64,000 nt of DNA from an uncultured Candidatus Binatia bacterium (GTDB lineage: Bacteria > Desulfobacterota > Binatia > Bin18). This document shows positions 1 to 64,000 of the stretch, piece after piece; positions within the stretch are counted from its first letter, which is position 1; each line of letters begins with the position of its first letter. The DNA lies in assembly GCA_965214605.1 (NCBI GenBank), contig OZ243961.1:928001-992000 (forward strand), in the 5' to 3' direction. The notes under the pieces were generated by a model. The model did no database searches. It saw nothing but the letters and a program-made list of their open reading frames with translations, and was not told the DNA's origin. A program made the translations under genes and the position numbers.

Positions 1-415
1 ACAGCAAGGGCGTGACCGTGGTCAGCTTGATGGGCAGATGACCTGTCCACAAGTCCGGCTGGAGAGACGCATGATCGAGATTGTGCTCCAGCGGATCGAA
101 ATCACCGGCAAAATCCGGGCGGTGTGAGAGGAGAGGACGCGGTGGGGAGGGGATAAAAGTATATGGATTGTGAAAGTAGTCGTGTGTCTTGGAGGTGGGT
201 GGAGCCGCTTGCAAGTGAACATTATGCGCTTCGAATCCGTCTTTCTTCTTTGTTGAAGACTCTTTATCAAAGACAACCGCCGCTCCCTCGACCAGAGCGT
301 CCTTGTCGAATTCTATTGCACTGATGTGAAAGAAGATGTCCGGCCCGCCGGCATCGTCCACAATAAATCCGAAGCCTTGATCACCGAACCATTTCTTGAT
401 CTTACCTGTTGCCAT
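1..415 (-). CDS. Cold-shock-domain / CRISPR type III-D-like Cas7 (RAMP, TIGR03986-like) fusion, 5' part; runs off window edge
   Basis: Manual translation from ATG 415: MATGKIKKWFGDQGFGFIVDDAGGPDIFFHISA (CSD RNP1/RNP2 motifs), then YFHNPYTFIP...DH...WTGHLPIKLTTVTPLL, the typical N-terminus of Cas7-insertion RAMPs. No stop before position 1. Confidence 0.8.
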   Translation of the reverse strand, partial: MATGKIKKWFGDQGFGFIVDDAGGPDIFFHISAIEFDKDALVEGAAVVFDKESSTKKKDGFEAHNVHLQAAPPTSKTHDYFHNPYTFIPSPPRPLLSHRPDFAGDFDPLEHNLDHASLQPDLWTGHLPIKLTTVTPLL

Positions 416-762
416 CCGACTACCCCCTTCGTCTGACGGAACACCCAAGGGATTTCCCTTTCTCCCCAGACCCCACCCCGCAGCCTACACGCAAACACAC
501 CGATGGGAAACATTAGCAATGTTGCCCAGACCGAGAAATCATCCCGCTCCCCGCACCAAGGAGGGGCTGAGCAGGTTGCTGAATCCGAAGCCGGTCCGGG
601 GTGGCGTCCTTTCGCCCGGAATGACTGGTGCAGCCAGTATCGGATAGCCTGTCCGGCAAAACGACGGGGAAGTGGGGAGAAACTTGTAGAAAGATAAAAA
701 CCATGCTGCTATAACGTGATCGCTGCAAGTAGACTGCCTGCTTGCGCAATGGTCAGGCGAGA

Positions 763-1141
763 GGGGGAGGCCAGCGATGCCTCACCGGCCTCCATTTGTG
801 GAAAGCCGATTGAGGGAGAGGAGCACCAGAGATAGCGACGTGCACCATCGACACCCATGAAACCATGCGGCAATTCGTGGCCACCGGTATCCCTGACAAG
901 CAGGCAGAAGTCATTGTTGCCGCCATCAGCCGCGCGGCTTCCGAGATTGTCACCAGGGCCGACCTTGCCGTTGCCGAGTTGAAAGCCGATATGCTCAAGG
1001 TGGCCATCGGGGTTGCCGTCGGTATTGTGATTGTGATTGTCAACGCCAGCCTGACGATTACCTTGATCAAATTGCTCTGAATCATCGGGGATTTTTCACA
1101 CCAGCGGGGCTTTCCATGACTACTCCCCACACGCTTCTCTG
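763..1141 (+). repeat. Duplicated segment A, copy 1 (copy 2 at 12790-13168)
   Basis: Direct alignment: diverged by scattered substitutions and small indels upstream, identical over the last ~93 nt (1049-1141 vs 13076-13168). Confidence 0.95.
865..1080 (+). CDS. Small coiled-coil/TM protein, DUF1640 (CCDC90)-like, copy 1
   Basis: GIPDKQAEVIV...VTRADL..AELKADMLK plus hydrophobic C-terminus. The paralogue's ATG is ATA here (832-834), so a downstream ATG is used. Confidence 0.6.
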   Translation: MRQFVATGIPDKQAEVIVAAISRAASEIVTRADLAVAELKADMLKVAIGVAVGIVIVIVNASLTITLIKLL

Positions 1142-2246
1142 TACCGTCGGCACCTGTCTGTTCCATTCCAACCTGTCCCGCCTCACCCGTGAGCCGCGGC
1201 CGAATTCCATCCGCGCTGCCTTGGCCCAGGCCTATGCCGAACAGGATTGGCCGGAAGTCGCGGCGCAACTGCACCACCTCCCCCCCACCGAGCGGCTGTG
1301 CGGGGCGGAGATCAACTCGGTGGCCGATCTTCTGAAACAGGACTACGTCGCCAAGGGCCGCCTGCACCTGCTGTATTCCGCTACGACGGACGGCGAACAC
1401 ATCGCCGCCGTGCTCGACGCCTACTTCGCCGCGGACGGCTGGCGGGTACAGACCCACCGGGTGGACGAATTGAGCGATCAGGACCCGAAGGCGTTTCGCA
1501 CCCGAGGGCTGCGCAACCTGGCAAAACTGTTCGGCGAGCGTGTCCGAGAGGCCGGCGCCGATTATTGCGCGATCAACGCCACCGGCGGCTATAAGGCCCA
1601 GATCGCCATTGCCGTGCTCATGGGTCAGGCGCTCGGCATTCCGGTGTATTACAAGCACGAGCGCTTCGACGCCATCATCCCGTTTCCGCCCATGCCGGTG
1701 GCGCTCGATTTTGCGCTCTGGCTGCGCGCCAGCGGCATGTTCATGGCGCTCAGCAAGCCTGACGCCTGTGAGCTGTGGGAGCAGTTCCGCGAGGATTGGG
1801 ACGAACGCTTTGAGCCGCTGATCAACCGGGTGAGGATCGGCGACAGCGATTATCTGGAACTCTCGGCGACCGGCCAGATTTTCCACGAGACCTTTCGATC
1901 CCGTTTTCAGCGGCGCAAGACCACCAGCCTGCCGCGCCCGGCCACAGCGGCTGAGAAACAGCGGCCCACTCTGGGTGATCACGGCTACGGGCAGGCGCGC
2001 GACCCCATTCTGCGGTTTCTGGAAAAACTCACCGACGAACGGCCGTACGTCCGCCTGTGCCACTCGACGTACTGGAACCCGGACCTGTCTGAAGTGAACC
2101 GGTTCCGGCGGGCGGGTGGGGAAGTCCAGGGCATCTACTCGAACGGATCCTGGTGCGTCAAGTTCAGGGTGCTCACGACAGCCGGTGAGCAGGACGACCT
2201 AGGTGTTGTCATGGCCGACCTCAACGAATGGTTGGCAGAAGCATAA
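1116..2246 (+). CDS. CRISPR-associated CARF protein, APE2256/TIGR02619 family, with C-terminal putative effector domain
   Basis: TVGTC, GAEINS, LLYSATTDG, GLRNL, INATGGYKA and VYYKHERF motifs; 376 aa intact ORF divergent from a RAMP gene. Confidence 0.85.
   Translation: MTTPHTLLCTVGTCLFHSNLSRLTREPRPNSIRAALAQAYAEQDWPEVAAQLHHLPPTERLCGAEINSVADLLKQDYVAKGRLHLLYSATTDGEHIAAVLDAYFAADGWRVQTHRVDELSDQDPKAFRTRGLRNLAKLFGERVREAGADYCAINATGGYKAQIAIAVLMGQALGIPVYYKHERFDAIIPFPPMPVALDFALWLRASGMFMALSKPDACELWEQFREDWDERFEPLINRVRIGDSDYLELSATGQIFHETFRSRFQRRKTTSLPRPATAAEKQRPTLGDHGYGQARDPILRFLEKLTDERPYVRLCHSTYWNPDLSEVNRFRRAGGEVQGIYSNGSWCVKFRVLTTAGEQDDLGVVMADLNEWLAEA
1125..1581 (+). repeat. Duplicated segment B, copy 1 (copy 2 at 16255-16711)
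   Basis: Essentially identical over ~457 nt at offset 15130; one mismatch noticed near the 3' end. Confidence 0.95.
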
Positions 2247-2259
2247 TCGGAGTGTGGCA

Positions 2260-2556
2260 ATGACAGGCGCGCGCGGTTGCCGGTGACCGTGAAAATTCCC
2301 GTAAGGCCGTCCTTGGAAAACGGCGACCGGCTGACGCGGGCGGAGTTTGAGCGACGCTACGAGGCCATGCCGGACGTGAAGAAGGCGGAACTGATCAATG
2401 GGGCGGGGTGCGTCTGGGTTCAGCCGTTCGCTTTGGGAAACACGACCAGCCCCATGTAAGGCTGCTGGTTGGGGACGTATGCCGCGTTTACCCAGGGTGT
2501 CCGCCTTGGCGACAACGCGACCGTCCGTCTGGATGCGAACACGGAACCGCAGCCAT
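2260..2556 (+). pseudogene. Uma2 (DUF820) endonuclease, frameshifted and truncated
   Basis: [30 protein letters not shown]...GDNATVRLDANTEPQP spread over several frames; ends before the catalytic core. Confidence 0.85.
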
Positions 2557-2639
2557 GTCCGGCTGCTGGCCGCCGATCAGACCGAGGGCGCAGGCCCGGA
2601 TCGCCCGTCCCATGGTCTTGGGCAAGATCGCCTCGACGG

Positions 2640-3281
2640 TGGGTTGCACCACAAACACCGTGCGCCGCAAAAGCAGACGCTGGCACGTCTGTTTCAGCGT
2701 CGAACACGAACCCGATCCGTTGCCTGCCGTGAAATGCCGAAGTCGGCATCGACATGGGCCTGGAGCACGTCGCCGCGCTCAGCACGGGCGCCCTCATACC
2801 CAACCCGCGTTGGCACGGGAAGGCGCAGAAACGCTTGCGCCGGGCACAACGCAAGGGGGCACGCCGCGTCAAGGGATCGAACGGACGGCGTAAGGCGGTT
2901 CAGGCACTCCAGCGTGTCCACAGCACGTCGCCAATCAGCGGGCTGATTTCGTGCATAAGGCGTCTCGCCAAATTGTTGACACCTACCAACTCCTTGCCGT
3001 CGAGAAACTGAACGTCGACGGCATGTCCAAGGGCAGGCTTGCCAAGTCGATATACGATGCGGGCTCGCGTTCCTTCCTGCAACAACTCGCAATCAAAGCG
3101 GCGGAAGCTGGGCGGCGAGTGGCGGAGGTGAACCCGGCCGGGACAAGCCAATACCGTCTAGGTTCGCAAGACGCTGTCTGTTCGTGTGCATCGTTGTCCT
3201 GAGTGCGGCCTTGTAGCGCCGCGCGACGTGGTGTCTGCACAGTTGCTCGGACGGAGCCTTGTGAGCGCCAACGTAGCCTGA
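2640..3281 (+). pseudogene. tnpB: IS200/IS605 TnpB remnant
   Basis: WHVCFSVE, VGIDMGLE (RuvC-I), AVEKLNV (RuvC-II), VNPAGTSQ, CPECG and RDVVSA (RuvC-III) across frameshifts; N-terminus missing. Confidence 0.9.
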
Positions 3282-3304
3282 CGCAAGGGGATACGCTGCT
3301 CCAA

Positions 3305-3336
3305 AAGCCGCCTGCTCAAGCAGGCGGAGTCGTCAC
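3305..3336 (+). mobile_element. IS200/IS605 right end (hairpin + TCAC)
   Basis: AAG-CCGCCTGCT-CA-AGCAGGCGG-AGTCG-TCAC: subterminal palindrome followed by the TCAC end motif just after tnpB. Confidence 0.8.
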
Positions 3337-3419
3337 AATCTCCCATGGTCTGCGGACGGCGACGTGTAGGGAGCCCAGAGGCAGCACTCGCCATGCTCAA
3401 AGGAATCTACAAACCGATA

Positions 3420-3455
3420 TTAGCAATATAGTCTTGCAATAATATAATTGCAAGA
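3420..3455 (+). promoter_or_regulatory. Sigma70-type promoter overlapped by a palindromic operator
   Basis: TTAGCA(3420)-17 nt-TATAAT(3443); perfect inverted repeat TCTTGCAAT-N6-ATTGCAAGA (3432-3455) upstream of an HTH gene. Confidence 0.7.
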
Positions 3456-3480
3456 TAACGTGATTTCCTGGAGGGTTTTT

Positions 3481-4587
3481 ATGGAAACGCAACGCATTGG
3501 GAGGCGAATCAAGGCATTGCGTGAGGAACGCCGCCTGTCACAGGGCGAACTTGCGCGCCTGTTCGGATTCAAGAACCGGCAAACCGTCTCGGCCATCGAA
3601 ACCGGCGCACGACGCGTCAAGGCAGAGGAACTTGTGCTCGCGGTGCAAAAGCTGGACGTGCCGCTGGACTATTTCACGGATCCCTTTCGTCTCGTTGGTG
3701 AAGGGCGCTTCTCATGGCGGCAAACCGGCATCGATGCCGAGCAGCTCAAGGCATATGAACGTCACGCCGGCAGTTGGTTGGCCGCCTTCTGTGTCCTGGC
3801 GCCGCAAGTGGGCCATGAAATGCCATTCCTGCGCCGGACGCTTGGCCTGACCCGCCGGTCGAGCTACGAGGACGCGATGCAGGCGGGCGAGCGGTTCGTC
3901 GCCGAGTTTGACCTCGGCAAGGCGCCTGCGGCGCGCCTGGGCGACATCATGCAGCGGGAACTCGGTGTCCTGGTGCTCATGGTAGATGCCTGCGAGGGGG
4001 TGTCGGGGGCCTCATGCCGGCTGCCCGACCTGGACGCGGTGCTGATTGCACGTCAGGAGGTTGAAGGTCGGCGTCATTTTGATCTCGCCCATGAACTGTT
4101 CCACTTGCTGACGTGGGACGCGCTGCCGCCGGCGTATGCGGAAGAGAGGCGGGAAACGGGCGGCAGTCGTGTGGAGCAACTTGCCAACAACTTTGCCGCC
4201 GCGGTGCTGATGCCGGAAAGCAGCGTGGATCAAGTCGATGATTGGCAACGTCTGAGCCGTGAAGAGCTGGTATCGTGTCTGAACACCCTGGCCGATGACT
4301 TATCCGTAACGTCTTCGGCGTTGAGATGGCGTCTGGTCGCACTCGATAAACTGAAGTCTGCGCAAGCCGGCGCGATCCCCGAAGCGGCGCTGCGCAACAA
4401 TGGACACGACACGCCGCGGGTTGATCCGCCTACCCTGTTCTCCAAACCGTTTATGGAAGTCATGGGCCTTGCCATCGACAAGGGCCATGTCTCGGTTCGG
4501 CGCCTGGCCGGCCTGCTTGATCTGACCCTTGAAGACCTCGCGGAACTGTTCGCAAGGCACAGCGTCGAGTATCCGGTCGACCTTTGA
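3481..4587 (+). CDS. XRE-HTH + ImmA/IrrE (M78) metallopeptidase fusion
   Basis: N-terminal HTH (LSQGELARLFG...TVSAIETG); RRHFDLAHELFH HExxH motif; ANNFAAAVLMP; GGAGG RBS before ATG 3481. Confidence 0.9.
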   Translation: METQRIGRRIKALREERRLSQGELARLFGFKNRQTVSAIETGARRVKAEELVLAVQKLDVPLDYFTDPFRLVGEGRFSWRQTGIDAEQLKAYERHAGSWLAAFCVLAPQVGHEMPFLRRTLGLTRRSSYEDAMQAGERFVAEFDLGKAPAARLGDIMQRELGVLVLMVDACEGVSGASCRLPDLDAVLIARQEVEGRRHFDLAHELFHLLTWDALPPAYAEERRETGGSRVEQLANNFAAAVLMPESSVDQVDDWQRLSREELVSCLNTLADDLSVTSSALRWRLVALDKLKSAQAGAIPEAALRNNGHDTPRVDPPTLFSKPFMEVMGLAIDKGHVSVRRLAGLLDLTLEDLAELFARHSVEYPVDL

Positions 4588-4593
4588 GACATC

Positions 4594-5107
4594 ATGGCGA
4601 AGCATCGCGGTCCCGTTTTCCTCGACACCAATGTCATTCTGGAATGTCATCGAGTGGAGGCGTGGCGTGCACTCGCAGGCGGTTATCGTCTGGAAACGGT
4701 TGCGGACTGTGTCGCCGAGACACAGTCCGGATACCAGCGCCGTCGCCCTGAGCATCAGATTGACCCATTCCGAACTGCGCGGCTCCCTCGCGGCGATTCA
4801 TTCCGTCGAAGACTGGGAGCGTGCCGAGTTGGCAGTCCTGGCGCCCGATATCGCGTTGGACAGAGGCGAGAAATCCCTTTGGGCTCACGCCCTGAACCGC
4901 AACGATCACTGGATGCTATGTGGGCCGGATAAAGCCAGCCTCCGCTTGGGTGTACGACTCGGCTTTCGCGAGCGGCTTGTGGCGTTGGAACAACTCCTCA
5001 ATGACATCGGCTATCGTCCCAGAACTTCTCTCAGAAGGAACTACACGAGAAAGTGGTTAGCGGAAACGTGTGCCGAGCTGGGTCCTTGCGGAAGGCCTGT
5101 GAACTGA
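4594..5107 (+). pseudogene. PIN-like partner protein, single frameshift near 4765
   Basis: VFLDTNV in the first frame; LDRGE and CGPDKA in the +1 frame. Confidence 0.65.
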
Positions 5108-5141
5108 GGTGCCCTCTGGAATATCAGGCAGCTTGGCGGCC

Positions 5142-5306
5142 TTAGAGGTAGGTGAGGTCGATGTCGACGAACAGCCTGGGCATGTCCCGAAGAAACAGAT
5201 TAACGGCCGTGCCACCCTTGAGCGCGAAGTCCGGCGCGCTAGCGACGGCCGGCAGACAGCGAATCAGAAGTTCGAGCTGAGCTCTGTAGGCATCGCGCGG
5301 CGCCAT
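5142..5306 (-). pseudogene. abiEii: AbiEii nucleotidyltransferase toxin, N-terminal stub
   Basis: MAPRDAYRAQLELLIRCLP...FALKGGTAVNLFLRDMPRLFVDIDLTYL then stop. Confidence 0.85.
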
Positions 5307-5314
5307 TTCTGTAT

Positions 5315-5519
5315 CTAGTCTTGCACCGGGTCGGCAACGACCAAGTCATATTTGCTGTCGAGGCGCCCTCCCGCGTGGATGACCCGGCGGCCTGGCCCGA
5401 AATCGACCTTCGATAGGCCGAGCCGGCTCAACCACGGATGATTCGAGCGCTTGGCGGCGTGCATGAACAGCCGCTTGGTCTTCACCGACGTACAGTTCTC
5501 AAGCAGCTGTTGTACGACC
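5315..5519 (-). pseudogene. abiEi: AbiEi antitoxin, C-terminal fragment
   Basis: QQLLENCTSVKTKRLF...HPWL...VDFGPGRR...GRLDSKY directly upstream of abiEii. Confidence 0.8.
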
Positions 5520-5522
5520 TAA

Positions 5523-5633
5523 TGTATCCCGACCGATGAAACCTTGCTGGGTGCGGAGGCATACAAGAAGTTCCTGGGAGAACGGCGAAAGCTGGTGAGC
5601 CGACGGCTGAATGAATTTCTCGGGATCGAGTAG
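5523..5633 (+). pseudogene. C-terminal tail of a DUF262/GmrSD-like protein
   Basis: CIPTDETLL...YKKFLGERRKLVSRRLNEFL*; no start codon or upstream part. Confidence 0.5.
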
Positions 5634-5644
5634 TCGCCTCGAGA

Positions 5645-5941
5645 TCAGAAGCCAATAAGTGCAGCGATTGTTTTGTCCGCCTCGTCCTCAGTTTCCCAGG
5701 AGCGGTAGCCCAGGCGCCCTTCGATCAACGCCGGACAGCCCTTGGTGAAATACTCGTCGGCCACTTCCGCAGGGCGACCGAAGGCGGTGAGGTCAACAAA
5801 CGTCGCCTCCTGCTTTACTTCATCGTCTTGGCGGTAGCGACGGTTGATCGCCATGCCAAAATTCGCTACGGCATGACCACTGGGTGTGTACCGCAGATCA
5901 ACGTCTTGGGTCAGAAAACCAAACAGAGCTATGCGGTTCAT
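5645..5941 (-). pseudogene. ssb: Single-stranded DNA-binding protein, C-terminally truncated
   Basis: MNRIALFGFLTQDVDLRYTPSG...IEGRLGYRSWET; the last OB-fold strand and acidic tail are absent. Confidence 0.85.
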
Positions 5942-6029
5942 AGCTATCTCCTTGGAGACGCGCCGCGGCGCCGATTGGTTGGCCGCGGAAACCAGCCGGA
6001 GGTTGGCCCCATGCGGAGCTGAGCACGTT

Positions 6030-6344
6030 CTATTGTTGACAGGAGAGAACCCCTTGCATTTGGTCGTCGAGATAAAGGGCCATCGGCGGGAGGACGCCAA
6101 AGAGAAGAAGAACACCATGGATGCCTACTGGGTGCCCGGCGTCAACAATCACGGCAACTACGGACGCTGGGCTTTCGCCGAGTTCGCTGACGTATGGGAT
6201 ATGAAGTCCGACTTCGAACTCAAGGTGGAAGAGCATTTCAACGAGATGATCCGGGCCAGGTTGGCCGTCGGCGAGACGCCCGGCGCCGGGCGCCTCGCCG
6301 ACGGCGGTTCCGACCCCGGTTCGACAGATATACCGAGCCTATGA
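6030..6344 (+). pseudogene. Type III restriction endonuclease (Res) C-terminal fragment
   Basis: PLHLVVEIKGHRREDAKEKK.TMDAYWVPGVNNHGNYGRWAFAEF. Confidence 0.8.
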
Positions 6345-7495
6345 AACCCATGAAAAACCTGTCTTTCGAAATAGAGAACCTGGGTGTCATCAAAGAAGGG
6401 CGCTTTACGCAAAAGCCGCTCACCCTATTCTGCGGTCCAAACAACAGCGGCAAAACATGGGCCATGTATTCCCTATACTACAGCCACTACCTGATGATGC
6501 GTTTCCCGTCAGCAGAGAAGAAGGATCTCTCCAACTTTAACAGCTACCTTAAGCGTGAGTTGCCTGACTTGTTCAATACCACCGCTAGCATGATGGAAAA
6601 AGCCGTATTCAAGATTGCAGACCGGCATAAGGAAGAGTTCCCGATCCTAGTAAGGGAGAAAAGAGACAAGACCAGCTTCCTTATGCCTGCGGAGCGTACC
6701 GGGTTGCACCTGTTCTACCGAGAGTTGAGCACCAAGCGAACCGCGCTGTTGCATCACGCGTCCAAGGAAAATATTGACCTCCGCGATCTTTTGTGGGATG
6801 TCATTCGTTCGCGCTACGCGGTGCCTATTGCCCACTATATCGACTGGCTGAATCAACTGGCGGATATTCAGCGCACCGCATCCGGCCAATTCCACAAGAT
6901 TGCGGAGTGGATCAAGAAGCATCTGGTTGGTGGGGGCTATCAGGTCGAGAAAAGGACCGGGGATATCCGGTTCAAACCCTATCAGAGAAAACGCGACGGC
7001 AAGCCAACCAAGCTGATGGGGCTACACATGGCCTCCAGCACCGTCAAAAGCCTGTTCGGGCTTTGGTTCTACCTGGAAAATCAAGCCAGGTACGGTGACT
7101 TATTGATGATTGATGAGCCGGAGCTGAACATTCATCCGGAGAATCAACTGAAGATGGCGCGCTTGTTGACCCGGTTGGTCAACGCGGGCCTGAACGTTGT
7201 GATCAGCACCCATAGCGACTACATGGTCAGGGAATTCAACAACCTGCTGATGTTGAGCGAAGATAGCAGTGGGTGTCTGAAAAAGAAGTACAAGTATGAG
7301 GATGAAGAAACGCTGCGCCCTGATCAGATTGGGGCCTATCTTTTTGACCATCAGACCGTAGCACCGTTTGAGATGACGGCAGAAGATGGTGTCGACGCTA
7401 CTACGTTTGATGACGTGATAACACGTTTGAACGAAGTCAACGACGGCATCTACTATGCTCTCCAGGAGCAACGGCTGGAGCGCGGTGATGATTGA
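6341..7495 (+). CDS. ABC-type (AAA_15/AAA_21-like) ATPase, putative defence component
   Basis: IENLGVI, Walker A GPNNSGKT, PAERTG, degenerate signature ASS, Walker B LLMIDEPELNIHP, STHS. Start ATG 6341 or 6350. Confidence 0.85.
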   Translation: MKPMKNLSFEIENLGVIKEGRFTQKPLTLFCGPNNSGKTWAMYSLYYSHYLMMRFPSAEKKDLSNFNSYLKRELPDLFNTTASMMEKAVFKIADRHKEEFPILVREKRDKTSFLMPAERTGLHLFYRELSTKRTALLHHASKENIDLRDLLWDVIRSRYAVPIAHYIDWLNQLADIQRTASGQFHKIAEWIKKHLVGGGYQVEKRTGDIRFKPYQRKRDGKPTKLMGLHMASSTVKSLFGLWFYLENQARYGDLLMIDEPELNIHPENQLKMARLLTRLVNAGLNVVISTHSDYMVREFNNLLMLSEDSSGCLKKKYKYEDEETLRPDQIGAYLFDHQTVAPFEMTAEDGVDATTFDDVITRLNEVNDGIYYALQEQRLERGDD

Positions 7496-8036
7496 TACAA
7501 TCGCAAAAGCAATCGATCCGCGTTATCATCTTAAGCGAAATGGAAGACAATGGTTGGTTCAGGAGAGCTCGAAACCCGTTAGCATACGGTCACCTAACAA
7601 ATGGAGCTTTGGTTTTTCACTGGATAACGATAGCTCTCCGGCGCTGGCATTTTTCAGTTCTAACGCTCCTGAAGGCTTGGCCAAAATCTGCGATGGTATG
7701 ATTGCCGTGCTGTATAAACAAAAACTGTACCTGTTTGCTATTGAAGTTAAATCAGGGCACAGGGATAGTTCTAGTAAACAGCTCCTCAATGGTCGCCTTT
7801 TCTGGCACTGGTTGATGGATCTTTGCAAACAGCATGGCTACTTGTGCAGCTCGATTGGCGTTTGCTATATCAGCCTGCTGATATGGCGTCCAAGAGAGCG
7901 GGCGCCACGAAAGGGCACGACTGTGCATTCGGGCAAGAATGACTGGAAAAGAACAGCTATTTCTGGTTTCGATGCCAGTTTTGAAGTGAAGAACCGTGAG
8001 AATATTGCCCTCATTGACCTCATAAATCAACGCTGA
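7488..8036 (+). CDS. Hypothetical protein with PD-(D/E)xK-like nuclease motif
   Basis: KICDGMIA...LFAIEVKSG...KQL; overlaps the ATPase stop; AT-richer than host genes. Confidence 0.6.
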   Translation: MIDTIAKAIDPRYHLKRNGRQWLVQESSKPVSIRSPNKWSFGFSLDNDSSPALAFFSSNAPEGLAKICDGMIAVLYKQKLYLFAIEVKSGHRDSSSKQLLNGRLFWHWLMDLCKQHGYLCSSIGVCYISLLIWRPRERAPRKGTTVHSGKNDWKRTAISGFDASFEVKNRENIALIDLINQR

Positions 8037-8094
8037 GGGAGGCTGAGCGGAAGTGCTGACTGCGTGCATCGCAGACAAGCCGGGTTCCTAACCG

Positions 8095-8690
8095 ATGGCG
8101 CGAAAAGGAAGCCAGACTAAGAAGAAAGTTGGGATGATTACGCATGACGATGCGAAACGTCGCAATATCCCAACGGCGGATACCAGTCGGTGATGCAGAA
8201 GGAGGAGCTGTCGCCCGTTCAGGTCGCCTACGAGCGCCGCAACCGCGATCTGGACCCGCAGCTCGTCTGGCGCAGCAAGGATCTGCAGGACTGGTCCGGC
8301 TTGGTGGTTCAGGCGCCGCCGCTCTACATTCAGGAGAAGGTTCATCCCAAGGCGTTAATCGACGATCTGGTGAGTCGCTCCCAGGCGGATGAACCGGAAA
8401 ACGAGAAGCAGGTCGATCTTTTTGCGGACTTCAACGGCCTGCCGGACGACAACGCCAGGACCGAGTTCTACCAGCATGACCAGAACTGGTCCAACCGCAT
8501 GATCCTCGGTGACTCCCTGCAGGTAATGGCGGCCCTGGCCGAGCGTGAAGGTCTGCGCGGGCAGGTGCAGTGCATCTACCTTGACCCGCCCTACTGCATC
8601 AAGTTCAACTCCAACTTCCAGTGGTCAACGACGAGCCGCAACGTGAAGGACGGCAAGGCCGAGCACATTACCCGGAAACCGGAGCAGGCG
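8095..8690 (+). pseudogene. Type III R-M DNA methyltransferase (Mod), 5' fragment
   Basis: RRNIPTA, DLDPQLVW, NRMILGDSLQVM, CIYLDPPY; frameshift near 8180; truncated at the IS relic. Confidence 0.85.
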
Positions 8691-9360
8691 TTTGGTCACC
8701 ATGGCGGAGTTCTCCGTTAAGGATGTCGAGCGCCAATTTTTGAAAACGTCGTACCGAGCGGGCTATGTCTTCTTGTAACGCGGTGCCCGGTAAAGAGGCG
8801 ATAAGGCCTGTCAGAATAAGGGCTTGGGCGTAGGAGTCCTCTTGTAACGCCGTTGTCGTTAAGAAGCCTATTTTTCCAGTCTGGTCAACGATTTGCGTCA
8901 ATGAGTCATCTTGTAATGCAGCCCGGCCCCGTCGTGCATAACCGGGGGTGGCCGCCCGCCAGGCCCGCACCCGGGCCACATGCTCGGGGCCGCGGAAGTA
9001 GTTCTCCTTCTGGGGTTTGGCCAGCCGGCGCGCCTGGCGGCAGGTGGCCGCCGAACAGTACCCCTGATGCCGCAGGTTCCGGCGGGGTCCAGGCGGAACA
9101 GTTGCCCGCAGTTCAGGCACTTGCATCGTCTTCGCTTCGTCATCGGCAGGTATCCTCCAGCCGCCGATGATGCGCACGTCCACGCCGGAGGGGGACCTCG
9201 GAAGAAGACGTGCCGAAGAAGATGAAGAAGGGTTTACATCAAGCCTTTTGAAGAAGACGCCGTCGAAAAAACGGGAAGTTCAGACCGGTGGAATCAGTAC
9301 ACTTTCAGATCGGTGACGGCAGTGAACGGCAGATTCACGTTTTGTCGGTGACTGCGACGC
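8688..9360 (-). mobile_element. Left part of an IS21-like element: end with repeated GTCACCGA boxes plus frameshifted CxxC accessory ORF
   Basis: MTKRRRCKCLNCGQLF...HQGYCS...YFRGPEHVARVRAWRAA, followed by the start MVTKRLL; tcggtgac repeated at ~9310 and ~9345; no transposase remains. Confidence 0.5.
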
Positions 9361-9369
9361 CGAGTGCGT

Positions 9370-9760
9370 GGTCAGGGACATCGGCGCTAGGTGGGGCACG
9401 GTGTTAACTGCTCTTGGTCTTCATCCTCAGCTTGCGCATGAGCGGAAGTCTGAATTGTCCTTGTTCGATCAGATCCTGCCCAACTGCGCTTATGTAGGTG
9501 AGGTCGGTTTAGATGAAGCCCCGGAATTCAAGCGCCATTGGCAAGACCAGATTGATGTCTTGCGACATGTGCTGGAGGCATGCGAGCGAGTCGGAGGCGG
9601 AATCATGTCGATTCACAGTCGACGTGCAAGCACGCCTGTGCTCGAGGCATTGGAAGCACCCCCAGTGGCAGGAGTCCCAGTTCTCTACTGGTTCTCGGGA
9701 GCTCCGCGTGAACTCGATCGGGCTGCTGCGCTTGGATGTTGGTTCAGCGTTGGACCGGGG
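9370..9760 (+). pseudogene. qatD: TatD-family nuclease fragment, QatD-like
   Basis: TALGLHPQLAHERKSEL, YVGEVGLD, MSIHSRRA, VLYWFSG, GCWFSVGP; both ends missing. Confidence 0.75.
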
Positions 9761-9764
9761 TCAC

Positions 9765-10105
9765 GAACACACTGTCGGCCAGCCGGAGCTTCCCCGCGTT
9801 CACGGGCACCACGAAGGTCGCACCGCGTCGGGCCAACTCCTCAACCAATTCCATCACCAGCGCGCGATTGCTCGACCTCAACCGTCGGCACCACCGTGAG
9901 GTCACCCGAGATGTAAAATGATGAATTTCGCGAACGGGCCCGCTTTCCCCGCCCTTGTACTCCTGATCCCCGTCTTGTCCCGAACGCTTCGGCTGAGCTC
10001 CACGATGAGACGATCGGCCTGACCGTGGTACTCCTTCCACTTGTCGGCCGGAAGGCGGAGCACGTTACTATCAAAGGAGCGAATCTGAGTGTTCGTCAGG
10101 GGCAG
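9765..10105 (-). pseudogene. CBASS CD-NTase 5' remnant (9900-10105) plus a fragment of a probable downstream gene
   Basis: PLTNTQIRSFDSNVLRLPADK.KEYHGQADRLI...KAGPFAKFIIL (GSFAK-like loop), with FYISG in another frame, so the DxD segment is deleted. Then LVEELARRGATFVVPV. Confidence 0.65.
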
Positions 10106-10149
10106 GCTGCACCCCTGTTTATCTTCGATTCGTTCACCAAACCGCTCTT

Positions 10150-11376
10150 TCATGTCGCTATGCCGAAGTGCCGCCGGACCTCGCCGGTGCCAACAAACTG
10201 CGACAGTAGCCGGTAGTTCTGCTTTTGGTGCCGGACCCTGCCCGCGACAATCGCCGGATGAATCCCGAGTGCTTCTGCCAAATTCATGACGGCCATGGGC
10301 GTCGGATGTGCCTTCACGGCGTTCGCCTCCCAGACCGCCTTTGGTATGAGAGCCTCTTCCGCCCAGTCATCCGCCTGCCTCTCTCGCAGATCTTCCCGTC
10401 CGCCTTCCACTTTGCGGAGCGTCAAGTCATCGACGAAGGCATTGCCCTTGTCGTTGTCCAGGTGCCGGCCGACATGGGCCAACTCGTGCAGTAGGCAGAA
10501 CCAAAAATTGTCGATGCAGTCGTGGCGCAGGGTCAGCCCGATGACCGGTCGTCCATCGCCGAGCCGCAATGCCGCTCCGTCGAGATATGTTTGTGGCAGA
10601 TGGTGTACGATCACGAGCGGAATCCCGCGTCTGGCCAGAAGTTCCTTGGCCAGACGCGGCCCCTCCCCGGAGCAGCTCAGTTGTGCCACCTTCTTGAGAA
10701 AGTCCACAGTGACGGTGCCGCGCTTGTAGTTCACCTGCGGCCGCTCCTCGTTCGTCTTCGCCAGAACCTGCCAGCACCAAGCTTTCAGCGCATAGGGATC
10801 CATCTTGGCGGTTGCGCGCACGTGATCGTTCTTCCGGTGGAGTACGGCGCCGGCAACCTTCGCTCCTCCCGCACGAGTGATCAGATCACGGATGATCTCA
10901 TCCGCGCGCTCCACGAGATCGGGGCCGCCTGGAATCCAGTTCAGCTTCGCCATCGCCTTGACGGGAAACCGGCTCTACTCCATGTCCGCCAGCGGATCGC
11001 TGAGCTCGACCCCCGCCTCGCGCAGGAGCACGTCCGCGGGAATCCCAAGATGCTTGTGGAGCGTACGGGCCATTGGCATGGTAATCGCGCGCTTGCCGGA
11101 TAGGACCTCCGAGACCTTGGCGCGACTCCCGATGCAGGGGATCAGATCGCGCGGGCTCAGGTTCTCCTGTTCCATGCGGAACTTAATCGCAGCCACCGGG
11201 CTGGGATAGTCCATCGGCCCGTGCTTGCTCTCGTAGAGCTCGACAAGGTCGGCAGGAACGTTGAGTTCGTCGAACTCGACGGTGCTCGGCTCCGCGCTCA
11301 TCAGCGCGTCGATCCGCGTAAGCGCGGCCTCGTAATCTTTCTTGGTCCGGATCGGCTTGATCTTGCTATTAGCCAT
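10150..11376 (-). pseudogene. HigA-type HTH + ImmA/IrrE peptidase fusion split by an in-frame TAG (10975-10977)
   Basis: IKPIRTKKDYEAAL...AIKFRMEQ...SEVLSGKR, then DME*SRFPVKAMAK in the same frame, then FWFCLLHELAH. Confidence 0.85.
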
Positions 11377-11377
11377 C

Positions 11378-11445
11378 TCACACCTCCCCGACGTCTATGG
11401 CGTCATACTCGACGTGGGTGCCGACAAAACGTACGATGATCCCCA
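11378..11445 (-). pseudogene. higB: HigB toxin C-terminal stub
   Basis: IVRFVGTHVEYDAIDVGEV* ending 1 nt before the HigA start. Confidence 0.75.
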
Positions 11446-11803
11446 TAGCTATACATATTTCGTTCCCATAATAGTGTTAACTCTATTGATCCTAAAACAG
11501 ACCATTATCGATATCCCTTACCATGAGTCAGCTGTTGCTTGCCATGCTCGGTATATTCTGTCCGCGCAATTGCTGACCAATGATTACGTTTGAAGACGCG
11601 ACGCTAGCTGCCGCAGCTAAAAGCGTACTTGGGGGGAAAGTGACGCCACGATTGAAAGCTGGTCTCCGTCCGAAATGAGATTCCGAAGCGGGAAACCATA
11701 TTGAAGAGACGAGAGAAATGAAGAAGGCCGCTGCGTAAGCGGTCATACGTTACTTAACTATACACGGCCTTGAGGAATTGGCGTTGCGACCGGCCCCAAA
11801 GGG

Positions 11804-11867
11804 GTCATTCCTGCGAAAGCGGGAATCCACTGGCTGCCGATGGATGCCGGGTCAAGCCCGGCATGAC
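11804..11867. repeat. REP-like bipartite palindromic element
   Basis: GTCATTCCTGCGAAAGCGGGAATCCA...TGGATGCCGGGTCAAGCCCGGCATGAC; two hairpins with GTCAT/ATGAC ends. Confidence 0.8.
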
Positions 11868-12360
11868 GTGCAGGCGGGACCTATGCCTGTGGACGATGGC
11901 ATTCTGGCGGCAACTGCTGGAAGAGACACCTCAAGATGGGTTAGCAAGTTGCCCAGTGCGTAACATCACTTAATGATTTTTGTCGTGTACAGTGACCAGC
12001 GGCACACGTCCTGAATGCCTGTCAAGATTCCGAAGTATGTGCTGCTGGTTGGCAGGCGTTTTGGCTATAACTGGCCAGGCCTTTACAGGAATTCTTGGTA
12101 TCAAAGTGAATGCACTTTAGCTCTCACCCGTCCAGGTACACCGCTGTGGCCTGTTTCCTCTCAACTCTCTACTAAGCGTCATGCGGGCTTCGCAATCAAG
12201 GGCCTTTTTTTCCGTTACCAAATTCATTTCTCCTCCTCCCTTTCAAGAGCGTCTGGGAGGGGTCGCTGAACCTTGAAACCCCTGAAGACTCAACGTACGA
12301 TGCCGGAAGAGGCATGTACCGTCGTGTATTTCGCTGAGCACGGCCAGAGGGACGAGCAGA

Positions 12361-12591
12361 TTGATGAAGGAAGAACAACAGGAGTGGACCGGACATGCGG
12401 ACAAGACGCAGTCGAACCGCGCAGCTGTCCATGCAGCAATGCTGAAGGAGGCGTTGCGGCGGCCCGGGGTGCGTGAAGCTATGGAAGTCTATCGGAACTG
12501 GCAGCGAACCGACAACGGGCTCGATTCATACCGTGCGGCAACAAAACAACCGTGGATTACAACGACGACGGACCATGCCAACGCCCGGTGA
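12361..12591 (+). CDS. Small hypothetical protein
   Basis: 76-aa helical-looking ORF with purine-rich upstream sequence; no family recognised. Confidence 0.4.
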   Translation: MMKEEQQEWTGHADKTQSNRAAVHAAMLKEALRRPGVREAMEVYRNWQRTDNGLDSYRAATKQPWITTTTDHANAR

Positions 12592-12858
12592 CAAGTTTGA
12601 GGGAATCCGACTTTGCCCATCTGGAGTGAGCTCTTCGCCGAACTGAACGTCAGCACCCAAGGTGGGGGGCTGTCTTAATCGGCGATTCGGTGAGATTGAG
12701 CGGGGAATTGCGCGGCGGAGGCGCCACGACCCAACGTTTTCGCGCGTGCTGGCCCCTTGGTTAGACAACGTGCTCGCGTTGTACCACACGGGGGAGGCCA
12801 GCGGTGCTTCACCGGCGTCCATTTGTGGAAAGCCGATTAGGGGAGAGGAGAACCAGAG

Positions 12859-13107
12859 ATGGTGACGTGCACCATCGACACCCATGAAACCGTGCGGCAA
12901 TTTGTGGCCATCGGTATCCCTGACAAGCAGGCAGAAGTCATTGTTGCCGCCATCAGCCGTGCAGATTCCGAGATTGTCACCAAGGCTGACCTTGCCGCTG
13001 CCGTTGCCGAGTTGAAAGCCGATATGCTCAAGGTGGCTATCGGGGGTGCCGTCGGTATTGTGATTGCCAACGCCGGCCTGACGATTACCTTGATCAAATT
13101 GCTCTGA
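12859..13107 (+). CDS. DUF1640-like small protein, copy 2
   Basis: GAGGAG RBS, ATG, IDTHETVRQF...VTKADL...ELKADMLK; paralogue of 865-1080. Confidence 0.65.
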   Translation: MVTCTIDTHETVRQFVAIGIPDKQAEVIVAAISRADSEIVTKADLAAAVAELKADMLKVAIGGAVGIVIANAGLTITLIKLL

Positions 13108-13719
13108 ATCATCGGGGATTTTTCACACCAGCGGGGCTTTCCATGACTACTCCCCACACGCTTCTCTGCATCGTAATGAATGGTTGGGCGTGATTGGAGG
13201 ATACGACGAGGGCAGGCGCGCATCCTGTTGCAGATCTGGTTCACCTGTTGGTGCGGTGGAATACCCATCCGCTCCCGAATCTTACGATCCGTCAGTCCGT
13301 TCGCCGACGAGCTGATCGGCCGGCACGGGATCGGCCTGTCGTCGGGCACGAGCGGGGACGGCAGCGGCGCGTTCTCACAACGGATTCCGGGTCTGACCGA
13401 CGAGGCGGGCTGGCTGCAGGTGCTTGTGGCGCTGGGCTGGAAGGGCCTCGACGCCGAGTGGCTCGCCCTCGTCTGCCTGCACAGCGGTGTCTTCCTCCGC
13501 GCGCAGTACCTCGCCTTCGTCGGGTGTCTGCATCCGGAGCGGGCCCGCCGCTTCGTCCGGCGGTACAGCGCGGCGGCGGTCGAGGAGTCGTGGAACGGCT
13601 CCCGGCTGCGCCTGTGCCGGATTGCGAACGTCCTATCCGCCGTCGCAGAAGCTAGCCAGGCGTGCTCGCGCCTCGAACACGCCATCATGCAAGCCGAATC
13701 CAGTGCACTACAGACCAAG

Positions 13720-14347
13720 CTGGACGGCAATGGAGCGCGGTCGGTGGTGCCAGGCGACCTTCTCTGCGAACCACCACGGAACGGCATCTCCGCCCCCCCA
13801 ATTCCCGTTGAGGATGCCGGTCAGGTCGGCCTGAAGACCGTGAGCGTCTCTGCCGTTGATCGCGGCTGCTTCAACCCAAAGAGTGCGACAAAGTGCGTCG
13901 GGATCGATCTCGCTATCGCGCGGCCATTCCTTGTCCGAACAGGCGACGCCTCTATCGTTCGCGGAAACGGTAATCGGAGGCGCTGCAGCCAAGCTGGATT
14001 GGCGGATGTCTCCTACGACGATCTGGTCTATCCGTTTCGGCTCATCCGGCTTCGGTTTGAGCCGAAACGGATCCTTCCAGCGTTCGCCGTGGCTCAATGA
14101 AACCCTACCTGCCGTGCATCGGGATCTCAGCGCGAGAGCCAAGTCCACCAACGGCATCTGGAAGGTCAACGGGCAGGACATTCGAGCTCACCAGCTGGTC
14201 GTTCCGAGTCTCTCGAAGCAGCGCAGGTCGCTCCGTGCCATCACTCGAATGCGGGACTTGCGCGATTTGCAACTCAAGCGGAGGCTGGATGGCCTCGCTC
14301 GGATCAGGAACGCGCTCCTGAATTCATGGGGCACGTCCGGCGAATAG
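13720..14347 (+). pseudogene. hsdS: Type I R-M specificity subunit (HsdS) 3' fragment
   Basis: GDLLCEPPRNGIS...FLVRTGD..IVRGNGN...LIRLRF...RAKSTNGIWKVNGQDIR...VPSLSKQ with a frameshift; upstream of an hsdR start. Confidence 0.7.
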
Positions 14348-14457
14348 AAGGGGCCTCCTGACCGGCCCTTCCAGCGCCACGGTAGATCCGCAATGGGGTC
14401 GTGACGGGAGGCCGGCCGCCGCTTGACCGATGACGGGCCGTTGCGTATGCTGAACCA

Positions 14458-14685
14458 ATGGCGCACTTGGACCGGATCACGATCGAGCCCGGAAAACGCA
14501 GCGGCAAGCCCTGCATCCGTGGCCTGCGCATGACGGTCTCCGATGTGCTTGACTACCTGGCGTCCGGCATGTCCGAGGACGACCTCCTCCGAGACTTCCC
14601 GGACCTGACGCGCGAAGACATCCGCGCCTGCCTCGCGTTCGCCGCTGATCGCGAGCGGCGACTGGTTGCGATCGGCGGAAGGTGA
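14458..14685 (+). CDS. DUF433 antitoxin-like protein
   Basis: RITIEPGKRSGKPCIRGLRMTVSDVLDYLASGMS...FPDLTREDIRACLAFAA. Confidence 0.95.
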   Translation: MAHLDRITIEPGKRSGKPCIRGLRMTVSDVLDYLASGMSEDDLLRDFPDLTREDIRACLAFAADRERRLVAIGGR

Positions 14686-15038
14686 AGCTGCTCCTCGACC
14701 AGAATCTCTCGCCGCGGCTGTGCCACCGCCTTCGCGACGTCTGGACTGAGGTCGTTCACGTTCGAGCGGTCAATCTGGCGGCCGCGGACGACTCAGCCGT
14801 CTGGGCGTACGCGAGACAACACGGTTTCACCATCGTGTCCAAGGACGGCGACTTCAGCGGTCGATCCTCCCTGTACGGCGCACCGCCGAAGATCATCTGG
14901 CTGGCGCTCGGCAACTGCTCAACCAGCGAGATTGAACGGCGTCTCCGTAGCCACCGCGATGAGATCGAAACGTTCGCCACCGAACCGGATACGACGCTGC
15001 TTGTGATCGAACCCGGCCAGGGTGTCGGCGTGTCATAG
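14682..15038 (+). CDS. DUF5615 PIN-like toxin
   Basis: MKLLLDQNLS...DDSAVWAYA...IVSKDGDF...PPKIIWL.GNCST; GTGA overlap with DUF433. Confidence 0.9.
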   Translation: MKLLLDQNLSPRLCHRLRDVWTEVVHVRAVNLAAADDSAVWAYARQHGFTIVSKDGDFSGRSSLYGAPPKIIWLALGNCSTSEIERRLRSHRDEIETFATEPDTTLLVIEPGQGVGVS

Positions 15039-15064
15039 CGGCATCGCGATCTAAGGTTGCCAAC

Positions 15065-15742
15065 ATGACCTTCACCGAGTCGAACACGGTCGAGGCGCTC
15101 GTCCGTGACATCCTCTGCGGCGGCGTAACCCACCATACGGCGGTCGGACCCGGCCTCGCGCGGAGGCACGGCGCGCTCTCCGGCTTCGGTTGGCACTACC
15201 TCGGCCCGCAACACCTGCCGCGGTAGACGCAGAGGTCCTTGTCGAAGACCACGTGCGCGAGGCGCTGCTCCGGCTCAACCCGGAGATCGCAGCTCAGCCG
15301 GACCGGGCCGACGACGTGCTGTACCGGCTACGGGCCATCCTGATGGGCGTGCGGACGGACGGGCTGGTCAAGGCGAACGAGGAGATCGCAGCCTGGCTCG
15401 CCAGAGAGCGGTCAATGCCGTTCGGCGCGGACGGCGAGCACGTCACCGTGCGGCTCGTCGACCTTGAGGATGTCGAGCGAAACCAGTATGTCGTCAGCAT
15501 CCAGTACACGGTCCGATCGGGTGCGAACGAGCGCCGCGCGGATCTTGTGCTGCTGGTGAACGGCCTTCCGCTTGTCGTCATCGAGGCGAAGACGCCGGTA
15601 CGGTCGAGCCAGAGCTGGGTTCGACGGCGCGACGCAGATTCGCGACGACTACGAGCGCAACGTGCCTGATCTGTTCGTGCCGAACCTCTGCTCGGTCGCC
15701 ACCGAAGGGAAGGACCTACGATACGGATTGATTGGCCTGCCG
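15065..15742 (+). pseudogene. hsdR: Type I restriction subunit HsdR, 5' fragment
   Basis: MTFTESNTVE...LRLNPEIAAQPDRADDVL...RADLVLLVNGLPLVVIEAKTP; internal stop, frameshifts and truncation. Confidence 0.85.
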
Positions 15743-15744
15743 GC

Positions 15745-15995
15745 TCACCTGTCACATGCTGAAAAGGCTCGAACAGTGGTGTCTTACTGACGATCTGGTT
15801 GTACAGACGATGCTCTTCGAAGTGCTCATCAGTCATCATGGCCGTTTTATCGTCCATCTTCGTAGAGGAGAATACCTCGTTCGGATGATTGATGAGTATG
15901 AGGAGAGGCGGCCTGTTGCAATGACCATGTACAGTCCATTCGTAAAGCGTTATTTCCGGGGAGGTGGAAACCATGAAGATCATATACTCCCGTAA
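15745..15995 (+). pseudogene. DUF4258-like toxin, 5'-truncated/degenerate
   Basis: LTCHMLKRL...EVLISHHGRFIVH...EYLVR..EYE..PV; overlaps the DUF2283 gene. Confidence 0.5.
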
Positions 15996-16200
15996 TGCGG
16001 ACGTGCTCACCATTCAGTTGGGCGAGGGACAGCCCTCCGACTCCACTAACATCGCTGAGGGGGTCATCATGCACCTTTCCGAGAAAGGGCGGCCTTTGGA
16101 AATTGAAATCTTTGACGCCTCAACGATCCTGGACAACAAAGGGGTCAAAGTTTCTCTGGAGGCACTGTTTCCCGTAGTTCGACAGGACTCCTCGCCATGA
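15973..16200 (+). CDS. DUF2283 antitoxin-like protein
   Basis: GGAGG RBS; MKIIYSRNADVLTIQL...EGVIMHL..GRPLEIEIFDAS. Confidence 0.85.
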   Translation: MKIIYSRNADVLTIQLGEGQPSDSTNIAEGVIMHLSEKGRPLEIEIFDASTILDNKGVKVSLEALFPVVRQDSSP

Positions 16201-16245
16201 GCGGCGGGAAGCATGCGCATGTCCTTGAACACCGCGAGGTTCCCC

Positions 16246-16716
16246 ATGCCCATCCCCCACACGCTTCTCTGTACCGTCGGCACCTGTCTGTTCCATTCCA
16301 ACCTGTCCCGCCTCACCCGTGAGCCGCGGCCGAATTCCATCCGCGCTGCCTTGGCCCAGGCCTATGCCGAACAGGATTGGCCGGAAGTCGCGGCGCAACT
16401 GCACCACCTCCCCCCCACCGAGCGGCTGTGCGGGGCGGAGATCAACTCGGTGGCCGATCTTCTGAAACAGGACTACGTCGCCAAGGGCCGCCTGCACCTG
16501 CTGTATTCCGCTACGACGGACGGCGAACACATCGCCGCCGTGCTCGACGCCTACTTCGCCGCGGACGGCTGGCGGGTACAGACCCACCGGGTGGACGAAT
16601 TGAGCGATCAGGACCCGAAGGCGTTTCGCACCCGAGGGCTGCGCAACCTGGCAAAACTGTTCGGCGAGCGTGTCCGAGAGGCCGGCGCCGATTATTGCGC
16701 GATTAACGCCAAATGA
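16246..16716 (+). pseudogene. Truncated duplicate of the CARF gene with an alternative N-terminus (MPIPH)
   Basis: Identical to the 1116 gene from codon 4 to INA, then K-stop; lacks TGGYK and the C-terminal domains. Confidence 0.9.
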
Positions 16717-17072
16717 CTCAGCGCCTGAACTTCGACTTCGACGCGTTCTACAAGACCCTGAGTGCGACGGTGGCAGCGCGCAATGTGAGCTGGAAGGCGG
16801 TCAGCGAACAAACCGGGGTATCACAATCCACGCTGTCGAGAATGTCAAAGGGTCGGCAGCCGGACGCAGCCAGTCTCACGGCGCTGCCAGCATGGTCGGG
16901 GATCAACCCTGTGGAATTCAGCTTGGCGCCGAAACACGACCCCGAACCAGTGGCCATGATGTCCAGGTTGCTTCGCGCAGATCCCAACCTGGACGAGGAT
17001 GGTGCCGATGCGATTGAGGCAATAATCAAGACTGCTTATGACAGGCTCAAACGCCCGTCGTCGAATTCCTAG
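16713..17072 (+). CDS. XRE-family HTH regulator
   Basis: VSWKAVSEQTGVSQSTLSRMSKGRQPD; ATGA overlap with the truncated CARF copy. Confidence 0.8.
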   Translation: MTQRLNFDFDAFYKTLSATVAARNVSWKAVSEQTGVSQSTLSRMSKGRQPDAASLTALPAWSGINPVEFSLAPKHDPEPVAMMSRLLRADPNLDEDGADAIEAIIKTAYDRLKRPSSNS

Positions 17073-17269
17073 CCCTCCCGGTCCCTTGCCGATTGGGGCC
17101 GCTTTGCTGCGGCAATGCGCAGCTCGGCGGCGAGTTCTTCGCGGTCCTGAATGATCTCAGCGATTTCCGGGACAGCCTTCTCCATCTCTTGGCGCAGTTC
17201 ATCGAGCGCGGTTTCATCGACCTGGGCCGGCGTGCACTTTTGCAAATAGTCTTTGAGACTGTGGTTCAT
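17069..17269 (-). CDS. Small helical hypothetical protein
   Basis: GGAGGAG RBS; ATGA overlap with the upstream peptidase-like gene. Confidence 0.6.
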   Translation of the reverse strand: MNHSLKDYLQKCTPAQVDETALDELRQEMEKAVPEIAEIIQDREELAAELRIAAAKRPQSARDREG

Positions 17270-18782
17270 GCTTCTCCTCCCGGTTGTGAGGTGACTGCGC
17301 CCGGATTGGCGGATGCCGGTGTTTCCACAACGGGGCGCAGATTGAGCTCGATCCGCGGCAGGGGGCCGAGGCCCCCGCGATCGAGACGAATGGAGTCGAT
17401 GTTCCTCGCGGCCGAAGTCCGGTCAAAAACGTGCGCCACTTCCTCGTCATGCAACAACCATATCGGCACCGGATCCCCCGGGCTCGCTGTTGCGTCGACG
17501 ATGGCCCGCGCGGCAACGCGTCCAGTGTTCCATTGCGCGACGCTGCAATACTCGACAACCCATACAAACTGAGCCGTCTGCAGGCGCATCATCAGGCCGA
17601 CGAGGATGTCGCCCAAGTGCGTGTAGTTTGTTCTGGCGTATTCACGAAGTCTGGAGACGGTCGTGATGAAGTAGCGCTGGAACTGAAGGGGCTCGGCATC
17701 GGGTCCCCTGGAGCCGACCAACCATCTTTCGACCAGTCGGCTGAACGCTCCGATGGCATCGGCCGGGTAGTAGATCTTGTCTGGCAGGGCGACGATGAAG
17801 GCTTCGAAGGACTTCGCCGTATAGGACGGCAGCCCCGTAACGGTGGCGGTCGAATCCAGTGGAATCGTGCTATAGGGAAGCAGGTTGTCGTCGACAGCCA
17901 GGAGCGTCTCCACCTGCGTCCACACGTGCGATGACGACGGTCCTAGCCGCGCGGCCGATTGACGCCAACTGTATCCGACGATCACGACAGCATGTTTCTT
18001 GCTGGGGATCGCAACGAACAGCGGGAAGCCCGACTCGAGATAAGCGAGCAGTTGCGAGAAGAACGCCTCTTCGGAGGCAGAATTGCGTTTACCCACGAGG
18101 ACGGGAAAGCAGCCGGCCGCCTGAAACACCCGTTCGGCCCCCACGACGTTGAAGCCCAACGACGGTACAAGCCCGCCAGGGTCGAACGGCGCGGCCAGCT
18201 TCGTAATGTCGTGGACCAGATACTCTCGATGGTGGGCGAAGGTCTCGCTATAGTAGCGGAGAATTACCCAGCAGGACACGTGTGCGCAGACGGCGATGTC
18301 AACGTGCTGGGCCATGGACGGGAAGCCCCATACCGGCAGTCTATAGCCGAGTAGGTTGAGGTGGTGAACCGACTGAATTGCCCGTCCTCTTGCACCTAGA
18401 CGGATGTTGGGTGAAAGCACCGAGCGCCCCAACGTCGCGACGATGGTGGGCCTCAGTACGATGTAGCCGAAGTAGTGGTCTTGCGGGCGGCCGTCGTCGC
18501 ACACGATGTCGGTTCGTGCCTCGTTGTAGCGCACTCCTCCGTTGAAGAAGTGTAGACGCACGCAGTCGGAACGGTACTGGCGACCTTTCTTTGCATAGAA
18601 GTTATAGAACGTGCTTCGGTAGTCCTTGTCGACATACCCGTGTTCCACAAGTACGCCTTTGGCCGCATCCGTGACTTGAGACTCTCCGCAATGGTCTTCG
18701 GACCGAAAGCCGGGTCCAGCAGATTGAGCAGCTAGTCGTAACCATCGCCGTCGCTGAGGTCGAGCCAGTTGTAGGGTGCCAA
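17266..18782 (-). pseudogene. Papain-like (C39-like) peptidase-domain protein with damaged 5' end; 460-aa ORF remains
   Basis: MAQHVDIAVCAHVSCW (Q...C), HAVVIVGY, AVDDN. Upstream TTG 18782 frame MAPYNWLDL has a stop and a frameshift before VLVEHGYVD. Confidence 0.6.
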
Positions 18783-18930
18783 TGTCTATGTCTTCCCTGT
18801 CATATGCCGAGTCCGCGATGAAACGTCACTTAGAGGCAACGCAATCCGCTTCCGAAATGCTTACGGGACTCCAGAGCTAAGATAGAAATTATGCAATAAC
18901 AGATAGTTATAGTGATAGGAGTCTATATGC

Positions 18931-18954
18931 TACATTTGTATCGAAGACAAGCAC
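18931..18954 (-). pseudogene. vapC: VapC PIN toxin stub (8 codons)
   Basis: GTG-LVFDTNV begins immediately after the antitoxin stop, then unrelated AT-rich DNA. Confidence 0.65.
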
Positions 18955-19194
18955 TCATTCTTCCTCCTCCATGGCCCGATAGAGCGCGTCGCGGTCGGCG
19001 ATATCGATCTGGAATCCTCCGCTGCGCCACGTGGGCAACGGCGGCAATGTGCCCGACGGCGTATCAAACCGCTCGGGCTCGGCGAGCACACGTCTGAGGC
19101 CGGCTTCCACGAGCGCGGACATCGTCGTGCCGCGCCGCGCCGCCTCCCGCAACCGCTGCATCACCGAGTCGTCGATGTTGAGCGTCGTCTTCAT
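18955..19194 (-). CDS. VapB-like ribbon-helix-helix antitoxin
   Basis: MKTTLNIDDSVMQRLREAARRGTTMSALVEAGLR...LPPLPTW...DIADRDALYRAME. Confidence 0.85.
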   Translation of the reverse strand: MKTTLNIDDSVMQRLREAARRGTTMSALVEAGLRRVLAEPERFDTPSGTLPPLPTWRSGGFQIDIADRDALYRAMEEEE

Positions 19195-19639
19195 ATGGAA
19201 AACCATATCACGGTTCCGTCCGAAAGCAACGGGAGAGGTAGGACGCAGTCGACATTGCTTTCGCCATCAGCCTGGCAGGCCGTCGACCTGGCAGGTTTGG
19301 GGGAAGCCTGCTCCAGCTAGCAACAGGTCGGTCTGCGGATTGAGCTTCAGAACCTGGGCTTCTCTCAGCACACGATTCCGGAAGGCGGGATGCAGGGAAC
19401 AGTCCGTCATGGCATCCGCTCGCCGGCCGGGCAGCTCTTGAACGTGCATCAGCGCGCCGGGCGCCAAGCCTCTCTTGCCGGCCGGTAGCGCCACCACCGG
19501 ATCGAGATCGCTGCGTTTATCCGCGTCGCACCGCGCCATCCGGAACCACACTCGCGTCATGACCGAACATCGATGTCAAGTGTCGGCTTCACATGAAGAA
19601 CCACATCAAATCGCCCGCACCGGCCGCCGCGAATGTCCA

Positions 19640-20110
19640 CTTCGAAGCGGTCGCCGACGAGGTCTTCCTGCACTACGGCCGGTCCTAGAAACCGCGGACC
19701 GCCAAGGTCAATCGAGCCTACCTCCGCAACCAGATTCTGCCGTGGTTCCACGGGCGTCCGATCACGGACATTCCGCGCCAGGAAGTGCGCCGTTGGTTCA
19801 CCGCCCTCCATGCAACCCCAGCCGCCGCGAATCGCTCTCTGCCGATCCTCTCGGTCATCCTCCGCCAAGCGGAGATCTACGGTCACCAACCGGAGGGCAG
19901 CAATTCGTGCGCCGGTCTGCGGCGCTACCGGCAATTAGGACGCGAACGGTTCCTGACCGCGCAAGAGGTCCGCCGCTTGGGGGCGGCGCTCGCTTCACGG
20001 GAAGCCTCAATGCCGGTGCCTGCAGCGGCCGTCCGCCTGCTTCTGGTTACCGGTTGCCGCCAAGGCGAGATCCGGACGCTGTACTGGCGCGACTATCGAG
20101 AGGGCCATCC
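19640..20110 (+). pseudogene. Tyrosine recombinase/integrase fragment
   Basis: YLRNQILPWF...AANRSL...RERFLT..EVRRLG...RLLLVTGCRQGEI; internal stop, and the HxxR/Y catalytic half is absent. Confidence 0.85.
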
Positions 20111-20456
20111 GTTGGCCTACGCGAGATCCGAGCCGGTCTTGCGGAACAGGTCGGTGAACGTCGCCTGCGGGAGGAGCGGACCGAGTTGAAGGCCAAGGGT
20201 CTGATCGCGCCGGCCGGCCGTGGCACACGATGGACGCGATTGTAGCGGTGCTGGCCTATTTCAGCTTATTCCGGCCAATTCGCTCCAGCCCCAACCCACT
20301 CCTGCACCTCAACCCCCCGTCGCTAGCGGCTCGTGCAGCCGGCCGTCCGGGCCACGCTTGGGAGACATCGCAACAGAAAATAGGTAATAACACAGGCAAT
20401 ATCTGGTGTGTGTTCTGCATTAAGTCCATTTTTATAAATGGTTTATAAAATTAAAG

Positions 20457-20809
20457 TGGTGGAGGCGGCGGGAATCGAACCCGCGTCCGAGAGTAGTCCC
20501 CCTAAAGCATCTACATGCGTAGCTCGTATTTTGATCTCGCCTCAGTGTCTCCCACGAGCAGGATGCGCTAAGACCAGCCAGAAAAATTGTCGGGCTGACA
20601 TCTCCTGGTACGATGCCGACCGTATCCCGATTTGCGACGCCTTAGCCGGCCCTACGGGCACGGACCGGTAAGACGCTGGCCACACTAGGCAGCCAGGGCG
20701 TATTCAGAATCGTCTGCAGTTAAATTGCAGCCTGCCTGTTTTACGGGAAAGACAGAACCCCGGCACGCAGCTTTGGCTTTCCAGCCCCCGTCGAAACCAA
20801 GTCGCCCCC
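20457..20809 (-). ncRNA. ssrA: tmRNA; tag reading frame ADDSEYALAA* (20717-20685)
   Basis: 5' GGGGGCGAC...TTCGACG; 3' T-arm GGTTCGATTCCCGCCGCCTCCACCA; resume codon after TAACT; adjacent to smpB. Confidence 0.97.
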
Positions 20810-20835
20810 GTCTGGGATGTGGTCAGTGCGGCGTC

Positions 20836-21315
20836 CTAGCTAGCATCTCTGCGCATGGCTCGGGCTAGGTCGCGTTTGACCTCACGTTCACGGGCAGTGG
20901 CTCGTTTATCGTAGAGCTTCTTACCTTTGGCAAGCGCCAGTTCAACCTTGGCTTTACCATCTCTAAAGTATAAACGCAGCGGGACGAGGGTCAAGCCCTG
21001 CTCCTGGACCTTGCCCATCAGGCGCATAATTTCTTTCTTATGCAGCAGCAGTTTACGGGCTCGGGTAGGGTCGGTCTTGAAATGGTGAGCGGGTTCGTAG
21101 TGACTGATGTGGGCGTTGAGGAGAAAGGCTTCGCCACGGTTCACCCGGGCAAAGCTGTCGTTCAAATTGGCCCGCCCCTGACGGAGTGATTTGACCTCTG
21201 CACCGGTGAGGACGAGACCGGCCTCATACGTCTCTTCGATATGGTACTCAAACCGTGCCCGACGGTTGGCACAGATAAGTTTTTCACCCGGGGGAGTTTT
21301 TGCGTGTTTGGCCAT
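20836..21315 (-). CDS. smpB: SsrA-binding protein
   Basis: NRRARFEY, EAGLVLTGAEVKSLR, RKLLLHKKEI, GKKLYDKR. Confidence 0.98.
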   Translation of the reverse strand: MAKHAKTPPGEKLICANRRARFEYHIEETYEAGLVLTGAEVKSLRQGRANLNDSFARVNRGEAFLLNAHISHYEPAHHFKTDPTRARKLLLHKKEIMRLMGKVQEQGLTLVPLRLYFRDGKAKVELALAKGKKLYDKRATAREREVKRDLARAMRRDAS

Positions 21316-21350
21316 GGTAGAGCGATCAGTGCCCGGATTTTTTCCGCCCC

Positions 21351-22193
21351 TCAGCCGATCACGCGATTGTCGATCAGCCGCACGTCGCCGACCCAGGCGG
21401 CGATGGCCAACAGAGTCGGCCGGATTACTTCATCGACCTCTTCAAGCGTCTCCGGATCACACAGCGAGGCGTATTCCAGGCGCGTGTCGTCTGTAGCCGT
21501 GATCGTATCGCACACGACCCGTAGAATAGCCGCAGCCTGCCGTTCGCCCTGGCCGACCAACTCGTGGGCTTTGTTCAGTGCACTCGCAATACGCAGGCTG
21601 ATTTGTCGCTGGGCAGGACTGAGCCGTGCATTGCGAGAACTCATCGCCAATCCGTCCGACTCACGAACAGTTGGCAGGGCCACGATTTCCAGGTCAAAAT
21701 TCAGGTCCTTGACCATGCGTTTGATTACCACACACTGCTGGAAGTCTTTCTCGCCGAACAGGGCCATGTGTGGCTTGACCATGTTGAACAGCTTGGCCAC
21801 TACGGTCGTGACTCCGCGAAAATGTCCCGGTCGGTGGACACCACACAGCGGCTGACTGACCTTTTCAACCTCAACCGCGGTTTGATACCCCTCGGGGTAC
21901 ATCTCGGACGCGTCGGGGGTAAAGAGCACCTCGGTGCCAAGCTCGCTGAGCAAACGCCGATCCTGCTCATCATCGCGCGGATAGGACGCAAAATCGGACT
22001 GCTGGTTAAACTGCATAGGGTTGACAAAGATTGAGACTACGGTGGCGTCGCCCATTTTTTTGGCTTCCCGCACCAGGCTGAGGTGTCCTTCGTGCAAAAA
22101 GCCCATGGTCGGGACAAAGGCAACTTTTTTACCCGCCTGGCGCTGGGCGTCTGACCAGCGCTGCATCTCGGATACGCGGTGAATGATCTGCAT
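21351..22193 (-). CDS. panC: Pantoate-beta-alanine ligase
   Basis: VPTMGFLHEGH, RPGHFRGV, FGEKDFQQ, GLAMSSRN, RLIDN. Confidence 0.98.
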   Translation of the reverse strand: MQIIHRVSEMQRWSDAQRQAGKKVAFVPTMGFLHEGHLSLVREAKKMGDATVVSIFVNPMQFNQQSDFASYPRDDEQDRRLLSELGTEVLFTPDASEMYPEGYQTAVEVEKVSQPLCGVHRPGHFRGVTTVVAKLFNMVKPHMALFGEKDFQQCVVIKRMVKDLNFDLEIVALPTVRESDGLAMSSRNARLSPAQRQISLRIASALNKAHELVGQGERQAAAILRVVCDTITATDDTRLEYASLCDPETLEEVDEVIRPTLLAIAAWVGDVRLIDNRVIG

Positions 22194-22227
22194 AAGCTGT
22201 TCCTAATTTTGCGCCTGCTCTCCTGGC

Positions 22228-23052
22228 CTAATGGAAGGAGTGCTCGTCGAGCGGAAATGCTCCGCTCTGCACCTCTTCAATGTAGGCTCTGACGGCTTGG
22301 GCAATTATTCCCTGAAGGTCGGCGTATTGTTTCACAAATTTTGGGGAGAATTTTCCGCCGAAGCCGAGCAGATCATGGAGGACTAAAATCTGTCCGTCAC
22401 AGTAGGGACCGGCCCCAATGCCAATAGTCGGGATGGAGAGCCGCTCGGTTACCTCCTGGGCCAAATCGAGCGGTACGCCTTCGAGCACAATCGCAAAGGC
22501 CCCGGCATCCTCCACGGCTTGGGCGTCTTCTAGCAAACGCTCTCGGGCTCCGGGCCGACGCCCCGCCCTTTTCCCCTGGACCTTAAATCCCCCCATCCGG
22601 TGCACCGACTGCGGTGTCAGACCGATGTGTCCCATCACCGGGATATCAACATTGCTGATCGCCCGGATCACACGCTGTACGTTGATCCCGCCTTCGAGCT
22701 TGACCGCCTCAGCTCCCCCCTCTTTGAGTAAACGGCCGGCGTTGGCAATGGCCGCGCAGATTCCGGCCTGGTAGGTGAGAAACGGCATGTCGACCACAAC
22801 CAAAGCCCGTGGCCGGGCCCGGCTGACGAGCTTGGTGTGGTAGACCATCTCGTCCAGAGTCACCGGAAGGGTCGTATCAGCCCCCTGCACGGCAGTCCCC
22901 AGCGAATCACCAACTAGAATGAGGTCGATCCCACTCTCATCAACAATGCGGGCGAACGGATAATCGTAGGCGGTGAGAGCCGTGATCTTTTTGGCGGCCG
23001 TTTTAAGACGGTGGAGTTCGGGTACAGTGACCTTCGATGTGGCGTGTTGCAT
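22228..23052 (-). CDS. panB: 3-methyl-2-oxobutanoate hydroxymethyltransferase
   Basis: [34 protein letters not shown]; AAGGAGG RBS before ATG 23052. Confidence 0.98.
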
Positions 23053-23094
23053 ACAGAAACCCTCCTTAATGGTCGAACCAAAGCCGGAGGGCTG

Positions 23095-23235
23095 GAAAGA
23101 AAACGAAGAAGAAGCCGAGGATACGGGTGCGCCACCAACAGGACTAGGGCACGACGGTCCGTACGCCTCCTCCTCCGTCCCCAGTATATTCCGACGGCCA
23201 TCCGTCTTGGTCCGATTGGATCCAAGCGGCCTTAT
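23095..23235 (-). promoter_or_regulatory. pan RNA motif and terminator-like structure in the panB leader
   Basis: Hairpin CCGCUUGGAUCC-AAUC-GGACCAAGACGG (23229-23202) with one bulged A on each strand, followed by a long stem and pyrimidine tract upstream of panBC. Confidence 0.8.
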
Positions 23236-23427
23236 GGCATATCCTTGCCGCCCTCTCAGTTCTCGCCGGGTCGATGACTTCACCGCCCGTTTCTCGTCCG
23301 CCCCTCGGTCAGACTATGAGAAGGACAACAAGAGACTCAACGCGCGTGCATATAGCATATTCTTTGAGCTGTTGTCTAGAGGGCTGAGGCGCTAGGCTTG
23401 CCCGCCCGGGCCTGCTAGCCTCATGCT

Positions 23428-24531
23428 ATGGATACGTCTGAGCAGCTAGGCCAGCTTTTTATGGTCGGCATTCCTCAGCTCGACCTTGATTCTCACACCC
23501 GTCAGCTCCTGCTCAATTTGCGCCCCGGCGGCGTCATTTTGTTTCGCCGGAATTACAGCGACCCTGAGACGCTGTCCGTCCTGTGCCGGCAGCTGCGCGA
23601 TCTGAACCCGGCCAATCCGCCGCTTATTGCCATCGACCATGAGGGCGGCCGGGTGCACAGGCTAGAGGCGCCGTTTACCCACTTCCCACCGGCCCGGCAG
23701 TTGATCCAAAACGGCCCACCTCGACCGGCCGAGGTGGTCTACCGAGTCGGACAGGCCATGGGACGAGAATTGCGGGCGGTGGGGATTGACCTCAATTTTG
23801 CCCCGGTGCTCGACGTGGTGACCAACCCCGATAATACCGTTATTGGGGATCGGGCGTTTGCGACCCAGCCGCAGCAGGTGGCAGTCCTAGGAAGCGCTCT
23901 GGCCCGCGGCCTGCGCGAAGCGGGCGTTATTCCGTGCGGCAAGCATTTTCCCGGTCATGGAGCGACGCACCTTGATTCACACCAAGACTTGCCCACCGAT
24001 GAGCGGGCGGCAGGCGTGCTTGAGCAGACCGATCTCATCCCGTTCCGCCAAGCCTGTACGGAACAGATTGAGATGCTCATGACGGCCCACGTCGTGTACC
24101 CGGCTCTTGATCCAGAGCGGCCGGCGAGCCTGTCAAGGCCGATTCTCACCGACCTGCTGCGCCACCGGCTCGGCTTTACCGGAATTGTGGTCAGCGACGA
24201 TTTAGAAATGGGGGCGATTGTCCGCCACGGCAGCGTTGAGCAAGCCGCGGTTGAGGCGCTGGCCGCGGGGGCTGACCTCCTCCTGGTGTGTCAGAGCACG
24301 GAACTCGCCGTGCAGGCCCGCAACGCCTGCCTGCGCGCGCTACACACCGGGCTTCTTTCCCGGCAGCGACTGGCAGACGCGTCCGGTCGGATTGCGACTC
24401 TTAAGCAGAAACCACGACAAGAGCGGCTGGCTTCACGCGAAGTCATCGGCTGTGCCGCCCATCGGCGGCTGGCAGAAGACCTAGCCGGCGCAGACAGCAG
24501 CGAGCCGCTCAGCGATCATTTTTTTGACTGA
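23428..24531 (+). CDS. nagZ: Beta-N-acetylhexosaminidase (GH3)
   Basis: [24 protein letters not shown]...[11 protein letters not shown]. Confidence 0.93.
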
Positions 24532-25586
24532 CCATCTTTCACCACCCGCGGCAGGGATTTGGCATACGGGGCACGCACGATTCCACGCTCAGTAATAATC
24601 GCGCTGACCAGGGGATGGGGAGTGACATCAAAAGCCGGATTGGCGGCCGGTATATCGGTCGGAGCAATCTGTTGGCGAAAGATGTGGGTCACCTCACGCG
24701 CCGAGCGCTCTTCAATTGGAATATGCTCGCCGGATGGACAGGCGAGGTCGACCGAGGTGGTCGGCGCCGCAACATAGAAGGGCAGCGCATGGCGAGCGGC
24801 TAGCACCGCGTTGGTGTAGGTCCCGATTTTATTTGCCACGTCTCCGTTTGCCGCCGTCCGATCGGTTCCAACAATCACGCAGTCGATGGCGCCTTTTTGC
24901 ATAAAATGGCCGACCATGTTGTCGGTAATCAGGAGCGCTGGAATACCCTCCTTACTCAGCTCCCAGGCCGTGAGCCGAGCACCTTGTAAAAACGGACGTG
25001 TCTCGGGGACAAAGACCGAGATGTTTTTGCCCTGCTCCCAAGCAGCTCGAATCACCCCCAGCGCCGTCCCATAGCCGGCCGTGGCCAAAGCGCCGGCATT
25101 GCAGTGGGTGAGGACGGCTGCCTGGGGCGGAATCAGGTCCGCCCCGTAGCGGCCCAGGCGACGGTTGGCCTCAACATCTTCAGCATACATGGTCAAGGCT
25201 TCGTGTTCGAGCCGGTCGCATAAATGAGTCCGGCCAGCCTCATGGGTCTGAGCGTAGACGTCGCGCATCCGCTCAATCGCCCAAAACAGATTGACCGCGG
25301 TGGGGCGGGTTGCGGCAAAAATCCGGCACAGGCGATCAAACGTGGCGGGTCGGTCGCTGGTCTTGAGCTGGCGTACGCCAAGCGCCAGCCCCATGGCCGC
25401 AGCCACCCCAATAGCCGGAGCACCGCGGATAACCATGGTTCGAATGGCCCGAGCAACCCCCCGATAGTGGGTATAGGTCCGATAGATCTCGCGGGTCGGC
25501 AAAAAACGCTGATCAAGCATCATCACCGCCGCGGGTTTTCCGGCCCGCGGCGGCTGCCATGCGATGGTGAAAAAAGAGACCTTCAT
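24516..25586 (-). CDS. mtnA: S-methyl-5-thioribose-1-phosphate isomerase
   Basis: [52 protein letters not shown]. Confidence 0.97.
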
Positions 25587-25587
25587 A

Positions 25588-26205
25588 CTACACATCGGTC
25601 TGGGGATCAAAAAGCTGAACCCCGGTAGCCGGCTTCCAAGCCGCCACCGTTTGCTCATCCGGCAGGCGCTGAATCACAATCTCGCGGAACGGCTCGCCCG
25701 AGGCTTGAATGCGGACATTGGAGGTTTCTTGAGAGGTGTTGAGGACGTTGAGCGCTTGACCGGTCTTCAGCCAGGTATCGACGAACAGCTGGGCCAGGGC
25801 TTTTTGTCTGCTCTCAGACAGCATTGTCCATTTCTCGGTGACCTTGACCGTCAGCGCCGTTCCGTCAAGTTTGGCCTCTATCCCGTAGTAGATATCCGCC
25901 CACAGGCCCCCGGTCATTTGCGAATCCACCCGCTGCACGCATAGCCACAGGGCCTGTTGCCCGGCCGACAGCTCGGGAGGCGGTTGTGGCTCGGTCGCGA
26001 CGCTGGCTTTGGCCGGCTCGGGCGGCTCGGTGTCCTGGAACTGCTGCGGATTACGGTAGTACAGGACCGCCAGGACCAGCCCACAGACCACTAGAACCGG
26101 CGCCTTGCGCACGGCCGTGAAAAAGATTGAGGAAGCGGAGCGGATCAGCTTCAGGAACGAGGCCAGGACACTCGGCTCGGGCGACGGGGCCGATGGGGTA
26201 GTCAT
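25588..26205 (-). CDS. Hypothetical membrane-anchored protein
   Basis: Single TM segment, Pro-rich linker and globular C-terminus; directly upstream of mtnA. Confidence 0.7.
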
Positions 26206-26358
26206 GGGCCGCAGTTTAGCACAAGGCCACCCAGCGACAGAAGACCGTTCGGTTACACTGCGATTTTGCCTTGACTCGCCACCGGGCTCTGGCTATAGCT
26301 GGCCCACTATGTGACGCCCAGCCCTGACACGGCGGGCGTCTGAGAAAGGAGCACAGCG

Positions 26359-26892
26359 ATGAAACGTCTCCACCCCGGAGATCCTTTTCCCACCATCTCT
26401 GGTGCCAGCGTAGGCGAAGGGAGGGTCAATCTCCCGGTCGATATCTCTACCCCGTACGCTATCGTCTTGACCTATCGGGCTCACTGGTGACCGTTCTGTG
26501 ATCAGCAGTTGGCTGATTACCAGGCCAATCTTGATCAAGCCCGGGCCGCAGGAATCTCGGTCTACGCCATCTCGACCGATCCGCTCGACAAAGCCCAACA
26601 GACAGTCGATAAGTCGGGGCTGACGTTTCCGGTTGTGTATGGCGTCGACGGTCCGGCCACGGCCGCTGCCTTGGCCTGCTGGTATGAAGAGAAGCGCAAT
26701 ATCATCCAGCCGGCGGCGTTTATTATCGACCCCGACCGCAATCTCCTGAATGTGACCTATACCTCGGGTCCAATTGGTCGTCTGCAGATAAAAGACGCCC
26801 TGGGACTCGTGGCGTACTACGCGTCACAAAAGATCTCAGCCACAACGGTGGATCGAGAAAAAGGCTGGACGGCAAACGTAACCGGAGCCTAG
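26359..26892 (+). CDS. AhpC/TSA (peroxiredoxin-like) selenoprotein, UxxC motif, Sec at TGA 26488-26490
   Basis: AAAGGAG RBS; MKRLHPGDPFP...YRAHW-U-PFCDQQL is in frame with the downstream AISTD...PAAFIID ORF; SECIS-like hairpin follows. Confidence 0.88.
26498..26520 (+). promoter_or_regulatory. Putative bacterial SECIS hairpin
   Basis: GUGAUCAGC-AGUUG-GCUGAUUAC, 9-bp stem; loop starts 16 nt after UGA with G at loop position 2. Confidence 0.7.
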
Positions 26893-28052
26893 TCTCCCCA
26901 CAAGCGTTGGGTCGCAATTCGTGCCCCTTCGCTGCAGGCTTTCATTTTTGCCCACACGACACTGTCGGGCACGATCTCCAAGCCGGCAAAGGTACTAAAC
27001 CCGCAATCCGTGCCGGCAATGACCCGGCTGCGGTCGCCGACCGCTTCAACAACCTGACAGATGCGGTCGGCGACCCCTTCCGGGTGCTCGACATAGTTGG
27101 TCGTGGAATCGATCACTCCGGGAATCAGCAGCATGGAATCCGGGAGGGGATATTTTTTGAGGACTTTGTGTTCGTGCTGGTGGCGCGGGTTGGCCAGTTC
27201 TAGGGCCAGCGCGCCGACTTTGGCCTGATAGACGATGGGCAGGATATCTTCGAGCGGCACGTCGTAGGTATGCGGACCGTCGTAATTGCCCCAACACACG
27301 TGCAGGCGAATCCGGTCGGCCGGAATATTCTCGATCGCGAGATTCACCGCCGCAATATGGATCTCAACAATCTGCTGAAATTCCTGCAGCGACCTATCCT
27401 GAAACAAAAAAGTCCGCTCCATAGCCAGGTCTGGTGCGTCAATCTGGAGCACTAGCCCCTGAGAGTGGATGTATTCATACTCTTTCTTGAGCTGACGGGC
27501 GACGGCGAAGACGTATTGCTCATGGGAGTCGTAGTAGGCGTTGAGCATGGTCGTGGCCACAATGCCGGGAGAGGCTGCGGTCATAAAACATTCGGTGAAT
27601 GTTTGGGGCTGTTGATCAAGACAGCGGCGAAACAGCGCGCATTCTGCACGGACCGCGCTCAGATCATGATACTCGACTTCGGCAACCGCCTGCGGCGCGT
27701 TGAACATCTTGGCCCGCATCACATTCCGTTTCTGCAGCAAGGCGGCGAAATCGGGGAAGTCTTTCATATCCTGGGGGATCGGCCGTTTGCTCTCGCCACC
27801 AAAGCCCGTCATCCGTTGCGGCACATAGGTCTGAAAGCCGACCCGCGGCTGCTCACCGTCATTGGCGATATCAACCCCTGCTCCGGCCTGCTTTTGAATG
27901 ACGTGTTGGACGGCCAGCTCAGCCTGGCGATCGAGTTCGGCCAACTCCACCGGTTTGCCCTGCTCCTGGTCGATCAGCAGATCGGCCAGGGCGGCGCTGC
28001 GCGGAAGGCTACCGACGTGGGTGGTGAGCATACGAGAGTCGCTGGCACGCAT
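26889..28052 (-). CDS. Cobalamin-independent methionine synthase II / epoxyalkane:CoM transferase-like protein
   Basis: THVGSLPR, NDGEQ, LQIDAPDL, HVCWGN, GTDCGF Zn-ligand motifs; single-barrel length. Confidence 0.88.
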   Translation of the reverse strand: MRASDSRMLTTHVGSLPRSAALADLLIDQEQGKPVELAELDRQAELAVQHVIQKQAGAGVDIANDGEQPRVGFQTYVPQRMTGFGGESKRPIPQDMKDFPDFAALLQKRNVMRAKMFNAPQAVAEVEYHDLSAVRAECALFRRCLDQQPQTFTECFMTAASPGIVATTMLNAYYDSHEQYVFAVARQLKKEYEYIHSQGLVLQIDAPDLAMERTFLFQDRSLQEFQQIVEIHIAAVNLAIENIPADRIRLHVCWGNYDGPHTYDVPLEDILPIVYQAKVGALALELANPRHQHEHKVLKKYPLPDSMLLIPGVIDSTTNYVEHPEGVADRICQVVEAVGDRSRVIAGTDCGFSTFAGLEIVPDSVVWAKMKACSEGARIATQRLWGD

Positions 28053-28072
28053 CGAACACCTCCGAGGCTTCT

Positions 28073-28981
28073 TTATCTCTGGTGGTACAGCGGATGGCCC
28101 CGGAACGGAGTATGAACTCTGTTCATATGCTCGCCCTCGAGATTGGCCAGATACAAGGTCTGCATATCAGGCCCACCAAACGCACAGTTTGTCGGAAAAT
28201 TGAGTCTGGTGCTGTCCGGGTCGTCAATCAGCTCGGTCCATCTCCCGTTCGTATCAACCTTGATGACTTTGTTGCGGGGCTCTAGCTTGTCCGCGGTCGG
28301 TACGCCCGGCAGGGTGATGTACAGATTGCGGTCCACGTCAAAGGCCATGCCGTCGGGCAGAGCGGGGAACCCGTCGGCGTAGATCTCGGGTTTGCCAAAC
28401 GTCCCGTCTTTTTTAATCTGAATACGAACACAGTCGTTACGCGAACTCTCCAAGACGTACACGGCGTCTTCGTTGGGATCGATGGCCGTGCCGTTGGCAA
28501 AATAAATCCCGGTGGCAACAACCTCGCCCTGTCCGTCGGGTCGAATCCGCACCACCGCTCCATTGGGCTGAGGGTTGGAAAATTCCCCAAAGACTTTGCT
28601 GCCCTCCTGCGAGCTGGAATTGGAGACGTACAGATTACCCTCGGCGTCGTAACTGGCAAAGTTGGGGATGGAGATCGGCAAGTCGCCCGCCTGGTTGGCA
28701 ATCATGGAAACCTTGCCCTCTTCGGGCGAGAGACGCATGACCGCCTTATGGCGCAGGTCGCAATACACAAAATTCCCCTCGCGATCGAGCGTCACCCCGT
28801 TCGGAATAGCCCGGTCGGGTAACTGGGCCACCTCGTGGACCACCCCGTCGGGGCTGACCTTATACACCTGGCCGCGCCGCCCGCCGCCCCAGACATTTCC
28901 CTCTTTATCAACCACCACGCCTTCGGCGCGTAACACGCCTGAGCCAAAAATTTCGATCGATTCGGTGGGAATCGTTGCCAT
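28073..28981 (-). CDS. SMP-30/gluconolactonase family beta-propeller
   Basis: AEGVV, PNGVT, FANGTAI, LPDGMAFD, PTNCAFGG. Confidence 0.9.
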   Translation of the reverse strand: MATIPTESIEIFGSGVLRAEGVVVDKEGNVWGGGRRGQVYKVSPDGVVHEVAQLPDRAIPNGVTLDREGNFVYCDLRHKAVMRLSPEEGKVSMIANQAGDLPISIPNFASYDAEGNLYVSNSSSQEGSKVFGEFSNPQPNGAVVRIRPDGQGEVVATGIYFANGTAIDPNEDAVYVLESSRNDCVRIQIKKDGTFGKPEIYADGFPALPDGMAFDVDRNLYITLPGVPTADKLEPRNKVIKVDTNGRWTELIDDPDSTRLNFPTNCAFGGPDMQTLYLANLEGEHMNRVHTPFRGHPLYHQR

Positions 28982-29029
28982 TGTCCAGCCTCCTTATTTT
29001 GCGTGCTCCGGGAGATTGTCGCACCCGGA

Positions 29030-30256
29030 CTAGGTGCCCCCTTTGTGGAGCACCCCTGCGTTTTCTAATGCGGCTATCCGGGTGGGGGAATACCCCAGCT
29101 GGTCTTGCAACACCGCCGCGTTGTGCTGGCCAAGAAGCGGCGCGTGCAGTTCGGGTAAATCCGGAAACTCCGAATACTTGAGCGGAAAGCCGGGAATTGT
29201 GAGCTCACCCAGGATGGGGTCAGACACGGTCCGAACCATGTTACGGGCCTGAAAATACTCGTGCTCGAGCGTATCCACAATCGACATCACCGGCGCGGAC
29301 GGGACGCGGTGCTCTTCCAGAACCCGCAGAACAGCCTCATCGTCGGCTATGCTCTGCATCCAGGTCTCCATGATGGCGATCAGCTCTCTCTGGTGTGTCG
29401 CCCGGTCGGGTCCGGTGGCAAAGCGCGGATCGTTAATGAGCTCAGGCCGGCCCATGGCCCGACACAGATTCTCCCACTGTCGGTCCAGCACCAAAATCAC
29501 GATCCAGCCCTGGGGGCCCTTGAACGTCCCGACCGGACACACCAGTGGATGATGGGCACCGGTTCGTTCCGGTATATAGGCTCCGCCGCTCAGGCTATGC
29601 ACCTGGAGATTGACCTCATGCATATGGTAGAGCGCGTCAATCATGGCGAGATCGATGTGCTGTCCGACCCCGGTCTTGTCGCGGTAGTACAAGGCATACC
29701 CCAGGGCGGCAAAGGCGTGCACGCCACTGCTGACATCCGCCATACCGAGCCCGACAAACTGCGGCGGCCCATCAGGCTCTCCGGTCATGTGCATAATGCC
29801 GGAAAACGCCTGGGCAATCAGATCGTAGCCAACCCGATGCGACAGCGGGCTGTGGCGGCCAAAGGCCGAGATTGAGGCCATGATGATTTTGGGATGGATC
29901 TTTTTGAGGGCGGCATAATCCAAACCACGCTTCTCAAGCACTCCGGGCCCGTAGTTTTCAACCACAACGTCAACGGTTGGAACAAGGGAGCGCAACAGAT
30001 CTAAGGCTTGAGGTTTGGCAAAGTCGAGACACAGGCTGCGTTTGCCCCGATTCTGCTGAACAAAATACCCGCTGCGGCCATCTTTGATAAACGGGAGGGC
30101 ACGGGCCGGATCACCGGTCGGCGCTTGTTCGACCTTGATAATATGGGCGCCCATTTCGGCCATCAGGCGGGTCACCGTTGGTCCGGCCAAGTATTGGGTC
30201 AGGTCGAGTACGGTGACATCGTCCAGCATGCGCGGCAACGGATTTCCATTTTCCAT
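29030..30256 (-). CDS. Family III CoA-transferase (CaiB/BaiF)
   Basis: VLDLTQYLAGP, NRGKRSL, DVVVENY, GYDLIAQAFSG, APLLGQHN. Confidence 0.95.
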   Translation of the reverse strand: MENGNPLPRMLDDVTVLDLTQYLAGPTVTRLMAEMGAHIIKVEQAPTGDPARALPFIKDGRSGYFVQQNRGKRSLCLDFAKPQALDLLRSLVPTVDVVVENYGPGVLEKRGLDYAALKKIHPKIIMASISAFGRHSPLSHRVGYDLIAQAFSGIMHMTGEPDGPPQFVGLGMADVSSGVHAFAALGYALYYRDKTGVGQHIDLAMIDALYHMHEVNLQVHSLSGGAYIPERTGAHHPLVCPVGTFKGPQGWIVILVLDRQWENLCRAMGRPELINDPRFATGPDRATHQRELIAIMETWMQSIADDEAVLRVLEEHRVPSAPVMSIVDTLEHEYFQARNMVRTVSDPILGELTIPGFPLKYSEFPDLPELHAPLLGQHNAAVLQDQLGYSPTRIAALENAGVLHKGGT

Positions 30257-30522
30257 TCGAGCCCTCCCCTCTCGTTCCGTGGTGTAGCACTCGGTCGAGA
30301 AAAAAGCGAGAACCAGGCCGCTCGCCTCGAAAATTTCAGGCCGCCGGCGGACCGCACAAGAGATCAGCCGTCCGGGAGATCTTGCCCGCGTAGAGACACG
30401 CAGGGCGCACATCCAGAGAGGTCGGGACCGTCTGGGCGCGGGAGCGCCGCTCGGCACTTCAGACCCGTATCACACGTGAGGAAAGAGAGACGACCGGCAT
30501 ACCGCCCCGGCCGCAGACGTGT

Positions 30523-31380
30523 TCAGTCGCTGTCATGGGCCGACGGCACCGGCACGTCGTAGCTCCAGATCAGGGTCAGAACCGTCTCGCCCCAGGGCAG
30601 CAAGGCCACGTCCGATTCCGGGGCGGTGTCGCCGGGCAAGTCCGGATGGCGGCGACGCGCTTCCGTCGTGGCCAGAGCGATTAACTCGTCGGCACTTGGC
30701 GTCGCATCACCGTTGGCCGGTAACTCCAACTCAGAGGCCCGCAGGGTAACAGCCGTTTTGACCTGCATAGAGGTTGAGCTACGAGACGGAGGACTCGGCG
30801 GCACCTCGGGCTCGACCGGGATCTCTTCCAGCGGCTCATCAACCGGGATTTCTTCTATCACCCTATCGTCTGTCGCCGCCACCGGTGGGCTGTCCTGCTC
30901 ATCGCTCCTGTCCGCCGGGAGATCCGGCGACGGCGTCGGGCTGACGGCCGGTTCCTCGGCTGTCGAGGCTCGGCCCCGCCCACGGGTTCCGCGTCGTCGT
31001 CCGCCCCGCCCGCCACGTGGCGCGTCGTTCGCCTCCTGTTCATCGTTCTCAGCCGCCCGCTTTGAGCGACGCGCCCGCTGCTCACCCGGCATAAGGCCAT
31101 GGGAAAAATACTGGAGGTCATCGGTCGAGGCGGCGTCGAGCACCTCATCGACGAGATCGGCCGCTTTTTCCTCGGTATAGGCCTCGACATCAAAGTCGGC
31201 AAAGACGGTAAAATGGGACAGGCTTCCGGTCAGGTCAGCCGCGGCCGGAACTGTCTCATGTTCGAAATAGCGGAGCCGTCTGTGGGAGACGGACGTCAGT
31301 AGGGAAGCCGCAGTCCGGTCCGTTTCTTCCAGGGAGGACCCACGACCTTCGAAAAGCGCAACAGCATGAAAGTATGGCAT
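30523..31380 (-). CDS. Hypothetical protein with RGG box and acidic/Pro-rich linker
   Basis: 285-aa ORF: folded-looking N- and C-terminal regions joined by RGGRGGRRRGTRGRGR and an E/P/D-rich segment. Confidence 0.7.
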   Translation of the reverse strand: MPYFHAVALFEGRGSSLEETDRTAASLLTSVSHRRLRYFEHETVPAAADLTGSLSHFTVFADFDVEAYTEEKAADLVDEVLDAASTDDLQYFSHGLMPGEQRARRSKRAAENDEQEANDAPRGGRGGRRRGTRGRGRASTAEEPAVSPTPSPDLPADRSDEQDSPPVAATDDRVIEEIPVDEPLEEIPVEPEVPPSPPSRSSTSMQVKTAVTLRASELELPANGDATPSADELIALATTEARRRHPDLPGDTAPESDVALLPWGETVLTLIWSYDVPVPSAHDSD

Positions 31381-31588
31381 AGATCAAGGCACACAATATA
31401 ACGTCGACCGATTTTACGCAAGAGTAAGAAATCCGACGTACGGGTCGGGCACAGCTAGACGCAGGGCGTGTTTCGGCGTATAGTGGCACCAAAAGCTATT
31501 CGGTCAGGTAGACACAGGCCTTAACACTTCGCTTCTTGCAATACGGCAGGATGGAGTGGACCGAGCCTCGGGCCGGTATTGGCGATCG

Positions 31589-31826
31589 GTTCCTGGTAGA
31601 GCGGTTTCTGGTCCCGCAGCGGGTGCGCCAAGAAAGGAGGTGGTCCAAAGATGTGTAGTTCTACGGTGATCTGTGAGGTGGTGGCCTCCTAGGCCGACGA
31701 CCCAAAATCTTTTGATGTGGAGTAGTCGCTTGGGGGGACCCAGGCACTACCGGAATCCCGACAGCCCGCGCCTCATCACCCGCGGGACAATCCTACATCG
31801 GATTATAACACTGTCGGGGTTTTTTT
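31589..31826 (+). ncRNA. Candidate structured RNA with extended anti-16S (SD) segment and a 13-aa ORF (31651-31692)
   Basis: Long interrupted stem pairs 31589-31622 with 31726-31755 and encloses AGAAAGGAGGTGGTCCA and ORF MCSSTVICEVVAS; followed by a branched terminator. Confidence 0.6.
31757..31826 (+). terminator. Branched intrinsic terminator-like structure
   Basis: CCCGACAG/CTGTCGGG stem enclosing CCCGCG/CGCGGG and AATCC/GGATT hairpins, followed by T7. Confidence 0.7.
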
Positions 31827-31853
31827 GGCCTCACACACGGGGCGAGGAGGCAA

Positions 31854-32474
31854 ATGGCAGATTCTGGCGCGGGAAACACGTCAATTACCCAAGCCGTGAC
31901 CGCTCTCAGCCACCGAATTTTTGACTTGGCAACCGAGACCTGGCAACAGCTGAAGGACCACGACGAGGTCAGCCGGGAATTGCTCAAGGATCCGTTTAGC
32001 CAACAGGCCAAAGAACACACCGCCACGGCTGAATTATTGCTGCTGCTGCTCCACCTCAGCGATCGGGTGGCGGCGGCCACATTTCACAAAGCACTCCCGG
32101 CCGCCCACGTCCAGACCGTACGTACGACGTTTATCTCGGCCGTAGTCGGGGCCGCCCTTCCGGCCTTCATCCAACTCGTCTGCGCCGAACAAGACTCGGC
32201 CGAACAGGCCGAAACACAGGCCGACTTCGTCCACCTGTATAATGTCCGGGCGGTGCAGTACGGGCTGTTTGGACTCGAGGGCCAGGGAGCCGCCGACGAG
32301 TACAGGGCCCTGATCAAGTTAGGCGCCATTCGGGTCTCAGAAGCCCTCGAATGTTTGGACAACGAGGCGATCCTCCGCCATAGCGTGGACGCGATCGTGC
32401 TGAGCCGCCAGGCGCTCACCGCCGAAGTGCCGCTGCAACAAACAATTGCCCGGCTCCTCGTTGCAACACACTGA
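31854..32474 (+). CDS. Hypothetical helical protein
   Basis: GAGGAGG RBS; 206-aa ORF. Confidence 0.7.
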   Translation: MADSGAGNTSITQAVTALSHRIFDLATETWQQLKDHDEVSRELLKDPFSQQAKEHTATAELLLLLLHLSDRVAAATFHKALPAAHVQTVRTTFISAVVGAALPAFIQLVCAEQDSAEQAETQADFVHLYNVRAVQYGLFGLEGQGAADEYRALIKLGAIRVSEALECLDNEAILRHSVDAIVLSRQALTAEVPLQQTIARLLVATH

Positions 32475-32478
32475 AGAC

Positions 32479-32871
32479 TTAGTCCCGTCCTCGCTGACGC
32501 TCGACCAACAACCAGTGAGCCTGTCCAATACCGCGCAGACTACGATACTCCTCATCCGAGAAGGTCACGCCCGCCCGCCTGCGGACACCGTCAAGCGCCC
32601 GGGCCAGACCTACCTCACACAACTCGAGCAGCAGGGGTAGGGCAACATTCAGGTCCTTGAGCGAGGCTTCGAGCAGAGCGTTGCGCGCCACCCCTAGAAT
32701 GTGTTCCAGCTCTGACTCCGTCCCGGGCTCCCGCTGTGGCTGAGCCGCGAGATCGGGAGCCGGCCCGGTCTCGGTCTGGGTGAAGAAGGCAAAGTGGAGT
32801 TGCTCGTTCGCTCCTGACTCAGGTCCGGGCGGGGCCTTTTTCGAGTGGTGTTGAGGATGGTTCGCTTTCAC
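32479..32871 (-). CDS. Hypothetical protein
   Basis: GTGA overlap with the holA stop; 130 aa. Confidence 0.6.
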   Translation of the reverse strand: MKANHPQHHSKKAPPGPESGANEQLHFAFFTQTETGPAPDLAAQPQREPGTESELEHILGVARNALLEASLKDLNVALPLLLELCEVGLARALDGVRRRAGVTFSDEEYRSLRGIGQAHWLLVERQRGRD

Positions 32872-33911
32872 CTTGGCCGTGCACAGATGTCTAAAATAAG
32901 GGCGTCAAACAGGACACCGGCCGGAGTCCGGGTCGACTTGAGCCGCCGATCAAGCGCGGCTGCCCGGTGCAGGACCCGGCGCAGGTCCGGGGTCGAGTAG
33001 AGGCGGCTCTGATTCCGCAGATTCCGCAGACGCGGCCCACGCAGGCCCAGCGTTCGCTCAATGTGAGCCTCTGGCAGCCCCTGGTGCTGCGCGTCGCGCA
33101 GCTGCCAGAGGCGACGAAAATGCCCCACCAAGGCGTGCAGGACCGGCACGGCGCGCCGCTCATCAGTCAAGACCTGGCGTATCAGCCCCAAGGCTTTTTT
33201 TCGATCGCGCAGGCCTAGCGCATTTGCTAACTCAAACGCGCTGTGTTGGTGCACCTCGCCGGTACACGTCGCCACTGCCTGGACATCGATGTCGGTGTTG
33301 GGAAAAACAAAGGTGGCCACCTTATCCAGCTCGGTGGACAACGCGAGCAGATCCGGACCGACCAAATCGGCCAGCAATTGTGCGGCCTCGTCACTCAGCC
33401 GCAGCCGCCGTTCACGGGCCAAACGCTGCGCCCAGCCCGACAGCTGGTTGGCAAAAGGCCGTCGAAATTCGGCGGTGAGGCCCGTTTTTGCACACCGCGA
33501 AAAAAATTTCCGGGTCAACTCTAGCCGACCGTGGGCACACACCACGAGGGGGTGGCTCGCATCCCGGAGTTCGGCTTCCTGGGCAAGTCGCCCGCGTTCT
33601 TTGTCTCCGAGTTGCTCGGCGCTGCGCAGGACCACCAGAGTCTGGGGAGCAAATAAGGACGGCGCGCCCCAGGCGTCCAAGACGGCCTCGACCGGGTCTT
33701 GGCCTGCGTAAAAGGTCTGGACTACCGTGTCCTTAGGCAGACGGCGGCGGACGTGATCAACCGCCCGATCAATCAGATACGACTCCTCACCATGAAACAG
33801 ATAGAGCGCGGCAACCGGCTCCTTGGTCAGGCGTGAGAAGATGTCTTCAGGACGGGGGAAACGATGGGCCGCCATAGGAACATTCGTATCGGGCGGTGGT
33901 GGGAAAGACAA
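32868..33911 (-). CDS. holA: DNA polymerase III delta subunit
   Basis: LYLFHGEESYL, APSLFAPQTLVV, LVGPDLLALSTELDKV, FELANAL, DRRLKS; exact start uncertain. Confidence 0.9.
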   Translation of the reverse strand: MSFPPPPDTNVPMAAHRFPRPEDIFSRLTKEPVAALYLFHGEESYLIDRAVDHVRRRLPKDTVVQTFYAGQDPVEAVLDAWGAPSLFAPQTLVVLRSAEQLGDKERGRLAQEAELRDASHPLVVCAHGRLELTRKFFSRCAKTGLTAEFRRPFANQLSGWAQRLARERRLRLSDEAAQLLADLVGPDLLALSTELDKVATFVFPNTDIDVQAVATCTGEVHQHSAFELANALGLRDRKKALGLIRQVLTDERRAVPVLHALVGHFRRLWQLRDAQHQGLPEAHIERTLGLRGPRLRNLRNQSRLYSTPDLRRVLHRAAALDRRLKSTRTPAGVLFDALILDICARPR

Positions 33912-33929
33912 GGGCGGAGAGACATCTCC

Positions 33930-34598
33930 TCAAGCCGGGTGCGGCGGCAGGCGTTTAGTCCGACAGTCAATCAGCTGACTGTCGGTCATAATCCAATCGA
34001 TCCATTCGTCGTGCGGCCCACTGGGAATGCGTGCCAAGACTTGAAAGTCATAGGCCGCCGCGATCCGGAGGGCACCGGTCAACACGTGACCAAACGCCCG
34101 GTCATAGTAGCCTTTGCCGCGACCCAAGCGACGGCCCTCGACGTCGAAGCCTAGGCCGGGGGTGAGGACGACGGTATCCCCGTCCCGCCCGGGGGCGAAA
34201 CGCTCATTGCCGGGAGGGATGGGAATCCCAAACAGACCCTCAATAAGCTGATCGCTTGGATAGCGCCGAACAAACTCAAGAGAGATCCGGTCGGGGCTAA
34301 TACGCGGATAATACACGGCTTTGCGTTGAGCCACGGCCCACGACCAGAGCGCCTCGGTTTGGACCTCATTGTCGTCCGCAGCGTAGAGGACGATTGTCGT
34401 AGCAGTGTCAAACGACGCAAAAGTCCGAAGCCGCTCGCAAATAAGCCGGCTTTTTTCAGCCACGTCCCTCGACGTCAGCGCACGCCTGCGCTGACGGAGC
34501 AGGCGGCGGAGCCGTTTCTTGGTGTCGGCCAGAGCGCTGTGTTTAGCGCCGGACAGCGTCCTCGCCCTTCTCCGGCAGGGTGAACGTGGCCTCGCCAC
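33930..34598 (-). CDS. 5-formyltetrahydrofolate cyclo-ligase
   Basis: KKRLRR, NEVQT, PGLGFDVEGRRLGRGKGYYDR, PHD; start uncertain. Confidence 0.93.
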   Translation of the reverse strand: MARPRSPCRRRARTLSGAKHSALADTKKRLRRLLRQRRRALTSRDVAEKSRLICERLRTFASFDTATTIVLYAADDNEVQTEALWSWAVAQRKAVYYPRISPDRISLEFVRRYPSDQLIEGLFGIPIPPGNERFAPGRDGDTVVLTPGLGFDVEGRRLGRGKGYYDRAFGHVLTGALRIAAAYDFQVLARIPSGPHDEWIDWIMTDSQLIDCRTKRLPPHPA

Positions 34599-35004
34599 TT
34601 AAAATCCGCTCACCGTTTTGATTGTCCTGCCAAATTTGACAATCGACCCGCGGCTCACCCTTCTCACTCCGGTAGGTCCGCGTTATGCTGCCTCTGCAGG
34701 TCAGCATATCATCGGGAAAAGCGTTCCCGGCAAAGCGGACCTTGGTCCGCCGGAGATCCCACGGGGCATGCAACCAGTCGGTCACAAAGCGGTACAAAAA
34801 GGTCTCGTTCAGCGGCCCTTGCTGAACCACATCGGGCAAGTCGCGCTCATGGGCATACACTCGGTCAAGGTGGAGCGGGTTGGCATCGCGTAGAATAAAC
34901 GCAATCGGAATATAGGCATGACGGTCCATCGGCCCATAGGTCACACTCGGGATGTCCATACCTTCAGTTACGTCTTCAAAATACACTTTTGGCCGATCGT
35001 CCAT
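34543..35004 (-). CDS. MaoC-like dehydratase subunit
   Basis: YFEDV, DANPLHLD catalytic motif, VRFAGNAFPDD. Confidence 0.88.
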   Translation of the reverse strand: MDDRPKVYFEDVTEGMDIPSVTYGPMDRHAYIPIAFILRDANPLHLDRVYAHERDLPDVVQQGPLNETFLYRFVTDWLHAPWDLRRTKVRFAGNAFPDDMLTCRGSITRTYRSEKGEPRVDCQIWQDNQNGERILSGEATFTLPEKGEDAVRR

Positions 35005-35016
35005 GTCCAGAGCTCC

Positions 35017-35475
35017 CTATTTAAAGACAAGATACGACTGTGCACCGCTGAATGCCGTTGCTCCGGATTCATCCGTAGCGGTAAACGACACCCAAATCAC
35101 GTCAAACGCGCGTTTGCCCTTTTTCTCGTACACGTCAGAGACCCGGCCCTGGACGGTAAAGGTCTCACCCACGTACAGCGGCCGCTGGTACTTCAGTTCC
35201 TGCTCGCCAAACATGGCGGTATCCTTTTTATAGTCCATGAAAAAATCTCTTTGCCAGTCGAACGAGCGCAGCATACTAATAACGGCCACATATGGTCCAA
35301 AAGACGGCGGAATCACCCAGCCCTCATAGCCGACCGCCCGCGAGTCCGCCTCGCTTTGGAAGGCCCGGTCGTCTTCACCGGCAACTGGCAGATAGTCCCG
35401 AATATCTTCTTCACGGATCGTGTAGCGTACCGGCGCAAAGACCTTTCCGATCAGCGTTTTCCGGTCAGGCGCCAT
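35017..35475 (-). CDS. MaoC-like (N-terminal type) hotdog-fold partner subunit
   Basis: IPPSF, FGEQELKYQRPLYVGE, DVYEKKG; GGAGG RBS. Confidence 0.85.
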   Translation of the reverse strand: MAPDRKTLIGKVFAPVRYTIREEDIRDYLPVAGEDDRAFQSEADSRAVGYEGWVIPPSFGPYVAVISMLRSFDWQRDFFMDYKKDTAMFGEQELKYQRPLYVGETFTVQGRVSDVYEKKGKRAFDVIWVSFTATDESGATAFSGAQSYLVFK

Positions 35476-35875
35476 AGGCGTAGTCCTCCCTTCGACCCCA
35501 ATGCGGCGTTCCATCAGCGTTCGTCCTTGGAGCGGATCCCTCCCCCTGGCACCACACCCCAATGAACGCCCGCAGTCTTCGATTCACAGGCCGGCCTTTT
35601 GGCGCAGTCCTAGCCTCGACCATGCCCGGCTTGCCTGAGTCCTGATCAGACCCGGCCGTCGGCCTCGTTCTTTTGGAAACTTTCCACGCAGCCCCTCTGC
35701 GACCACTGAGTCAACGGTCGAGGCGGTATTGTTCGTGGAGATGATGACGAGAGAAGACGTGACACAAGAGGTATGTTGTCGAGCCTCGCCATCCTTATGA
35801 GTGCCCACCCAGCTCGGTCTGATCTGCAGCTAGCGTCTGTCCTCTCCCACCGTGTGAGAGAGGGAGAAAACCTGT

Positions 35876-36274
35876 CTACTTGCCAAATGCCTCGGTCACC
35901 AGCTCGGTGTCCAAATACTCGGTCACCCGCTGCACTTTGCCATTGACGACCTGAAAGACCTGGCAGTAGGTGTTGTCGTACGGCTTCCCAGACTTCGTGG
36001 TCGATTTGCCCTTGGCCTGCATGGCCACAAAGTCGCCGTCGGCAATAAAGTTGCTCGGGGTGATGGCAATCCCGCTCTCAAGCTGGGCACCAAGGGGGCC
36101 GAGAAGCTTTTCGACCAACTCTTGTTTTCCACTGAATGTCCCTGACCATTTGGTTGAGCCAATAATGGTAAACTCGACATCATCAGCCATATTCCCCAGA
36201 AAGGCCTCGGGATTGCCCTTCGACAGCTCGGCAAACATGTCCTGGATGAGTTTTTTGTTCTCTACCGTGCCCAT
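35876..36274 (-). CDS. SnoaL/NTF2-like protein
   Basis: ENKKLI, MADDVEF, IADGDFVA, YDNTYC, EYLDT. Confidence 0.9.
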   Translation of the reverse strand: MGTVENKKLIQDMFAELSKGNPEAFLGNMADDVEFTIIGSTKWSGTFSGKQELVEKLLGPLGAQLESGIAITPSNFIADGDFVAMQAKGKSTTKSGKPYDNTYCQVFQVVNGKVQRVTEYLDTELVTEAFGK

Positions 36275-36359
36275 AATGTCTTCCTCCTGTATGGATTTTG
36301 TGTGAGCACCAGACTGATGCGACTCTAAGCTGTCTGGTCAGACAATGTCAAGCCGCCGC

Positions 36360-37640
36360 CTAGCGCTCCGGAAATCGCTCTTTGAGCCAGTCTGTAATGA
36401 TCTTGAGTGACGCGTCCCGACCACCCTCGTTGGGTTTCGACGGCAGGGGATAGCCAAAATGATCGGCCTCAACGTGATGCAGCTGCTTGTCGCTCGCAGC
36501 CGAGGCCTGATACATGGCGTCGGAATCGGCCGGGTAAATGGCATGGTCACCGCTATGGTTAATGACCAAGGTGGGAATGCTCACCTTACGGATATTGTCC
36601 AGCACCGCGGCGTTGGCCGACAGACCCGACCAATTGCTGAGCCATGCCCGGGGGGTTTGATATTTAGCAAAACCCGCCTCAGTATAGTTAAACAGATCCG
36701 GCCGGGGTGACCACAGTGAGCCATAGTCGCGTGACGAGGGCTGAATAGACGGATCGGTATACGTCAGATTGGCTTCGGTCCGGTGGATTGTCAGATAGCG
36801 GCCAACTAGCGCGTGGCGGCTGATAAAGGTGCGTGTGTCCAGCGTCAGGCTGTCAAAATCGTCCCGGCCCACGAGTCCCCGAAAATAGCGCTGTTCTTCG
36901 ATAAAGCCTCTGGCAATGGCGTCAATCCGCGCCACTCGGGCCGTCTGAGCGGCACGGTAGCGGTGGAGAAATTCCGGGCTATAGGAACTCGGTTGGGGCG
37001 GCTCACGAAAGCCGTTAGCCGGGTTGTACATATCTAGCTCGGGATCGCACGACAACGGGTCGTCTTCATCGGTCACCGACGGATCAATAGCCGTCTGCAT
37101 GAATTTTCCCTCGCCTAAGTGGGCAGCAAGAATAATCATGCCATCACCCGCTGGCAGTTCAAAGCGATTCAGATCGTAGGGATCGCCGGCTGGGGTCACC
37201 GTCAGTCGGCCGGGCGGCTGGGTCACCGCCTGAGCCTGATAGAAGGTGTACAGCGAACCACCACCGCTATTGCCGACGAACACGACATGCTGAAAGCCCC
37301 GTTCGTTTTTGAGATGCCTGATCCCGGCCGCAATATCCGGCAGCAGCATCTCATGCAAGCAGGCAATATCGTTATTGGGCCAGCGTCCCTCTTGACCAAA
37401 CGCGGCATAGCCCGCCTCAAGCAAATATGGAATCGCATAGTGGCGGCTCATATCGGCCCGCGGGTGCATCAGACACACCACCGTTTTTTCCCCGCCCCGC
37501 GTGTACAACACCCCTTTTGATTCACCTCGGTCAGCGGCTTTGAGCGGCACTACTTCGGCATTTACCCCTGAAGGCAGTGCGTCAAATGAAATGAGACTCA
37601 TCCCCATTGCCGCGTAGCGTGGAATCCGTGCCTGTGACAT
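36360..37640 (-). CDS. Alpha/beta hydrolase
   Basis: GNSGGG nucleophile elbow, GDHAI, ADHFG; AGGAGG RBS. Confidence 0.85.
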   Translation of the reverse strand: MSQARIPRYAAMGMSLISFDALPSGVNAEVVPLKAADRGESKGVLYTRGGEKTVVCLMHPRADMSRHYAIPYLLEAGYAAFGQEGRWPNNDIACLHEMLLPDIAAGIRHLKNERGFQHVVFVGNSGGGSLYTFYQAQAVTQPPGRLTVTPAGDPYDLNRFELPAGDGMIILAAHLGEGKFMQTAIDPSVTDEDDPLSCDPELDMYNPANGFREPPQPSSYSPEFLHRYRAAQTARVARIDAIARGFIEEQRYFRGLVGRDDFDSLTLDTRTFISRHALVGRYLTIHRTEANLTYTDPSIQPSSRDYGSLWSPRPDLFNYTEAGFAKYQTPRAWLSNWSGLSANAAVLDNIRKVSIPTLVINHSGDHAIYPADSDAMYQASAASDKQLHHVEADHFGYPLPSKPNEGGRDASLKIITDWLKERFPER

Positions 37641-37776
37641 AGCGTCCTCCTGTGTTCGTACTGCTGTGTATCTGGAGCGGCGGGCAAGAACTGCTCCCCT
37701 CCTCTCTTGCACAGGGTACACCCAACGCAGTATACAGGAGAAAGACTCATCGCACAGCAGAAGAGAGAGACCTCCC

Positions 37777-38610
37777 ATGCCCTCACGCGCTCGAGAACGT
37801 TTCACCGAACTTGTTTCCGGTTCGGAAGAAGACCTGAACCTGGCCGAAGCGGCTTTGCTGATTGCCCAAGAGGAGCAGCCCGAGCTTGATGTCGCGGCCT
37901 ATCTCGGCCGTTTGGACGCGCTGGCCGCCAGCGTCCGCTCCCGTTTGTCCGAAGCCCCGAGCTTTGCCGACATCATCCAAGCCCTAAACACGATTCTGTT
38001 TCAGGAAGAGGGTCTCGCCGGCAATCAGACCGACTATCACGATCCCCGCAACAGTTTTCTCAACGAAGTCCTCGACCGCAAGCTCGGCATTCCGATCACC
38101 CTCTCACTGGTGTACATCGAGGTTGGCACCCGTCTTGGCGTGCCGCTCGTTGGGGTCGGCTTTCCCGGTCACTTTGTGGTCAAATACGAGGGACCGGAGG
38201 GCGAAACCATCCTCGATCCCTTCCAGGGCGGCAGCACGGTCAGCCAGGAACAAATGGAAGACAAACTGCGGAGCATGTACGGTCCCCAAAACCCGTTCAT
38301 TGGCCAGCTGCCCAGGCTCCTCGCCCCGGTCGGTAAAAAAGACATTCTGCTGCGCATGTTGCGCAACCTGAAACAGATCTACACCCAGAAAGAAGACTTC
38401 GAGCGGGCCCTAAGCGTCATGGAACGCATCCTGTTGTTGGCTCCCGACCATCCGGTCGAGGTCCGTGACCGGGGCGCCATCCACCACCGCATGGGTCGCC
38501 AGCAATTAGCGGTGCGCGACTTTCAGCGCTACCTACAGCTGGCGCCAAAAGCCGACGATGCCAAGGCGGTGCGGGCCATCATGGTCCGAACCATGGCGCA
38601 GCTCAATTAG
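37777..38610 (+). CDS. SirB1/transglutaminase-like protein with TPR
   Basis: YHDPRNSFLNEVLDRKLGIPITL, GVGFPGHF, RMLRNLK, RDRG. Confidence 0.92.
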   Translation: MPSRARERFTELVSGSEEDLNLAEAALLIAQEEQPELDVAAYLGRLDALAASVRSRLSEAPSFADIIQALNTILFQEEGLAGNQTDYHDPRNSFLNEVLDRKLGIPITLSLVYIEVGTRLGVPLVGVGFPGHFVVKYEGPEGETILDPFQGGSTVSQEQMEDKLRSMYGPQNPFIGQLPRLLAPVGKKDILLRMLRNLKQIYTQKEDFERALSVMERILLLAPDHPVEVRDRGAIHHRMGRQQLAVRDFQRYLQLAPKADDAKAVRAIMVRTMAQLN

Positions 38611-38613
38611 GCC

Positions 38614-39045
38614 ATGGTCGGCGCCGCGACTCGTGTCTCTGTCGGGGTCCTAACCCGTGGCTCACAAATATTGATCTGCCAACGGAGAGCCGACGCTCAA
38701 CATGGGCTCAAATGGGAATTTCCCGGTGGCAAAGCCAAGGCCGACGAAAATGCCGCGGCCTGTCTGCGACGCGAGCTGCAAGAAGAACTCGGCATTACCG
38801 CCACAATAGGCGCCCTGATGCTGCGCAAACAGCACACCTATCCTCATGGACGCCGCGTCGCCCTGACCTTTTTTCATGTGCCCTCATACACCGGGGTCGC
38901 CCGTAACAGGGTCTTCGAAGCCATAGCCTGGGTCGCACCGCACCAGCTCCCTCGCTACGACTTTCTGGCCGGCGATCGGGATTTTATCACCGCCCTGGCC
39001 GGGGGGGCCTGGCAAGAGCTATTGACTCAGACCAGACGGGGTTGA
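38614..39045 (+). CDS. NUDIX hydrolase, MutT-like
   Basis: KWEFPGGK...CLRRELQEELG Nudix box; FLAGD. Confidence 0.9.
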   Translation: MVGAATRVSVGVLTRGSQILICQRRADAQHGLKWEFPGGKAKADENAAACLRRELQEELGITATIGALMLRKQHTYPHGRRVALTFFHVPSYTGVARNRVFEAIAWVAPHQLPRYDFLAGDRDFITALAGGAWQELLTQTRRG

Positions 39046-39427
39046 TAAGCGCCCGCTTGTCCGCCGCGTCCCCATCTTCCGCGCCCGCAACACCAGCGGC
39101 CCGAGGCGGCCCAGAATCGCATTGCTCTCTGTCGTCAGCTCCGGAACGGCGCGCACACGAGCCGCCAGATGTCCTCGCTTGAGGCATTGGCTGTCACGAC
39201 TTCATCGGTACCGGTTCCGAGAGTGGGGAAGAGCGCAGCGTCACCGCAACGACAAACGGGCCACCGGCCATTGTCCGGATTGTCGCTTCTCACGAGGCGG
39301 TTACGCCGACAAGTTCGAGCGCTCTTCAGCCCAACTATGAGTTCTTCCTTCCGCTTTGCTTGGAGAGACACAGGGAGTCCCCGGCCCCACCCTTGCAACC
39401 GCTTCATAACTAGACGACAATTTTCAC

Positions 39428-40498
39428 GTGAATCGACAACAGCTGTTTGCCACGTTTTTCTTTGCCGCCTTTGTCTTTCTCCTGTTTCAGCTGTACGCCC
39501 TGTTTGCAATTTTCTTGGTCCCGCTCGTTTGGACGGTTATTCTGGTCCTGACCTTTTATCCCCTGTACAGCCTGGTTTTACGTTTGTGTCCGGGCCAACA
39601 AACGATGGCGGCGTTAAGCATGACACTCCTTGTGGTCATGCTGGTTGCGGCTCCGGTTGTGTTGTTTTCCGGCGTGCTGGCCCAAGAGGTCGCCGAGTTT
39701 TACCGCCAGGTCCGCCACGTCGTCCAGTCGGGCGAGTTGCAACACATGCTGTCGAGCTGGCAAGACACATATATGGGACGCCTGTGGCAAAGCTGGGGCC
39801 CACAGGTCGACGCCTTTGATATAGACCTGCCGGGACTGGCACTGGCGGGCGCCAATGCCTTGAGTCAGTATATTTTGGAACAGCTGAGAAACGCTGCCCA
39901 AAACGTGTTCCGCTTTATTTTCGGCTTTGTGGTGATGAGTTTTAGTCTGTTTTTTTTGTTCCGGGACGGCGAGGAGTTGTACTACACCATCAGCGACCTG
40001 CTGCCGATGGAGCCAGGCCATAAGGAGGTGATTTTCACCCGACTCTACGACACCGTATCAGCGGTAGTCCAAGGCATGGTCGCCACCGCCGCGGCCCAGG
40101 GCGTGCTGGCCGGGATTGGGTTTTGGGCGGTAGGTCTGTCGTTTAGCTTTTTTCTGGCCTGTTTATCGGCCTTTTTTGCCATGCTGCCAATAGGCGGGGC
40201 CGCCGCGGTGTGGTTGCCCTGTGTGGCCTATCTGGCTATCTCCGGCCTGTGGGGCCAGGCGGTCGGCCTGCTGCTGTATGGCACTTTCGTGATCAGCATG
40301 GTTGATAATTTCCTAAAGCCCCTCATCATCGGTGGGCGGGCCAAGCTGCCGACCGTGTTTTTATTCTTTGGGATTCTGGGCGGGCTCCAGGCGTATGGAT
40401 TTTTGGGGGTTTTCCTCGGGCCGGTCGTCCTTGGAACGATTATGGCGTTTGTCAAAATCTACAGACAAGAGTACGCCCAGCAGCCGGCTAGACCTTAA
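39428..40498 (+). CDS. AI-2E family transporter
   Basis: Multi-TM; DNFLKPLIIG, GILGGLQAYGFLGVFLGP. Confidence 0.92.
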   Translation: MNRQQLFATFFFAAFVFLLFQLYALFAIFLVPLVWTVILVLTFYPLYSLVLRLCPGQQTMAALSMTLLVVMLVAAPVVLFSGVLAQEVAEFYRQVRHVVQSGELQHMLSSWQDTYMGRLWQSWGPQVDAFDIDLPGLALAGANALSQYILEQLRNAAQNVFRFIFGFVVMSFSLFFLFRDGEELYYTISDLLPMEPGHKEVIFTRLYDTVSAVVQGMVATAAAQGVLAGIGFWAVGLSFSFFLACLSAFFAMLPIGGAAAVWLPCVAYLAISGLWGQAVGLLLYGTFVISMVDNFLKPLIIGGRAKLPTVFLFFGILGGLQAYGFLGVFLGPVVLGTIMAFVKIYRQEYAQQPARP

Positions 40499-41534
40499 AC
40501 CGAAAGTGCACGACGTCCCCGTCGCGCACCACATAGTCCTTGCCTTCAAGGCGCATCTTGCCAGCCTCCCGACAGCCCATCTCGCCCTGGTGGGCAATAT
40601 AGTCGTCATAGGTGATGACCTCGGCCCGAATGAAGCCGCGTTCAATGTCTGAATGAATCTTCCCCGCCGCCCTGACCGCAGTCGTCCCCTGCGTGACGGT
40701 CCAAGCGTGGGCTTCGGGTGGTCCGACGGTGAAAAAGCTCATCAGATTGAGCGCGTCATAGGCAGACCGGATAAAGCGGTCGCGGGCCGACTGCTCAAGC
40801 CCGAGGTCGGCCAGAAACAGATCGCGCTCGTCTGCGTCAAGCTGCGCAATCTCCATCTCAAGCTTCCCGCAGATAGAAACGACGCACAGGCCGTTGTCTT
40901 CGGCATAGGCGGCAATATCCGCAGGGAGGGGGTCGTGCACCTCGTTCTCCTCGACATTATAGACTACTAACAGCGGCTTTTGGCTCAGCAAGGCAAAGCC
41001 GGCCAAGACAATCCGCTCTTCGGGCAGGAACGCCTCCCCGCGCAGCGGTTTTTCCTCTTCCAGAACGCGGTAGCACTTCTCTAACAGCGCCTGCTCGCGC
41101 TCCCTGCCCCTCTCTTTGCGCAGGCGTTCGAGCCGTTTCTCAATGACGCCCATATCGGCCAAAATCAGCTCAGCGTGAAAACCGCGCAAATCGCGCAGTG
41201 GGTCAGCCGGCGTGGTCGCCAGAGGATCGGTAAAGGCCCGCACAACCTGGGCCAAGGCGTCAAGCTCACGCATCTGGGTCAGCGAGCGCGTATCAAGCGC
41301 CGCTTTTCTTTCTGCCGAGGGCGGAAAATCGAGAAAGCCAACCTCGGCGTATTTTTTTTGATCTGGTTTCACGATGTCGGCCAGAGCATCAATCCGCGGA
41401 TCGGGGACTTTGACAACAGCGATAGCAGCCTCGGGTTTTGTATCAAAACCGCCAACATCGGCACTCAGCCCGGTGAGGGCGTTAAAAATGGTCGTTTTTC
41501 CACACCGGGCAAATCCAACAAGTCCGACTTTCAT
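40488..41534 (-). CDS. ychF: YchF-family ATPase
   Basis: GKTTIFNALT, VPDPRID, AAGKIHSDIERGFIRAEV, LEGKDYVVRDGD. Confidence 0.95.
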   Translation of the reverse strand: MKVGLVGFARCGKTTIFNALTGLSADVGGFDTKPEAAIAVVKVPDPRIDALADIVKPDQKKYAEVGFLDFPPSAERKAALDTRSLTQMRELDALAQVVRAFTDPLATTPADPLRDLRGFHAELILADMGVIEKRLERLRKERGREREQALLEKCYRVLEEEKPLRGEAFLPEERIVLAGFALLSQKPLLVVYNVEENEVHDPLPADIAAYAEDNGLCVVSICGKLEMEIAQLDADERDLFLADLGLEQSARDRFIRSAYDALNLMSFFTVGPPEAHAWTVTQGTTAVRAAGKIHSDIERGFIRAEVITYDDYIAHQGEMGCREAGKMRLEGKDYVVRDGDVVHFRFKV

Positions 41535-41547
41535 GGTGCGGGAGGTC

Positions 41548-42630
41548 TTATTGTCTAAAATCCTGAATTGACTGGGCGGGCGTACCATCCTGGCGGGTAA
41601 TCGCTCGCGTCACCGAACGCGTCATGCTGCCAAAGGTCGGTATCCAGCACGAATGGCGGCCCGGACCACCAACAACGAGAATCATCAGGTGTTCCGGCCT
41701 GCGGATAAGGGGCAACGCCGCCTCGCCAGGGAACAGATCTTCCGGCACAAATCCCATACCGTACATCCCCCCGGCTTCCCACAGCTCGCGCGGCACCCGG
41801 GCGTGCTCAAAGACATAGACTCGAATATCGTCTTTATCAATGCCGTCCCGGGCCAAAATCTGGGCGTGCTCTGGTCCCAGGGCTAGAATCGGCTCGCCTA
41901 AGGCGTAGGCGTTGTTCGAGCCCATGCCGGCCATGGTACTGGCGATCGTCGTCAGGATGCCCGGCGCCGCACTACTAATGTGGTCGTTGATATTATGCGG
42001 GCCCTCAGCCCCGCACACCGTGACCGTACTGCAGTCCGTCCCAAAGCCGCGTTCGCGGTGCAGCGGGGTCCATGGATTTTCGGCTTCGTTCTCGGCAATG
42101 CAGTACGAGTATTTAGACGGCTGCCCCTGGGTCGAACGGTCTAGCAAGCCCGGTACCCCACCGCCGATATTCAGCAAGACGAGCCGGATAGCCCGGCCAA
42201 TCGTGGCGTTTGGACGCCAGCCCTGGCCAAAGGCGTTATAGCCGCCGTTGACGCCGAGTTCTTGAGCGATCGGACCGTTCAGGATCACCAGAGGCGCGCA
42301 CGGATGGGTCGTGCTCTGCACTCCGTAGAGGTTGAACGGACTCTCAAGTAGGGCTTCAAGCCCGGTCAGGACGACTGGAAAATACTCCGGGAGACAGCCG
42401 GCCAAGACCGCATTAATAGCCACTTTCTCAACTGTCGCAATACCGTATTTGGGCGGTACGGGCCCGAGTTCGTATTGTGGATCGCGATCGGTCCAGGCCA
42501 GCAATTTCTCAACCCGCTCAGCCGTCGGCGGAATAATCGGCAGACCGTCAGTCCACCCCTGATCGTAAAACCAGTCGTTGACGGCTTCGAGAGAATTGTC
42601 AAGGGAGATTTTCTCAGAATGGAGCGCCAT
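41548..42630 (-). CDS. Conserved hypothetical partner of UGSC proteins
   Basis: GWTDGLPIIPPT, TVEKVAINAVLAGC.PEYFP, NATIGRA, CIAENE; 3 nt after the UGSC gene. Confidence 0.8.
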   Translation of the reverse strand: MALHSEKISLDNSLEAVNDWFYDQGWTDGLPIIPPTAERVEKLLAWTDRDPQYELGPVPPKYGIATVEKVAINAVLAGCLPEYFPVVLTGLEALLESPFNLYGVQSTTHPCAPLVILNGPIAQELGVNGGYNAFGQGWRPNATIGRAIRLVLLNIGGGVPGLLDRSTQGQPSKYSYCIAENEAENPWTPLHRERGFGTDCSTVTVCGAEGPHNINDHISSAAPGILTTIASTMAGMGSNNAYALGEPILALGPEHAQILARDGIDKDDIRVYVFEHARVPRELWEAGGMYGMGFVPEDLFPGEAALPLIRRPEHLMILVVGGPGRHSCWIPTFGSMTRSVTRAITRQDGTPAQSIQDFRQ

Positions 42631-42633
42631 GTT

Positions 42634-43233
42634 TTACGCCGAGCGTCGTCCGAGCTGCTTTCCGATTGGCCTGAGGAAGCGGCCCCGATACTGCTCGACC
42701 AGTTTACCGGCCGGTTGGGTCAGAATTGCAATCACCTCCTCGGCCACAGCCGCCGCCTTGCGTTCGACTTCGTCGGGTTTATTGCCGGCCAGTGGGTGCG
42801 GAATCACCGCAATCGGAATATCGGCCATCCCCAAGGTCTGCGATTCCGCACGGCCTAAGGGCGCAAATTCGTCGCTGCAAATGACCGCTGTTGGCACCCC
42901 GCGTTTTTCTAACTCAATAGTGTCGTGGAGACCCCACGACGTGCACGAGCCTCAATCCCCAATAGCGACAATCACCGCATCACAGTGGGCGAGCCGGGTC
43001 AAGACCTCGTCCGGTGCTGGTAGAGACGCGTTTTTCTCGCCGCTGACACGGGAGAACGGTCCTAATCGGGTGCGTAAGAGCGCCTCGATTTTTTCGAGCA
43101 GCAAACCGGCATTGGCCTTACGATTGTTCAGAAATCCGATGGTTTTCTCTCTGAGATCCGCTGTCCGACGTGCCAGCGGAAGGTCCGTCGTCCGCGCCTC
43201 GGCTGTGGGATTGAGTACTTCCAGCTGTCCCAT
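42634..43233 (-). CDS. UGSC-family selenoprotein, Sec at TGA 42954-42952
   Basis: AAGGAGG RBS; ...[29 protein letters not shown] joins two track ORFs in one frame (199 aa). Confidence 0.9.
42922..42940 (-). promoter_or_regulatory. Putative bacterial SECIS hairpin
   Basis: GUCGUGG-GGUCU-CCACGAC starting 11 nt after the UGA. Confidence 0.75.
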
Positions 43234-43341
43234 ATCGGCCTCCTTGTCAGCTGATTGCTGACGGTCAGTGTAGAACACACCTCTTGCCGGTGCAACGCTT
43301 CAAGCGTTAGTGTGCGGGCGGTCAGCATGAGGAGTCTCCCA

Positions 43342-43947
43342 ATGCCCACGGTCATTATCCCCATCTATTACGACTTTGCGTCGTCCCTGTGTTATGTGGC
43401 CAAAAAGGTGATGGAGCAGCTCGACGGCCAGCTCGACATTGAACTGATGTGGAAAGGTGTACAGATCGCACGCCACCACGACGGCTGGAAGAATGGCGAA
43501 ATGCTCGGCGCTGAAGCCAGGGGCAAGATTGTTCGGGTTGCCCGTGAGACAGGGGTCACACTGCGGGTCCCGGACCGGTGGATCAATTCGGCCGCCGCCC
43601 TCGAAGGAGCGGAGTTTGCCAGGGCTCAGGGGAAGTTCGCCGCCTACCACCACAGCCTGTTCAGCGCGATATACGAGGCGGGCCGGGACATTGGCGATCG
43701 GGCAACCCTGCTCAAGTTGGTCGAAGATCTCGAACTGCCCGTCGCCGAATTTGAATACGCGCTGCAGGTCGGAACCTTTGCCCAACGCGTGAAAGAGACC
43801 GAAGCCGAGGCAAGCACCTTCGGCGTCGTCGGCTATCCAACTTTTATGCTTGGCGAGTTTCCTCTCATTGGCATTCAGCCGGCTGAGACAATGCGCATGA
43901 TGATTCAGCGCTATATCGATAAATCCCGTACCCAAGTGTCGCATTAA
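43342..43947 (+). CDS. DsbA/FrnE-like thioredoxin-fold protein (SxxC variant)
   Basis: [28 protein letters not shown]. Confidence 0.85.
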
Positions 43948-43978
43948 CCCTCAGTGGGGCTCACGCAACTCCATCCGC

Positions 43979-44100
43979 CTAGGATCCTTCGGCCTTGATG
44001 ACCTCGGTCCCGAGATCGTCCGAGACTTGCCACCCAAGGGACCGGCTCAGAGACAGCTTAAGAACCCGAAAACCTTCCGGCGCCCGAACCCGTCGCCATG
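43979..44100 (-). pseudogene. Possible decayed CaiB CoA-transferase 5' relic
   Basis: EGFRVLKLS...DDLGTEVIKAE resembles LEGIRVLDLS...ADLGAEVIKVE. Confidence 0.35.
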
Positions 44101-44147
44101 TCCGGTCTTGCGCTGCTCTGGCTCTGCAAACACCAATCTCGGCCGGC

Positions 44148-45302
44148 TTAGGACAGTCCGTACACGCGGGCGACGTTGGCCCCCAAGAAATTGGTGCGGC
44201 TCTCCTCAGACATCGGAGCCACCAGTTCGGCCAAGGCTTTAATATAGTCACAGGTGTGATCATCATGTGGAAAGTCGCTGGCCCAGAAAAACTTCTCCGA
44301 GCCGATGTACTCCATCATATAGCGGACCGATTTTTCATCCGGATCGGCCGAAATCCAGCACTGGCGCTGGAAATAAAAGCTTGGCAGTTCTTTGAGCGGG
44401 ACACTCTTGCCCAGGGCGGTCTTATACGCGGCGTCCATCCGGTCGAGCAAATGGCCGATCCAGCTGGCCCCGGACTCAAGGACGACAATGTTAAGCCGAG
44501 GAAAGCGGTCAAACAGCCCGTACTGGAACAAACCTAAGAACGCCTGCTGAGGGCCCTGGGCACCCAGCAGATCGACCCACCATTCGCCCCATTTGTACAT
44601 CTCTCGGAAACGTTGATAGACCCGCCGGTTGGGTGGCTCGGCAACGGGATGAAGGCCGACCGGCACGCCCAAGTCTTGAGCGACTGCCCAAAACAGATCG
44701 TGATCAGGGTGAGCGTGGGCTTTATCGCTTATCGTGTACGGCGCCACAAAAGCGCCCTTGGCCCCGGCCTTGACGGCCCGCTCCAACTCCTGGGCTGCGG
44801 CCCGGCCATCGGGGAGCGTAATATGGGCGATCGGAATCAGGCGGCCGTCCGAGTCCGCACAAAAATCCACCACCCAGCGGTTGTAGGCCCGGCAATAGGC
44901 CAGGGCTAGCTCGGGATCGGTGATTTCGGTTTCCCACTCAAGCGAGAGCGTCGGGTAGATCAGGGCCTTCGCTAGATTTTCGCGGTTGAGCAACTCAAGC
45001 CGTTCTTGGGGCTTGTTGCCGCCAAACGGCACACTGTCAGCGTAGGGCGTGTGTTTGACCTGGTCGCGCTCCTGTGCGTCATGGCCCATGGAGCGCCCAC
45101 GGGCCAGAATTTCGGCGTCAAAGTAGCGCGACCGCTGGCCGTTCAGCTCCAGATGGTCGAGTCCATCCGGGCCGGGCCGAACCCGAATGGCGCGATCTAG
45201 GAACTGAGACTCAAGATAATTCTCCCACAGATCGGCCGGCTCGTTGATATGGCCGTCGGCATCAATAGCCCCGTCGTAGGGCAGAGACGAAGTACGAAAC
45301 AT
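44148..45302 (-). CDS. Amidohydrolase_2 family protein
   Basis: IDADGHINEP, RAYNRW, LESGASW, WASDFPHDD. Confidence 0.93.
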   Translation of the reverse strand: MFRTSSLPYDGAIDADGHINEPADLWENYLESQFLDRAIRVRPGPDGLDHLELNGQRSRYFDAEILARGRSMGHDAQERDQVKHTPYADSVPFGGNKPQERLELLNRENLAKALIYPTLSLEWETEITDPELALAYCRAYNRWVVDFCADSDGRLIPIAHITLPDGRAAAQELERAVKAGAKGAFVAPYTISDKAHAHPDHDLFWAVAQDLGVPVGLHPVAEPPNRRVYQRFREMYKWGEWWVDLLGAQGPQQAFLGLFQYGLFDRFPRLNIVVLESGASWIGHLLDRMDAAYKTALGKSVPLKELPSFYFQRQCWISADPDEKSVRYMMEYIGSEKFFWASDFPHDDHTCDYIKALAELVAPMSEESRTNFLGANVARVYGLS

Positions 45303-45478
45303 GTCTGCACTCCTTAAGATTGGTGTCTGTCATTCTGGAGCGTTCATATTTTAAACGGTTAGAACGATCAAGTGAGGTTCAACGAAGCGCTCAAAGCGCT
45401 TTGACTAGACACGTCTGATCAAGGGCCGTAGACTACGCCAGACAGCTGAGGCGACGACCGCGTCAGAGGGAGGCACAC

Positions 45479-46753
45479 GTGAAATTCGGGATTTTTTACG
45501 AACTGCAAACTCCAGAACCGTGGCGCGAAGGGGCGGAACAGCGGATATTCCGTGAAGCCCTTGAACAGGCCGAGGTGGCCGACCGGCTGGGGATCGAGTA
45601 TTTCTGGGAGGTCGAACATCACTTTCTTGAAGAATACTCGCACTCCAGTGCGCCTGAGGTCTTCCTGGCCGCGGTGAGCCAACGTACCAAGCGCATGCGT
45701 ATTGGTCACGGTATTGTTGCCCTGCTCCACGCCTATAATCCGCCCGCCCGGGTGGCCGAACGCATCGCCACGCTCGATTTGGTTAGCGACGGACGGCTGG
45801 AGTTCGGCACCGGGGAAACTAGCTCGGCCATGGAGTTGGACGGCTTCCATATTCCGCGGGCAGAAAAACGCGCCATGTGGGAAGAGTCGCTCGAAGCGAT
45901 TACCCGCATGTTTGTGGAGGTTCCGTTCGCCGGACATGTTGGCCAGTATCTGAACATGCCGGCCCGGAATGTCGTGCCCAAACCGGCTCAGAAACCCCAC
46001 CCGCCGCTGTGGGTGGCGTGTTCACGGCGCGACACTATCTTGACTGCGGCGCGTAAAGGCATCGGGGCCTTGACCTTTGCCTTTGTTAGCCCCCAAGAGG
46101 CGCAGCGGTGGGTCGATGATTATTATCGGACGCTGGCCGAGGAATGCGTTCCGGTCGGCTTCAGCGTGAACCCCCATATCGCCACTGTGGCCGGCTTTAT
46201 GTGTGACCGCAACGGCGACCGTGCCCGCCAAAAAGGCACGGAGGGCGCCCTGTTCTTCGCTTACTCGCTGGCCCATTACTACTATTTGAGCCACCACCAG
46301 CACCACCCCGGTCGGACAAATGTGTACGCGTTGTTTGAGAAAGAGAAACATCTGATGGGCCGAGCCCCTGAGTCGGTCGACCGAGCCGGCTTTACGCCGG
46401 GCAGCAATGTCGTTGATCCGGGAGGCTTGGCTAGTCTGACCGCAGCGATCGGCTCGCCCGATGAACTCCGCACAAAGCTGCGCACGTATGAAGCGGCTGG
46501 CGTTGATCAGATGATCCTGATCGCCCAGGCCGGGAAAAATCGTCACGAGGATATCTGTGAATCGCTAGAGCTGTTTGCCAAAGAAGTCATGCCTGAATTT
46601 GCCGACCGCGACGCCCAGCATCAGCAAGAAAAGGCGGCGCGTCTAGAGCCGATGATGGACCGTCTCACGCCCCTGTTGGCGACCAGGCTAGAGGAGGCGC
46701 GGACGCGGGCGACGAGTGTGAGCGAGACGGTATCGGCAAGCGGGATGCACTAA
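45479..46753 (+). CDS. LLM-class flavin-dependent oxidoreductase
   Basis: WEVEHHFLEEYSHSSAPE, AERIATLDLVSDGR, PKPAQKPHPPLW. Confidence 0.95.
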   Translation: MKFGIFYELQTPEPWREGAEQRIFREALEQAEVADRLGIEYFWEVEHHFLEEYSHSSAPEVFLAAVSQRTKRMRIGHGIVALLHAYNPPARVAERIATLDLVSDGRLEFGTGETSSAMELDGFHIPRAEKRAMWEESLEAITRMFVEVPFAGHVGQYLNMPARNVVPKPAQKPHPPLWVACSRRDTILTAARKGIGALTFAFVSPQEAQRWVDDYYRTLAEECVPVGFSVNPHIATVAGFMCDRNGDRARQKGTEGALFFAYSLAHYYYLSHHQHHPGRTNVYALFEKEKHLMGRAPESVDRAGFTPGSNVVDPGGLASLTAAIGSPDELRTKLRTYEAAGVDQMILIAQAGKNRHEDICESLELFAKEVMPEFADRDAQHQQEKAARLEPMMDRLTPLLATRLEEARTRATSVSETVSASGMH

Positions 46754-46799
46754 GAGCCGCCGGCCATGCCAACCAGGAAGGGGGTCTCCGCTCATCGCT

Positions 46800-48695
46800 A
46801 TGCTTCTCTCTGGCATCTCGGTCCTGATCTTTATCGCCCTCCTGTGGTTCTTGGGCTGGTACGCCAAGCGCTGGGTTACGACCGACTCCGACTATCTGTT
46901 GGCCGGCCGCCAGGTGAGTATCATTCCCGGGGTGGCGGGCATCTGTGGGGTGGCCTTTGCCGGCAGTGTAACCAGCATCATTCCTGGTCTGACGATTCAG
47001 TACGGTTTTGTGGGCTGGATTTGGGGCGTCACCCTGCCAATGCTGATTGGCTACAGCTTATACGGGCTGTTGGCCAGCCCCTATATCCGCCGCAGCGGGG
47101 CCTATACCTTACCCGAGTGGCTGGAAGTCCGCTTTGACGCCCGCACCCGGCTGGCCGTCAGCATTGCCTCACTGATCGGCTTGACCGGGGTCGTGGCCAT
47201 GAACATTGTGGCTATGGCCCTCATTCTGGTCGGCTTTCTGGACGCCCCCCTGTGGCTGATGATCAGCCTGGTGTTGATCGGTCATTTGATCTTTATCATC
47301 TTAGGCGGTCTGTGGGCCTTAACGCTGACCGATGTGATCCAGGTATTACTGGGCTTTATCTTGGTTCCAGCGCTGGTCGGATATTGTGCCTGGACCTTTG
47401 GCGGCTGGAACAGCATTCAGACCACGTTTGTGACCGATACACCGCTGAGCCAGGGGATACACGGGGCATTTCCGGTGTTCCAGCTCAGCTATCCGAGCAT
47501 GCTGACGGTCTTTTTCGTCCTCGGCATGTTTATCCAGTGGGGCGGCAATTACTACTGGCTGCGGGCGGCTTCGGCCCGAACCGAAGCGGTGGCCTGTTAC
47601 CAATATCTGGTTGGCGGTGTCTTAGTGGCCGTGGTCGTGCACGCCGCCCTAGGCATCCTCGGTCTCTACGCCGGCAGTCTGTATCGTGAGGCATTCCTGG
47701 CCCAGGCGAATCCGATGAGCGCTTACGGCATGTTGCTCCGGGATTTTCCGCCCGGCGTGACCGTCGTGGGCCTGGTGACCGCCTTTGCTGCCACTATCTC
47801 GACGACCAGCAATGCCCACATGGGGATCACCGCGACGCTGGTGCGTGACATCTATCAGCGCTTCCTACGGCCCGAGGCGTCAATCGCTGACGTTTTGCGT
47901 ATGGGCCGTATCTTAACCGTATTGACCGGAGTGGCTATTTGGGCCCTCAGCTTTTATCCTGGCGGCCCGTACCTCCTCCTAGGAATCAGCTGCGCGTTGT
48001 TGGGACCGGCGGCTCTGATCTTCTTTTTTGGCCGGAGCTGGTCCGGCATGACTGCGGCCAGCGCATTTTGGACGGCTCTGCTGGGCATGATCAGCATGCT
48101 CGTCTACGAGGGTCTCCGCCTGCTCGGCCTCATCCCGTGGTCGGCACACACGGTGATTATCGGCACCGCGCTGATGCTGCCGCTCATCGTAGGCATTTCC
48201 CTCGCGCAACCTCAGACCGCGCAACGGTCCGCAGCGACCGGGTTGAACGATTCGCACCGGCGGATACTTGAGCTCTTGGGGCATGGCTACACCCAAATGG
48301 CCGAGATCAGCGACTTCTTGACCATGGACAGTAGCCGGGTCAATGACCTGGTCGAGGATCTGATGGCGCACGGACTGGTCCGACGTCGGGCGCTGCGAGG
48401 GCCGGATTTTTTTAGCCTGGACCTCACCCCTGAGGGGCGGCACGGGCCGGAGGCGGCCGACGAAGATCCGCTCGGGCTTGACGTCCTGGAACACACCCTG
48501 GGTCAGGCCAAAACGCTCTCCGAGCTAGGCCGAACGCTAGGCATCCGGGGCACAACCCTAGGGGCGGCCGTCAGTCGCTTAGAGCGACTCGGCTACGTAC
48601 AGACCCGTGGTATCTGGCAGCGACGGGTCTCCGCGTCCGACACGGGGAGGGCAGTATTGAGCACCTGCGGCCGCGGGCCGGCGGCCGCCGATTGA
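46800..48695 (+). CDS. Sodium:solute symporter (SSS) fused to two C-terminal winged-helix domains
   Basis: DYLLAGR, YTLPEWLEVRFD, GGLWALTLTDVIQ, AATISTT, DIYQR; ~13 TM; then two MarR-like wHTH repeats (~48240-48430 and ~48470-48660). Confidence 0.85.
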   Translation: MLLSGISVLIFIALLWFLGWYAKRWVTTDSDYLLAGRQVSIIPGVAGICGVAFAGSVTSIIPGLTIQYGFVGWIWGVTLPMLIGYSLYGLLASPYIRRSGAYTLPEWLEVRFDARTRLAVSIASLIGLTGVVAMNIVAMALILVGFLDAPLWLMISLVLIGHLIFIILGGLWALTLTDVIQVLLGFILVPALVGYCAWTFGGWNSIQTTFVTDTPLSQGIHGAFPVFQLSYPSMLTVFFVLGMFIQWGGNYYWLRAASARTEAVACYQYLVGGVLVAVVVHAALGILGLYAGSLYREAFLAQANPMSAYGMLLRDFPPGVTVVGLVTAFAATISTTSNAHMGITATLVRDIYQRFLRPEASIADVLRMGRILTVLTGVAIWALSFYPGGPYLLLGISCALLGPAALIFFFGRSWSGMTAASAFWTALLGMISMLVYEGLRLLGLIPWSAHTVIIGTALMLPLIVGISLAQPQTAQRSAATGLNDSHRRILELLGHGYTQMAEISDFLTMDSSRVNDLVEDLMAHGLVRRRALRGPDFFSLDLTPEGRHGPEAADEDPLGLDVLEHTLGQAKTLSELGRTLGIRGTTLGAAVSRLERLGYVQTRGIWQRRVSASDTGRAVLSTCGRGPAAAD

Positions 48696-48725
48696 CAACA
48701 ATCCACACGCAAAAAGGAGACCTCT

Positions 48726-49604
48726 ATGCAATACGGTTTACATCTCGCCAACGGCGTTTCCGTCACCGATCCAGCCGTCCTCAAAGATGTCTGTCAGTTG
48801 GCAGAAGAACTGGGGTATGAGTCGATCTTGATCGGAGACCATGTCTTGCCGCCACGCAAAATCAACTCCAAGTTTCCGCTGCCGGTCGAAGATCCCCAAA
48901 TCCACAGGTATCAGGACCAGCACTGGCCGGACTGCTTTGCCATGCTCGGCTTTATGGCTTCAATCACCTCCACCGTCCGGCTCGGGACCAGCGTCTTTAT
49001 CGTCCCCTATCGACATCCGGCGGTAACGGCAAAAATGGTCGCCACCCTCGATAAGCTCTCAAACGGACGCGTTATTGCCGGGATTGGTACCGGCTGGATC
49101 GAAGAGGAGTTCAATTTTTTGAACGTCCCGTTTGCCGAGCGGGGACGTATGACCGACGAATATATTGAGACCATGAAAGCCCTGTGGACAGACGCCCATC
49201 CGCGGATTGAGGGCAGGTTCGTCACCATTGACCGGGACGTCAACTTTGGCCCCTCCCCCGTTCATAAACCCCACCCGCCGATTTGGGTAGGCGGCAATAG
49301 CATGGCCGCCCTGCGGCGTGTCGTCCGCTGTGCCGATGGCTGGCAACCGGCCGGCCTGATGCCGGACGTTGTCGGCCAAAAACTCGACCAGCTACGGTCT
49401 TTGATGGCAGAAGCAGGTCGTGATTTTAGCCAACTCGAAATCACCTGCCTGGTCGGCACAGACGCAACCGAGGCCGTGGCCGATATCTTTGACACGCTGG
49501 GTACCGACGTCCTGTACGGTCTGGTTTCGGCAACCGATGAAGAAACCCCTCAGCTGTTTGCCGAAATCAAACGCTATGCAGAAACCATGTCACAACGGGG
49601 CTGA
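48726..49604 (+). CDS. LLM-class, probably F420-dependent, oxidoreductase
   Basis: GDHVLPP, RLGTSVFIVPYRHP, ATLDKLSNGR, PHPPIWVGG. Confidence 0.9.
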   Translation: MQYGLHLANGVSVTDPAVLKDVCQLAEELGYESILIGDHVLPPRKINSKFPLPVEDPQIHRYQDQHWPDCFAMLGFMASITSTVRLGTSVFIVPYRHPAVTAKMVATLDKLSNGRVIAGIGTGWIEEEFNFLNVPFAERGRMTDEYIETMKALWTDAHPRIEGRFVTIDRDVNFGPSPVHKPHPPIWVGGNSMAALRRVVRCADGWQPAGLMPDVVGQKLDQLRSLMAEAGRDFSQLEITCLVGTDATEAVADIFDTLGTDVLYGLVSATDEETPQLFAEIKRYAETMSQRG

Positions 49605-49682
49605 AATGCAGGCACGTCAAAGGTCAAATGGCAAGAAGGAGAAGACGGCCAGTTGTGATCTTTGGCTTCACCCTTATGACCT

Positions 49683-51374
49683 CTACCCTTCCCCACCGTT
49701 CGCCCGTAACACCTGGCCCGGCAGCTGGCCACGCTCTTGGCCATTGGCCAGGATCGGCACGCCATTCACCAGGACCGCGTGGATGCCTTTGGCGTGTTGG
49801 ACAAAGCGGCCTTCCCCGCCCGGCAGATCTTCAAGAAGCTCTTTCTCACCCGCGCCAACCGTGAGCGGATTAAACATCACCAGGTCGGCCGCTTTCCCAC
49901 GGGCAATCGTTCCCCGCTCGTGCAGGCCAAAGAACTTCGCCGGCTCGGACGTGAGACGCTGCACCGCACGCTCCCAACTCATGGTCTGTCGCTCGCGCAC
50001 CCAGGTTCCCAACAAATAGGTCGGATAGCCGGTGTTACACAGCATATCGACGTGGGCCCCGGCGTCAGACAGGCCGATCATGACCCGCGAGTCGGTCACC
50101 ACCTCTTGCAGGAGCGGTGGATCACAATTCAGGGCGGCCATGGAAAAGCCGGTGCCGAGGTTGTCGGCTAAGGCGCAGTCAAAGAAGGTATCCAGCGGAT
50201 CTTTGCCGCCGGGCCGGCTCAACTCGGCGATCGTCTTGCCCAGCCAATCTCGGTGCTCGGGATTTTTGACTATACACACCTCAATCCGCTGCCACTGGCC
50301 GCTAAATGCTTTGGGGCTGCTGGTGTAGGCCTGACGAAAAGCCGCCCGAAAGGTCGGATCGGCATAAATCCGGGCCTGCTCTTCAGCCGGGCGGTTGAAC
50401 AGCTGGTGACAGATTTCGTACGGCCCTAAGATAAATGGATTGCGGAGATTGAACTGAATCTCGGTCGGCTGGCAGCTGGCCTGGGGAATCGCCCCACGCC
50501 GGATGAGGGCGGAGGTCTTGTCCAGCAGCTCGCGATGGGCGGTAGGCTGATCGTTGCGGGTCTGGACCGACAACCAGGTGACCGGACGCTGGCTTTCGGT
50601 CAGCAGAAAGTCGACCATATCCAACTGCTCTTGGGGAATGAGGGATGAACCCGCTCCGCCTAGATTGACCTCAATAGCCCCGTAGCCGAGGTCCCGCAGG
50701 ACGTGGGCGTAGCTGGCCAGCTCCTCACGACTGGCCAGGCGGCAGGCCAGAGGGCGGCCTCGATAGCCCACGTGCTGAGTGGCCAGGGTGGTAGAGAACC
50801 CGAGCGCGCCAGCCCGCATCCCCTCCCGGAGGAGCGCGCTGATTTGGACCGTTTCATCAAGGGTCGCCGCACGCCCCTGGGCGTGTTCCCCGATCACGTA
50901 GGATCGCAGCGGGGTCAGGGCCATCAGAAAGCCCATATTAATCCCAATCCCGCTTTGGGTTGGCACCCGCATGTATTCGGCAAAACTCTCCCAGCCCCAG
51001 CCAACGCCTTTGGCCAGGACATCGTACGACATACCCTCAACATTGACTAAATCCCAGGCCAGAACCTCATGCTGCTGTGGGCGACAGGGGGCAAGGCCAA
51101 CGCCGCAGTTGCCCATCACGACACTAGTCACGCCGTGCCAGGCCGAACAGCTAATCCGGGGGTCCCAACAGATCTGGGCGTCGTAGTGGGTGTGGGGGTC
51201 AATAAAGCCGGGAGCAACCATCAGACCGTCGGCATCAATGGTCTGGTCTGCCCCGTCGAGATGTTCTCCAAGCTCAACAATCCGGCCGTCTGAGACGGCG
51301 ACGTCGGCCCGAAACTGTGGCGCGCCAGTGCCATCAATCACCGTGCCGTTTTGAATCACTAGATCGTATGTCAT
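49683..51374 (-). CDS. N-acyl-D-amino-acid deacylase family amidohydrolase
   Basis: APGFIDPHTHYDAQ, HGVTSVVMGNCG, SDAGAH, GKAADLV. Confidence 0.92.
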   Translation of the reverse strand: MTYDLVIQNGTVIDGTGAPQFRADVAVSDGRIVELGEHLDGADQTIDADGLMVAPGFIDPHTHYDAQICWDPRISCSAWHGVTSVVMGNCGVGLAPCRPQQHEVLAWDLVNVEGMSYDVLAKGVGWGWESFAEYMRVPTQSGIGINMGFLMALTPLRSYVIGEHAQGRAATLDETVQISALLREGMRAGALGFSTTLATQHVGYRGRPLACRLASREELASYAHVLRDLGYGAIEVNLGGAGSSLIPQEQLDMVDFLLTESQRPVTWLSVQTRNDQPTAHRELLDKTSALIRRGAIPQASCQPTEIQFNLRNPFILGPYEICHQLFNRPAEEQARIYADPTFRAAFRQAYTSSPKAFSGQWQRIEVCIVKNPEHRDWLGKTIAELSRPGGKDPLDTFFDCALADNLGTGFSMAALNCDPPLLQEVVTDSRVMIGLSDAGAHVDMLCNTGYPTYLLGTWVRERQTMSWERAVQRLTSEPAKFFGLHERGTIARGKAADLVMFNPLTVGAGEKELLEDLPGGEGRFVQHAKGIHAVLVNGVPILANGQERGQLPGQVLRANGGEG

Positions 51375-51572
51375 GGCTGCCTCCGTGTCTTGTCAGCGTT
51401 TCATATGCAATAGAGAAGAACAGACCCTATTGTCAAGGAAAAGAACATCTCGGCCATGCAAGAAGCCCGCAGGCCGGACTCGGGGGCCGGCTTGGCTTTG
51501 TTGAGACCGGACCGCAGGATGTGCTATGGCAACGATCACATCAAGGGCCCACACACAGGAAAGGACACATCT

Positions 51573-52445
51573 ATGAGGTTTGGCATCCATTACTCGCTAG
51601 GCGTCGGTATGCGGCCAAACGCCGCCGATTATATCCGCATTGCCCAGAAGGCGGAAGCACTAGGCTATCACTCGGCCTGGCTTGGAGATCACATCGTTAT
51701 TCCGGAGAAAATCGAATCGGCCTACCCCTACACCCCGGACGGCTCGACTAGCTTTCCCCGTCGCTTGCCGTTTCCCGATCCGTTTGTGCTCTTAGCCGGC
51801 ATTGCCGCCAGCACCCGGACCATCCAGATCGGCACCAGCGTTATTGTCGTCCCCTACCGCAACCCGCTACACGTCGCCAAGGCTGTGGCTACCCTCGATA
51901 TGGTCGCCAACGGACGCTTTCAATTCGGCGTCGGAGTAGGCTGGCTGGCCGAAGAGTTTGCGGCCCTGGGGGAGCCGTTCTTCGATCGCGGCAGCCGGAC
52001 CCGCGAATATCTCGCGCTGATGAAAGCGGTCTGGAAAGACGGAGCAACGAGTTTCGAGGGCAAGTATTTCTCCTTTCCCGACCTGTACGCCCTACCGCTG
52101 CCCGTTCAAAAACCCCACCCGCCCATGATCTTTGGTGGTGAAAGCCTGCCAGCACTCAAGCGCGTGGCCGACCTTGGCGAGGGCTGGCAGCCCGGTCCAA
52201 TTCCGGTGGACATGCTACGAGAGCGGACCGACCGGCTCAAAGCCCTCATGGCCGAGCGCGGCAGAGATTTTTCTCAGCTCTCCTTCTCCATGCTGGGCGA
52301 CGGCCAAGACTTGAAGGATAATCCGGACAAGTTGGCCCGGCTGGAAGAGATCGGCGTGCAGGAAGTGGTCTTGTTTATGACCGATGCTGATACAGAGAAG
52401 ACGCTGACCAGGCTCGAAGACAACGCCCGAACCTTTCTAGCCTAG
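51573..52445 (+). CDS. LLM-class, probably F420-dependent, oxidoreductase
   Basis: WLGDHIVIP, GTSVIVVPYRNP, GVGVGWLAEEF, PVQKPHPP. Confidence 0.92.
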   Translation: MRFGIHYSLGVGMRPNAADYIRIAQKAEALGYHSAWLGDHIVIPEKIESAYPYTPDGSTSFPRRLPFPDPFVLLAGIAASTRTIQIGTSVIVVPYRNPLHVAKAVATLDMVANGRFQFGVGVGWLAEEFAALGEPFFDRGSRTREYLALMKAVWKDGATSFEGKYFSFPDLYALPLPVQKPHPPMIFGGESLPALKRVADLGEGWQPGPIPVDMLRERTDRLKALMAERGRDFSQLSFSMLGDGQDLKDNPDKLARLEEIGVQEVVLFMTDADTEKTLTRLEDNARTFLA

Positions 52446-52470
52446 CTCGGGCGCTGTGTCGGCAGGCCGT

Positions 52471-53700
52471 CTACCACCTTTTCTGGCCGCGCGGCGCAAA
52501 GTGTCGAATCGCCCCGTTGGCAATCCGCGCCGCGCGGGAAGCCTGAGGTTGGGTAAACTGGCGCACGGTCAGAGCGCCCGGCTCAAAGCCACGCACCATT
52601 TTACGCGGAATCTCGGCGCCGAGGCCGCGCTCTATGGCTCGCACAAAGTTCAGCTCGTCCAAACAGGCCAGCGAAATCGCGTCACCGCTGGCGGTGGCAC
52701 GGGCGGTACGACCGATCCGATGGATGTAATCATCGGCGACCTGTGGCACATCGAAGTTGACGACGTGCGAGATACCCCGCACGTCCAAACCACGAGCTGC
52801 CACATCGGTGGCCACCAACACGTCAATCTGCCCGGTCCGAAAGCTGGTGAGCGCACGCGTCCGGAGTCGCTGGCTTTTGTCACCGTGCAGGGCTTCTACC
52901 CGGCGTCCGGTCTGGCTCAGCCGGCGAGCCAGCCAGTCGGCCCGGCTTTTCGTCCGAGTAAAGACGAGCACCTGCCGCATCCGTCCTCGCCGGAGCAAAT
53001 AGTGGAGCAGGGCGATCTTCTGTTCGGCTTCGACCAAATACAACACTTGGCGTACAGTCGGAACCGGCATAGCTCTGGGACCGACATCAATCACGACCGG
53101 AGACTGCATGACTTCGTAGGCCAGGCGTTCGATCTCGACGGGCATGGTGGCTGAGAACAGCAGCGTCTGGCGATCGGTCGGTAGGGCGTTGAGGATGCGG
53201 CGCACATCGGGCAAAAACCCCATATCGAGCATACGGTCGGCCTCGTCGAGCACCACCGAGGTGAGGGCATGAAGGGTCAGGTTCCCCCGCTGCATATGGT
53301 CGAGCAGCCGACCTGGGGTAGCAATCAAGAGATCGACGCCCCGTTCTAGCTGTTCGATCTGTGGTCCGAGCCCCACTCCACCGAACACCACCGCCGAACG
53401 AGTCTGGAGATATTTTCCATATGTCAGGGCACTCTTCCCGAGCTGAGCGGCCAGCTCACGGGTCGGGCTGAGGACCAGTGCTCGCAGCCGAGGGCCTTTG
53501 GTGTGGGCGAGTTCGTGTAGAATGGGCAGCAAAAACCCGGCGGTTTTTCCAGTCCCGGTTTGGGCACACGCCAACAAATCTTTGCCGTCCATAACAACCG
53601 GGATGGCCTGACTCTGGACCGGCGTTGGGACTGTGTAGCGGGCGTCATCAAGAGCGCGAAGTAATTCAGATCTGAGTCCGAGTTCGGGAAATGTCGTCAA
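52471..53700 (-). CDS. DEAD-box RNA helicase (RhlE-like)
   Basis: AQTGTGKT, PTRELA, TPGRLLD, LDEADRM, SAT, ARGLD, HRIGRT. Confidence 0.96.
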   Translation of the reverse strand: MTTFPELGLRSELLRALDDARYTVPTPVQSQAIPVVMDGKDLLACAQTGTGKTAGFLLPILHELAHTKGPRLRALVLSPTRELAAQLGKSALTYGKYLQTRSAVVFGGVGLGPQIEQLERGVDLLIATPGRLLDHMQRGNLTLHALTSVVLDEADRMLDMGFLPDVRRILNALPTDRQTLLFSATMPVEIERLAYEVMQSPVVIDVGPRAMPVPTVRQVLYLVEAEQKIALLHYLLRRGRMRQVLVFTRTKSRADWLARRLSQTGRRVEALHGDKSQRLRTRALTSFRTGQIDVLVATDVAARGLDVRGISHVVNFDVPQVADDYIHRIGRTARATASGDAISLACLDELNFVRAIERGLGAEIPRKMVRGFEPGALTVRQFTQPQASRAARIANGAIRHFAPRGQKRW

Positions 53701-53822
53701 ACACGTCTCTCCTTATTGGACCTATCTTATCTGACTAACCGAGCAGATGCCAGTCATGCGGACCTTGACCGAATAAGTCAGAGACAGGCATATTGTCCGT
53801 GTTCTTCTACAGGAGGAGAGGC

Positions 53823-55013
53823 GTGTACCAAGATTATAAATTTATTGACAGCGATGCACACATCCTTGAACCGGCCGACCTGTTTGAGAAGTATCTTGAA
53901 GTCCCGTTTCGTGCCGAAATGCCACGGGCGTGGGTTGATTATCGGGGCGAACCGCTCGGCTTCGGCATTTCGGTGACCATCCCCGCGGCCCACAGTGACC
54001 ACGACTATGTTATGCCGTTCGGCCGAGACCCGATGCCCGACGGCGAGCCGACCCTGGGCGACGCGGGCACCCGTATTGCCATGCCCGAACACAATGATGC
54101 CTACGCCGGCTTTGCCCGCAAAGGCTTTCCACCCGACCTGTATAAGCTGGTCCTGGAGCGCACTGGCATCGACTATATGGTCGTCTATCCCACCGTCGGC
54201 CTGTACGTGACCGCGGTCCCCCGGCTCAAAGCGGAAACCGCCGCCGCCTATCGTCGGGCCTACAATAACTGGCTGCACGATTTTTGTACCGATGCCGGCG
54301 ACCGGGTCGTTGGTGCGGCATCTATTGATCTGCGCGATCCCGACGAAGCGATTCGAGAGGTTCGTCGGTGTGTCAAAGACTTCGGTTTCAAAGCGGTGCA
54401 CATCAATCCGACCCCGGTTGGCGAACACCGGATGTACGATGCCGTGTACGATCCGCTGTGGAGCACGCTGGAAGATCTTGACGTCCCGCTGGCCATCCAT
54501 GTCGGAGCGGGCAATGCGGCCGACGAGATGCTCTACTACTACCTGCCTCGCCTGCGCTCCATCCAGGGCACCATGGCCTTCACTATGGGCAATATGATTG
54601 CCAGTGCGGCGCTCATTATGGGCGGGGTGCTCGAACGCCATCCAAAACTGCGCGTGGTCCACCTGGAATCTGGGGCGGGCTGGGCGGCGTTTTGGATCGA
54701 CCGCATGGATGCTGGCGTCCAGGGCGGTTTCCGCGACCTTGAGAATCCGGGCCTCAAGCTGCACCCTATCGATTACTTCCAGCGCCAGTGCTACATCGCG
54801 GCCGATCAGGATGACCCCGGGATCAAACAGGTCATTGCGGTAATGGGCGATGACAACATTGTGACCGCAACCGACTTCGGCCATCCCGAAGGGCGAAAAT
54901 ATGCCGGTGCGGCCCAAGAGCTGCTCGGCCTGCCAGGTGTTTCCCCAGACAGTAAACGCAAGATTATGTGGGATAACGCTCTGCGGCTGTACCCACTCGG
55001 GACCACCGCTTAG
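53823..55013 (+). CDS. Amidohydrolase_2 family protein
   Basis: IDSDAHILEP, RAYNNWL, HLESGAGW, ATDFGHPE; AGGAG RBS with GTG start. Confidence 0.92.
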   Translation: MYQDYKFIDSDAHILEPADLFEKYLEVPFRAEMPRAWVDYRGEPLGFGISVTIPAAHSDHDYVMPFGRDPMPDGEPTLGDAGTRIAMPEHNDAYAGFARKGFPPDLYKLVLERTGIDYMVVYPTVGLYVTAVPRLKAETAAAYRRAYNNWLHDFCTDAGDRVVGAASIDLRDPDEAIREVRRCVKDFGFKAVHINPTPVGEHRMYDAVYDPLWSTLEDLDVPLAIHVGAGNAADEMLYYYLPRLRSIQGTMAFTMGNMIASAALIMGGVLERHPKLRVVHLESGAGWAAFWIDRMDAGVQGGFRDLENPGLKLHPIDYFQRQCYIAADQDDPGIKQVIAVMGDDNIVTATDFGHPEGRKYAGAAQELLGLPGVSPDSKRKIMWDNALRLYPLGTTA

Positions 55014-55618
55014 TCAACAATGTCGAACGAGAAAAAGGCCAACGCCACAACGTTCGGGACGTCAGCCAGAGCGCGGATCTGGCTGCCGCCCGCGGCAACC
55101 GAAATCGCGTCAGCCGGTCAGCAGCACCATTCCGCTACGCCGCCCGCGGCCAATTCGATTTCACAGCTGTTCAGGTGATCTCACAGTCCAAGGGTGAAGC
55201 CGAACGGCCGCGGCTCAATCTTCTTGGAGTGCCACCTCAAGAAAATCACCAGGCCCCGCTCATAGAGACCGGTCCGGTCAGCGGATGGACTAGATCCAGA
55301 TTGCTCTTCCCCACATCTCCAGCCTGGAAGTCGGCCTGCGGCTAGTCGCCAAACGCGTCCCGGGTTCCCAGACCGGCCGCCTTGGCCGATTTCAACGGCA
55401 GACGCCACCAGTGGGAATTCCTAGCGGTTACGGCCGGTGGGGGGTGATTGGCGGGCGGTTGGTTCGGCCAGGCGCAAGATAGACAGTGGCCGTTGAGACC
55501 AGACGCGCTCTCCTTATCGTTCTCTTGCCACCCACTTTGACGGCTCGTGGTAGACCGTTGTCGCTTGCTCTTCTGACTCCAATTGATATATCCAGCCCAT
55601 ACGCTGGCAGGAGGAAAT

Positions 55619-56845
55619 ATGAAGCCGTTGCAAGATCTGCTTGTCCTTGATCTGACCCGTTTCTTAGCCGGTCCGTACTGCACCTTGCTGCTGGGCGGCT
55701 TAGGTGCCGAGGTCATCAAAATCGAACCCCCAGGTAAAGGCGAAGGCCACCGCGACCGCCCCCCCTACGCTGGCCCCCAAGGCGCCAGTCTCACCAAGCA
55801 GACCGACGACGACATCGGCCTGATGGTTCTGCATCGGGCCCGCAATAAGAAAAGCGTGACGCTCAACCTGCGCTTGCCCCAAGGTATTGAGTTGTTCAAA
55901 CAGCTGTGCACCAAAGCTGATATCGTGGTCGAGAATTATTCGCCTGGCACCCTGGATAAGATGGGGCTGGGCTTTCCCGTCCTGCAGGAGATCAACCCGC
56001 GCCTCATTCTGTGCTCCATCTCGGGCTTTGGCCAGACCGGGCCGTACAGTGAATGGCGGGCCTACGATCCGATTATTCAGGCCATGGGTGGGATTAACAG
56101 CGTCACCGGCTTCCCCGACCGCCAACCGGTCCGCTGCGGGGCAGCCATCAGCGACACCACGGCCCCGCTGTTCGGGGTCATCGGCATTCTGTCCGCCCTC
56201 CAGCTGCGTGACAAAACCGGCAAAGGCGACTGGGTCGATATCTCAATGCAAGACGGGACCTTCTTTTTTCTGCCCGAGCTCGTCGAATACTTAAACGCTG
56301 GAGAAATTCCGGTTCGGCGCGGGAACGCGCATATCGGCGGAGCACCGTTTAATGTCTACGACGCCTTGGATGGCCACGTCTCGGTATGCGCCGTCACCTC
56401 CCGTGGCTGGGAAAATTGTCTGCGGGCGATTGGCCGGGAAGATCTCAAGGACGACCCGCGGTATGCCTACCTGTCGAACCGGGTCAAAAACCGCAAAGAC
56501 GTTGACCAACTCATGCAGGACTGGATGGCCCGACGCACGGTTGCCGAGGCGGTTGAGATCTTACAGGCACATGAGGTGCCCTCCAGCCCGGTCCTGAATC
56601 CCCAGCAGCTGTTAGAAGACGAACATCTGGTGGCCCGAAACATGGTCGTGCCCCTGTCTCATCCGACCCACGGCCCGATGCCGGACGTGAAAGGTTTTGG
56701 CATGCCAATCAAGTTTGTCCAAAATCCAGTTCAGTTCGATCAGCCGGCACCGGAGCTAGGCGCGCATAATGCAGAAGTGTACAGTCAAGTTTTAGGTCTG
56801 GCCGACGATCGGCTCCGGGCGCTGAAAGACCAAGGAGTGATTTGA
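55619..56845 (+). CDS. Family III CoA-transferase (CaiB/BaiF)
   Basis: VLDLTRFLAGP, RNKKSVTLNL, ADIVVENY, AYDPIIQAMGG. Confidence 0.95.
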   Translation: MKPLQDLLVLDLTRFLAGPYCTLLLGGLGAEVIKIEPPGKGEGHRDRPPYAGPQGASLTKQTDDDIGLMVLHRARNKKSVTLNLRLPQGIELFKQLCTKADIVVENYSPGTLDKMGLGFPVLQEINPRLILCSISGFGQTGPYSEWRAYDPIIQAMGGINSVTGFPDRQPVRCGAAISDTTAPLFGVIGILSALQLRDKTGKGDWVDISMQDGTFFFLPELVEYLNAGEIPVRRGNAHIGGAPFNVYDALDGHVSVCAVTSRGWENCLRAIGREDLKDDPRYAYLSNRVKNRKDVDQLMQDWMARRTVAEAVEILQAHEVPSSPVLNPQQLLEDEHLVARNMVVPLSHPTHGPMPDVKGFGMPIKFVQNPVQFDQPAPELGAHNAEVYSQVLGLADDRLRALKDQGVI

Positions 56846-56860
56846 GGAAGGAGTATCACA

Positions 56861-57199
56861 ATGGGCTTGTTCCGACTCTACACTGGCGCTGACGGCCAGT
56901 CGCATTTTGAAGATCAGAGCCTAGCTTCGCACCCGGAGCTGACGAACGCGCAGAGCGCCTCTCGCATCTTTTTTGCCGAGATGGCCCCAGGCAGGTTTAT
57001 CGACTGGCACCCGGCTCCACGCCGCCAGTATGTGATTATTCTGTCCGGCGAGTTAGAGATAGGGCTGGGCGACGGCACCACGCGTCGCTTCGGTCCGGGC
57101 GATGCGCGCCTAGTTGAGGATACGACCGGGCAAGGCCACACAACACGCGCGGTGAGTGATGAGCCAGTAGTCACCGCGGTCGTGCCCCTGAATGATTAA
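56861..57199 (+). CDS. Cupin-domain protein
   Basis: DGQSHF, DWHPAPRRQY, EDTTGQGH. Confidence 0.88.
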   Translation: MGLFRLYTGADGQSHFEDQSLASHPELTNAQSASRIFFAEMAPGRFIDWHPAPRRQYVIILSGELEIGLGDGTTRRFGPGDARLVEDTTGQGHTTRAVSDEPVVTAVVPLND

Positions 57200-57207
57200 G
57201 CCATCGA

Positions 57208-58167
57208 ATGGCTTCGATTCCCACACTGACCGACATTCGCGCTGCCGCCCACCGCATCCGCCCCCATATCCACCGGACACCGATTCTGAGCTGCGCCGGC
57301 ATCAATCGTATTGTTGGTGCCCAGCTGTTCTTTAAATGCGAGAATTTCCAGAAAATAGGGGCGTTTAAGATTCGCGGGGCGACCAACGCGGTTTTGTCCC
57401 TCGGCGCCCAAGACGCCGCTGCCGGAGTCGCCACGCACTCCTCCGGCAACCACGCGGCTGCCCTAGCCCTAGCCGCTCAACTGCGGAGGGTGAAAGCCTA
57501 TGTGGTGATGCCGGCCACTGCCCCACAGGTCAAAAAGGACGCGGTGGCCGCCTATGGGGCGCAGATCACGCTTTGTGCGCCAACCCTTGAAGCCCGGCAA
57601 GCCCGGCTGGACCAAATCGTGGCCGCAACCGGAGCGGCTTTTATTCCGCCGTATAACGATGAGCACATCATCGCCGGACAGGCCACTGTTGCCCTGGAAC
57701 TGATCGAAGATATCTCCGACCTAGACCTGATCATGACCCCGATCGGAGGGGGCGGCTTGACCAGCGGAACAGCGCTGGTCGTCCGTGCCCTATGCCCACG
57801 CACCCGCGTGATAGCCGCTGAGCCCAAGGGCGCGGATGACGCCTATCGGTCCTTCCGGGCCGGCTACATCATTCCGTCGGTCAATCCCCAAACGATTGCC
57901 GACGGGTTGTTGACCTCGCTGGGCGACAAGACCTTCGCCATCATTCGAGACTCCGTAGATGACATTGTGACAGTCGGGGAAGCGGACATCATCGAGGCCA
58001 TGCGGCTGATCTGGGAACGGATGAAAATTATTGTCGAGCCGTCGGCCGCCGTCCCCCTCGGTGCGCTGCTGGGTCGGTCGGTTGACGTGAAGGGGAAGCG
58101 GGTAGCGATCATAGTGTCAGGCGGCAATGTCGATCTTACTCGCCTCCCCTTCTCACCGGCAGCCTGA
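57208..58167 (+). CDS. PLP-dependent serine/threonine dehydratase/racemase
   Basis: KCENFQKIGAFKIRGA, HSSGNH, PIGGGGL, SGGNVD. Confidence 0.95.
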   Translation: MASIPTLTDIRAAAHRIRPHIHRTPILSCAGINRIVGAQLFFKCENFQKIGAFKIRGATNAVLSLGAQDAAAGVATHSSGNHAAALALAAQLRRVKAYVVMPATAPQVKKDAVAAYGAQITLCAPTLEARQARLDQIVAATGAAFIPPYNDEHIIAGQATVALELIEDISDLDLIMTPIGGGGLTSGTALVVRALCPRTRVIAAEPKGADDAYRSFRAGYIIPSVNPQTIADGLLTSLGDKTFAIIRDSVDDIVTVGEADIIEAMRLIWERMKIIVEPSAAVPLGALLGRSVDVKGKRVAIIVSGGNVDLTRLPFSPAA

Positions 58168-58323
58168 CTGGAACATTGGCTGCCGATTGGCTATACTGCC
58201 GGTCCGGCTCCAGGGTCGGGCCGGAGAGACTTTGCCCTCGCCGTCACGGCGAGGGGTGGAAGAGAGAGGTGGGGGATGGGAAGGAAAGTCTTGACTCGTC
58301 CGGGCCGGATCGCGGAAGGACGG

Positions 58324-58767
58324 ATGGCCCGGCGCTTACAGCCGCTCGGCCGCTTCAGCCTCGTCGTTCTGCTGGCGGTGTTGTGCTCAACCGGCTGCGC
58401 CCATTATGTCGAGCGCCAGATGGTCGTCACAGCCTATTCGTCCGATAAGATCAGCACCAATTGGCGACGTGGGCGGATCTTGTTCTGGCGCGCCTATGTC
58501 GCTAGCGGTCCCAATAAGGGCAAGCGCAAATACGTGGGCGTCACCTCAAGCGGCACCAAAGCTCGCAAAGGGACAATTGCCGCCGATACCCGCTACTATC
58601 CCTACGGCACGGTGATGAAGGTCCCCGGTTATGGAAAAGGCGTGGTCGAAGATATCGGCAGCGCGATAAAAGGTCCGAACCGCATTGACGTGTATTTTTC
58701 GACCCGCAAAAAGGCACTCAAATGGGGACGCCAAAGACTGACTGTGAGTGTGTTGCAGGAGGACTGA
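58324..58767 (+). CDS. 3D-domain (lytic transglycosylase-like) lipoprotein
   Basis: Signal/lipobox STGC; VTAYS, IAAD, VEDIGSAIKG, RIDVYF; start may be 58276. Confidence 0.88.
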   Translation: MARRLQPLGRFSLVVLLAVLCSTGCAHYVERQMVVTAYSSDKISTNWRRGRILFWRAYVASGPNKGKRKYVGVTSSGTKARKGTIAADTRYYPYGTVMKVPGYGKGVVEDIGSAIKGPNRIDVYFSTRKKALKWGRQRLTVSVLQED

Positions 58768-58806
58768 GGGGGCCGGGTCCGGCCAACCTGTCCCTCGCAA
58801 AGGGAT

Positions 58807-59079
58807 TCAGTCGCCCAACTCCGCCCGTATTTTCTCCATGTACGGTTTCACATAGGTGTCCATATACGGCTGCCCGTAGGCCAGGAGGACAAACGCGAAC
58901 ACCGCAGACAGGGCAGTGAGGACTATCGCCCTCAGGATGAACCCGAGCTTCCCCCTTGGGCGGTCACGATATGTCGCACGCCGAAGGACGCGGCCCGTCC
59001 TTTTCTTCCTCCATGGTGAATCGTCAGCCAGGTGCGGGTCGGGCTTGCTGACCAGCGGGGTGTCTTTCCACGTTGGCAT
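58807..59079 (-). CDS. Small basic membrane protein, hypothetical
   Basis: AGGAAGG RBS; single TM segment. Confidence 0.6.
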   Translation of the reverse strand: MPTWKDTPLVSKPDPHLADDSPWRKKRTGRVLRRATYRDRPRGKLGFILRAIVLTALSAVFAFVLLAYGQPYMDTYVKPYMEKIRAELGD

Positions 59080-59097
59080 AGTCCTTCCTATGGCGGT

Positions 59098-59200
59098 TCA
59101 ACAGGCGCGGGGCGCTCGCGGGCGCTCTTGAGAGAGATCGAACATGAAGTGCTGGCTTGGGGCGTCCCTCCAGCATCAACAGGCGCGGGGCGCTCGCGGG
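59098..59200 (+). repeat. 25-bp direct repeat, two copies (59098-59122, 59176-59200)
   Basis: TCAACAGGCGCGGGGCGCTCGCGGG twice, 53 nt apart. Confidence 0.9.
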
Positions 59201-59230
59201 GGAGAGAGGCCCGCGCCTCGCGGGGGCGGC

Positions 59231-60382
59231 TCATGATGCCGGTACGTCAAAGCAAAACAAGCTGACCGCGTTGTCATAGGTCAACTGCCGCCGCTCGTTG
59301 TCAGGCACCCCGACAAACATCGTGTCCAAAAACTCCATCGACTTGGGCCAGGTTGACTCTGAATGCGGAAAATCATTCCCCCACAGCATGTTGTCAAGAC
59401 CGATGCGGTGGCGGAGCTCAACGCCCACCTCGTCTTCCTGAAAGACGGCAAACATATTACGGAACCAGTAGTCGCTCGGCAGCAACCCCTCTTTGGACTT
59501 GTAGTTGGCGTAGACCGGCCGGTTGACAGAGGTAAAGTCCATCTGTTTCAGCCAGTGCGGCGCCCACGAAATCTCGTGCTCAACAGAGCCGATCTTAATC
59601 CGGGGGTAGCGCTCACACACCCCGGCAAAAATGATGTCGGTCAAGGCGTAGCGGACCCAGTAGTCTTGGGTCGGCCGGAGCCCGGCCGGGGTGAAGGTCG
59701 AAAAGCTAAACGAGATCTCACACCCCGGGACGTTGGCCCGCTGGGTGGCCAAGTGGAGGAGCAGCGGCATCTGGTACTCTTGGGCGGCCGCCCAGAGCGG
59801 CTCATACATCAGGTCTCGATACGGCCGGCCCGGCAGCGGCGTCACGGGGACAAAGGCCCCGGCCAGTCCTAGCTTGGCACACCGTTCGAGTTCGACACCG
59901 GCCGCCTGGGGATCATCGACATTGATCATCCCGATGCCCCGCAGCCGCTGGGGATTGGCCCGACAGAACTCGGCAATCCAGCTGTTGTAAGCGGAACAAA
60001 TCCCGGACAGCAGCTCGCTGTCTTCCAGATGATACCAAAACAAGCCCTGACTCGGCTGCACCACCGCCCCCCAAATCCCATCCAGCTCAAGCTCGGCCAG
60101 CATGGCTTCGGGCTGATAGGCGCCTTCTCTGACGTCTTCCCAAATGCTGACAAAATCCAGGCCCCTGGCGTCTTCAAACCGCCGTCCGGCCTGGGTGACA
60201 GCTCCGAGCGTGGCGACCTGCACATCGCCGAGGAACCACGCATCGGCCTCTTTGCCCTCCTGGGTTGTATACCGTTTGATGAGCGGCGCTCGGCCGAGCA
60301 GCTTGGAGGGCATGCGCTGGGTATACAGATCCGGCGGTTCAACAATATGCGAATCACTCGAAATAACGGGGCAGCGTGTCAT
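59231..60382 (-). CDS. Amidohydrolase_2 family protein
   Basis: ISSDSHIVEP, AYNSWI, WGNDFPHSESTWP. Confidence 0.93.
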   Translation of the reverse strand: MTRCPVISSDSHIVEPPDLYTQRMPSKLLGRAPLIKRYTTQEGKEADAWFLGDVQVATLGAVTQAGRRFEDARGLDFVSIWEDVREGAYQPEAMLAELELDGIWGAVVQPSQGLFWYHLEDSELLSGICSAYNSWIAEFCRANPQRLRGIGMINVDDPQAAGVELERCAKLGLAGAFVPVTPLPGRPYRDLMYEPLWAAAQEYQMPLLLHLATQRANVPGCEISFSFSTFTPAGLRPTQDYWVRYALTDIIFAGVCERYPRIKIGSVEHEISWAPHWLKQMDFTSVNRPVYANYKSKEGLLPSDYWFRNMFAVFQEDEVGVELRHRIGLDNMLWGNDFPHSESTWPKSMEFLDTMFVGVPDNERRQLTYDNAVSLFCFDVPAS

Positions 60383-60515
60383 GTGTCCCTCCTCAGTCTG
60401 GAATTGCCCATACCATGCCCCTGACTGCAACACAAGAACAGGCTGGCCTCGCTTGCATTTCCGCCTGTTTTGGGACACATGAAGAGACGCCCACGCGTCG
60501 CACAGGGAGGCTCAC

Positions 60516-61124
60516 ATGCAGCTGTACGATCATCCCCTCTCGCCGAATTGCCGTAAGGTTCGTGTCTATTGTGCAGAAAAAGGCCTCTCGCTAGCCCTGC
60601 GTCCGGTCGACCTGTTAGGCGGTGAACAACGTGGCCCGGAGTTTCTGCAGCGCAATCCGTTTGGCGCTATTCCTATTCTCGAACTTGACGACGGCACGGT
60701 CATTCCAGAATCCTTAGCGATTATTGAATATCTGGAAGAACTCCACCCTTCCCCCCCACTGCTGGGCCGCGATCCCCTCAGCCGAGCCCTGGTTCGGGCC
60801 TGGGAACGACGGGCCGAACTGGGGGTGATTCTCCAAGGTACCCGACGTTTTCTGCACTCCAGCCCATATTTTGCTGCGCGCGGAGTTGAGCAGAACCCTA
60901 AGGTCGTGGAGGAGGCAGGCGGGGTGCTCATGGCTCGCCTCAGCCTGATCGACGAGCATCTCAAAGACGCCGAATGGTTGACGGCGGCCTTTTCCCTGGC
61001 AGACGTCACCTTAATGGTCGGCCTTGACTTTATTGCCCAGTCACACTTTCAACTCAACCCGGCCTGGACGCACTTGGCGCGTTGGCACGCCAAGATGAAA
61101 CAGCGACCGAGTGCTAAGGCCTGA
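60516..61124 (+). CDS. Glutathione S-transferase family protein
   Basis: SPNCRKV, RNPFGAIP, ESLAIIEYLEE, FSLAD. Confidence 0.93.
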   Translation: MQLYDHPLSPNCRKVRVYCAEKGLSLALRPVDLLGGEQRGPEFLQRNPFGAIPILELDDGTVIPESLAIIEYLEELHPSPPLLGRDPLSRALVRAWERRAELGVILQGTRRFLHSSPYFAARGVEQNPKVVEEAGGVLMARLSLIDEHLKDAEWLTAAFSLADVTLMVGLDFIAQSHFQLNPAWTHLARWHAKMKQRPSAKA

Positions 61125-61219
61125 GAGCGATGGGCAAGGCACGCGATATTGCTCTTGCAGTCTCCTAGACGTAGAAAATTCATCTCACCGGCCGAAATTC
61201 TCGTATTTATGGAGGGGAC

Positions 61220-61253
61220 TTGACATATCTTATATTTTTATTATTTTGGAAAT
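61220..61253 (+). promoter_or_regulatory. Sigma70 promoter of the ars operon, probably leaderless
   Basis: TTGACA at 61220; TATTTT at 61242; ATG 6 nt later with no SD. Confidence 0.6.
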
Positions 61254-61574
61254 ATGGAAAATAAAGACACCATCAGTATCCTGTCGGCTTTGGCCCAGGA
61301 AACACGTCTCGATATTTTCCGGTTGCTGGTTCGGGCTGGAAACAAGGGTTCGGCGGCAGGCGCGATCGGACAGGCCCTCGACATTCCGGCAGCGACCCTG
61401 TCATTCCATCTTAAGGAGCTCAAGCATGCGGGCATAGTCTCGTGTCGGCGCGAGGGTCGCTCTCTCATTTACAGCGCCAACTTTGAGACGATGGAGGCCT
61501 TGCTCGAGTTTTTAACCGAAAACTGCTGCCAGGGTGTTGAGGCCCAAGACCTCTCTCATCATCCGTGCTGCTAA
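61254..61574 (+). CDS. arsR: ArsR family regulator (C-terminal Cys type)
   Basis: ALAQETRLDIFRLLV, TLSFHLKEL, FLTENCCQG...CC. Confidence 0.92.
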   Translation: MENKDTISILSALAQETRLDIFRLLVRAGNKGSAAGAIGQALDIPAATLSFHLKELKHAGIVSCRREGRSLIYSANFETMEALLEFLTENCCQGVEAQDLSHHPCC

Positions 61575-61599
61575 GGCTACAGAGAGAAAGGAGTAGACT

Positions 61600-62025
61600 A
61601 TGCGATTCCAACTCGCCCTCAACGTACGCAATCTTGATGAGGCCATTCCGTATTACTCCAAGCTGCTAGGCGTACCGGTCAACAAACGGAAACCCGGCTA
61701 CGCCAATTTTGCGGTCGACTCGCCTCCGATCAAACTCGTCCTGCTTGAATCCCCAGACGCGGCCGAGCGGCTGAATCACGTCGGTTTTGAGATGGAGCTA
61801 GACGAAGTCGAAGAGACACTAGAGCGCCTTGAACCCCAGGGACTGGCTGATCAGGTCATTCGGGATGAGACCTGCTGTTATGCCAGAAAGAGTACGGTGT
61901 ACTCTACAGACCCCGAGGGCTTGCTGTGGGAGTTCTACAAGTTTCAGGGCGATAGTGAGATCTTCAGGACTTCCCAAGACACGCCAACGCCCAAACCACA
62001 ACCACCGGCTCAATGCTGCCGCTAG
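61600..62025 (+). CDS. arsI: VOC-family ArsI/CadI-like protein (putative C-As lyase)
   Basis: QLALNV, PGYANF, LNHVG, TCCYA vicinal Cys pair, DPEG..WEFY. Confidence 0.8.
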
Positions 62026-62038
62026 AGACACAAGCGCC

Positions 62039-63274
62039 ATGGCACCTTCGACCCCTGTCGGCCCTGCAACCCGTGACATGTCCATCTTTGAACGCTACCT
62101 CAGCCTGTGGGTCGGCCTGTGCATTCTCGGCGGCATTGTCCTGGGCCGGACTGTGCCCGGGCTGGCGACCGCCCTGGATGGCATGGCGCTATACGTCGGC
62201 GATGCTCCGGTTGTTTCGATTCCCATCGCCGTGTGTCTGTTTTTCATGATGTATCCGATCATGGTCAAAATTGACTTTGCCAAAGTCGCCACAGCCAGTC
62301 GCAATGCCAAGCCGGTCGGTCTGACGCTCTTTGTCAACTGGGCGATCAAACCCTTCAGCATGTACGCCATTGCAGCCGTGTGTCTGGGGGGGCTGTTTCG
62401 GGGCTTCATCGGTCCGGAAGCGATTGACTATGTGAAGCTGCCACTCGGCTTGTCCCTGCCGGTCGGCAGTCTCTACGGGGCCGGCGAAGTGGTGCTCGTC
62501 GATGGTGTCAAGATGCTGGCTGTGCCGCTGTGGCGGAGCTATTTGGCCGGCTGTATTCTGTTAGGCGTTGCGCCGTGTACAGCGATGGTCCTGGTCTGGG
62601 GCTACCTGGCACAGGGCAATAATGGCCTGACCCTGGTCATGGTAGCCCTGAACTCGCTCACCATGCTGGTGTTGTACGGCGTGCTGGGCGGGTTTCTGCT
62701 GGGGGTCGGCCAGCTGCCGGTGCCCTGGCAGGCTCTGATGCTGTCCATCGGCGTGTATGTCGTCCTGCCGCTGCTGGCCGGGTATTGGTCGCGGCGCTGG
62801 ATTCTACAGACCAAGGGAGAAGCCTGGTTCAGCGAGCGGTTTCTGCCCCTGCTCACGCCTGTTACTATTCTGGCTCTGCTCTTGACACTGGTGGTGTTGT
62901 TCTCCCTCAAGGGTGACATGATTGGAGCCAATCCGCTGACCATTGTGTGGATTGCCATCCCGCTGTTCGTTCAGACCGTACTGATTTTCAGCCTCACCTA
63001 CGGCTTGGCCAAGTTTTTGAGACTTTCTTACCAGGACGCCGCTCCGGCGGCCCTGATTGGAGCCTCAAACCACTTTGAGGTGGCCATCGCCACGGCGACC
63101 ATGCTGTTCGGACTGTCCTCTGCCGCGGCCCTGGCCACCGTCGTTGGCGTCCTCATTGAAGTGCCGGTCATGCTGTTGCTCGTTCGCATCTGCCAGCGTA
63201 CCCAGGGCTGGTTTGCCCTGCCGGTTGCCACCCCGGCCGCCGCCCAACCCGCCGGGTATGATCTGTCGGACTGA
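62039..63274 (+). CDS. acr3: Acr3 arsenite efflux transporter
   Basis: [49 protein letters not shown]. Confidence 0.96.
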
Positions 63275-63593
63275 GAGTTGTCCGCAGCCCTATGCGCCCG
63301 CCAACGCCAGTAGAGTTGTTGAGCTCGGGCCGCTTACCGCTGTCACTCCCAGGCCAAATCACAGGCAGCTTGCAAACCTAGTCATCGGCATTGCTCCAGT
63401 CGAGACGTGCTGAGGCCGGCGCATTTCGGTGGCGCAATGCCACTACAACCGCTCATGAGGGCGTCTCGCACGACTATTCAGACGCTTCGCCCACGCCGCT
63501 GCCGTCCGGTCCACAGCTTTCATACTCCCGCGTATGCTCTCCCGAGGATGCGGGGGCCTGTCCGGTGCCATTCGCTTATAGGACAAGCCAGGC

Positions 63594-64000
63594 TCAATCA
63601 AAGCCACACACCTTAGCCCCACGGACAGAGGCTGGCCTCTCGGCGCAACGCTTGTGCCAGGCCGTTACTTGGGGAAAATCGGCGTCAAGTTGTAAGGCTT
63701 CGCGTGCGCCATAGCCCCAATCCAGACAGCCGACCCAAGGGAAGGTGCAGATATCGGCGATGGTGTATTCTTCGCCAACCACATAAGACCGGCCGGCAAG
63801 CCGGGTTTCCAACACGCCAAGCAATCGCCGGACCTCAGCGGTATAGCGTTCGGTCGGGTATGGGATACGCTCTTTGGCAAACTTGTAGAAGTGGCCAAAC
63901 TGGCCGAACATTGGTCCCACCCCGGCCATCTGAAAAAACAGCCATTGCAGGCAGGCGCTGCGTCGGCGTGGATCGCTCGGCAGCAGCCGGCCCGTTTTCT
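63594..64000 (-). CDS. Glutathione S-transferase (YfcG/YghU-like), 3' part
   Basis: LQWLFFQMAGVGPMFGQ, EYTIADI, RPASVRG; start lies beyond the window. Confidence 0.92.
   Translation of the reverse strand, partial: KTGRLLPSDPRRRSACLQWLFFQMAGVGPMFGQFGHFYKFAKERIPYPTERYTAEVRRLLGVLETRLAGRSYVVGEEYTIADICTFPWVGCLDWGYGAREALQLDADFPQVTAWHKRCAERPASVRGAKVCGFD

Follow-up and report, generated by a model that had tools for sequence, protein, structure and literature searches.

A probable stand-alone small mRNA with an extended Shine-Dalgarno sequence, distantly related to Ms_IGR-5, in an uncultured Candidatus Binatia bacterium

The window, a stretch of 64,000 nucleotides of contig OZ243961.1 from the genome of an uncultured Candidatus Binatia bacterium, carries on its forward strand a predicted RNA gene (Table 1) in which a promoter-like site is followed by a 5' domain of several helices, a hairpin that presents a 17-nt complement of the 3' tail of 16S rRNA (an extended Shine-Dalgarno (SD) sequence), a 13-codon open reading frame (ORF) with an internal SD-like block, a 3' hairpin and an intrinsic terminator. 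At the curated thresholds of Rfam, a scan of the whole window returned only a tmRNA (20457-20809, minus strand) and nothing at the RNA locus. A CoA-transferase gene neighbours the RNA, and searches of the flanking 285-, 206- and 130-amino-acid ORFs against Pfam and NCBIfam assigned them to no family.

Table 1. Predicted features of the RNA locus (window coordinates)
Feature	Position	Strand	Details
Promoter-like site (TAGACG, 17 nt, TATAGT)	31456..31484	+	consensus scan; would place the RNA 5' end at ~31491
Whole RNA, ~335 nt	31491..31826	+	5' end approximate; 3' end is the T-run
5' domain, helices H1-H6	31500..31617	+	lineage-specific; covariation in H1-H5
H1	31500-05/31559-64	+	2 pairs changed on both sides
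H2	31506-09/31518-21	+	2 pairs changed on both sides
H3	31525-29/31554-58	+	3 pairs changed on both sides
H4	31534-39/31546-51	+	4 pairs changed on both sides
H5	31565-77/31585-97	+	3 pairs changed on both sides
H6	31601-04/31614-17	+	invariant
H7, hairpin presenting the extended SD	31622..31646	+	GGTGCGCC pairs with GGTGGTCC; RNAalifold, 6 pairs
Extended SD, 17-nt complement of 16S rRNA 3' tail	31631-31647	+	AGAAAGGAGGTGGTCCA
13-codon ORF, MCSSTVICEVVAS	31651..31692	+	ATG 3 nt past the 17-mer; stop TAG
H8 (CGGT/GCCG) and H9 (G.GAGGT with GCCTCC)	31664..31696	+	alignment fold
Internal SD-like block, GTGAGGTGG	31673..31681	+	near-invariant or invariant in the family
H10, 3' hairpin	31721..31751	+	third G-run at tip; 13 pairs, 3 compensatory
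Three-way-junction intrinsic terminator with T7 run (31820-31826)	31754..31826	+	covariation in three helices
H11	31754-64/31811-21	+	2 pairs with compensatory changes in 19 relatives
H12	31765-70/31781-86	+	2 pairs with compensatory changes in 19 relatives
H13	31788-91/31802-05	+	3 pairs with compensatory changes in 19 relatives

Conservation and covarying helices extend upstream to approximately position 31500, behind a conserved TATAGT, so the unit is taken to be ~31491-31826 and not 31589-31826; the initial annotation, which had drawn the latter boundaries, set the 5' end about 100 nt too far downstream. A promoter consensus scan gave two sites in the region compared to 0.3 expected, and the -10-like TATAGT (31479-31484) corresponds in position to a TAnnnT block of the 19 aligned relatives, downstream of which a variable stretch precedes the conserved RNA. 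A weak hint of transcription comes from short, high-depth metatranscriptome contigs of relatives with ~92% identity (depth 164 and 292, from two studies), which cover 31507/31524-31830, match the RNA in extent and continue merely 11-16 nt past 31830, such contigs being blind to strand, ends and level and open to DNA carry-over. The RNA runs X1-X12 contain 7-15% of the sampled words; one of them, X8 (labelled soil), covers the conserved core only.

The single 16S rRNA gene of the genome ends in ...GCGGCTGGATCACCTCCTTTCTAAG, and the 17-mer forms 16 Watson-Crick pairs with this tail while the remaining base, G31643, stands opposite U as a G-U pair; the complementarity claimed in the initial annotation is the same when the organism's own 16S rRNA is used. 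Both strands of the nine contigs (4.37 Mb) contain one site that matches at 17 of 17 positions, located on the antisense strand of the 16S gene, one that matches at 16 (31631-31647), two at 15 and 11 at 14, and by the authors' own estimate ~0.03 sites matching at 16 or more positions are expected by chance in 8.7 million positions. The 17-mer is kept in 30 of 30 related loci, and the predicted binding of the anti-SD to the RNA is strongest there (mean -14.7 kcal/mol). A chance match, or a decayed and functionless antisense fragment of the 16S gene, could be read into the fact that the 17-mer is by definition the reverse complement of the end of that gene, and into seven further stretches of the RNA with at least 8 nt of complementarity to 16S rRNA. 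However, shuffled sequences give 6.4 such stretches, which puts the seven at chance level, no extended 16S likeness beyond the SD was found in the RNA on either strand, and the locus is conserved in dozens of genomes with covariation, ORF and terminator, by which conservation this reading, of negligible probability, is already refuted.

An in-frame ATG, GTG or TTG follows GGAGGTGRTCY by 1-4 nt in all 30 related loci and, also in all 30, there is an ORF of 13-15 codons with an ending like ..V.CEVVAS; in some class-level relatives (e.g., L020, L027, L029) the start is a GTG directly after ..TCCA. The 13-amino-acid ORF reported in the initial annotation is thus both present and conserved. Among unique cores from across phyla, the start is in frame in 134 of 135 and the stop falls exactly five codons past GAG in 132 of 135, and a test of the three frames counted 135 start codons in frame versus 13 and 20 in the other two. 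The N-terminal half of the ORFs is free in sequence, and their length differs by whole codons only. In the codon table, position -3 is NGG or GTG, position -1 is NGT (R/C/S/G) and position +4 is NNC (R/S/A/G/T); across 127 unique ORFs the conserved NGG, NGT and NNC encode R/W/G/V, R/C/S/G and R/S/A/G/T, respectively. Because the conserved codon letters are not the amino-acid-conserving ones, this pattern suggests, despite the conserved start, frame and stop, that selection acts on the RNA and not on the peptide.

The locus might still be an ordinary micropeptide gene, in which the 13-amino-acid product (C-terminus TVxCEVVAS) is functional and the long SD tunes or ensures its expression. Conservation of the C-terminus in 30 of 30 related loci fits such a gene, as do the few synonymous changes among class relatives (e.g., GTA for GTG and TCG for TCC in L027) and the clade-wise conserved peptide families described in the available text of Hahn et al. 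(PMC5711450), but the NGG/NGT/NNC pattern of the 127 unique ORFs is the reverse of what purifying selection on residues would leave, the N-terminal half varies freely in sequence and length, and the covarying structure, which spans 140 nt on the 5' side and 130 nt on the 3' side, would be superfluous. Moreover, synthetic RreB and RreR peptides of alpha-proteobacteria were unstructured and their over-production gave no phenotype, as far as the available text of the same paper goes. A micropeptide gene is accordingly judged quite unlikely, with a function of the peptide possible within the class of the window, where the ..V.CEVVAS C-terminus is conserved.

Homologues with covariation, which the initial annotation had proposed to look for, exist: compensatory changes affect 24 of the 86 pairs predicted in the RNAalifold consensus of 19 related sequences, and none of 500 shuffles reached the observed covariation. 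By contrast, the single sequence does not fold with exceptional energy, z being -1.34 for 31585-31830 and -1.47 for 31491-31828; the support for the structure is covariation, not folding stability. The opposite strand folds no better than the plus strand (-84.1 kcal/mol, z -1.26), and it is the plus strand that carries the ORF, the terminator and the Rfam match described below. The long interrupted stem that the initial annotation had drawn around the unit does not survive comparison, as 78% of its cells pair versus 96.3% in the RNAalifold structure of the same 19 sequences: four pairs of TTCC/GGAA and GGTAG/CTACC are broken in 11-13 of the 19, while AGCGG/TCGCT and CTGG/CCAG are invariant, hence uninformative, and as drawn cross each other. 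Local hairpins with covariation fit better. The three-way-junction terminator with its run of seven T, also proposed from the sequence, was by comparison well drawn, with covariation in all three of its helices.

Within the local fold, the 5' domain has no Rfam match at E<=10. H7 leaves AAGAAAGGA (31630-31638) in its loop, so that the 5' half of the 17-mer is predicted to be exposed and the 3' half paired; all cells of H7 are paired in the 19 sequences, with G-C/G-U changes only and none compensatory. H8 and H9, with 100% and 98.2% of cells paired, show one-sided changes only, so that conservation fits these helices without proving them. In H9, which has the stop codon at its 3' foot, the partner of the internal SD-like block is the anti-SD-like CCTCCT (31685-31690). 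H10 shows compensatory exchange, for example between G-C in 15 sequences and A-U in four. In other lineages the 3' half of the SD would pair instead with codons -3/-2 of the ORF (G:C 72, A:U 11 and G:U 3 of 102).

The GAGGTGG of the internal SD-like block (31675-31681) begins 15 nt ahead of the stop, and both it and CCTCCT, noted earlier at the 3' end of the ORF, proved to be conserved. Its predicted anti-SD binding is -10.0 kcal/mol, and a third conserved G-run complementary to the anti-SD (31729-31738) has a predicted mean of -9.5 kcal/mol. An equivalent SD-like minimum 14-17 nt before the stop was found in five groups of small ORFs (sORFs) by a search whose pattern did not specify that element. 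An internal element of -6 kcal/mol or stronger occurs in 64 of 106 sORFs versus 223 of 1200 control long ORFs of the window's genome, and the profile of these 1200 is flat, without the element 14-17 nt before the stop. Most sORFs retrieved with an alpha-proteobacterial type of pattern carry the block at this distance, as the window RNA does, the labels "rreB-like" and "rreR-like" of metagenome sORFs resting on length and start codon. The 14-amino-acid ..KRCHLAGIAR type, assigned as rreB-like by length only, has a weak internal element (one of 14 at -6 kcal/mol or stronger), so a second SD is not shared by all types of the kind. As predicted from these sequences, most of the extended-SD sORF types examined share a second SD-like element ~15 nt ahead of the stop.

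These G-rich blocks could alternatively be the seeds of a trans-acting, non-coding base-pairing RNA or sponge for C-rich or anti-SD-like RNAs, in which the ORF is irrelevant. Selection at the level of RNA, with wobble positions conserved and amino-acid-determining positions varying freely, would be expected of such an RNA, two of the three conserved anti-SD-complementary sites (31631-47, 31675-81 and 31729-38) lie in or near loops, and the actinobacterial relative has been catalogued and discussed as a small RNA in the literature available. Yet the frame is kept far beyond chance, with the starts, the stops and the whole-codon length changes described above, and the complementarity of the main block extends over the entire single-stranded 16S tail, further than pairing with an mRNA target would call for. 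A sponge that disregards the ORF is therefore unlikely; a dual function as small mRNA and base-pairing RNA is possible.

The initial annotation had also offered a translation-coupled attenuator of the gene at 31854, that is, a cis-acting leader in which the ribosome would control the 206-amino-acid gene 31854-32474. The arrangement is the classical one, with a short ORF and then a terminator located 27 nt upstream of the gene on the same strand, but the gene follows the RNA in only six of the 30 related loci. Two species of the same genus (L007 and L008) lack the gene and keep RNA and terminator, their next genes being a 130-amino-acid ORF and holA on the opposite strand. The alignment fold contains no alternative anti-terminator pairing, and relatives under other phylum labels, like rreB in the available text of its description, stand alone. 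The attenuator is thus unsupported and very improbable.

The RNA was found in 31 of the 41 genomes searched, including its own, and is of full length in 21 of 24 genomes of the same family and in the one genome of the same order, with the core only in the class. An exact-pattern search, which gives a lower bound only, found it in three of 121 genomes of the phylum (its own, one of the same family and one of the same class) and in none of the 117 outside the class. A pattern scan of GTDB species genomes matched at least 118 stretches; among the matches listed, 98 have actinobacterial and 20 other labels, an ORF of 11-17 codons is present in 116 of the 118, and the closest named records are metagenome-assembled genomes labelled Methylomirabilia, Rokubacteria and Thermodesulfobacteriota. 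Judged by these matches, the core architecture occurs also under actinobacterial, acidobacterial, Rokubacteria/Methylomirabilia and other labels, an observation that is new here.

The closest functional precedents are rreB and rreR, extended-SD small mRNAs of alpha-proteobacteria (Hahn et al., RNA Biol 2017, PMC5711450), for which the following rests on the available text of that paper. The rreB mRNA binds 30S subunits strongly, is weakly translated and has a stability that depends on its start codon; its co-sedimentation with 30S and the dependence on the 5' extension of the SD were shown, and the long SD helix slows release from the start. Over-expression of rreB had no effect on growth, and it was argued that simple sequestration of ribosomes is not the main role. 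The peptide families are clade-conserved, and rre-like genes are reported in four alpha-proteobacterial orders only, including Caulobacterales. In common with rreB and rreR, the window RNA has a 16-17-nt complement of the 16S tail (in its case to its own 16S rRNA) directly upstream of a sORF (14-18 codons in the rre genes) and encodes a clade-specific peptide, conserved here at 13-15 amino acids in 30 of 30 related loci. The rre RNAs are stand-alone small transcripts with their own promoter and terminator, and the window RNA, with its promoter-like site and predicted terminator, may be one too. The layout proposed for rreB, with the 5' part of the SD single-stranded and the 3' part in a hairpin, is that of H7. 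The differences are that the window RNA is ~335 nt long with an extra covarying 5' domain whereas rreB is 165 nt, that its start is an ATG 3 nt past the complement whereas the last paired base in rreB and rreR is the G of the GTG start, that its peptide is unrelated to theirs, and that its host is not an alpha-proteobacterium, the published range being narrower than the range found here. Two readings in the initial annotation, a ribosome-binding RNA and a tightly gated micropeptide mRNA, agree by analogy with the rreB experiments (PMC5711450, available text) and with the conserved start, frame and stop at this locus.

The initial annotation recognized no known family, which holds at the curated thresholds of Rfam but not beyond them: the kind was published in 2017, and the Rfam scan, repeated permissively, gave a match to Ms_IGR-5 (RF02471) of 37.1 bits (E 7.7e-7 for the region and 1.2e-6 for the genome), which covers all 184 model positions but does not reach the 45 bits of the gathering cut-off. 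This match is the only one in the genome, and none of 14 control genomes has one. The model aligns end to end on 31626-31829, with its own terminator placed on that of the window. The cut-off is passed by four of five actinobacterial loci with the core layout and by none of ten non-actinobacterial ones. The order of parts in Ms_IGR-5, which is a long SD (..AAGGAGGTGGTCC), a short ORF, GTGAGGTGG, a stop five codons after GAG, a structured 3' part and a terminator, is that of the window RNA, whose core layout is accordingly the same. The partner of the 3' half of the SD differs, being codons -3/-2 of the ORF in Ms_IGR-5 and Actinobacteria, by the authors' reading of the Rfam consensus, and the upstream strand GGTGCGCC of H7 in the window, where a helix between the SD and the 3' part of the ORF is absent from the family. 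The model also lacks the 5' domain and begins 13 positions before the first paired stretch in the SD. Ms_IGR-5 is a validated, uncharacterized small RNA of Mycobacterium smegmatis, and the literature searched, to the extent of its available text, treats it as non-coding and makes no mention of an ORF or a link to rre. As the blocks shared with Ms_IGR-5 both complement the universal 16S tail, the likeness could be convergent rather than inherited. The Caulobacter small RNA CC2171 (RF01867) fails its threshold (16.1 bits compared to a cut-off of 75, E 0.44); its consensus opens with the same GAAAGGAGGTGATCCA block followed by GTG, and its SD block and 3' hairpin align with the window RNA while the rest is mostly gaps. 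The VSHC.. type of sORF from the metagenome scan starts with the same codons as the CC2171 consensus.

Taken as a whole, the locus is probably best explained as a stand-alone small mRNA of ~335 nt with an extended SD, of the rre kind and distantly related to Ms_IGR-5, that captures ribosomes and is selected at the level of RNA. The loop of H7 would display the 5' half of the 17-mer as a landing pad, perhaps acting as a seed; the 30S subunit would bind through the very long SD/anti-SD helix as the stem opens, bringing the ATG into the P site, by analogy with rreB. The 13-codon frame would then be translated, probably inefficiently, with the long helix slowing release, again as in rreB. The last sense codon follows GAGGTGG at a distance of 8 nt, and because this spacing equals the usual distance from SD to P site, the block could re-pair with the anti-SD at the stop; judged from this geometry, it may hold the terminating or recycling ribosome. 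Capture of the 30S subunit or ribosome is most likely at the start and possible at the stop too. The selected product would be the RNA and its engagement with the ribosome, not the peptide, and the best guess is that the stability and occupancy of the RNA report on, or buffer, the pool of free 30S subunits.

A broader proposal, which is doubtful at present, is that extended-SD RNAs constitute a single cross-phylum class of two-site ribosome-holding RNAs, comprising Ms_IGR-5, the acidobacterial and Rokubacteria/Methylomirabilia versions, the lineage of the window and most alpha-proteobacterial rre types. In such a class, the full-length complement of the 16S tail would capture the 30S subunit, the second block would re-capture the anti-SD of the terminating ribosome, and the tiny ORF would only carry the ribosome from one anchor to the other. 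Such an RNA would act as a sensor or buffer of free 30S subunits, or as a sensor of how intact and mature the 3' end of 16S rRNA is, and the lineage-specific 5' domain would be an input module. 6S RNA and Ms1 are abundant small RNAs that sequester RNA polymerase, 6S-like mimicry of promoter DNA being the principle; the RNAs proposed here would be their ribosomal counterpart, with the window RNA offering the 30S subunit an imitation of an mRNA start site. The analogy is limited to the principle; there is no relation in sequence or structure.

The extended-SD kind has been the subject of one experimental paper (PMC5711450), which in the literature searched is cited by three papers only, presumably of the same laboratory. 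The present locus ties the rre kind to Ms_IGR-5 and widens its range from alpha-proteobacteria to records with Actinomycetota, Acidobacteriota, Rokubacteria/Methylomirabilia and other labels. Conservation seems to concern a geometry rather than a peptide, namely a long SD followed by a start, 11-17 codons in frame, an SD-like block and, exactly five codons later, the stop. From this geometry comes the hypothesis, testable in tractable hosts such as M. smegmatis, Streptomyces, Bradyrhizobium or Caulobacter, that a ribosome is held at the start of the frame and again at its end. Should the hypothesis be false, what is left is an unannotated but well-defined gene for a structured RNA, of a type that pipelines miss at current Rfam thresholds; if it is true, these RNAs would represent a widespread way for RNA to read or buffer the state of the translation machinery.

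The RNA lies in a gap of 473 nt between a minus-strand ORF of 285 aa and a plus-strand ORF of 206 aa. The single 16S rRNA gene of the genome ends in ...GCGGCTGGATCACCTCCTTTCTAAG, and the 17-nt extended Shine-Dalgarno (SD) sequence of the RNA is complementary to this tail at 16 of 17 positions, the remaining position being a G facing U; the complement that the initial annotation had described is thus confirmed on the organism's own 16S rRNA, and the short ORF, GAGGTGG, CCTCCT and T7 run are all present as it stated. When the nine contigs (4.37 Mb) were scanned on both strands for complements of the 16S tail, the sole perfect 17-mer was the antisense of the 16S gene and the sole 16/17 site was 31631-31647, with weaker complements at 15/17 (two) and 14/17 (eleven). 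The next-best complement, on another part of the genome outside the window (C1:1244088, minus strand, 15/17), is AGAAAGGAGGACATCCA followed directly by TTG GCA..., and may be the unusually long SD of an ordinary gene. Complementarity of the RNA to 16S regions other than the tail is at chance level.

BLAST with positions 31560-31850 against 41 genomes (the organism's own and 40 relatives) gave matches in 31, its own included: full-length in 21 of 24 genomes of the same family and in the single genome of the same order, and limited to the SD-plus-ORF core in class-level relatives. Homologues, like the covariation seen in 19 family sequences, had been named beforehand as evidence to look for. All 30 loci fetched have GGAGGTGRTCY, followed 1-4 nt on by an in-frame ATG, GTG or TTG, and an ORF of 13-15 aa with a C-terminus like ..TV.CEVVAS; the probability that the feature is a chance match or an rRNA remnant is judged to be next to nil. 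Alignment of the upstream flank extends conservation approximately 100 nt past the start first proposed (31589), up to a TAnnnT box, and the RNA is therefore placed at ~31491-31826, roughly 335 nt.

Features of the RNA locus and its surroundings, in window coordinates
Feature	Coordinates	Strand	Sequence or basis
tmRNA gene, full length	20457-20809	-	RF00023, 193.8 bits, model 1-374
Divergent 285-aa ORF	30523-31380	-	
TAGACG, paired with TAnnnT box	starts 31456	+	promoter scan
TAnnnT box	31479-31484	+	flank alignment
Extended SD	31631-31647		AGAAAGGAGGTGGTCCA
Short ORF	31651-31692	+	MCSSTVICEVVAS
GAGGTGG	31675-31681	+	sequence
CCTCCT	31685-31690	+	sequence
Tip of 3' hairpin H10	31729-31738		GGGGGGA
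T7 run	31820-31826	+	sequence
206-aa ORF	31854-32474	+	

The exact RNA sequence was in none of the RNA runs searched; twelve runs contain 7-15% of the sampled words, and four of these were compared with the locus. Short contigs from the metatranscriptomes of two separate studies, one labelled marine and the other sponge, match 31524-31830 (315 nt, depth 164) and 31507-31830 (358 nt, depth 292) at roughly 92% identity and reach just 11-16 nt beyond; an adapter-like stretch of 22 letters is present at the 31507 side of one. Short, deep and coincident with the predicted RNA, they hint weakly that close relatives make an abundant, discrete transcript, because contigs cannot show strand, ends or level.

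The 206-aa gene had been proposed as the target of a translation-coupled attenuator, and it does lie directly downstream of the RNA in the window. It adjoins the RNA in only six of the 30 loci and is absent from two genomes of the same genus, which argues against a leader or attenuator role, now considered highly improbable. The gene has the look of a genus-level insertion between the RNA and a block of a 130-aa ORF and holA. The divergent 285-aa ORF, recognisable outside the genus only by a conserved part of roughly 80-110 aa, adjoins the RNA at 23 of these 30 loci, and a functional link between the two is possible. The flanking ORFs match no Pfam or NCBIfam family. The tmRNA, about 11 kb from the RNA, is the only above-threshold Rfam family across the window.

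The RNAalifold consensus of 19 non-redundant family sequences comprises 13 helices (H1-H13) with 86 pairs; compensatory changes occur in 24 of these, and 96.3% of cells pair. None of 500 shuffles matched the observed covariation or number of covarying pairs, a control that exaggerates significance among related sequences; sliding the partners by 1-3 columns, which preserves relatedness, lowered pairing to 35-52%. Compensatory changes are located in the 5' domain (H1-H5), the 3' hairpin (H10) and the three-way-junction terminator (H11-H13). Helices H6-H9, around the SD and ORF, are invariant or change on one side only, and are therefore compatible with the data but unproven. The long interrupted stem thought to enclose the unit did not hold: only 78% of its cells pair, 11-13 of the 19 sequences break four of its pairs, the remainder are invariant, and two segments cross each other. 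Single-sequence folding energy is ordinary (z -1.34 and -1.47).

The initial annotation recognised no known RNA family, which is correct at curated Rfam thresholds, where nothing was found at the RNA locus, but not with permissive filters, where Ms_IGR-5 (RF02471) aligned end to end with a score of 37.1 bits (cut-off 45; E 7.7e-7) and CC2171 (RF01867) aligned with the SD block only (16.1 bits, E 0.44). The RNA locus is the sole match to RF02471 in the whole genome (E 1.2e-6), and none of 14 control genomes matched. Homology with Ms_IGR-5 is likely; convergence on the same device is possible because the universal 16S tail constrains both shared blocks, and the distinction matters little for function. 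Hahn et al. 2017 (PMC5711450) describe Bradyrhizobium rreB, a 165-nt mRNA that combines a 17-nt sequence perfectly complementary to the 16S 3' end with an ORF of 14 codons starting with GTG; it is mainly ribosome-associated, co-sediments with 30S, is weakly translated because of its long SD and GTG, and is stabilised by replacing the start codon with a stop. They report the RreB peptide as unstructured, growth as unaffected by over-expression and the function as "elusive", and the analogues they identified (rreR, 18 codons) are confined to four orders of alpha-proteobacteria. A search for "rreB" with "Shine-Dalgarno" in the literature outside subscription journals found nothing beyond PMC5711450. 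In passages from that same literature, Ms_IGR-5 is either listed in catalogues or called a "validated but yet uncharacterized" NAD-capped M. smegmatis sRNA, with no mention found of an ORF or a tie to rre. Three papers there cite the rreB paper, presumably all from the same laboratory.

A scan of one genome per GTDB species for the core (AGGAGGTGRTCY, 15-40 nt, GTGAGGTGG), a pattern that fixes neither start nor stop, gave at least 118 stretches. Among the 118 matches listed, 98 are actinobacterial and 20 others by record title, which are not frequencies and include MAG labels that can be wrong; the 20 are acidobacterial-type (14), Rokubacteria/Methylomirabilia (3) and Thermodesulfobacteriota, Heliobacteriaceae and Lujinxingiaceae MAGs (one each). 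The Heliobacteriaceae-labelled L051 encodes MSSYHSEVAAT, nearly the MSIRHSEVAAT of a Blastocatellia MAG (L110), and the two cores are almost identical as well; the Firmicutes label of L051 may reflect faulty binning and not an additional phylum with the element. In a sample of 121 genomes of the window's phylum, an exact pattern was matched only in the organism's own genome and in two others, one from the same family and one from the same class. All but two of the 118 listed matches (L044, L146) have an ORF of 11-17 aa, the peptides nearest to the window's being those of L144, L103 and L128 (MC.PTV.CEVV.S). When 15 of the listed loci were tested, the Rfam Ms_IGR-5 threshold was passed by four of five actinobacterial and none of ten non-actinobacterial loci.

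Among the 135 unique cores listed, start codons from -2 to +11 nt of the SD end number 135 in the GAG frame versus 13 and 20 in the others; 134 cores have an in-frame start, and in 132 the first in-frame stop is exactly five codons past GAG, whereas stops in other frames are scattered. Translation, or at least a ribosome-readable frame with a fixed end, is therefore under selection. In the 127 unique ORFs among the matches listed, NGG or GTG occupies codon -3 (R, W, G, V), NGT codon -1 (R 65, C 40, S 16, G 6; last two letters fixed by the pattern) and NNC codon +4 (R, S, A, G, T), and the number and kind of N-terminal codons vary freely. The codon table shows the reverse of protein-level selection, with the RNA as the conserved object; a true micropeptide gene is quite unlikely.

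In H7, the SD hairpin of the window's family, the 3' half of the SD pairs with an upstream strand and AAGAAAGGA sits in a 9-nt loop; in actinobacterial and acidobacterial versions the 3' half pairs with codons -3/-2. At the R of GGTGRTCY in the latter versions, among the matches listed (n=102), G faces C in 72, A faces U in 11, G-U occurs in 3 and others in 16, the A:U cases being largely from one genus group and therefore few independent events. Both schemes are predicted to expose the 5' half of the long SD and pair the 3' half, the same layout as the 30S-binding seed proposed for rreB (PMC5711450).

In the window, GAGGTGG starts 15 nt ahead of TAG, and the 8 nt from GAGG to the last sense codon resemble the 7-10 nt from GGAGG to start codons in these RNAs. 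A scan of metagenome contigs for the alpha-type start (GAAAGGAGGTGATCCA then GTG, ORF unspecified) gave at least 120 loci; among the matches listed, four ORFs cut by contig ends and one of 184 aa were left out, and 106 unique ORFs of 12-31 aa retained. Predicted 16S-tail binding in all five groups of these has its minimum at 9-mers starting 14-17 nt before the stop (group means -3.8 to -10.1 kcal/mol versus ~-0.3 to -1.5 in adjacent positions). With the cut-off set at -6 kcal/mol, 64 of the 106 listed ORFs have the element: 35/62 of the VSHC.. type, 1/14 of the 14-aa ..KRCHLAGIAR type, 12/12 of the 18-aa VSRxxLE.. type, 7/7 of the window's type and 9/11 of other types. In 1200 long ORFs of the window's genome, used as a control, it occurs in 223 and the profile is flat (-1.7 to -1.8 kcal/mol). 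The second SD-like element is thus predicted to be frequent and suitably placed, though weak in the 14-aa type; the groups, which may share ancestry, are non-independent. The 14-aa and 18-aa types are suspected to be rreB and rreR. The commonest type among the matches listed (62/106), 20-25-aa VSHC(L/H)..W(I/N)L(A)S.(E/G)V..., shows a Trp that looks invariant and a beginning resembling the CC2171 consensus, and seems far more diverse than the two types named in 2017.

Predicted anti-SD sites conserved in the window's family are 31632 (-14.7), 31675 (-10.0) and 31730 (-9.5 kcal/mol). The last is at the tip of H10, a third conserved G-run that is GGGAGGA in most of the 19 relatives; the RNA therefore has three sites that could bind the 16S tail. 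A base-pairing sRNA or sponge is an unlikely reading of the locus, and dual function would blur it with the micropeptide reading. The RNA probably belongs to the extended-SD small-mRNA kind, as an enlarged form specific to its lineage. On the model of rreB, it would bind 30S through its long SD and be poorly translated; geometry and conservation suggest that the second SD-like block would hold the ribosome once more at termination and that the functional product would be the RNA, not the peptide. The core observation of the initial annotation and two of its three readings stand, whereas its structure, boundaries and attenuator do not. The feature is real and of a kind already known, but the variant is new and its range wider than published; the new element proposed here is the stop-side re-holding of the ribosome, with the RNA as the functional product.
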